The notes: generated from the sequence alone by a model not told the origin. A stretch of DNA of 32,000 nucleotides from Methanopyrus kandleri AV19 (GCF_000007185.1 NC_003551.1:570001-602000); one strand, 5' to 3'; positions 1 through 32,000 are shown, counted from the stretch's first letter. Translations and numbers: made by a program.

Positions 1-273
1 GACACTCCAGTCTTCGAGACCCGCGGGAAGTTCGAGCTGATCTCACTGGAAGGCCTGCTGTTCGACGACGGTTCCTATCACCTGCACGCGTCGGTATCGG
101 ACGAGAACGGGCACACGCTATCGGGGCACGTCAAGGGGTTCGAGGTTTACACCACCGTGGAGTTGGTGCTGCTCCGGTTGAACGCACGCCTCGAGCGTGG
201 ACGTGACCCTCACACCGGGTACAGGGAACTTACCCGCGTTATTCCGTCAGCACGCGACACCCGCGCTCGGTGA
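1..273 (+). CDS. PPC/DUF296-like domain protein, C-terminal part (5' end outside window)
   Basis: Frame 1 is open from base 1 to TGA at 271-273. It is absent from the ORF track because no start lies in the window. The translation ...GKFELISLEGLLFDDGSYHLHASVSDENGHTLSGHVKGFEVYTTVELVLLRL... resembles the core of PPC (DUF296) domains. It overlaps the 3' end of convergent map by 35 nt. Confidence 0.5.
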   Translation, partial: DTPVFETRGKFELISLEGLLFDDGSYHLHASVSDENGHTLSGHVKGFEVYTTVELVLLRLNARLERGRDPHTGYRELTRVIPSARDTRAR

Positions 274-1111
274 CCACTACCGTATGCTCCCACTGGGCCA
301 CCGGTTCCCCGTTCACCTCGACGAGCTCGGGGTAAGCCTTCACGGCTCCCAGCTTACTAAGTCTCAGCAGTTCGAACTTCACCCTCGGAGCCTTCCCCAC
401 CCAACGTCGGGCGAAAGGCAGTGACTTCCGGTCCTCGTAGATCCGGTGCAGGTTCAGGCGGGATCGTTGATTAGGGTTCCGCACTGAGAAAATCTCGACG
501 GTCGAGCCGGGTTTCACGTCTCCCTCTCCGTCCTCAGTGGTTACGAACGGTTCGACTGCCAGTACCATTCCCTCCTCGAGCTTGTCTTCGTACCCTGGTA
601 GGTCGTCGTTGGGGATCGAAACGCCGGCGTGTAGGTTCCACGGTTCGATCTGATGTCCTGTGAGTCCGATAACCGGCTTGAAACCGCGATCTCGACACAC
701 CTCACCGATGGCCCTCCCGACCTCGCGACACTCGACGCCCGGTCGGATCGTCTCTATGGCCGCTTCGAGGGCCTCGCGGGCGGCCTCCGCCAATCGCTCC
801 CCTAAGTCGTTGTCGAAGGACAGCGTGATCGCCGCGTCCCCGATGGCGCCGTTAACGTGAGCGCCTATGTCGACCTTCAGGATGTCCCCGGGCGATACCT
901 CGACCTCGTCGTCCGGGCTCGGCGTGTAATGAGCAGCCACCTCGTTCAGCGATAGGTTTACCGGAAACGCCGGTTCTGCCCCTTGATCCCTCACGCACTC
1001 CTCGAGGTATTCGGCTATTTCCAGCAGTCGGTCTCCGATGTCGATCTCCCGGGCAGCCCTACGGAGGACCCTTTTGACCACCTTTCCGGCTTCCTGGAAC
1101 TCATCGTCCAC
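239..1111 (-). CDS. map: Methionine aminopeptidase, archaeal type 2
   Basis: 290-aa ORF with a GTG start. The pita-bread fold motifs are recognisable (FPVNLSLNEVAAHYTPS, DILKVDIGAHVNGAIGDAA, GHQIEPWNLHAG, LAVEPF, AQWEHTVVVTE). Confidence 0.9.
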   Translation of the reverse strand: MDDEFQEAGKVVKRVLRRAAREIDIGDRLLEIAEYLEECVRDQGAEPAFPVNLSLNEVAAHYTPSPDDEVEVSPGDILKVDIGAHVNGAIGDAAITLSFDNDLGERLAEAAREALEAAIETIRPGVECREVGRAIGEVCRDRGFKPVIGLTGHQIEPWNLHAGVSIPNDDLPGYEDKLEEGMVLAVEPFVTTEDGEGDVKPGSTVEIFSVRNPNQRSRLNLHRIYEDRKSLPFARRWVGKAPRVKFELLRLSKLGAVKAYPELVEVNGEPVAQWEHTVVVTERGCRVLTE

Positions 1112-1137
1112 GTCCGGTCCCCCGGGGGAGACGCTCC

Positions 1138-1800
1138 GTGGAAACGGTTAGAATATCCGTGCTGGACGTAGTGCGACGCATCGCGGACGTCGCGGCCCTA
1201 AGCGTTTTCGAGGTGATCAGGGACGGCCCCCTCGACGTACTCGGATGCACGGTGTTCAACATCGAGCTCGCGCGACGACTAGTAAACAAAGGCTTGGACG
1301 TCCGGCTGGTCTCTTCAGAAGTGGGCGGTCCGAAGGGCTTGCCCGTGGTCGAGGAGCCCGCGTCCGATACGCTGCTGGTGACAGAACCGCTGACGTTTTA
1401 CTCCGAATACCACCTGCTTCGGTCTCACGCTCTCGTTCTCATGTTCAGGTACGGGAACCCTGGATTCAAAGAGTGCTTGCGGGGTCTGGATTGTACGATG
1501 TTGCTACCCGAGATCGAGGGGCGACCTCTACCGGATCTTCACACGGCGTTCGTGGCGGTGCTTCAGGAGGCTGTGACATCTGCCTCTGAGGGACATCACG
1601 TCGTAGGGCTCCGCGTCTCCGACACTTCGGATTACTTCATACCTAACTCAGATCCGGCGGAGGTGAAGCGACGCGATGACGCGATCGTGGTGAGGGCCAT
1701 ACCTCCCTACCGGCTGAGGGAAGGTAGGGTTTGGGAAGCCGTAGCTCGGGCGGTCGATCAGGTACGATTCAGGAGGGTGTCCCGGTGCTTCCAAAAGTAG
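1138..1800 (+). CDS. Hypothetical protein, no family recognised
   Basis: 220-aa ORF with protein-like composition. The GTG start is preceded by GGGGGAG about 10 nt upstream. It is divergent from map with only 26 nt between the starts. Confidence 0.45.
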   Translation: METVRISVLDVVRRIADVAALSVFEVIRDGPLDVLGCTVFNIELARRLVNKGLDVRLVSSEVGGPKGLPVVEEPASDTLLVTEPLTFYSEYHLLRSHALVLMFRYGNPGFKECLRGLDCTMLLPEIEGRPLPDLHTAFVAVLQEAVTSASEGHHVVGLRVSDTSDYFIPNSDPAEVKRRDDAIVVRAIPPYRLREGRVWEAVARAVDQVRFRRVSRCFQK

Positions 1801-2066
1801 GCACCCACCCCTCCGAGACAAACCGCGGGGACCAACAGATGGAAAAGATCGCCCAGCAGATCCCGCCCGGCGAGACATGCTAAGAATACCACGGCGAGTG
1901 CTAAACCATCCCCTTCCCCGGGACATATCACGTGAGTTGCGGCTAGGAACACGGCGGCTACGATGCACACCCACGCGGGGTAAGAGTACGCCGCGGGTGC
2001 TAGGGATACCAAAAACACGACACGTAGCCACCGTTTACTACGGAGGTTCAACGGGAACTTCTTCAC
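1758..2066 (-). CDS. Small hydrophobic (membrane) protein
   Basis: 102-aa ORF with 3 hydrophobic stretches. It overlaps the upstream UPF0058-like gene by 29 nt, as in an operon. It also overlaps the 3' end of ORF 1138..1800. Confidence 0.4.
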   Translation of the reverse strand: MKKFPLNLRSKRWLRVVFLVSLAPAAYSYPAWVCIVAAVFLAATHVICPGEGDGLALAVVFLACLAGRDLLGDLFHLLVPAVCLGGVGAYFWKHRDTLLNRT

Positions 2067-2349
2067 CCCTCCTCTTCAGCTCCTCGAAGAGTTCTTCCAA
2101 CAGCTTCCCCAGCCGCTGTCCCAAACCCTCCGCCTTCGGTAGCTCCGAGCTGATAGCCCTGGCGATAACGTACGCTAGCAGGAATACGGCACACTTATGT
2201 TGTAGTTTCGTTTTATGTAGATGGCCCGGTTTCACATTGAACTCATCGTATAGCTTTACGTCGTCCTCCCTAGTTTTCCCCTCCATCTTTAGATACTCCA
2301 AAACATAGTAAAGAACCGAGTGGAGGAGGAAGAGTTCGTCCTTTTTCAT
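2038..2349 (-). CDS. Small conserved archaeal protein, UPF0058-like
   Basis: 103 aa. MKKDELFLLHSVLYYVLEYL...KPGHLHKTKLQHKCAVFLLAYVIARAI resembles my memory of the UPF0058 family (ELxxLHxxL...H.H.sK.eHK.A.f.L). The start lies 15 nt downstream of the Lon-like stop. Confidence 0.5.
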   Translation of the reverse strand: MKKDELFLLHSVLYYVLEYLKMEGKTREDDVKLYDEFNVKPGHLHKTKLQHKCAVFLLAYVIARAISSELPKAEGLGQRLGKLLEELFEELKRRGEEVPVEPP

Positions 2350-2364
2350 CGGGGGTGCACCCCG

Positions 2365-3897
2365 TTAAATGTACCCTCGTTTATCCTCTTGGTGGTAGTA
2401 TGAATCGGTCGTATCGCCCTGAATAACGCGCTGTTGCGCGGCCGGTGAGGAGAGCGAGCATGTAGCTACATCTCGTCTCAGGCCTTCCTCGAGTGAGCCG
2501 TACTCCTCTATGATCTGATCTTCGACGGGTTTCGCCTTCTTGATGGCGGCCCGAACGTGCTTGGGTTCAATGTACTTCGCGCCCTCCATCACCGCGAGGT
2601 CTCCCGCCAACCTCACGACCCCAGACAGGTCACGGAGCCGCAGAGTGAGGGCGTCTCTCTCACCATCTATCACTCTGGCGCGTCGTCGCGCCTCCTTCAC
2701 GATCTCTTCGACGGCCTCTCGGGTGGCGTGTGGGATCCGTCCATCCCGCTCCACTTCTTGGGCGACGAACTGTGCCAACTTGGCCCGGTTCTCTTCGGTA
2801 TCCGGCATCGTGGTTTTCATTAGGACTTCGTATCCTTCACCTTGGATACGCGATCGTAGCGGTGATAAGATCATTGGAAGGTCCTGGATGTTGCACGCCC
2901 CTACGAGGATGAAATCGCACGGGACGCCCTCCACGCGTACCGCCGCGCCTGATGACTGCGGGTTCTTACCGGTGATCGGGTACTCCTTTTCCTGCATCGC
3001 CGTGAGCAGGTGTTGCTGAAGGGGACCCAACTGTGCGAGTTCGTCGATGAACAGGACGCCTTCATGGGCCTCGTGTACGGCCCCCGGGATCACGCGCTTG
3101 TACGGGGGCTCACCCAGCTGCTCGTCGCCTCCCCAGGGACAGTGTTTCACGTCGCCCAACAGCTCCGTTTCGCTCGCACCCGTAGCTTGGACGAACGGTT
3201 TCCTATCGAGAGGCACCAGTACTTTCTTCTCCTCTCCCTCGGAGTCGGGCTTGACGACCCGGATTCTGTCGCCCACGCGTTCGTAAATCACCGCCACTTG
3301 GCGGCTCGTAGCTCGGTCGTATTGGGTGGCCCGGTAGGTACGAGCGGAATACTTCTGCGCTCCACACCTAGGACAGTATCGACAGTCCGGATCGCTGTAC
3401 TCCCCACAACTCGGGCATCGGAATCCGAGCTGTTCAGCGACCGGCTCAGGGACCTCCTCGGGCGACAGTAGTGTGTCCGAGTCTTCCTTCTCGACCTCGT
3501 CTCGCGTGCGGACCTTCACGATGGGACGTTCCGGGTTGGCGGGGTTGTGATACACCTCGATCTGCTCACGGGGTTTGGGCAGCAGTTCGGCAATTCCCTG
3601 AGCGATCATGCTTTTACCAACGCCCGGCGGACCGACGAGGAGGAGATGCCTACGCTGCTTTGCGGCGAGCTTGGCGTACTCCACGGCGTGGTCTTGGCCT
3701 ATCACCATGTCCAGTGGGTTGTCAGGAATCTTGATGTCGGCCGTCGTCTCGATATCGTCCAGGGTGAAGTCCTTCTTCACGGGATCGATAAGATCTTTTT
3801 CATCACGCTCATTCTCGGAACTCTTCTTATCTTTGCTAGAGTCTTTTTTCCGAAGCAATTTATCTAGCAAGCCCGAGGAAAGCACGTTGTGCGGCAT
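2365..3897 (-). CDS. LonB-like AAA+ ATPase with Zn-ribbon insertion, no protease domain
   Basis: Walker A GPPGVGKS, Walker B LFIDEL, and a LonB-type block ([14 protein letters not shown]...[10 protein letters not shown]...LRSRI). The track ORF extends to 3957. I prefer ATG at 3897 (MPHNV...) because GAGGTG lies 8 nt upstream and 3957 would overlap dnaG. The protein ends about 40 aa after the AAA+ alpha-domain, with no Ser-Lys protease domain. Confidence 0.8.
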
Positions 3898-3931
3898 ATG
3901 AAACCACCTCAGACTCGGGATTAGGCTAGGG

Positions 3932-5161
3932 CTAAGACATCGTGATGATCTTAACATCTTTCTTGATCTCGGGATCGAGATCTCCTTCTTTCACGCCCAC
4001 TACGTACTTCACACCCTTCTCGCGGGCTGCTTCGACGAGTCGACGCGTGATCACACCGTCTAGGACTACAGCTCGTACGCCGTCCTCGGATTTCAGCTTC
4101 TCGACCAACTCATCGAGTTCCACTTCTTTAACTGGCTTTAAACCCTCGTCGAGGAACTCCGCGCGGAACGTGCCCTTGAGGCGCTTCAACCTGTCAAGCA
4201 AGCGGCGCTCTTGAGGGCCACGTTTCGGTCGCGCCTTCTTCTTACGTGGGCGGCCCCGTCTCTCGGGTCTTTTCTTGGGTTTGGGCTTCTTGCCTTTCTC
4301 CCTCTCCTTATCCTTGGGACGTTCACCGATCTCCTTTAGGTACTCCTCTACCGGGACCTTCCTCTCGAGCGCCCGTTTGATCTCCTTTCTGGTCAGCTCC
4401 TCCACTTCCTTGCCTTTTGGCGCCTTCGCGACGTAGTCCACGTCGGCCACTTGGAGCAGTTCCTTTAGAATCAGCTCGCCGCCGCGATCCCCGTCAACGA
4501 ACGCCGTCACGGTCTTCTCCTTGGAGAGTTCTACGATCGCCTCCGGTACGTTGGTGCCCTCCACAGCGATCACGTTTTTGATCCCGCACCGGAGCAAGTT
4601 CGCGACGTCCGCCCGTCCCTCCACCACTATGATCGCGTCCGAATCCTCCACGTTCGGTCCGGCCGGTAGGCCCTTGTACTCCTCGACCTCGACGTCCTCC
4701 ACGGCCTCTTTCACCTTCTGCACGAGTTCACTGCTGTCCGGTGTCACTTCGCTCACCATTTCACGCAGAATCTCGCGAGCTCTGCGGATCATCCGCTCCC
4801 GCTTCTCTTTCCGGATATCGTCTATCGACACCACCTCCACTTCGGCCCGACACGGGCCGATTCTGTCGACTTGCTCCAACGCAGCGGCTACCAGGGCGGT
4901 CTCCACACGATCCAGGCTCGACGGGACTATGATCTCACCTACGGTTTTTCCGTTCTCGTTCCGCAGCTTGACGTCAATACGGCCTATACGGCCCGTTTTT
5001 AACAGCCGACGCAGGTCGAGGTCGTCGCCTAATAGCCCCTCCGTCTGGCCGAAGATGGCGCCCACGACGTCCGGACGTTCCACGTAACCGTTAGCACGTA
5101 GTTTGGCCCGGATGACGTATTTGACGGCCCCATTACCGTAATCGGTGCGCCCTTTCGACAA
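3932..5161 (-). CDS. dnaG: Archaeal DnaG-type primase/TOPRIM protein
   Basis: 409 aa, TTG start with GGAGGG upstream. The N-terminus is typical ([40 protein letters not shown]), as is the TOPRIM core ([13 protein letters not shown]...[11 protein letters not shown]). It contains a K/R-rich insertion ([27 protein letters not shown]). Confidence 0.9.
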
Positions 5162-5279
5162 TACTATCCCTCCCTCGCACGACCATGAGGAGTGAAGGAT
5201 GAGCGCGAACTCGGTTTCCCAGCACCCCCTCGTCGTTCGGGGAATAATAAGGTTGCTTCAAGCCGGGGCGGAAAGGGCG

Positions 5280-6332
5280 TTATAGTGGCGGGGAGTTGAG
5301 CACGCCGAGTGCGCTGTCCGTGGCGTCCATGGAGGCCTCCGGATCCTCCTCCAACTCGGTCATCGCGCGGATAGCGTCCACGTTCTCGGGTACGACGTCG
5401 GCCTCCTGGTGCACGGCCTGCATGTAGTAGAGCACGCCGTCCTCCACGTTGATGGACTCTTCCCAAACCAGTATCTCGTACAGGTCGTACCGCTTCCTAC
5501 CGAGGTCACGTCCCAACTCGATTAACTCGGCCGTGGAACCGAGCCCCTCCCCGTGCGGTACCACCCATATCCTTCTCGCCTCCTCGAACGCGTCGATGAC
5601 GTCGTCCGACGTGACCTCTTCCTTCAGCTCCACCCTGACAACGTGCATGTGCATGAGCGTCGTCGGCACCTTCACGGCCGCTGTCGTAATGTCGATGTCC
5701 GGCATCACGGTCTTAACATCCGGTCCGTGGTGGGACGGCACCGTCACCGGGTTCGGCGCGATGGCGTTGATAGGTCCCTTCTTCACCTGGTGCGGGTCGG
5801 CCGCCCGACGTACGATCGTCACGTAGACACGCCCGAGCTCGAACTCCTCCTTCAGCGTCCCTAGCGTGCGGCACAGGGCCGTGGTGTTGCACGACACACA
5901 CCGGACGTAGTCAGCCCCCAGGGCCTCCTCGTAGTTACATTGGGCGACGAACGACACCTCGGCGACTTCCGCCTCCTCGCCACCTTGGAAGATCGCCTTA
6001 ACCCCGGCTTTCTCGTATAGCGTCTCTTTGTTCCGGGCTCCGATGCCTTCGGGGGTGCAGTCCACGACGACGTCCAACCCGTAGTCCTCGGCGTTCAGCA
6101 CCACGTCTTCCACGGTACCCTCGGTCTCGATTCCTGCATCTTCGAACCTCTCAACGCGGTCTTCCGGCACGAACAGCGGGTAACCGTACTCCTCGACGGC
6201 CAACCGGGCCAGGTAATCCGGCGACGTTTTGACCACTCCGAGTACTTCCATGTCACGCTGAGCGTCGACGGCATCGGCGACTCTCTTACCGATGGTTCCG
6301 TACCCGTTGATCAACACGCTAACGTCGGCCAA
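5280..6332 (-). CDS. gap: Glyceraldehyde-3-phosphate dehydrogenase, archaeal type II
   Basis: 350 aa, TTG start. NGYGTIGKRVADA Rossmann motif, catalytic SCNTT, and HHGPDV. Confidence 0.92.
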   Translation of the reverse strand: MADVSVLINGYGTIGKRVADAVDAQRDMEVLGVVKTSPDYLARLAVEEYGYPLFVPEDRVERFEDAGIETEGTVEDVVLNAEDYGLDVVVDCTPEGIGARNKETLYEKAGVKAIFQGGEEAEVAEVSFVAQCNYEEALGADYVRCVSCNTTALCRTLGTLKEEFELGRVYVTIVRRAADPHQVKKGPINAIAPNPVTVPSHHGPDVKTVMPDIDITTAAVKVPTTLMHMHVVRVELKEEVTSDDVIDAFEEARRIWVVPHGEGLGSTAELIELGRDLGRKRYDLYEILVWEESINVEDGVLYYMQAVHQEADVVPENVDAIRAMTELEEDPEASMDATDSALGVLNSPPL

Positions 6333-6439
6333 GACCCGCCTCCCCCGCGCGCTGCCCGTAACTCGGAGCTTAAATTAGCGCCGTTCGGATCCCGCGTGAT
6401 GGATAATAAGGCGGTGGAAATGTACCTCCCGCGATTAAC

Positions 6440-6700
6440 ACTCCCCGGTCACCGGTCACCGGACTGGCTCATCCCTTGTCCGGGGAGGACCCTCGCGCGG
6501 GAGGCTATCCCCGCCTGTCCCGCGTCGGGGTTGACCGTCCGGTCATCCCCGGTCCTCACGACCGTGTCCCGGAGGGACCGTGCGACGCGGGTGTACCCCG
6601 GGTCTCGACCCCGGGCTTCACGGCCTAGGGTATCCTCCCCGCTCCACCCGGGTCGGCGGGGCCCCGGGGCGGGGACGGCGGGGGATTCCACCGGAAAGAA
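6440..6700. ncRNA. Candidate structured ncRNA (identity and strand unresolved)
   Basis: This is a 520-nt gap between gap and tfb, and its core is visibly more GC-rich than the flanking CDS. Nested long-range complementarities are present: 6481-6489 with 6633-6641, and 6519-6527 (CCCGCGTCG) with 6583-6591 (CGACGCGGG). Several local hairpins lie inside. The ORFs here are Arg/Pro/Gly-rich and not protein-like. Confidence 0.3.
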
Positions 6701-6852
6701 CGTGACTTGTGGGTGACCTTGAAGGTTACCCCGGTTGCTTCCCCTACGTGTGTGAGATTGGTATATGGTGGGGGTAGAGCGCGCGATCGTAGTCCCACGG
6801 TCGGATCGCGAGTTTCGGAAACGCCGTGGTTTCTGTGTTTCCCTCGAGGGTC

Positions 6853-7878
6853 TCACGCCGGCACGTCGATCTTAGTTGGGTCCGGAACTTCCAGGCCCAG
6901 CTCCTCGGCCAGCTCCTTGTACCGATTCCTGATCGTGACTTCGGTAACTCCCGAGATCTTCGCAACCTCGGGCTGTGTCCGACGGCACGTTCGGAGCTTC
7001 TCGTTGAGCTCACGTTCGAGCTTCTCCTTCTCTTCCTCCGACTCGGCCTCCTTCATCTTCTCGCGGTACTCCTCTATGTACTCCTTAGCCTTGAGGAGCC
7101 CGGCCAGGTACAGGGCCGCGCCCGCCAGTCCGGCCGGGTTGCGGCTCACGGTCAGGCCCTTCTTCTCGGCTTTCTCCAGGATCTCACGGGCTAGCATTTC
7201 GACATCTTCAGAGACACCCAGCTCGGTCGCGAATCGGGACAGGTACTGCTTCGGATCCGGAGCGGGCATACGCTCGTTCAGGTGCCGGAGTAGGACCCGA
7301 TGCGTTCGGTTGATGTCTTTGGGCGTGATCCCGAACAGTTTCGCAATCTCCTTGATAGTACGGGGGTGCTTACGCTTCTTACACGCCATGAACAGTGCGG
7401 CCGCGGCCGTGTTCTCGATCGACCTACCTCGGACTAGATCCTTCTCCACGGCCTTCCGATAAATCCGGATCGCTTCATCCACGATGGACCGGGGGATGTT
7501 AGCCTGCGAGCATACCCTCTCAATAAGTTCTACGGCGGATCGGATGTTCCTGCTGACCGGGTCGTTCGAAATCCACCTATCCCACCTCTTCAGACGCCTG
7601 AACCGCCAGTCCACGAGACGCCGACCGCGAGTGTCACGGTCATCGATGATCGTGTCCCCTAACTTGTGCGGATGACGCTCCGAGATGGGTGCACCCGTAC
7701 GCTCACGCTGCGCGCGCTGATCCGCGTTGAAGGCCCTCCACTCGGGCCCGTAGTCGATCAGATAGTCGACGACGGTGCCGCAGTCCCGACAGACCAGTTC
7801 CCCGTGCTTCTCGTCACGCTCTAGGTTCGTGCTGCCACACTTCGGGCACACCCGATGCTCCGACTCGGTGTAGACCAT
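6853..7878 (-). CDS. tfb: Transcription initiation factor TFB (TFIIB homologue)
   Basis: 341 aa. N-terminal Zn ribbon CPKCG...CRDCG, two cyclin repeats, and C-terminal VTEVTIRNRYKEL. A charged insertion of about 35 aa sits in repeat 2. Confidence 0.92.
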   Translation of the reverse strand: MVYTESEHRVCPKCGSTNLERDEKHGELVCRDCGTVVDYLIDYGPEWRAFNADQRAQRERTGAPISERHPHKLGDTIIDDRDTRGRRLVDWRFRRLKRWDRWISNDPVSRNIRSAVELIERVCSQANIPRSIVDEAIRIYRKAVEKDLVRGRSIENTAAAALFMACKKRKHPRTIKEIAKLFGITPKDINRTHRVLLRHLNERMPAPDPKQYLSRFATELGVSEDVEMLAREILEKAEKKGLTVSRNPAGLAGAALYLAGLLKAKEYIEEYREKMKEAESEEEKEKLERELNEKLRTCRRTQPEVAKISGVTEVTIRNRYKELAEELGLEVPDPTKIDVPA

Positions 7879-7943
7879 GGCGGCCTCACCCCCTTACGCC
7901 GGGAAACGGCCCGGTTGGCTTTTCGGGAAAGATTTTAAATAGA

Positions 7944-8234
7944 TTACTCCCCGCTGCGCGGGCACAGTCCCACCGCGAGCACGGCCAACGAGCAGACCAG
8001 GGCCAGCCGGTACGTTAGCGGCGTGTCCAGTCCCAACAGCTTCACTATCACGGTCACCGCGACGATAGCGCCGACGGAGTGTGCGGTCGCCTTGACCCAG
8101 CGTTCGTCGATCTCACTCTCGCCGGACTTGAGCGCGGGCAGACCCTTGCGCACCACCACGTAGCAGGCCAACCCCAATATCACGGCCTCCACGATCGGCG
8201 CCGCCAGGTACTCCTCGATCATCGTCCCGGTCAT
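7944..8234 (-). CDS. Small membrane protein
   Basis: 96 aa with 3 hydrophobic segments. Its ATG overlaps the TGA of the upstream SelA-like gene (ATGA at 8231-8234), which suggests translational coupling. Confidence 0.5.
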   Translation of the reverse strand: MTGTMIEEYLAAPIVEAVILGLACYVVVRKGLPALKSGESEIDERWVKATAHSVGAIVAVTVIVKLLGLDTPLTYRLALVCSLAVLAVGLCPRSGE

Positions 8235-9229
8235 GACAGCTCCCCCTTCACGACCTCGACGAACCGATCGTAACCGAACCGCTCCGCGTCCTCCGTCAGA
8301 AGATTGAAGCGCAAGGTTCTATCCACACGCTCGTAACCCAGGGCGGTTATGGTCATAATCCCGTACCGTCGCAGCAACCCGAGCCCTATCTCCACCTCCC
8401 GTTCCACCCCGTGGAACACCAGACCCGCACCCGTCCGTTCCACGTCGAGCTCGTCCTTGAGCCGCTCGTACACGCGTTCAAGTTCCTTTAACCGAGCTTC
8501 CAGTGAGCTCAACTCGAACTCTTCAAAGGCCCTTTTTACGGCCGCGAGCGTCGGTCCATCGACCGTCCAACCGTATCCTTCGCAGACCCGCCGCACGCCC
8601 TCCACGAGGTCGTCCCGTCCGATCAGCACGCCGGCGCGTGGCCCGTCCATCAGCTTGTCGCAGCTCGTTACCACTAGGTCGAACCCGTACCTCGGACCCG
8701 GCTTTTGGCCGTGCAATCGACGTACTCGGTCGCCCGAAGCGTCGTCCAGCAGCGTCACGGCCTCCGCGGAGGCGACCTCCCTCAGAGTGTCCTCGCTTAC
8801 CACGTTCCAACGCACGTCGCAACCCGTTACGACCACGAGATCGAACCCGTCGAGATCGGGTATCTCCGACTCCTCGACCTCCTCGTACTCCGCCCCCGCC
8901 AACCTGCAGCCTTCCTCCACGCATGGGTGGGCTTCACCGTCCTCGGGTAGTACGTGCAACACACTCCTCGGCTCGAGGGCCAGGATCGTCGCGATAACGG
9001 CCGCCGTCGTCCTAGGGGCCACCAGTACCTCGTACTCCGGAGCGTCGAAGTGCTCCCGACAGAGCTCCCGGATCTCCGGCAAAATCAGCGCTTCCGACAG
9101 ATAGGTACGGAGCTCGTCCGAGGCAGCGTCGACCTTCGGTCGCGACGCCAACCCGGTGAAGTCGTAGAGTGGGTCGCCCCGCGAGATCCTCTCCCTGATT
9201 ATCTCCAACGCTCGATCCCTAACCTTCAT
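8231..9229 (-). CDS. SelA-like PLP-dependent protein (MJ0158-type)
   Basis: The track ORF runs to 9589, but its first 120 aa are R/G-rich and overlap the upstream gene. ATG at 9229 (MKVRDRALEII...) forms an ATGA overlap with the upstream stop. The motif DLVVTSCDKLMDGPRAGVLIG matches the SelA PLP-lysine block (DLVxFSGDKLLGGPQAGII). Confidence 0.65.
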   Translation of the reverse strand: MKVRDRALEIIRERISRGDPLYDFTGLASRPKVDAASDELRTYLSEALILPEIRELCREHFDAPEYEVLVAPRTTAAVIATILALEPRSVLHVLPEDGEAHPCVEEGCRLAGAEYEEVEESEIPDLDGFDLVVVTGCDVRWNVVSEDTLREVASAEAVTLLDDASGDRVRRLHGQKPGPRYGFDLVVTSCDKLMDGPRAGVLIGRDDLVEGVRRVCEGYGWTVDGPTLAAVKRAFEEFELSSLEARLKELERVYERLKDELDVERTGAGLVFHGVEREVEIGLGLLRRYGIMTITALGYERVDRTLRFNLLTEDAERFGYDRFVEVVKGELS

Positions 9230-10800
9230 CGACCGAACACCCGCCGCAGGCTGGCTTCCAATATCTCGCACCGATTCGACCCTACCGCACCGCAGTACCC
9301 ACAACCTGGACACTCCCGACGGAAACCTCGAGCCGCCTCCTCCGGGGGAACCTCCCGCCACCGCCCGAGAACGCGCTCTCCCCACCGTAGCGACTCCTCG
9401 CTGGCGACCTTCCGGATCTCGCCCTCGGGACGTAACCACCTCCAAACGTGATACCGGAGCCAATCGCGCGGCAACCCGTGCCTCTCGCGGTATCGCTCGA
9501 GCGTTTCCATCCACCCCTCCCAAAGTTCGGGATGTACGCGCTCCGATAGCCTGAAGTCCCCGACTTTGCTCGCCGGGCACATGTAACACCCTATTCTGTC
9601 GAACCCCTCATCGTAAAGCGGGTTGTACGGTAAATCCTTGGAGTGCACGCACAACCAGACGTCCAGGGACGACCAATCGAAGATAGGGGCCACGTTCACC
9701 TGTCCCGGCACCGCGTCGCTGTCCCACACCCTACCCCGCTCGGATCGGGCCTCGGACTCGTACCTTCGGACGCCCACCAGCGTGTAACACCCTCGGCCGA
9801 ACTCGGAGCGAACGTACCTCGTAACAGGGGTGAGCTTCGCGGCCAGCGTGCACCACCTGTTATCTCGAGAAGGAGGTAGTAGAGCTTCCGTCACCCGGTG
9901 GAATATCTCCGGGTCCCCTTCGACTATTTCCACGTCGATACCCACGGCCTCGGCGGCCCGGTCCGCTGCCTCCACGGTCTCCGGCAACTCCATACCCGTG
10001 TCCACGAAGAGCGCGCGCTCCACCCCCGCCTCCGCGGCCACCACTAAGGTGACCAGACTGTCCTTGCCGCCCGAGAAGGAGGCGAAGGTCCGGGACGGGC
10101 TCACGTTCTCCCGGGCGAACGTCACCGCCTCCTCCAGCCGTTCCGAAACGTACTCCTCGTGCGCCCGCGCCACGTCCTCGAAGTCCCTGCCGCGGAAGTA
10201 CGTTGGAGACCCCTCTACGGCACCTCTCACCTCCACGGCCAGTCCGCGGTTCCGGCGGACCATTTCGTCCCCCGACATCCTGGCCCGACCGAAGGCCACC
10301 GGGCGACCCCCGTGTTCGATCACCACCCACTCACCGGGCTCGACGTCGTCCGCGGACGTCACGCCCGGCGCGAACAGGTTCTTCCCCTCCCTCACCGCCT
10401 CCGCGGCCCCACGGTCCACCTCGATCGATTTCCCGCCCAACTCGTGGAGACGCCGCGCCCCCTCCGGCTTGAGCACGATCGTCCAACGGTCCTTCCGTAA
10501 GTCGTACCGCAGCGCCAGTACCGGCTCGGCGGCGACGATCTCGTCCAGGTAATCGAGATCAGGCGCACGATTCGCGAGGAGCAGCTCGTCGTCACGCACG
10601 AGATCGGCCGGTAATCCCTCCTCCACCAAAACCTCACGGATGAACTCCAAGTAGCCGGGGCCTACCGGTCGGAGCTCCGCCGGAGGGGTCACGCGTAGCG
10701 GGTCCGTACCTTCACCACACTCCGGACACCGACGCAGCGGCGTGACGAGCTCGCACTCCTGGCACACGTAGGCGGGGGCCTTACCCGGGAGCTTCTCCAT
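9226..10800 (-). CDS. Zn-ribbon / PUA-like / PP-loop (PAPS reductase-like) protein with C-terminal Cys cluster
   Basis: 524 aa. N-terminal CQEC...CPECG ribbon. The PUA-like segment reads GKNLFAPGVTSADDVEPGEWVVIEHGGRPVAFGRA. PP-loop SFSGGKDS lies in a PAPS-reductase-like core (YESEARS, PIFDWS, GCYMCP). The C-terminal motif is CPGCGYCGAVGSNRC. Confidence 0.75.
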   Translation of the reverse strand: MEKLPGKAPAYVCQECELVTPLRRCPECGEGTDPLRVTPPAELRPVGPGYLEFIREVLVEEGLPADLVRDDELLLANRAPDLDYLDEIVAAEPVLALRYDLRKDRWTIVLKPEGARRLHELGGKSIEVDRGAAEAVREGKNLFAPGVTSADDVEPGEWVVIEHGGRPVAFGRARMSGDEMVRRNRGLAVEVRGAVEGSPTYFRGRDFEDVARAHEEYVSERLEEAVTFARENVSPSRTFASFSGGKDSLVTLVVAAEAGVERALFVDTGMELPETVEAADRAAEAVGIDVEIVEGDPEIFHRVTEALLPPSRDNRWCTLAAKLTPVTRYVRSEFGRGCYTLVGVRRYESEARSERGRVWDSDAVPGQVNVAPIFDWSSLDVWLCVHSKDLPYNPLYDEGFDRIGCYMCPASKVGDFRLSERVHPELWEGWMETLERYRERHGLPRDWLRYHVWRWLRPEGEIRKVASEESLRWGERVLGRWREVPPEEAARGFRRECPGCGYCGAVGSNRCEILEASLRRVFGR

Positions 10801-12349
10801 CCCAGTACCCCCGGTAGACCTCCGCGAACCCCTCCACGCCCAGCCGGTTGACCGCCGCCTCGGTCGCGCGCAGGGCCCGCTCGATCCTCCCGCGCCACGT
10901 GCCCTCCAGGCGCTCGGCGGCCGCGAGCTCCGCCCGCAGTCGATCCAAGGTCACTTCCAGTCGTCCGGGATCGGTGGACCCCTCCACGGGGCGCCGGAGC
11001 GTCCTCTTCAGACTCAGGACTTCGCGGACCTCCTCGACCCGCAGCTTCACCCCTTCCCGTTCGAGCTCCTCGACCACCCGATCCGCCCGCTCGGGGCTCA
11101 TGGGAACTCCTTCGCGGTCCAGCCGCGCCGAGACCCTGCCCACGACCTTGTGCGCCTCCCGGAACGTCAGTCCCGCCCGCTCCGCCACGAGCTCCGCCAG
11201 GTCGACGGCGGCCGCGTGCGATCCCAGGACGGTACCCCGGGCCGCCTCCTCGTCCACGTCCAGTCCCTCGACCACCTTACGGAGCACCCGCACGCACAGC
11301 TCGAACCGGTTCACCGAGTCCCATAGCAGGCCGTTCAACACCTGGAGGTCCCGGTTGTAGAACATCGGAAGCTTACCGTGGACGGCGTCCCCGAGCCCCT
11401 TCAGTCCCGCGACTACGGTCAGCTCGGCCCGGACGAGCTCCAGCGCGTCCGGGTTCTTCTTGTGCGGCATCACCGAGCTCGTCGACGACAGCTCGTCCGG
11501 GGGCTCCACCACCCCGAGCTCGTCGGAGCACAGCTGTATCAGGTCCCCGGCCAACCTGGTCAGCTCCGAGGCCGCGGTGGCCAGTCTCCCGAGGAACTCC
11601 AGGATCGGTCCCCTCAACGCCGTGGCCTCACCGCAGTGCCGCGCCGGTTTCCGGAAGCCCAGCAACGCGGCCTCCCGGTGCCTGTCCACAGGAACCGTCG
11701 ATCCCGGGAACGCGGAGCACCCCAGCGGGCACTCGTCCATCCCCGGGACCCTGAGCAACCCCCGGGCGGAACGCGCGACCGCCGCCGCGTAGGTGGACAT
11801 CCAGAACCCGATCGTGCACGGCTGCGCCCGCTTCAGGTGCGTGTACCCGGCGATCGGTACCTCGGCGTGCTCCCGGGCCAGGTCCAGCAGCGCCCTCCCG
11901 AGCCCGACCAGCTCGCGCGACAGGTCCAGCGCGCGCTCCCTCAGCCGCATCCGCACGCTCGTCGCCACCTGGTCGTTCCTGCTCCTGCCGAGCTGCAGCC
12001 ATCCGGCTTCCTCGCCGACCACTTCGTGTAGCCTCGACTCTATGGCCTCGTGGACGTCCTCGGCGTCCTCGGGCAGCCGGTCGGGACCTTCCTCGAGAAC
12101 CGTTACGAGACCCTCAACGATTCCCGCCGCGGTTGAGCGATCTATCCTCCCGGCCTCCCACAGTGACACCGCGTGGACCACCGAGTTCCACACGTCGCAG
12201 TGGAAGATCTCCCGGTCCTGCTCCAGCGACGATGACAATTCCGCGAAGTCCGGGTCGCGGCCGCCGGAGACGCGACCGCCCCGGTAGGACGGTCTCCCCA
12301 GTGCCAATCTCGTCACACCCACAGGGTCGGTGGGGGTAACTCCGGTCAT
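10781..12349 (-). CDS. argH: Argininosuccinate lyase
   Basis: Fumarate-lyase superfamily signature SSVMPHKKNPD, GYTHLKRAQP, and an N-terminal GGRVSGG block. I prefer ATG at 12349 over GTG at 12388, because the TATA-like TTAAAAGG at about 12403-12412 sits only about 15 nt from 12388. It overlaps the next gene by 20 nt. Confidence 0.88.
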   Translation of the reverse strand: MTGVTPTDPVGVTRLALGRPSYRGGRVSGGRDPDFAELSSSLEQDREIFHCDVWNSVVHAVSLWEAGRIDRSTAAGIVEGLVTVLEEGPDRLPEDAEDVHEAIESRLHEVVGEEAGWLQLGRSRNDQVATSVRMRLRERALDLSRELVGLGRALLDLAREHAEVPIAGYTHLKRAQPCTIGFWMSTYAAAVARSARGLLRVPGMDECPLGCSAFPGSTVPVDRHREAALLGFRKPARHCGEATALRGPILEFLGRLATAASELTRLAGDLIQLCSDELGVVEPPDELSSTSSVMPHKKNPDALELVRAELTVVAGLKGLGDAVHGKLPMFYNRDLQVLNGLLWDSVNRFELCVRVLRKVVEGLDVDEEAARGTVLGSHAAAVDLAELVAERAGLTFREAHKVVGRVSARLDREGVPMSPERADRVVEELEREGVKLRVEEVREVLSLKRTLRRPVEGSTDPGRLEVTLDRLRAELAAAERLEGTWRGRIERALRATEAAVNRLGVEGFAEVYRGYWDGEAPG

Positions 12350-12470
12350 CCCGGGGGGATGGGCACATACGTCGCGGCTGACGTGCACGTCGTTCCCCTA
12401 CGGTTAAAAGGTAACCGGTCAGGCTGCGCCGCGTAGCCGTGAGCGGGGGGAAACGACACTGATATTCCCG

Positions 12471-13118
12471 ATGGCACTCCTCCTCACGCTGATCCTCGCA
12501 TTGGGCTTCACAAGTCTCCCGCTCAACGCCCCACCTCATCTCAGCGCGGACGTGCCCGACACGTACCCCTGGGTCGGTGTGTACCCACCGGACGTGGAGG
12601 TCACGTACGTCAACAACTGGGACCCGAACCTCAACCCGGAACACATCGAGGACTGGAAGTGCATCGCCAGGGAAATCCTCGGTGACCCGAAGTCCTGGTG
12701 GGAGCAGTACACCGCCGGCACACCGCTGGACGAGCTCGTCTACGAGGCCGCCAAGAAGATAGAGTACTGGGTGTCACCCTACGACGACGTCGACCCGCAC
12801 GGCATCAAGTACCGGTACTACTACAACACGAGATACGGCGCCTGGAAGACACTGCAGCTCGGTCGTGGTAACTGCTGCGACCACGCCCACGTCATGGTCG
12901 CCCTGTGCAGGGCGTCCGGCATCGCCATCAGGTACCGTCACGAGGTCACCCGGTTCCCGTGCTGGGGCACGTGCGACCACGTCTGCGTCGAGGTGGGACT
13001 GCCCGAGAACGTCGTCGACGGTAAGTCCCAGGACGTGAAGTGGGTCCGCATGGACCCCACCAACCCCAACTCGCAGTGCGTCCGGCTGAAGGCCACGTAC
13101 CCGAACCTCCCCTTCTAA
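12471..13118 (+). CDS. Secreted transglutaminase-like cysteine protease-fold protein
   Basis: 215 aa with a hydrophobic N-terminal signal-like segment. Cys-His-Asp arrangement: GRGNCCDHAHVMVALCRASGIAIRY ... DHVCVEV ... MDPTN. Confidence 0.6.
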   Translation: MALLLTLILALGFTSLPLNAPPHLSADVPDTYPWVGVYPPDVEVTYVNNWDPNLNPEHIEDWKCIAREILGDPKSWWEQYTAGTPLDELVYEAAKKIEYWVSPYDDVDPHGIKYRYYYNTRYGAWKTLQLGRGNCCDHAHVMVALCRASGIAIRYRHEVTRFPCWGTCDHVCVEVGLPENVVDGKSQDVKWVRMDPTNPNSQCVRLKATYPNLPF

Positions 13119-13202
13119 CCCACACCCGTTGAACCGAAACGGCGATAAACCCGGGTGACCCATCACCGGGCCCGCGAGAGCGGGTCGGCGTGGGCGATGT
13201 AG

Positions 13203-13934
13203 TTGACGTTCGTCACACCACGGGTCTCCCCGACGGAGTCGGACATCGAGGTCGGGTCGTGGAAGGAGATCGAGGAGATCGTATCCTCCCTGAGCTCCGG
13301 ACTAGTTCGTATCACCACCCGCGATCACGAGGACATCTACGACTGTTTCTTCATCGTCGAAGGAGGCGCCGTGGTAGGGGCCTACCTGGGACGTATCCGC
13401 GCCGAGGAGCTCTCGGCCGAAGAGGCCGTTCGGGCCATCCGCGACGTGGTGGATTCCGTCGGCTTCGCGCTCCTCGACGTGTACGAGCTCGAGCCGGAGC
13501 TCCTGGAGCTAATCAAACGCGTGAACGACGAGTGCCTGCTCAAAGAACCCTTCACACCTACCGAGGTCGAGGAAGCCGCACCCGAGGTTGAGGAGCCCGA
13601 GCGGGATGAGCTCCTGGAGAAGTTGGGTGTCGATCTCGACGCGATCTACGAATCCGTGGAGGCCGTGCTCGAGGACTACTTCGAGGAGGAGGATCCCTTC
13701 GAGGAGTTCAAGCGCATGCTCCGGGCCCTCGGGACCCAGGACGCCCGCGTGTACCTGCGCGTGAAGGTACCCGAAGGTGTCGATGAGAGGATGCTCGAGG
13801 AAGTCCGACGCGACCTCGAACACGCCCTGTCCGAGTTCTCGATCGACGGCGTCGAGATCACCCCATCACTTAAGGAGAAGGAGACGGTCACCCTCCGCAT
13901 CCGCGACATCATGAAACGCATCCGGGGCGGATAG
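13203..13934 (+). CDS. Acidic hypothetical protein
   Basis: 243 aa, TTG start (uncertain), strongly acidic and protein-like. It ends 3 nt before the mch start, so it is likely co-transcribed. Confidence 0.5.
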   Translation: MTFVTPRVSPTESDIEVGSWKEIEEIVSSLSSGLVRITTRDHEDIYDCFFIVEGGAVVGAYLGRIRAEELSAEEAVRAIRDVVDSVGFALLDVYELEPELLELIKRVNDECLLKEPFTPTEVEEAAPEVEEPERDELLEKLGVDLDAIYESVEAVLEDYFEEEDPFEEFKRMLRALGTQDARVYLRVKVPEGVDERMLEEVRRDLEHALSEFSIDGVEITPSLKEKETVTLRIRDIMKRIRGG

Positions 13935-13937
13935 CCC

Positions 13938-14888
13938 TTGGTGAGCGTGAACGAGAACGCCCTGCCCCTGGTGGAGCGGATGATCGAGCGCGCCGAGCTC
14001 CTGAACGTCGAGGTCCAGGAGCTCGAGAACGGAACCACCGTGATCGACTGCGGTGTCGAGGCCGCCGGAGGGTTCGAGGCCGGTCTCCTCTTCTCCGAAG
14101 TGTGCATGGGCGGCCTGGCCACCGTCGAGCTGACGGAGTTCGAGCACGATGGTCTGTGCCTGCCCGCCGTGCAGGTGACCACGGACCACCCGGCGGTGTC
14201 CACGCTCGCCGCCCAGAAGGCAGGGTGGCAGGTCCAGGTAGGCGACTACTTCGCCATGGGCTCCGGACCCGCCCGAGCCCTGGCGCTCAAGCCGAAGGAG
14301 ACCTACGAGGAGATCGACTACGAGGACGACGCCGACGTCGCCATCCTGTGCCTGGAGTCCTCCGAGCTGCCGGATGAGGACGTCGCCGAGCACGTGGCGG
14401 ACGAGTGTGGAGTGGACCCCGAGAACCTCTACCTCCTCGTGGCTCCGACCGCGTCGATCGTGGGTTCCGTCCAGGTGTCCGCCCGCGTGGTCGAGACGGG
14501 ACTGTACAAGCTCCTCGAGGTCCTCGAGTACGACGTGACCCGCGTGAAGTACGCGACCGGAACGGCGCCCATCGCGCCCGTCGCCGATGACGACGGTGAG
14601 GCCATGGGACGTACTAACGACTGCATCCTCTACGGTGGAACCGTGTACCTGTACGTCGAGGGTGACGACGAGCTACCGGAGGTCGTCGAGGAGCTCCCCT
14701 CCGAGGCCAGCGAGGACTACGGGAAGCCCTTCATGAAGATCTTCGAGGAGGCGGACTACGACTTCTACAAGATCGACCCCGGCGTGTTCGCACCCGCGCG
14801 GGTGGTCGTCAACGACCTGTCAACCGGCAAGACGTACACGGCGGGCGAGATCAACGTGGACGTGCTGAAGGAGTCGTTCGGCCTCTAA
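13938..14888 (+). CDS. mch: Methenyltetrahydromethanopterin cyclohydrolase
   Basis: 316 aa beginning [40 protein letters not shown] recognise this as the Mch family, and it closely matches my memory of the Methanopyrus kandleri enzyme. Confidence 0.95.
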
Positions 14889-14906
14889 TTCCCTCCCCAC
14901 CGTCCC

Positions 14907-14938
14907 TAACGTTACGTGGTCCATTACGTAAACGTTAT
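14907..14938. repeat. Palindromic intergenic motif, copy 1 (divergent)
   Basis: TAACGTTACG-N10-CGTAAACGTTAT, preceded by CCGTCC as in copy 4. It lies between mch and tRNA-Val. Its right arm (TTATAG) sits about 32 nt upstream of the tRNA and could double as a TATA box. Confidence 0.45.
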
Positions 14939-14969
14939 AGTCGAGTACCGTCGGGAACGGCACAGGCGC

Positions 14970-15046
14970 GGGCCCGCAGTTCAGCCCGGCAGAACGCCGG
15001 CCTTACGAGCCGGTGGTCCCGGGTTCAAATCCCGGCGGGCCCACCA
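14970..15046 (+). tRNA. tRNA-Val (anticodon UAC), CCA encoded
   Basis: Hand-folded cloverleaf. Acceptor GGGCCCG/CGGGCCC, D arm GTTC-AGCCCGGCA-GAAC, anticodon arm CCGGC-CTTACGA-GCCGG, T arm CCGGG-TTCAAAT-CCCGG, discriminator A, then CCA. Position 8 is C. Confidence 0.9.
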
Positions 15047-15132
15047 CCACTAATTGTCACGTGTCTCACAACGTTTTCCAAGAGTGTGGAGGGCCGGATC
15101 TCGCCTTAGCCCCTCTTTCAGGGGTGAGAAAA

Positions 15133-15142
15133 TTTAATATAT
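15133..15142 (+). promoter_or_regulatory. Putative TATA box of the 23S rRNA transcription unit
   Basis: TTTAATATAT is the only AT-rich box in the tRNA-Val to 23S spacer. It lies about 100 nt upstream of the processing-stem sequence. Confidence 0.4.
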
Positions 15143-15264
15143 GACCCCCCCCGCACGGGGGAGTGGCCGCGGAGGATGGGACCCCGGGTAACCCCTGGGG
15201 GGAAGACCCCCAGGGGCCCGGGGTCGACACAAGCCCCCCGACGCCGACCCCGGGCGGGGGCCAA

Positions 15265-18376
<3,112 letters not shown>

Positions 18377-18510
18377 GCCAAACCCGTCCGGGGTCGGCTG
18401 GCCTAAGAAGGCGCTAGTCCAAGGAGGCTCTCGGAGATCGGCTTGTGGAGTCCTCGGTCGCTGTGGTCCGGATGGTCAGTCGCCTCGGTATCGAATGCTT
18501 AGGCCGGTCG

Positions 18511-18535
18511 CGTGAATCGTTATGAATTTCGTAAC
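18511..18535. repeat. Palindromic intergenic motif, copy 2
   Basis: CGTGAATCGTTATG-AATT-TCGTAAC. The 14-nt left arm and 7-nt right arm are identical to copy 4. It is followed by ATTATTTTT. Confidence 0.5.
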
Positions 18536-18696
18536 ATTATTTTTCCAGATATCGAGTTAACTGTTCAGTCCGAAACTAATGTTTTCCTATTTTCCAGACA
18601 GATGTGTTGGAAATGTGAACACATATAACTTATGAATTCGGACATGATTGCGGTTCCCACCTAAACGAGTTCCCCAGAGACCCGGGGGAATCACCC

Positions 18697-19611
18697 ATGG
18701 CTCTTTGGCTGGATGTCCCCGTAGCTCCGACCGATTCGTTCTACCGGAAGTTGTTCGAGGCCGTGTGGCGAATCCTTGGGGACCGGGCCCGTGGGATAGC
18801 TTCGGAGCGGCTTCCAGCCCTCCGTCGCTGCTACACGGTGTCGCCCGACTCCAGCACGTTCCTCTCCGAGAACGTGCCCGGCGTTCGACTGTTAGACGAG
18901 TTCAGGCCCGGTGAGCTCCTGGAGGAGATCCTTTCGGAGACTGTATCGGGTGAGCTCGGCCGCCGGTTCTGGGGCTCGCTGGTGGTCAGCGTGGTAGAGC
19001 GGGGTGACGTCGCCGGTCTGGAAGCTATGAAGAGGTCGATCGAGGCCCTGAGGGCGGTCGACGTGACGCCCTGGTTGGACGCGCTCGCGCTGGACGTGCT
19101 GGTGGCCCTGGCGGAGGACGTCGGTGAGGACATCCTCGGGGATTCGCTCCAGCTGGTCGCCGAGAGACTCGACGTCGACGAGGACGGGGTGCTTCGTGTC
19201 TCTCCGTTAGCGTTGGAGTTCGCGGGGTACTGCTTCGAGATGATCCTGCTGGGCTACGTGGTGGCGTATCGGAAGCCCGAGGAAATCGAGGTGGTTTCCT
19301 GTGACGTCTTCGCGGTGGAGGACGTACGACGGGATATCGAGCGGAGGATCTCGGAGGTCAAGTCCGGGGACCTGGAGCTGGCGGCCGAGGTGATCGAGGA
19401 GGTCTTGGCGCCGTATCTACGGGTGGTCACCGACGTTAGGGGTTACCTGGAGGAGGCCCGGTCGATGGACCCCTCCATCGCGCTGGAGGTCGACGGGTTC
19501 TCGGTATCGATCGCTCCCAAGGAGCTCGATCCGGAGTGGGACAGGCACGTCCAGGAGGCGATCGAGAAGCTGACGGGTTCGGGTGGCAAAGCCCGAAGGG
19601 TTTTTAATTGA
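18697..19611 (+). CDS. Acidic hypothetical protein, no family recognised
   Basis: 304 aa with an ATG start and protein-like acidic composition. There is no competing ORF. Confidence 0.55.
   Translation: MALWLDVPVAPTDSFYRKLFEAVWRILGDRARGIASERLPALRRCYTVSPDSSTFLSENVPGVRLLDEFRPGELLEEILSETVSGELGRRFWGSLVVSVVERGDVAGLEAMKRSIEALRAVDVTPWLDALALDVLVALAEDVGEDILGDSLQLVAERLDVDEDGVLRVSPLALEFAGYCFEMILLGYVVAYRKPEEIEVVSCDVFAVEDVRRDIERRISEVKSGDLELAAEVIEEVLAPYLRVVTDVRGYLEEARSMDPSIALEVDGFSVSIAPKELDPEWDRHVQEAIEKLTGSGGKARRVFN
19601..19609 (+). promoter_or_regulatory. Putative TATA box for tRNA-Leu
   Basis: TTTTTAATT overlaps the stop codon of the preceding CDS. It is centred about 36 nt upstream of tRNA-Leu position 1. 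Confidence 0.35.
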
Positions 19612-19640
19612 GCCGGGGTCGCCGATCACTGGACGCGCCC

Positions 19641-19730
19641 GCGGGGGCGCCCGAGCCTGGTCAAAGGGGCGGGAATGAGGATCCCGTGGCCGTAGGGCCG
19701 TCCCGGGTTCAAATCCCGGCCCCCGCACCA
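19641..19730 (+). tRNA. tRNA-Leu (anticodon GAG), class II, CCA encoded
   Basis: Hand-folded. Acceptor GCGGGGG/CCCCCGC, anticodon arm CGGGA-ATGAGGA-TCCCG, long variable arm GGCC-GTAG-GGCC, T arm CCGGG-TTCAAAT-CCCGG, discriminator A, then CCA. Position 8 is C. Confidence 0.9.
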
Positions 19731-19735
19731 AGCGG

Positions 19736-19761
19736 GAATCGTTATGGGAGTGATAACGTTC
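19736..19761. repeat. Palindromic intergenic motif, copy 3
   Basis: GAATCGTTATG-GGAGTG-ATAACGTTC. It lies between the 3' end of tRNA-Leu (+) and the 3' UTR of the selenoprotein gene (-). Confidence 0.5.
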
Positions 19762-19768
19762 CTCCGAC

Positions 19769-19826
19769 GGCGGCTCGGACCCGGGGGTCCCCTCCTTGCG
19801 GGGTTCCCCCCGGGCGTCATCCCGCC
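19769..19826 (-). promoter_or_regulatory. Archaeal SECIS element in the 3' UTR of the MvhD/VhuD-like gene
   Basis: The minus-strand RNA reads GGCGG-gaugac-GCCCGGGGG-GAA-CCCC-gcaagga-GGGG-A-CCCCCGGGU-ccgag-CCGCC. That gives a 9-bp lower helix, a GAA/A asymmetric internal loop, a 4-bp GC helix and a 7-nt apical loop, starting 8 nt after the stop codon. Confidence 0.75.
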
Positions 19827-19833
19827 GGCACGT

Positions 19834-20232
19834 TCAGGCGAGCGGGCCCAGTTCCTTCGCCCGCTCGTGCATCTCCTTGACGGCGGCGACGAACTTGTCG
19901 GCTTCCGCGGAGGACATGAAGTATATCTCGACGCGCTCCGGCTCGATGCCGAGCTCCTCTAGCAGCTTCTTGGCCGCCTGCACCCGGCGCTCGCACTTGA
20001 GATTACCGTCCTCGTAGCTGCACTCTCCCTTCTTTCATCCGGCGACGAAAACCGTCCACGCGCCCTTGGCGAGCGCCGTCAGGATGTGTTCGATGCCGAC
20101 GCGGCCCGTGCACGGTACCCTCACGATCCTGACGCTGCTGGGGTACTGGGCCCTTCCGGTACCCGCTAGGTCCGCCGCACCGTAGCCTCACTCGTAACAG
20201 CAGAAGGCCACGACGACCGACTCCTCGGACAT
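19834..20232 (-). CDS. vhuD: MvhD/VhuD-like hydrogenase delta subunit, selenoprotein with two UGA(Sec) codons
   Basis: Read by hand on the minus strand: MSEESVVVAFCCYE[U]GYGAADLAGTGRAQYPSSVRIVRVPCTGRVGIEHILTALAKGAWTVFVAG[U]KKGECSYEDGNLKCERRVQAAKKLLEELGIEPERVEIYFMSSAEADKFVAAVKEMHERAKELGPLA. TGA codons lie at 20188-20190 and 20035-20037, where the MvhD family has Cys (CCxxC and AGC). The length is 399 nt, in frame. An alternative ATG lies at 20238. Confidence 0.85.
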
Positions 20233-20264
20233 GGTCATCACCCGATCGTGCACCGCTCCGTCCG

Positions 20265-20272
20265 TTTTAAAT
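20265..20272. promoter_or_regulatory. Putative shared TATA box between divergent vhuD-like and aroA
   Basis: TTTTAAAT is the only AT box in the 77-nt divergent spacer. It is flanked by inverted CCCGATCG (20241-20248) and CGATCGGG (20293-20300). Confidence 0.35.
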
Positions 20273-20309
20273 CGGTTACCATCCCGAGGGGTCGATCGGG
20301 GAGATCCAC

Positions 20310-21596
20310 GTGAAGAGGGTCGAGCTGGAGGGTATCCCGGAGGTTCGGGGGACCGTCTGTCCGCCTCCCTCGAAGAGCGGGTCCCACCGGGCCCTGATCG
20401 CCGCCTCGTTATGCGACGGGAGTACCGAGCTCTGGAACGTGCTGGACGCGGAAGACGTGCGCGCGACGCTTCGCCTATGTCGGATGCTGGGGGCGGAGGT
20501 GGACGTCGACGGTGAGGAGCGGCTCGAGGCGACGGTCTCCGGGTTCGGGGATTCCCCGCGTGCGCCCGAGGACGTCGTGGACTGCGGGAACTCGGGGACT
20601 ACGTTAAGGTTGGGGTGCGGGCTGGCCGCCCTCGTCGAGGGCACCACAATCCTGACGGGGGACGACTCCCTCAGGTCCCGTCCCGTCGGGGACCTCCTGG
20701 CGGCGCTCCGCTCCCTGGGTGTGGACGCCCGCGGAAGGGTGGTGCGGGGTGAGGAGTACCCCCCGGTGGTGATCTCGGGGCGCCCGCTCCGGGAACGCGT
20801 CGCGGTGTACGGGGACGTCAGCTCCCAGTTCGTGAGCGCGCTCCTCTTTCTGGGTGCCGGGCTCGGTGCGCTCCGCGTGGACGTGGTGGGGGACCTGCGC
20901 TCTCGCCCCTACGTGGACATGACCGTCGAGACGCTGGAGCGGTTCGGGGTCTCGGTGGTACGGGAGGGTTCCTCGTTCGAGGTGGAGGGACGGCCTCGCT
21001 CACCCGGGAAGTTGCGGGTCGAGAACGATTGGAGTTCCGCGGGGTACTTCGTCGCGCTCGGCGCGATAGGTGGTGAGATGAGAATCGAGGGGGTGGACCT
21101 CGACTCCTCGCACCCGGATCGCAGGATCGTGGAGATCACGCGCGAGATGGGGGCCGAGGTCCGTAGGATCGACGGCGGTATCGTCGTGCGTTCGACGGGT
21201 CGACTGGAGGGGGTCGAGGTGGACCTCTCCGACTCGCCCGACCTGGTCCCGACCGTGGCGGCGATGGCGTGCTTCGCGGAGGGGGTCACGAGGATCGAGA
21301 ACGTGGGTCACCTGCGGTACAAAGAGGTGGACAGGCTTCGGGCGCTCGCGGCGGAGCTACCCAAGTTCGGGGTGGAGGTAAGGGAGGGGAAGGATTGGCT
21401 GGAGATCGTGGGTGGAGAGCCGGTCGGGGCACGGGTCGATTCCCGGGGTGATCATCGGATGGCGATGGCGCTGGCGGTGGTGGGAGCCTTCGCACGGGGT
21501 AAAACGGTCGTCGAGCGCGCGGACGCGGTGTCCATCTCCTACCCGAGGTTCTGGGAGGATCTGGCGTCGGTCGGGGTGCCGGTCCACTCAGTGTAG
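20310..21596 (+). CDS. aroA: 3-phosphoshikimate 1-carboxyvinyltransferase (EPSP synthase)
   Basis: 428 aa, GTG start. PPSKSGSHRALIAASL, CGNSGTTLRL, LRSRP and DHRMAMA motifs. Confidence 0.92.
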   Translation: MKRVELEGIPEVRGTVCPPPSKSGSHRALIAASLCDGSTELWNVLDAEDVRATLRLCRMLGAEVDVDGEERLEATVSGFGDSPRAPEDVVDCGNSGTTLRLGCGLAALVEGTTILTGDDSLRSRPVGDLLAALRSLGVDARGRVVRGEEYPPVVISGRPLRERVAVYGDVSSQFVSALLFLGAGLGALRVDVVGDLRSRPYVDMTVETLERFGVSVVREGSSFEVEGRPRSPGKLRVENDWSSAGYFVALGAIGGEMRIEGVDLDSSHPDRRIVEITREMGAEVRRIDGGIVVRSTGRLEGVEVDLSDSPDLVPTVAAMACFAEGVTRIENVGHLRYKEVDRLRALAAELPKFGVEVREGKDWLEIVGGEPVGARVDSRGDHRMAMALAVVGAFARGKTVVERADAVSISYPRFWEDLASVGVPVHSV

Positions 21597-22031
21597 GTTC
21601 GAGTGTCGGATCTCGAAGGCGCACGCGTTCACCAGCTCGCCGGCGCGGACCGCGCACTTGGCCTCCCTCACCTTATGCGGCTCTCGGCCGAAAGCCGCGA
21701 GAGTCTCGTGGATGAACCCCCTGGTAGCGTCGCACACGGACTCGTAGCCGCGCGGGAAGCCGGCGCACTCCGGACAGGGGGCCGCGACCACAACGTCCTC
21801 GTTCAGGTCGTAGCTGGTCCCCAACACCCTTTCGATGCACGTTAGGAACTCCCGGATCGACAGTACGTGGTACACGCGGAGGAGGGCACGGGCGTACGTC
21901 CTACCAGCCCAGAACAGCGTGGCGGGCGCCTCGAAGTCGAGAGACCTCCGGACGAGGTACCACGTCGCTATCCTGAGTGCGGCGGTCTCTTCGGGCTCGT
22001 ACCTCGTCGCCGCGCGGGCTATCTCCGTCAA
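21588..22031 (-). CDS. V4R-domain protein (distal half of an interrupted tandem-V4R gene)
   Basis: 147 aa from a TTG start. V4R C-terminal signature CPECAGFPRGYESVCDATRGFIHETL...AKCAVRAGELVNACAFEI. The frame is continuous with ORF 22104..22511 across a single TAA. Confidence 0.65.
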   Translation of the reverse strand: MTEIARAATRYEPEETAALRIATWYLVRRSLDFEAPATLFWAGRTYARALLRVYHVLSIREFLTCIERVLGTSYDLNEDVVVAAPCPECAGFPRGYESVCDATRGFIHETLAAFGREPHKVREAKCAVRAGELVNACAFEIRHSNLH

Positions 22032-22103
22032 CGCGTCCTCGTCCAGCCATCTGAGGTCCGGAACGACGAGTTTGGGCTCACGCCTGACGACGAAGGTGCA
22101 GAC

Positions 22104-22511
22104 TTAGTCCCCGGCCGCCCTGCATCGGGTCTCGGCCACGGTGACCGGACGACCGATCTCGAGGCGGTAAGCTTCGGTGATGAACCCCCTGGTCAGGTGA
22201 CACACCGGCCCGTCGATCCCACGGAGTCCCGCGCATTCCGGGCACTTCCGGACCGTGACGGTATCCCCTTCCACCTCGACCTCCGCCCCGAAGACCTCGG
22301 CGAACGCGCACAGGACCGACTCCAGGTCGTCTCCCCCTAGAATCCTGACTAGACGACGTCCCGCCTCGAAGAGGGCGGCGGTCCCGGTCTCCCTGGCGAC
22401 CTCGATGAGAGCGATCCTCGTGAGCCGGTCGTAGGTGAGGAGCTCGTAAGGCGCGAACGCTTCGGCCGTCGCCTCGGCCCCTCGGAGCAGGGTTTCTTCG
22501 GTGAGGTCCAC
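22104..22511 (-). CDS. V4R-domain protein (proximal half), ends inside the V4R motif
   Basis: 135 aa, GTG start with GAGGTG. CPECAGLRGIDGPVCHLTRGFITEAY...ETRCRAAGD then TAA at 22104-22106. The paralog continues ...RCRAAGDDVCEFRI at this point. Confidence 0.65.
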   Translation of the reverse strand: MDLTEETLLRGAEATAEAFAPYELLTYDRLTRIALIEVARETGTAALFEAGRRLVRILGGDDLESVLCAFAEVFGAEVEVEGDTVTVRKCPECAGLRGIDGPVCHLTRGFITEAYRLEIGRPVTVAETRCRAAGD

Positions 22512-22519
22512 CTCGGTTC

Positions 22520-22539
22520 TCCGGAAATCGTGTTCCGGA
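22520..22539. promoter_or_regulatory. Palindrome TCCGGAA-N6-TTCCGGA upstream of V4R gene 1
   Basis: Perfect 7-bp arms, 9-28 nt upstream of the V4R start (22511), in the divergent spacer shared with aroC. A cognate copy sits at the same distance from the paralog. Confidence 0.4.
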
Positions 22540-22608
22540 ATCCTTTACCTGGGTTTCGCCCGCCCCGATTTTTAAGTGACCGACGCGGCGCCGTCGTGGG
22601 GGAGTCCC

Positions 22609-23769
22609 GTGAACACGCTCGGCCGCCTGTTCCGCGTCACGACCTGGGGCGAGTCCCACGGTCCGGCACTGGGCGCGGTCGTGGACGGGTGTCCCGCGGG
22701 ACTACCGCTTTCCGAGGACGATGTGCAGCGTGAGCTGGATCGGAGGCGCCCCGGACAGTCGGGGGTCTCGACACCGCGCTCGGAGCGGGACCGAGTGGAG
22801 ATACTGTCGGGCGTCCACGAGGGACGCACTCTCGGGACTCCGATCAGTATGATCGTGTGGAACGAGGACGTGGATTCTTCGAAGTACGAGCCGATCCGAA
22901 CCCGGCCGCGTCCGGGTCACGCCGACGTCACGTACCGGTGGAAGTACGGGCACGTGGATTACCGGGGCGGTGGGAGGGCCTCGGGTCGCACGACCGTCGG
23001 TATCGTGATGGGTGGCGCGGTGGCCAAGAAGTTGCTCCGTGAGGCGCCCTCGAACGACCCGCTGGGTATCGAGATCGTGGGTCACGTGGTGAGGGTGGGC
23101 TCCGTCGAGGCGGATCCCGGCGACCTGTCCGCGGAGGAGATCATGCAGTACGCCGAGTCGAACCCGGTTAGATGCGCGGATCCTGACGCCGCCGAGGAGA
23201 TGCTCGGGGAGATCGAGCGTGCGCGCGAGAACGGGGACTCCGTCGGCGGGACGATCGAGGTGATCGCGGAGAACGTGCCACCCGGCCTGGGTGACCCGGT
23301 CTTCGGGCGGCTGGACGGGGAGCTAGCGGGGGCGTTGATGAACATCCCCGCGGTGAAGGCGGTGGAGGTGGGGTCCGGTGTTCGATGCTCCGAGATGCAC
23401 GGATCCGAGCACAACGACCCGATCTGGTGGGACGGACATCCCGTCGTGGACGGCGACAACTCGGGGGGAGTACTCGGGGGTATTTCCCACGGCGGTAGAC
23501 TGGTCGTCCGGGTGCACGTGAAACCTACTCCGTCCGTGTCCGTTCCCCAGCGCACCGTCGACCTAGAGTCCGAAGAGGAAGTGGAGATCGAGGTGGAGGG
23601 ACGACACGACCCCTGCATATGCCCGAGGGCTGTACCCGTGGCGGAATCCGTTGTGGCGATCGTGCTGGCCGACGCCGTTCTCAGGGCCGGGTACGTGAAC
23701 CCGGACAGTGTCGAGCTCCCGGCCGCGTCCGTGGAGGATCGATGGAGGACGCTGAAACGACACCTATAG
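22609..23769 (+). CDS. aroC: Chorismate synthase
   Basis: The track ORF starts at 22576. I prefer GTG at 22609, which gives (M)NTLGRLFRVTTWGESHG, the canonical N-terminus. GGGGGAG lies upstream, with ATTTTTAAG at 22568-22576. Motifs include RPGHAD, YRGGGRASGR and GRHDPC. Confidence 0.92.
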   Translation: MNTLGRLFRVTTWGESHGPALGAVVDGCPAGLPLSEDDVQRELDRRRPGQSGVSTPRSERDRVEILSGVHEGRTLGTPISMIVWNEDVDSSKYEPIRTRPRPGHADVTYRWKYGHVDYRGGGRASGRTTVGIVMGGAVAKKLLREAPSNDPLGIEIVGHVVRVGSVEADPGDLSAEEIMQYAESNPVRCADPDAAEEMLGEIERARENGDSVGGTIEVIAENVPPGLGDPVFGRLDGELAGALMNIPAVKAVEVGSGVRCSEMHGSEHNDPIWWDGHPVVDGDNSGGVLGGISHGGRLVVRVHVKPTPSVSVPQRTVDLESEEEVEIEVEGRHDPCICPRAVPVAESVVAIVLADAVLRAGYVNPDSVELPAASVEDRWRTLKRHL

Positions 23770-24666
23770 CCCCCTGAGCTCGAACCGGAACTCGCACCGG
23801 CCGACGAGCTCACCGGTCACGGCCGCACACTCGGTTTCCTCCACGCGTTCGACCTCCTTGCCGAAGGTACCCAGGGTCTCGTGGAGCGCGCCCCTGACGC
23901 CGTGGCATACGGGTTCATGCTCCCTCGGGAACCCGGCGCACTCCGGGCACGGTTCGATCGACATTCGGTTCCCCTCGCCCAGGTGACACTCGGCTCCCGT
24001 GACGTCCTCCACTATCGACAGGAACGACGTCATCTCCAGCGGGTTGTAGAGGCGGAGTAAGGCCCTCGCATACAGCCTTCCCGCCCGGAAAAAGATCGGG
24101 GCGGCGGCGTCCGCGGGGTGGAACTTGAGCGTGTACTCCGACGCGAGTTTGAAGGCCGCCACCTCCTCCGGCTCGCGCTCCGATGCCGCGTGAGCCATCC
24201 TCCGGAGTGCCCTCTCGTCCAGCCCGTCGAGCCGCGGAACCGTCGGCTCCCTGGGTTTCCTCCCGATCCGGAACTCGCAGACGTCATCACCGGCGGCGCG
24301 GCATCGGACCTCCTCTACCGGCGTCCTTTCCCCCGTCTCGAGCTCATGGGCGCCAGCGATCAGGCCTCTCATGAAGTGACAAACCGGCCCGCGGGCTCCC
24401 GGGTAACCGGCGCACTCCGGGTAGTTCCTCACGGTCACCACGTCCTCATCCGCGTCCACCTCGCACCCCGTGAGGTCCGCGAACGTCGTCAGCGTCGACT
24501 CCAGGTCGTCACCGAGCTCCCGCGCCAGCAGGCACCCCGCTTCCCGGTTACTTCCATCAGCGCCAACATGACGAGCCGGTTCGTCACGGCCAGACCGCTG
24601 GGTCGGATCGTCTCCGTGGCCGATTCCGCACCCCGGCATAGCTCCTTCGTCAGCAACTCCGACCAC
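23764..24666 (-). CDS. Tandem V4R-domain protein (two V4R domains), N-terminus frame-disrupted
   Basis: The 300-aa track ORF contains YPECAGYPGARGPVCHFMRGLI...RCRAAGDDVCEFRI and CPECAGFPREHEPVCHGVRGAL...ECAAVTGELVGRCEFRF. Its first ~45 aa are junk-like. The genuine N-terminus (LLTKELCRGAESATETIRPSGLAVTNRLVMLALMEVTG) is in another frame, starting at TTG 24656 and joining at about 24543. Confidence 0.65.
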   Translation of the reverse strand: MVGVADEGAMPGCGIGHGDDPTQRSGRDEPARHVGADGSNREAGCLLARELGDDLESTLTTFADLTGCEVDADEDVVTVRNYPECAGYPGARGPVCHFMRGLIAGAHELETGERTPVEEVRCRAAGDDVCEFRIGRKPREPTVPRLDGLDERALRRMAHAASEREPEEVAAFKLASEYTLKFHPADAAAPIFFRAGRLYARALLRLYNPLEMTSFLSIVEDVTGAECHLGEGNRMSIEPCPECAGFPREHEPVCHGVRGALHETLGTFGKEVERVEETECAAVTGELVGRCEFRFELRGL

Positions 24667-24684
24667 CCGGAAATAGGTTTCCGG
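24667..24684. promoter_or_regulatory. Palindrome CCGGAAA-N4-TTTCCGG upstream of V4R gene 2
   Basis: 7-bp arms, 11-28 nt upstream of the inferred TTG start (24656), in the divergent spacer shared with the aminotransferase gene. Confidence 0.4.
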
Positions 24685-24756
24685 TTAGGATTTAACAGGA
24701 TCGGGCCCGCCGGGAAAGCCCACAGACCTGGGCGCGGTGTGAACGGGGTGTAGATC

Positions 24757-25908
24757 TTGGAGAAGCTCGTCCTGCTACCGGGTCCGGTGATGGTGCACGA
24801 GGACGTCCTCCTCAGATCGGCGAAACAGGTCATGAACCACCGTAGCGAGGAGTTCGAGGAGATACTCACGGAGTGCGTGGAGCTGTCCAAGTACCTGTTT
24901 CAGACGGACGGCAACGTCGCCATCATCACCGGTTCGGGCACCGCGGCCATGGAGGCGGCGATCTACAGCCTCCTCGAGCCCGGTGAGGAGGTCGTCGCGG
25001 TGGTCAACGGGAAGTTCGGCGAGCGGTTCGCGGACATCGCCGAGCGTCGGGGCGCCGAGGTGCGCCGGGTGGAGTTCGAGTGGGGCAAGGTCGCGGACCC
25101 CGAGCGCGTGGAGGAAGCCCTCGCGGACTCGGACGCGGAGGTCGTCACGCTCGTCCACAACGAGACTTCGACGACCGTGCTCAACCCGGCCGAGGAGATC
25201 GCTAGGATCTGCCGTGAGTACGACGCGCTGTTCGTCGTGGACGCGATATCGTCGTTGGGTGGCGTCGAGTTCAGGATGGATGACTGGGGCGTCGACGTCT
25301 GCGTCACCGGTTCGCAGAAGGTCCTGGGCTGTCCGCCGGGTCTCGCACTCGTGGCCGTCAACGACAGGGCCTTGGAGGTCATGGAGGAGAAGGACGCGGG
25401 TAGCTACTACCTGGACATTCCCAAGTACCTCGAATACCTCGAGAAGGATCCGAAGCAGACGCCGTACACGCCCGCCGTGAACGCCTTCTACGCCCTGCAC
25501 GAGGCACTGAAGAGGCTGAAGGAGGAAGGACTCGAGGCCCGCTGGGAGCGCTACCGTCTCATGCAACGGATCGTCCGCGAGGGGATCCGGGCACTCGGGC
25601 TCGAGTTGTTCGTCGAGGACGACGAGATAGCCTCGCCGACCGTGACCGGAGTCACCTACCCCGAGGGCGTGGACGACCGTGAGTTCAGGGGTGAGATCCT
25701 GCGGGACCGCTACGACGTGGTGGTCGCCGGCGGTCAGGACCACCTAGCGGGTGAGATCTTCCGGATCGGACACATGGGTGAGGTCCGGATCCGCGATATG
25801 ATCACGGCGGTGACCTGCATCGGTCTCGGTATGCGCGAGCTCGGCGTCGACGTGGACGTCGGTGCCGCCGCCGAGGCTATGGCCGACGTGCTGTCAGAGG
25901 TATCGTAA
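24757..25908 (+). CDS. Class V pyridoxal-phosphate aminotransferase (serine-glyoxylate/aspartate type)
   Basis: 383 aa, TTG start with GGGGTG 8 nt upstream. LLPGPV N-terminus, GSGTAAMEAA, HNETSTTV, and the TGSQKVLGCPPGL PLP-lysine block. Confidence 0.85.
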   Translation: MEKLVLLPGPVMVHEDVLLRSAKQVMNHRSEEFEEILTECVELSKYLFQTDGNVAIITGSGTAAMEAAIYSLLEPGEEVVAVVNGKFGERFADIAERRGAEVRRVEFEWGKVADPERVEEALADSDAEVVTLVHNETSTTVLNPAEEIARICREYDALFVVDAISSLGGVEFRMDDWGVDVCVTGSQKVLGCPPGLALVAVNDRALEVMEEKDAGSYYLDIPKYLEYLEKDPKQTPYTPAVNAFYALHEALKRLKEEGLEARWERYRLMQRIVREGIRALGLELFVEDDEIASPTVTGVTYPEGVDDREFRGEILRDRYDVVVAGGQDHLAGEIFRIGHMGEVRIRDMITAVTCIGLGMRELGVDVDVGAAAEAMADVLSEVS

Positions 25909-26667
25909 CGGCCACCGCTCGGTGCCGGTGCCCTCCTCCAGCGCCCTCACACCGTCTATCACGTTCCCGTTCAACACGATCGCTACCGAGAATATCACCG
26001 TCCCCGGGAGTACCTCGGCCGGCGCGCCCCGACGTACGGGTCGCGCTCCCGCACCCCTTCCGGCCCCTAAGATGGCCCCGGCCGTCGGCCCCACCTGATC
26101 CAACCGCTCGGTTGTGGCTATCAGGACGGGGTCGTCCGTCTCCGGCCCAACGTAGCCCACGCCCGGGATCTCCATGGGCTCCTGAACGGGTCCCCCGCCG
26201 ACGTCGTAACACAGACCCTCCGCGGCCCTCCGACACACCTCCGCGACCTCGGCCACGCGGTTCTCCGCCGCGTACGTGTCGAACAGCGTCACGACCACGT
26301 CCTGGTACTCGGACTCCGGGCAGGCCGCCTCGGCGTAGGACGGCCCCTCGCCCGCGCCCTCCGGAGACTCCGAAACCCCCATAACGTCCTCGCCACCATA
26401 CTCCCTGAAGAGGTCGAAGACGGCGGCGTTCACGTCCTCCAGTGCCCCCTCTTCGACGACGTACACTACCGCGAGATCGTCCCCGCACACCGGCCCCAGG
26501 ACCACGTACATCAGCTCGTCCCGGAACCCCCGCCGTAGTTCCTTCAGATCGCGCTCCACGCGCCGCAGTAGTCCTCGGGACACGCGCACGTCGTCCTCGG
26601 AAAGGTCTGCGGAGAACGCGACAGCCCGGAGCCCCACGCACAGCACCCCCCGGGGGAGGCGCCTCAT
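25894..26667 (-). CDS. Hypothetical protein, no family recognised
   Basis: 257 aa with acidic, protein-like composition, unlike the R/G-rich overlapping frame 25877..26761. It overlaps the aminotransferase 3' end by 15 nt. Confidence 0.5.
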   Translation of the reverse strand: MRRLPRGVLCVGLRAVAFSADLSEDDVRVSRGLLRRVERDLKELRRGFRDELMYVVLGPVCGDDLAVVYVVEEGALEDVNAAVFDLFREYGGEDVMGVSESPEGAGEGPSYAEAACPESEYQDVVVTLFDTYAAENRVAEVAEVCRRAAEGLCYDVGGGPVQEPMEIPGVGYVGPETDDPVLIATTERLDQVGPTAGAILGAGRGAGARPVRRGAPAEVLPGTVIFSVAIVLNGNVIDGVRALEEGTGTERWPLRYL

Positions 26668-26675
26668 TGGTTACC

Positions 26676-27305
26676 GTGCTCGAGGAGGAGGATCCCCACG
26701 CGGTTAAACACGTCGTCCGCGCCCTCCGTGCGGGGAAACTCGTCGCCATCCCGTGCGACACTGTCTACTCCCTGAGCTGTGACGCTACGAACTCCGAGGC
26801 CGTTCGCCGTCTCTACGCCGCGAAGGAGCGTCCCAAGGATAAGCCCGTCAGCGTCGCCGTCCACTCGCCCGAGAAGGCCCTGGAACTCCTGGAGCCCGTA
26901 CCTAGACTCGAGGCGGCCTTGGAGACGCTGACCCCGGGTCCGGTCACCATCGTCGCCCCCCGAAGACCCGGTGTGGTCGCGCCCGAGGTCGCGGCCGGTA
27001 GGCGCACCCTGGGGGTCAGGATCCCGGATCATCCGTTCTTCCTGCGCGTAGTTCGGAGGTTCGGGAAACCGATCGTCACCACGTCCGCTAACGTCTCCGG
27101 TCGGCCCGCCCCGACCGATCCCGACGAAGTCTTCGAGCAGCTCGGCGACCGCCTGGACATCCTGGTCGAGGGTGAGTGCCGCTTCGGCGAACCGTCCACC
27201 GTGATCGAACTCACGCCCGAAGGTAACATCGACATACTCCGGGAGGGCGCCATGCCGAAGGAGGAAATACTGGAAACACTAAGGGGGACGACCTCAGGTG
27301 CCTGA
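26676..27305 (+). CDS. YrdC/TsaC-family protein (threonylcarbamoyl-AMP synthase-like, short form)
   Basis: The track ORF (from 26442) has an R/P-rich N-terminal extension antisense to a real gene. The YrdC core starts near GTG 26676 or TTG 26667: LVAIPCDTVYSLSCDATNSEAVRRLYAAKERPKDKPVSV...GVRIPDHPF...PIVTTSANVSGRP...STVIEL. Confidence 0.8.
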   Translation: MLEEEDPHAVKHVVRALRAGKLVAIPCDTVYSLSCDATNSEAVRRLYAAKERPKDKPVSVAVHSPEKALELLEPVPRLEAALETLTPGPVTIVAPRRPGVVAPEVAAGRRTLGVRIPDHPFFLRVVRRFGKPIVTTSANVSGRPAPTDPDEVFEQLGDRLDILVEGECRFGEPSTVIELTPEGNIDILREGAMPKEEILETLRGTTSGA

Positions 27306-27756
27306 GAAGGGCCTCAAACCCTTCCTCACCGGCTTCCGCGAGACCGTCCTCGATCTGACCGACGGTGAGGGCGTCCTCGTGTACTCCGGATGCGCCGGCA
27401 CGTGCACGCCGTTCGCGGAACTCCTCGCGTTCACGCTGCGGGGGACCGACCTCGAGCAGTACTACTCGATAGACCTCCGCCGCGAGTACCTGCGGATGGA
27501 GCTGCGCGACCACGGCTACACGGTCACCGACGAGCGCGAGGAGCTCGAGAGCGCGGACGTCGTCGTCCTCCTCGGCGGTCTCGCCATGCCGATATCCGAC
27601 GCCACACCCGACGACGCCCGGGAGTTCCTCGAGGAGCTCGGGAACCCACCCCTCGTCGGCGTATGCTTCATGAACATGTTCGAGCGCGCCGGCTGGACCG
27701 ACGAGCTCGACTTCCACACAATCATCGACGGCTACCTGGAGGTCACGGTCAAGTGA
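27298..27756 (+). CDS. Small conserved archaeal protein (possibly DUF2124-like)
   Basis: 152 aa. The GTG start overlaps the YrdC-like stop by 8 nt, and its stop overlaps the next start (GTGA). The family assignment is from memory only. Confidence 0.55.
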   Translation: MPEKGLKPFLTGFRETVLDLTDGEGVLVYSGCAGTCTPFAELLAFTLRGTDLEQYYSIDLRREYLRMELRDHGYTVTDEREELESADVVVLLGGLAMPISDATPDDAREFLEELGNPPLVGVCFMNMFERAGWTDELDFHTIIDGYLEVTVK

Positions 27757-28430
27757 TCGAGAAAGAACCGGTACCCCTGCAGGTCGGCGACTACCGTCTG
27801 TACTTCCGCCTCTGGGCCCTCGGCGACGCGGACGCCATCTCGGACGTGCTGTACAGGGAATTATATCCCCACGAGTGGCTCGAGGGGTCCCGCGAGGTCG
27901 TCGACGTGGGTGCCCACGTGGGCGCCTTCACGGTCCTCGCGGCCGCCCACGGTGCCCGCGAGATCCTCGCGATCGAACCCCACCCCGACAACGCCGAGCT
28001 CCTCCGGCGCAACGTCGAGGAGAACGACCTGAACGCCGAGGTCGTCGAAGCCGCCGCCTACGACCGCGAGGACGTCGTCAAGATGTACCTCAGCCCCTCC
28101 ACCGTCGCCCACTCCGTCGAGCTCGTCCGCTCCCGGGAGACCATCGACGTCGAGACCGTCGCCCTCGACGACCTGGGGACCTCGCCCGATCTGATCAAGA
28201 TCGACGCCGAAGGGGCCGAGGAGCGCGTCCTCCGCGGGGCCGAGCGGACCCTCGAGGAACACGCCCCCGTCCTCCTGATCTCCGCCTACCACTATCCAGG
28301 GCAGGAGGAGGACCTCCGACGATGGCTCGAGGACAGGAACTACCGGGTCGAGGTGCTCGTCCGGGAGACGAGCCCGTACAGGAGCCCCGCCCTACGCGTA
28401 CCGGTGATAGTGGCCGAACCCCGCGCCTGA
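27753..28430 (+). CDS. FkbM-family SAM-dependent methyltransferase
   Basis: I prefer GTG at 27753, because the track ORF from 27390 has an R-rich prefix. VVDVGAHVGAFTV (SAM motif I), AIEPHPDNAELLRRNV, and LIKIDAEGAEERVLRGA are typical of the FkbM domain. Confidence 0.75.
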   Translation: MIEKEPVPLQVGDYRLYFRLWALGDADAISDVLYRELYPHEWLEGSREVVDVGAHVGAFTVLAAAHGAREILAIEPHPDNAELLRRNVEENDLNAEVVEAAAYDREDVVKMYLSPSTVAHSVELVRSRETIDVETVALDDLGTSPDLIKIDAEGAEERVLRGAERTLEEHAPVLLISAYHYPGQEEDLRRWLEDRNYRVEVLVRETSPYRSPALRVPVIVAEPRA

Positions 28431-28936
28431 TCGTCCTCCACGCCCGCGACTGCGACCCGAAAGCCTGCACGGCCCTACGGGCCCATCGTATGGGTCTCGT
28501 CGAGCTCACTAGGCATCCCGGGGACGTGCCCACCGGTGCCGTCGTCCTGGACCCGACCGTGGAGAAGGCCCTCTCCCGCGAGGATCGCGATGCCGCCCTG
28601 GAGCGCGGACTGGTCGCCGTGGACTGCTCCTGGGAGCACGTCCACCGGTACTTCGGGCCGCTCAGACGACGCTGCCGGCACAGGATCCTCCCCTACCTGA
28701 TCGCGGCTAACCCCGTCAACTACGGCAAACCCTGCAAGCTGAGCACCGTGGAGGCGCTCGCCGCCGCCCTGTACATCCTCGGGTTCAGGCGGGAGGCCGA
28801 GGAGTTCATTTCGCGGTTCAAGTGGGGTCCCGCCTTCCTGGAGCTCAACCGCGAACGGCTCGAAGCGTACCGGCGGGCCGAGACGAGTGCCGAGGTCGTG
28901 CGCGTGCAGGAAGAGTTCCTTCCAGACGGTCTGTGA
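28322..28936 (+). CDS. tsr3: Tsr3-like SSU rRNA aminocarboxypropyltransferase (DUF367), start uncertain
   Basis: LIVLHARDCDPKACTALRAH..., DCSWEHV, PYLIAANPVNYGKPCKLSTVEALAAALYILGF and KWGPAFLELN match the Tsr3 family. No ATG, GTG or TTG lies between ATG 28322 and the conserved N-terminus at 28427. Confidence 0.75.
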   Translation: MARGQELPGRGARPGDEPVQEPRPTRTGDSGRTPRLIVLHARDCDPKACTALRAHRMGLVELTRHPGDVPTGAVVLDPTVEKALSREDRDAALERGLVAVDCSWEHVHRYFGPLRRRCRHRILPYLIAANPVNYGKPCKLSTVEALAAALYILGFRREAEEFISRFKWGPAFLELNRERLEAYRRAETSAEVVRVQEEFLPDGL

Positions 28937-28945
28937 TCAGCCGTC

Positions 28946-28973
28946 CGTGAATCGTTATGTAACTCGTAACGAT
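28946..28973. repeat. Palindromic intergenic motif, copy 4
   Basis: CGTGA-ATCGTTATG-TAACT-CGTAACGAT forms a 9-bp stem including one G-U pair. It lies in the convergent spacer between tsr3 and the surface protein gene. Confidence 0.5.
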
Positions 28974-28997
28974 AGGTGAGAAGAAAGGAGAGGGGGA

Positions 28998-30623
28998 TTA
29001 GCGGCGCCGGAGGACCGCCAGCGCCGCCAGCAGCCCGGCCAGTACAACCATCGGGCTTACCGGTACTCCCTTCTTCATCCCGTTCTTGATCTCCTGTATT
29101 TCTGCGTTGATGTTGTTGATATCGCTCTTAATATTGGCTATCTCCGAGCTCATGGAGCCTATCTGCGCACTGAGCGTGCTGACGGCGTGCTCGAGGTTAC
29201 TCACACGCTGCTCCAGCGACGTCACGGGCGGGACGCCGGTTCCTAGCGCTACCGTGCGCAGACCCTCTAGGTAGTCGTTGAGGTCGATCTTGACGAGTAC
29301 CTTCGGTTCCTTGGCCCCGATTATGGTCACCAGTCCTGTCACCGGGTCGTAGGTGATCCCACCGACGGGCGTACCGTCCGGGTTGGTGGCCGACAGTCTA
29401 CCCGTCAGATCGAGGGTCTTCTGGTGTGCCATTCCGAAGAGGTCCTCCCAGCTGGCCTTGACGGTAATCGCACCGACGATCTTGTACGTCGGGCTCTCCG
29501 GGGTCACCGAGATAGTCTCGGCACTGAGATCGATAGTCACGTTGTGGACCACGACCGCTAGGTAGCAGTCCATGTTGGCTATGTCGATCACGAGTGCCGG
29601 GATCGCATTGGGCCAGGTGTTCAGGACGATCCCGTAGGCCGTGGGATAAACCTCCGAAACCATGTCACTGCTGACGCCGCCAGTCGCCTGAGCCACGATC
29701 TGACCGCTCGAGTACGTCACCTGCGCGGGTACCGTGGGTGTCTTCAGCTGGAACCCGTAGAACCCCGGCACCTCCTCGTCGATACCGATGTTGTCCTCAC
29801 CCGATACCTCGGGTACCTCCAGCACCACTACGTTCGGTACCATTCCCATCCAGCCAGGCGGAATTGGAATCATCTGGCGGTGTGTTCGGATCGTCGGCAG
29901 TACCCAGTACACGTTGTACGCCATCCCTCCAGAACCGACGAAGACGAACTGCTTGGTCGCGAATATCGGTGTTGCACCCACGCTCAGTGTTCTGAGCAGT
30001 GGAACCACACTGAGGCTTCCGTCCTTGACCAGGTAGCACTCACCGCTCGTGTCGGTAACGAGCAGGTACATGGGGCTACCTCCGTAGTACATCGAGATCG
30101 TCGCCGGCTGGTTACCTGCGGTCACGCTGAACGTGAGGCTGTCCGTGACGCTACCGTCGGCGGCGATCTTGAACACCACCGCGCTGGCAGGGTTAGCTGA
30201 GTCGTGCGCGACTATGTACGGACCGTCGGCATCGTCGATCACCACGTTGGTGAACCCTGCCGGCGGCGCGAGGGTCCTTACCACCGTCAAGCTCGGTGAG
30301 GACGGGTTGGTGATGTCGAGGACGGCGTACGCGTTGGTACCCAGTATCGCCAGCAGCAGGTGCGTGGCGTCTATCTTCGTCAGCTTAACGCCGCTGATAG
30401 TACCCGCCATTGTCACTGGGACCGTCGGATTCGGGGGAATCACCGTAATCACCGATGTGGTCGGGGCCGTCCAGATCTCCACGACGGGATTCAACGCAGC
30501 GTCGGTTCCGGTCACGGCGATGTACGCGTTACCGCCCACTTCGAGCGGGTGGAAGTCCGTCAGTGTGGTTATGGCGGTGGGCACACCGGGGTACGAAATC
30601 GGTGTGATCGGCAGGCCTGTCAA
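28998..30623 (-). CDS. Surface protein, C-terminal fragment (beta-rich, coiled coil, C-terminal TM anchor)
   Basis: 541 aa from an internal TTG. There is no signal peptide at this N-terminus. It has an LVIVD-repeat-like segment (NAYAVLDITNPSSPSL), a coiled coil (LEQRVSNLEHAVSTLSAQIGSMSSEIANIKSDINNINAEIQEIKNG), then VVLAGLLAALAVLRRR. The frame stays open and protein-like upstream to the TAA at 30702-30704. Confidence 0.7.
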   Translation of the reverse strand: MTGLPITPISYPGVPTAITTLTDFHPLEVGGNAYIAVTGTDAALNPVVEIWTAPTTSVITVIPPNPTVPVTMAGTISGVKLTKIDATHLLLAILGTNAYAVLDITNPSSPSLTVVRTLAPPAGFTNVVIDDADGPYIVAHDSANPASAVVFKIAADGSVTDSLTFSVTAGNQPATISMYYGGSPMYLLVTDTSGECYLVKDGSLSVVPLLRTLSVGATPIFATKQFVFVGSGGMAYNVYWVLPTIRTHRQMIPIPPGWMGMVPNVVVLEVPEVSGEDNIGIDEEVPGFYGFQLKTPTVPAQVTYSSGQIVAQATGGVSSDMVSEVYPTAYGIVLNTWPNAIPALVIDIANMDCYLAVVVHNVTIDLSAETISVTPESPTYKIVGAITVKASWEDLFGMAHQKTLDLTGRLSATNPDGTPVGGITYDPVTGLVTIIGAKEPKVLVKIDLNDYLEGLRTVALGTGVPPVTSLEQRVSNLEHAVSTLSAQIGSMSSEIANIKSDINNINAEIQEIKNGMKKGVPVSPMVVLAGLLAALAVLRRR

Positions 30624-31020
30624 TACCGTCAGTGTGTTCCCGCTGATGGTCGCGGTGCCGGTGTACCTGTAGATCGTACCGGTCGTGATGTCTATGTCTA
30701 CTTACGGTGAAGTCGATGTTGCCTCCCACCATCTCCGCTTTGGCTACCTTAGGCTGTGTGTATACTGTCGCAACTATGGGTGCTGTAGTCCATGCCTGGG
30801 TGGGAGGGTTGCCTGCCTCCACGGCGCCGAGATTACCGCTGTTGTCTATGACCAACGACGTGGGCTTGCTGGCTCCCTCTACGTTCAACCCTTGGACTGG
30901 CTGAGGGTTCAACGCCGCGTTGGTCTGCGTCAACCCGTGCGCCGGTCCTACGACGGCCAGCAGCACGGCGGTCAGGGCGGCCAGCCAGGCGGCCGGCCTG
31001 GGTAGGTTACCCAACTCCAT
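30529..31020 (-). CDS. Surface protein, N-terminal fragment with signal peptide (frame lost at about 30700)
   Basis: ATG at 31020 is preceded by GGGGGTGG. The sequence MELGNLPRPAAWLAALTAVLLAVVGPAHG looks like a signal peptide and is followed by beta-rich sequence up to ...GGNIDFTV. After about 30700 this frame turns into H/R-rich junk, while the adjacent frame continues protein-like. Confidence 0.6.
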   Translation of the reverse strand: MELGNLPRPAAWLAALTAVLLAVVGPAHGLTQTNAALNPQPVQGLNVEGASKPTSLVIDNSGNLGAVEAGNPPTQAWTTAPIVATVYTQPKVAKAEMVGGNIDFTVSRHRHHDRYDLQVHRHRDHQREHTDGIDRPADHTDFVPRCAHRHNHTDGLPPARSGR

Positions 31021-31206
31021 TCCACCCCCTGCGAACCACATACACATGCGTTTCCTGAACACTTTAGTTTCCTGACTTCATGAGATGACACAACGCTCCT
31101 CTACAACCTAAATACGGGATTATGCGTTTCGGAAACGTCGGAGGCCGAAAAGTCACCGGCGTCACTAAATTAGCTGACTAGCCGAGGAGTGCAGGGGGGT
31201 GTTCGG

Positions 31207-31356
31207 ATGGCGAAGTTTCCGGAGGCGGAGGCCCGGATCTTCAACAAACTGATCTGCATGAAGTGTAACGCGAGGAACCCACCGGACGCCACGAAGTGCA
31301 GGAAGTGCGGGTACAAGGGACTACGACCCAAGGCCAGGGAGCCGAGAGGCGGTTAG
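31207..31356 (+). CDS. rpl40e: 50S ribosomal protein L40e
   Basis: 49 aa, below the ORF-track cut-off: [49 protein letters not shown]. It has the C4 zinc-ribbon pattern of L40e, with GGGGGGTG upstream. Confidence 0.88.
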
Positions 31357-31359
31357 ACC

Positions 31360-32000
31360 ATGGGCGTGTTCGGGTACTTGCGGGAGCGCACCCCCTGTCA
31401 TCTCACCCTGCTCGACCCCGTGGACGTGGGTCCGGAGGAGGTCCCGGAGGTCCTGGAGTCGCTGGTGAAGGCGGGCACGGACGCGGTGATGGTCGGCGGT
31501 TCGACTGCGCACGCATCGCAGGTGGAAGCGGTGGTGGAGGCGATCCGGGAGGTCGCGGACGTCCCGGTGATCCTGTTCCCGAACGGCCCGGAAGGTCTCG
31601 CGCCGAACGCGGACGCGGTGCTGTTCATGAGCCTACTCAACTCGCGGAACACGTACTACCTGATCGAGGCGCAGGTGAAGGGCGCGCCGTTGGTGGAGCG
31701 GTTCGGGCTGGAATCGATCCCGACGGGCTACCTGATCGTGGGCGAGTGGGGTACGACCGTCTCGGTGGTCGGAGACGCGCGGGTGATCCCGTTCGATCGG
31801 GTCGAGGTGATCGTCGCGTACGCGCTGGCGGCGAAGCACCTGGGCATGAAGGCGGTGTACCTGGAGGCGGGGAGCGGTGCGCCGGAGCCGGTGCCGCCCG
31901 AGGTGGTGCGGCGAGTCTCGGGGATCGGGGTGTTCACGATCGTGGGCGGCGGTATCCGGAGCCCGGAGACCGCACGGGAGCTCGCCGAGGCGGGCGCGGA
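31360..32000 (+). CDS. Geranylgeranylglyceryl phosphate synthase (PcrB/GGGPS family), 3' truncated by window
   Basis: ATG at 31360, open to the window end, so it is not in the track. HLTLLDPVD, DAVMVGGS, VILFPNGP, LFMSLLNSRN, YLEAGSGA and VGGGIRS are family hallmarks. Confidence 0.88.
   Translation, partial: MGVFGYLRERTPCHLTLLDPVDVGPEEVPEVLESLVKAGTDAVMVGGSTAHASQVEAVVEAIREVADVPVILFPNGPEGLAPNADAVLFMSLLNSRNTYYLIEAQVKGAPLVERFGLESIPTGYLIVGEWGTTVSVVGDARVIPFDRVEVIVAYALAAKHLGMKAVYLEAGSGAPEPVPPEVVRRVSGIGVFTIVGGGIRSPETARELAEAGA

Follow-up and report, generated by a model that had tools for sequence, protein, structure and literature searches.

The string of overlapping genes described here places side by side two independently conserved archaeal enzymes, and we are fairly confident that this packed, co-directional arrangement is peculiar to one lineage and that the two enzymes most likely work separately. 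The enzymes are a 524-aa PP-loop protein and a 332-aa SelA-like PLP protein of Methanopyrus kandleri AV19. Both families are uncharacterised. The window comprises 32,000 nucleotides of the genome, and an earlier note on it had taken the pair to suggest a module for RNA-directed transfer of sulfur or selenium. The features of the string are as follows.

10781-12388, minus strand: argH (argininosuccinate lyase), first gene of the overlapping string; TIGR00838 346 bits (cut-off 279.5), with Lyase_1 and ASL_C2
9226-10800, minus strand: 524-aa Zn-ribbon/PUA/PAPS-reductase-like PP-loop protein with a C-terminal Cys cluster, MJ0066 / PRK13795 family (NF010367, Pfam)
10717-10764, minus strand: N-terminal four-Cys Zn ribbon, C13-x2-C16...C25-x2-C28 (alignment)
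10225-10428, minus strand: PUA domain, residues 125-192 (Pfam PF01472, E=5e-21)
9571-10086, minus strand: ATP-pyrophosphatase core of the PAPS-reductase fold, residues 239-410 (Pfam PF01507, PAPS_reduct, E=4e-37)
10057-10074, minus strand: PP-loop motif S243-GGKDS248, within the PAPS_reduct core
9268-9312, minus strand: C-terminal cluster C497-x2-C500-x2-C503-x7-C511 (alignment)
9226-9229, minus strand: ATGA common to the PP-loop stop and the PLP start (sequence, gene calls)
8231-9229, minus strand: 332-aa fold-type-I PLP enzyme of the MJ0158 type, TIGR03576 / UPF0425 (TIGR03576, PDB 2AEU match)
8654-8656, minus strand: PLP lysine K192, invariant in the family alignment
8231-8234, minus strand: ATGA common to the PLP stop and the membrane-protein start (sequence, gene calls)
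7944-8234, minus strand: 96-aa hydrophobic membrane protein (gene call)
7930-7941, minus strand: AT-rich TATA-like element TATTTAAAAT, past the end of the string, upstream of the TFB gene (scan of 7800-12700)

Sequence and gene calls confirmed the gene layout proposed earlier, with both ATGA couplings and the argH overlap. The successive overlaps between the argH, PP-loop, PLP and membrane-protein genes measure 20, 4 and 4 nt; the first results from an argH stop at 10781-10783 and a PP-loop start ATG at 10800-10798. The start of argH is uncertain, public gene calls giving 508 or 535 aa. No other overlapping string occurs in the 21-kb neighbourhood. Between 7800 and 12700, TATTTAAAAT was the sole AT-rich TATA-like element on the minus strand, and none was found inside the string. 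For this reason, the string appears to form a single transcription unit from argH to the membrane-protein gene, and the PP-loop and PLP genes are likely to be co-expressed in Methanopyrus. A bacterial promoter and terminator scan is uninformative for archaeal sequence. The ATGA coupling of the two enzyme genes is specific to Methanopyrus proper: in the Methanopyri MAGs L001 and L003 the overlap is absent, and the genes lie about 81 and 50 nt apart. The 96-aa membrane protein gave no Pfam or NCBIfam match, and its homologues were found in Methanopyri only, with 43-60% identity in L001-L003.

With the 524-aa protein, Methanopyrus has its orthologue of the pan-archaeal MJ0066/PRK13795 family. The protein reached 836.1 bits with NF010367 (cut-off 456) over its full length and in the same domain order, sharing the Zn-ribbon, PUA and PAPS_reduct architecture of the family. 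It aligned with 69 family members, with about 30% identity to those of Methanococcales. In the resulting 70-sequence alignment, SGGKDS, C317, C405 and C408 were invariant; these three are the only invariant Cys of the whole family, and all lie inside the PAPS_reduct core. The Zn-ribbon residues C13, C16, C25 and C28 were nearly invariant (at least 90%). Fer4 domains are present in homologues, and the C-terminal CxxCxxCx7C cluster aligned as what remains of the 2x[4Fe-4S] ferredoxin domain that most of them carry. Methanopyri proteins keep this single remnant, whereas homologues from Methanococcales and Methanomicrobiales lack a C-terminal domain and most others have the full ferredoxin domain. 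One homologue, P0171 (874 aa), has low-complexity inserts and contains no PLP domain. Pfam and the alignment bore out the Zn ribbon, PUA, PP-loop core and C-terminal Cys motif that had been read from the DNA. The AF2 model of the protein had a pLDDT of 95.3. Foldseek matched its PUA module to those of PH0734.1, MCT-1, NSun6 and ArcTGT, and the module superposed on PUA modules of RNA-binding proteins.

The family carries a different label in the literature. The homologue P0215 is WP_013099852 of M. infernus and ties the family of the window to MJ0066 through PMC10322725 and PMC6286981, where it is credited with 58% identity to the enzyme characterised from M. jannaschii and the family of MJ0066 is named "putative PAPS reductase". 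The 'putative_paps_reductase' family in Table S1 of PMC6286981 includes Q60377, WP_013099852 and WP_011976595, and the latter two are members of the family in the window. PAPS- or APS-dependent production of sulfite by MJ0066 is claimed only in an MSc thesis that the two papers cite.

Together with this treatment, the fold agrees with an assimilatory PAPS reductase that converts PAPS to sulfite, the PLP neighbour then being unrelated or acting later in sulfur amino-acid metabolism. The catalytic domain shares the fold of the APS/PAPS reductases (CysH and APR; PDB 1SUR, 2GOY, 7LHR) with Foldseek TMt values of 0.66-0.71, and its Cys fall on part of the APR cluster motif C(C)...CxxC. A gene of the TauE sulfite-exporter family also lies upstream of the PP-loop gene in Methanococcaceae. 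However, the 524-aa protein scored far under every curated (P)APS-reductase cut-off: 58.7 against 165.1 bits for TIGR00434, 58.4 against 235.3 for TIGR02055, 48.7 against 254.2 for TIGR02057, and 79 against 154 for PRK02090 (NF002537, 79.1 against 154). The last 25-31 positions of these models, which carry the catalytic Cys tail, were unmatched by the protein, and its alignment to 2GOY stopped at CxxC. The family has no conserved C-terminal Cys, and the Methanococcales members finish soon after a WRW motif. The catalytic tail of CysH and APR is an ECGLH-type motif, and the PP-loop of CysH is degenerate; in contrast, the 524-aa protein has a perfect ATP-pyrophosphatase SGGKDS as well as extra Zn-ribbon, PUA and C-terminal domains, and sulfonucleotide reduction makes no use of a PUA domain. 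Sulfate activation genes are also missing in many carriers of the family (PMC6286981). We consider PAPS reduction a quite unlikely function for this protein.

The comparison with [4Fe-4S] PP-loop tRNA thiolases (TtuA, TtcA, NcsA) and with DndC revealed shared features: the PP-loop SGGxDS, a Zn finger, predicted targeting of nucleic acid, and three conserved Cys as candidate cluster ligands. TtuA was also a Foldseek match (E ~2e-7), with a TMt of only ~0.45. The Cys positions and the sequence family differ from those of the thiolases: the protein belongs to PAPS_reduct and not to ATP_bind_3 (PF01171), which gave no Pfam match. Its RNA module is a PUA domain, unlike in the thiolases and DndC, and the DndC model TIGR03183 matched weakly (23.5 bits, cut-off 290.4). 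The PP-loop gene neighbourhoods showed no ThiS-like or TtuB-like partner. The resemblance to Fe-S-dependent RNA thiolation enzymes pointed out in the earlier note is borne out by the SGGKDS motif, the three invariant Cys, the RNA-type PUA and the TtuA match. Because the protein combines the first three with the lack of a CysH catalytic tail, it looks, taken alone, like an ATP-dependent, probably Fe-S-dependent RNA-modifying enzyme. The name 'PAPS reductase' in literature and annotations would then sit on a pan-archaeal Zn-ribbon/PUA/PP-loop/three-Cys enzyme that has no catalytic tail and, judged by its sequence and model, resembles an RNA-modifying ATP-pyrophosphatase. The PP-loop protein by itself is a more interesting lead than the pairing.

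The 332-aa protein is an orthologue of MJ0158 (PDB 2AEU/2AEV), with which it shares full-length homology, the PLP-lysine motif and the UPF0425_C domain. TIGR03576 matched residues 1-331 with 476.4 bits (cut-off 304.45), PDB 2AEU with E=7e-50 and the UPF0425 C-terminal domain PF22583 with E=2.6e-17. The SelA-like lysine motif noted earlier was found as DKLMDGPRAG, the family form being TS(T/C)DKLMxGPR; K192, G196, P197 and R198 were invariant in the family alignment. By comparison, Methanopyri proteins are some 50 residues shorter, with no N-terminal extension, no insertion in the C-terminal domain and no C-terminal tail. Like bacterial SelA, the 332-aa protein is a fold-type-I PLP enzyme, and its similarity to SelA is local, around the PLP lysine (residues 181-234). 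The SelA cut-offs were not reached (Pfam SelA 22.2 against 22.8 bits, TIGR00474 23 against 267.9), and the N-terminal tRNA-binding domain of SelA is absent. The family alignment had 47 invariant columns, none of them a Cys, which argues against a sulfur donor of the cysteine-desulfurase type. Neither a conserved catalytic Cys to carry the persulfide nor the Aminotran_5 signature of cysteine desulfurases and selenocysteine lyases (IscS, SufS, NifS) was found; Pfam gave no Aminotran_5 match. According to PMC2275076 and PMC1717018, the MJ0158/SelA-like family has no known function, in agreement with the earlier note, and it is not found alongside Sec systems in every case (PMC1717018). The latter paper also lists the SepSecS of Methanopyrus kandleri. 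A crystal structure of an MJ0158-type enzyme has existed since 2005, still with no function assigned, and our literature search for MJ0066, MMP0941, UPF0425 or PUA with PAPS reductase and tRNA returned no functional study.

The co-localisation of the two genes, whose absence from other genomes the earlier note had named as a ground for refutation, held within Methanopyri and failed elsewhere. Three Methanopyri MAGs shared the entire argH-PPloop-PLP-TM-TFB synteny block, and the adjacency was kept across Methanopyri at 57-70% identity. Among the best 80 of 246 PLP loci, these three were the only ones with an adjoining PP-loop gene, whereas 77 Methanococcales and Methanobacteriales loci of the same set had none within 10 kb. 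Conversely, flanks reaching up to 8 kb were free of any PLP homologue at all 89 PP-loop loci. By sequence membership, the PP-loop family is pan-archaeal, ranging over Methanococcales, Methanosarcinales, Methanomicrobiales, Methanomassiliicoccales, Thermoplasmata, Thermoprotei and Asgard. The PLP family is all but restricted to class I methanogens: its hits in the best 80 of 246 loci came from Methanopyri, Methanococcales and Methanobacteriales, the last contributing most, with the exception of one 2-kb contig labelled Bathyarchaeia. In Table S1 of PMC6286981, the PP-loop family ('putative_paps_reductase') has no entry for any of the 18 Methanobacteriales genomes, and this order carries the PLP gene. 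Both genes are present in Methanocaldococcus indicus, in separate neighbourhoods. The phyletic patterns of the two families are thus decoupled in both directions.

With this distribution in hand, we returned to the module of the earlier note. In this proposal, the PLP enzyme of Methanopyri would mobilise sulfur or selenium from an amino-acid donor, the PUA/PP-loop/Fe-S enzyme would adenylate and then thiolate or selenate RNA, and the membrane protein would be a possible accessory. If true, it would be a new RNA-directed transfer system, which comparative genomics does not support. Since the genes are neighbours in the Methanopyri lineage only, the two proteins probably do not form such a machine. 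Each family is widespread without the other, two Methanopyri MAGs are without the ATGA overlap, and the PLP family offers neither an invariant Cys for a persulfide or perselenide nor an Aminotran_5 signature. The selenium link is weak, given the abundance of the PLP family in Methanobacteriales, an order not known to use selenocysteine, and its incomplete co-occurrence with Sec systems. The coupled genes in one apparent transcription unit and their adjacency across Methanopyri speak for the module and against separate working; the Fe-S PP-loop thiolase hallmarks of the PP-loop protein also favour the module. To our knowledge, class I methanogens generally lack IscS/SufS-type desulfurases, so an alternative PLP sulfur mobiliser would be welcome. 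In their Pfam strings, neither the 44 PLP homologues nor the roughly 240 PP-loop ones showed a natural fusion of the two families. SufS-domain fusions are recorded for paralogous 'putative APS reductase' proteins of Methanomicrobiales in Table S1 of PMC6286981, indicating that PP-loop/PLP partnerships do occur in the superfamily. On balance, we regard the module as unlikely.

Gene overlap is no specific mark of a functional partner. In all eight short-form PP-loop genes from Methanomicrobiales-like contigs (Methanolinea-type), the downstream gene was a bona fide hisH; crude longest-ORF calls put the overlap at 4-38 nt for seven of them and at 143 nt for the eighth. The PP-loop gene overlaps with argH and with hisH, and such overlap is therefore not specific to a partner in function.

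From the layout, domains, motifs, fold and distribution observed, we infer substrates and chemistry for two enzymes working separately. The Zn ribbon and the pre-PUA/PUA module of the PP-loop protein would dock RNA, with a tRNA end as the likeliest target. The intact PP-loop would spend ATP on adenylating the target atom, and a cluster on C317, C405 and C408, probably [4Fe-4S], may assist its substitution, most plausibly by sulfur, by analogy with TtuA, TtcA and DndC. The C-terminal Cys cluster would be what is left of the ferredoxin domain of longer homologues. The PLP protein is a SelA-superfamily enzyme devoid of the SelA tRNA-binding N-domain and of conserved Cys; its likeliest substrate is a small anionic amino compound, handled through PLP-lysine chemistry at K192. 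Both families are good targets among orphan enzymes and, on present data, are better studied separately.

Neither family had a universal neighbour, all neighbours being lineage-specific. The PLP gene adjoins a small protein of about 110 aa in Methanobacteriales, with or without an NYN protein and RtcA, and DUF2098 in Methanococcales. These small upstream proteins were unrelated to each other by hhalign, and the window contained no homologue of either. In about 30 Methanobacteriales loci (Methanobacterium-type genomes), NYN, PLP and RtcA genes follow each other tightly on the same strand, a second, independent RNA-flavoured context that counts against separate working. The MJ0158-type enzyme might accordingly be directed at RNA, either aminoacyl-tRNA or an RNA 3' end, with RNA-binding partners that vary by lineage (PUA/PP-loop in Methanopyri, NYN and RtcA in Methanobacterium-type genomes). 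Its SelA-superfamily ancestry and the PUA neighbour in Methanopyri fit this idea, which we nevertheless find very unlikely: the tRNA-binding N-domain is absent, neither NYN nor RtcA adjoins the gene in Methanobrevibacter, Methanosphaera and Methanococcales, and MJ0158 formed no Sec-tRNA in vitro, according to PMC2275076, which cites Kaiser et al. (2005). Equally improbable is a combined form, in which the PLP enzyme of Methanopyri, and possibly of all class I methanogens in trans, would act on an RNA 3' end or aminoacyl-tRNA presented by the PUA/PP-loop/Fe-S enzyme. The two would together make a new RNA-directed insertion system for sulfur (or selenium) in organisms without IscS/SufS, and the NYN/RtcA context would be a second trace of the RNA link. 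The SelA superfamily also includes small-molecule enzymes such as DgaE. Divergent relatives of the PLP protein adjoin transporters, gamma-glutamyltranspeptidase and aldehyde dehydrogenase, a metabolic setting that weighs against both an RNA-directed enzyme and the sulfur/selenium module and suggests small-molecule chemistry.

Five minus-strand gene calls cover the region:

10781-12388, minus strand, argH
9226-10800, minus strand, 524-aa PP-loop protein
8231-9229, minus strand, 332-aa PLP protein
7944-8234, minus strand, 96-aa hydrophobic protein (TM)
6853-7878, minus strand, TFB, 65 nt after the gene of the 96-aa hydrophobic protein

Direct reading of the sequence confirmed the layout and overlaps described in the earlier note: a 20-nt overlap joins argH to the PP-loop gene, the PP-loop and PLP genes share the ATGA at 9226-9229, and the PLP and TM genes share that at 8231-8234. 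The argH, PP-loop, PLP and TM genes look like one transcription unit, because the single AT-rich TATA-like element on the minus strand between 7800 and 12700 lies 3' of this four-gene string, upstream of TFB. The 520-nt GAPDH-TFB gap (6333-6852) is unusually long for such a compact region, had no Rfam match and held spurious ORFs only. A full-length 23S rRNA gene (15271-18370, plus strand) is preceded by tRNA-Val(TAC) at 14970-15046, and a 90-nt tRNA-Leu(GAG) lies at 19641-19730. At Rfam gathering thresholds, the whole 32-kb window showed no 16S or 5S rRNA gene.

The surroundings of the PLP gene were scanned in one genome per GTDB species, which yielded 246 relatives; 80 loci were kept, with flanks of up to 10 kb. 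According to tblastn, the PP-loop gene adjoins the PLP gene in three of the 80 (L001-L003, all Methanopyri) and is absent from all 77 Methanococcales and Methanobacteriales PLP loci within these flanks. The complete argH-PPloop-PLP-TM-TFB order was present in 3/3 of the former, and since all are Methanopyri, we regard them as one inherited arrangement, not as independent events. The PP-loop-to-PLP spacing is ~81 and ~50 nt in two Methanopyri MAGs. Methanobacteriales were the source of most of the kept loci; the other matches came from Methanopyri, Methanococcales and one 2-kb contig labelled Bathyarchaeia.

The PLP gene of Methanobacteriales neighbours a ~110-aa protein without a family (59 loci), often also an NYN-domain protein and RtcA, with BirA/PycA on the opposite strand. 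Genomes of the Methanobacterium and Methanothermobacter type carry the PLP gene between the NYN-domain protein (PF01936) and RtcA (PF01137, RNA 3'-phosphate cyclase) on one strand (L012, L015, L016, L022, L024, L027 and ~25 more Methanobacteriales loci; example L012:9200-12289). The ~110-aa protein and a DUF434/DUF5616 protein often precede the PLP gene. The NYN-to-PLP spacing is near zero in Methanobacterium-type genomes, allowing for an N-terminal extension. Methanobrevibacter and Methanosphaera lack this RNA-flavoured context. The Methanococcales neighbour is a DUF2098 protein of ~93 aa with an SH3/KOW-like N-terminus and an invariant C-terminal ...DACGAG; in L004-L009 its gene precedes the PLP gene in the same orientation, and in L013 and L019 it adjoins on the opposite strand. 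It is unrelated to the small upstream protein of Methanobacteriales (hhalign probability 0.3%). In Methanothermococcus okinawensis (L019:5153-7684), argH immediately precedes the PLP gene in the same orientation, with no PP-loop gene in between; an argH-PLP neighbourhood is thus found in a second order as well.

From the side of the PP-loop gene, 9 genome or assembly loci and 80 metagenome loci were searched with seven PLP queries, and an MJ0158-type gene was found in 0/89. The neighbours vary by lineage: Methanococcaceae have TauE and Ehbp, Methanosarcinales a Cas4-like gene and PurH, and M. indicus the r-protein/SecY/Adk cluster, while some contigs show a convergent XcbA-family gene or a divergent hisC. 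The XcbA-family protein (NF052538, 186 bits, a model whose name points to coenzyme M synthesis) lies in convergent orientation to long-form PP-loop genes and directly adjoins their 3' end on eight metagenome contigs (L111, L112, L118, L123, L129, L135, L156, L166). The next gene downstream of all eight short-form PP-loop genes (~470 aa, no ferredoxin domain) is a bona fide hisH (TIGR01855, 206 bits). These genes lie on Methanomicrobiales-like contigs of the Methanolinea type (L090:6388-6996, L152, L153, L157, L159, L167, L171, L173), and crude longest-ORF calls gave overlaps of 4-38 nt in seven cases and 143 nt in the eighth. Class I glutamine amidotransferases are frequent partners of PP-loop ATP-pyrophosphatases; the linkage could be mere synteny or a pointer to amidation chemistry. 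Taken with argH, overlap with a housekeeping amino-acid gene thus recurs for the PP-loop gene and is no sign of shared function.

The PP-loop family ranges over Methanococcales, Methanosarcinales, Methanomicrobiales, Methanomassiliicoccales, Thermoplasmata, Thermoprotei/Desulfurococcales and Asgard archaea, and is missing from 18/18 Methanobacteriales genomes in Table S1 of PMC6286981. These separate phyletic patterns indicate that the PP-loop and PLP proteins each function widely without the other.

The earlier note had joined the two proteins in an RNA-directed sulfur or selenium transfer module. Our survey of co-occurrence and neighbourhood across archaea did not support this, as the families were co-localised only in Methanopyri (3/80 PLP and 0/89 PP-loop loci) and the proposal failed the note's own refutation test outside that lineage. 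Both are already catalogued, as PRK13795/MJ0066 and TIGR03576/MJ0158, respectively. Such a module within Methanopyri would be in keeping with the tight gene coupling in Methanopyrus, the near-zero-spaced NYN-PLP-RtcA arrangement and, to our knowledge, the general lack of IscS/SufS in class I methanogens. A further point in its favor is the neighbouring, paralogous 'putative APS reductase' family (that of MJ0973, Q58383), for which fusions to a SufS cysteine-desulfurase domain are reported in Methanomicrobiales (Methanocorpusculum and Methanoculleus rows, PMC6286981 Table S1). These fusions suggest that the MJ0973 family, too, may serve in thiolation and not in sulfate reduction. Nevertheless, with no PP-loop gene in 77 non-Methanopyri PLP loci, no PLP gene in 89 PP-loop loci and each family widespread on its own, we consider the module improbable even in Methanopyri.

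The PLP protein scored 476 bits against TIGR03576 (cut-off 304), contains a UPF0425_C domain and matched PDB 2AEU (MJ0158) at 7e-50. Its likeness to SelA was limited to residues 181-234, under thresholds. K192 of DKLMDGPRAG is invariant in the family alignment. The M. kandleri protein appears in the literature as AAM01835; according to PMC2275076, the MJ0158 product is unable to form Sec-tRNA in vitro. The alignment contains no invariant cysteine, which speaks against a role as selenocysteine lyase or as a desulfurase that forms a persulfide. The few divergent metagenomic UPF0425 relatives (26-30% identity, 421-425 aa; L093:2-3734, L094:3-3386) lie in same-strand clusters, one with a Na+/H+-antiporter-family transporter and gamma-glutamyltranspeptidase, the other with aldehyde dehydrogenase and an MFS transporter. 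These contexts hint that the wider family acts on small molecules.

For the 524-aa protein, Pfam assigned PUA to residues 125-192 (5e-21) and PAPS_reduct to 239-410 (4e-37), and NF010367 (PRK13795.1-2, named 'hypothetical protein') gave 836 bits (NCBIfam cut-off 456). In a 70-sequence alignment, S243-G-G-K-D-S248, R315, C317, K322, C405, C408 and P409 were invariant and the N-terminal C13, C16, C25 and C28 nearly so. At their C-terminus, most homologues in the 600-690 aa range carry a 2x[4Fe-4S] ferredoxin domain, which the Methanococcales and Methanomicrobiales forms lack and of which Methanopyri proteins keep a CxxCxxCx7C remnant. Foldseek found no full-length PDB match to the AlphaFold2 model (pLDDT 95.3, pTM 0.93). 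Its N-terminal half superposed on pre-PUA/PUA RNA-binding modules (PH0734.1, MCT-1, NSun6, ArcTGT), and its core on APS/PAPS reductases (TMt 0.66-0.71) and the FAD synthase PAPS domain, with TtuA fitting more loosely. The likeness to RNA thiolation enzymes noted earlier is supported.

The literature calls this family 'putative PAPS reductase' (PMC6286981, PMC10322725). The family member WP_013099852 (P0215) is 58% identical to an M. jannaschii PAPS reductase from an MSc thesis, according to PMC10322725, and stands with Q60377 and M. maripaludis WP_011976595 in the 'putative_paps_reductase' column of PMC6286981 Table S1; the latter paper also notes that sulfate-activation genes are missing from many carriers. 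The 524-aa protein scored far under the cut-off of all curated (P)APS-reductase models and left their last 25-31 positions unmatched. These positions contain the catalytic Cys tail. No conserved Cys beyond C317, C405 and C408 was present in the 70 aligned sequences, and the PP-loop matches the ATP-pyrophosphatase motif perfectly. Judged from sequence, these features argue against canonical PAPS reductase chemistry. Together with the many carriers without sulfate activation, they lead us to favor an ATP-dependent RNA modification enzyme, probably Fe-S-assisted. This pan-archaeal PUA/PP-loop family is therefore likely mis-annotated as PAPS reductase, and here lies the main remaining interest. 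In a Logan assembly of a Methanopyrus sample (L087:4199-5772), the PP-loop gene was called in two pieces, 190 aa with PUA and 345 aa with PAPS_reduct; the split stems from a frameshift or else from faulty assembly.
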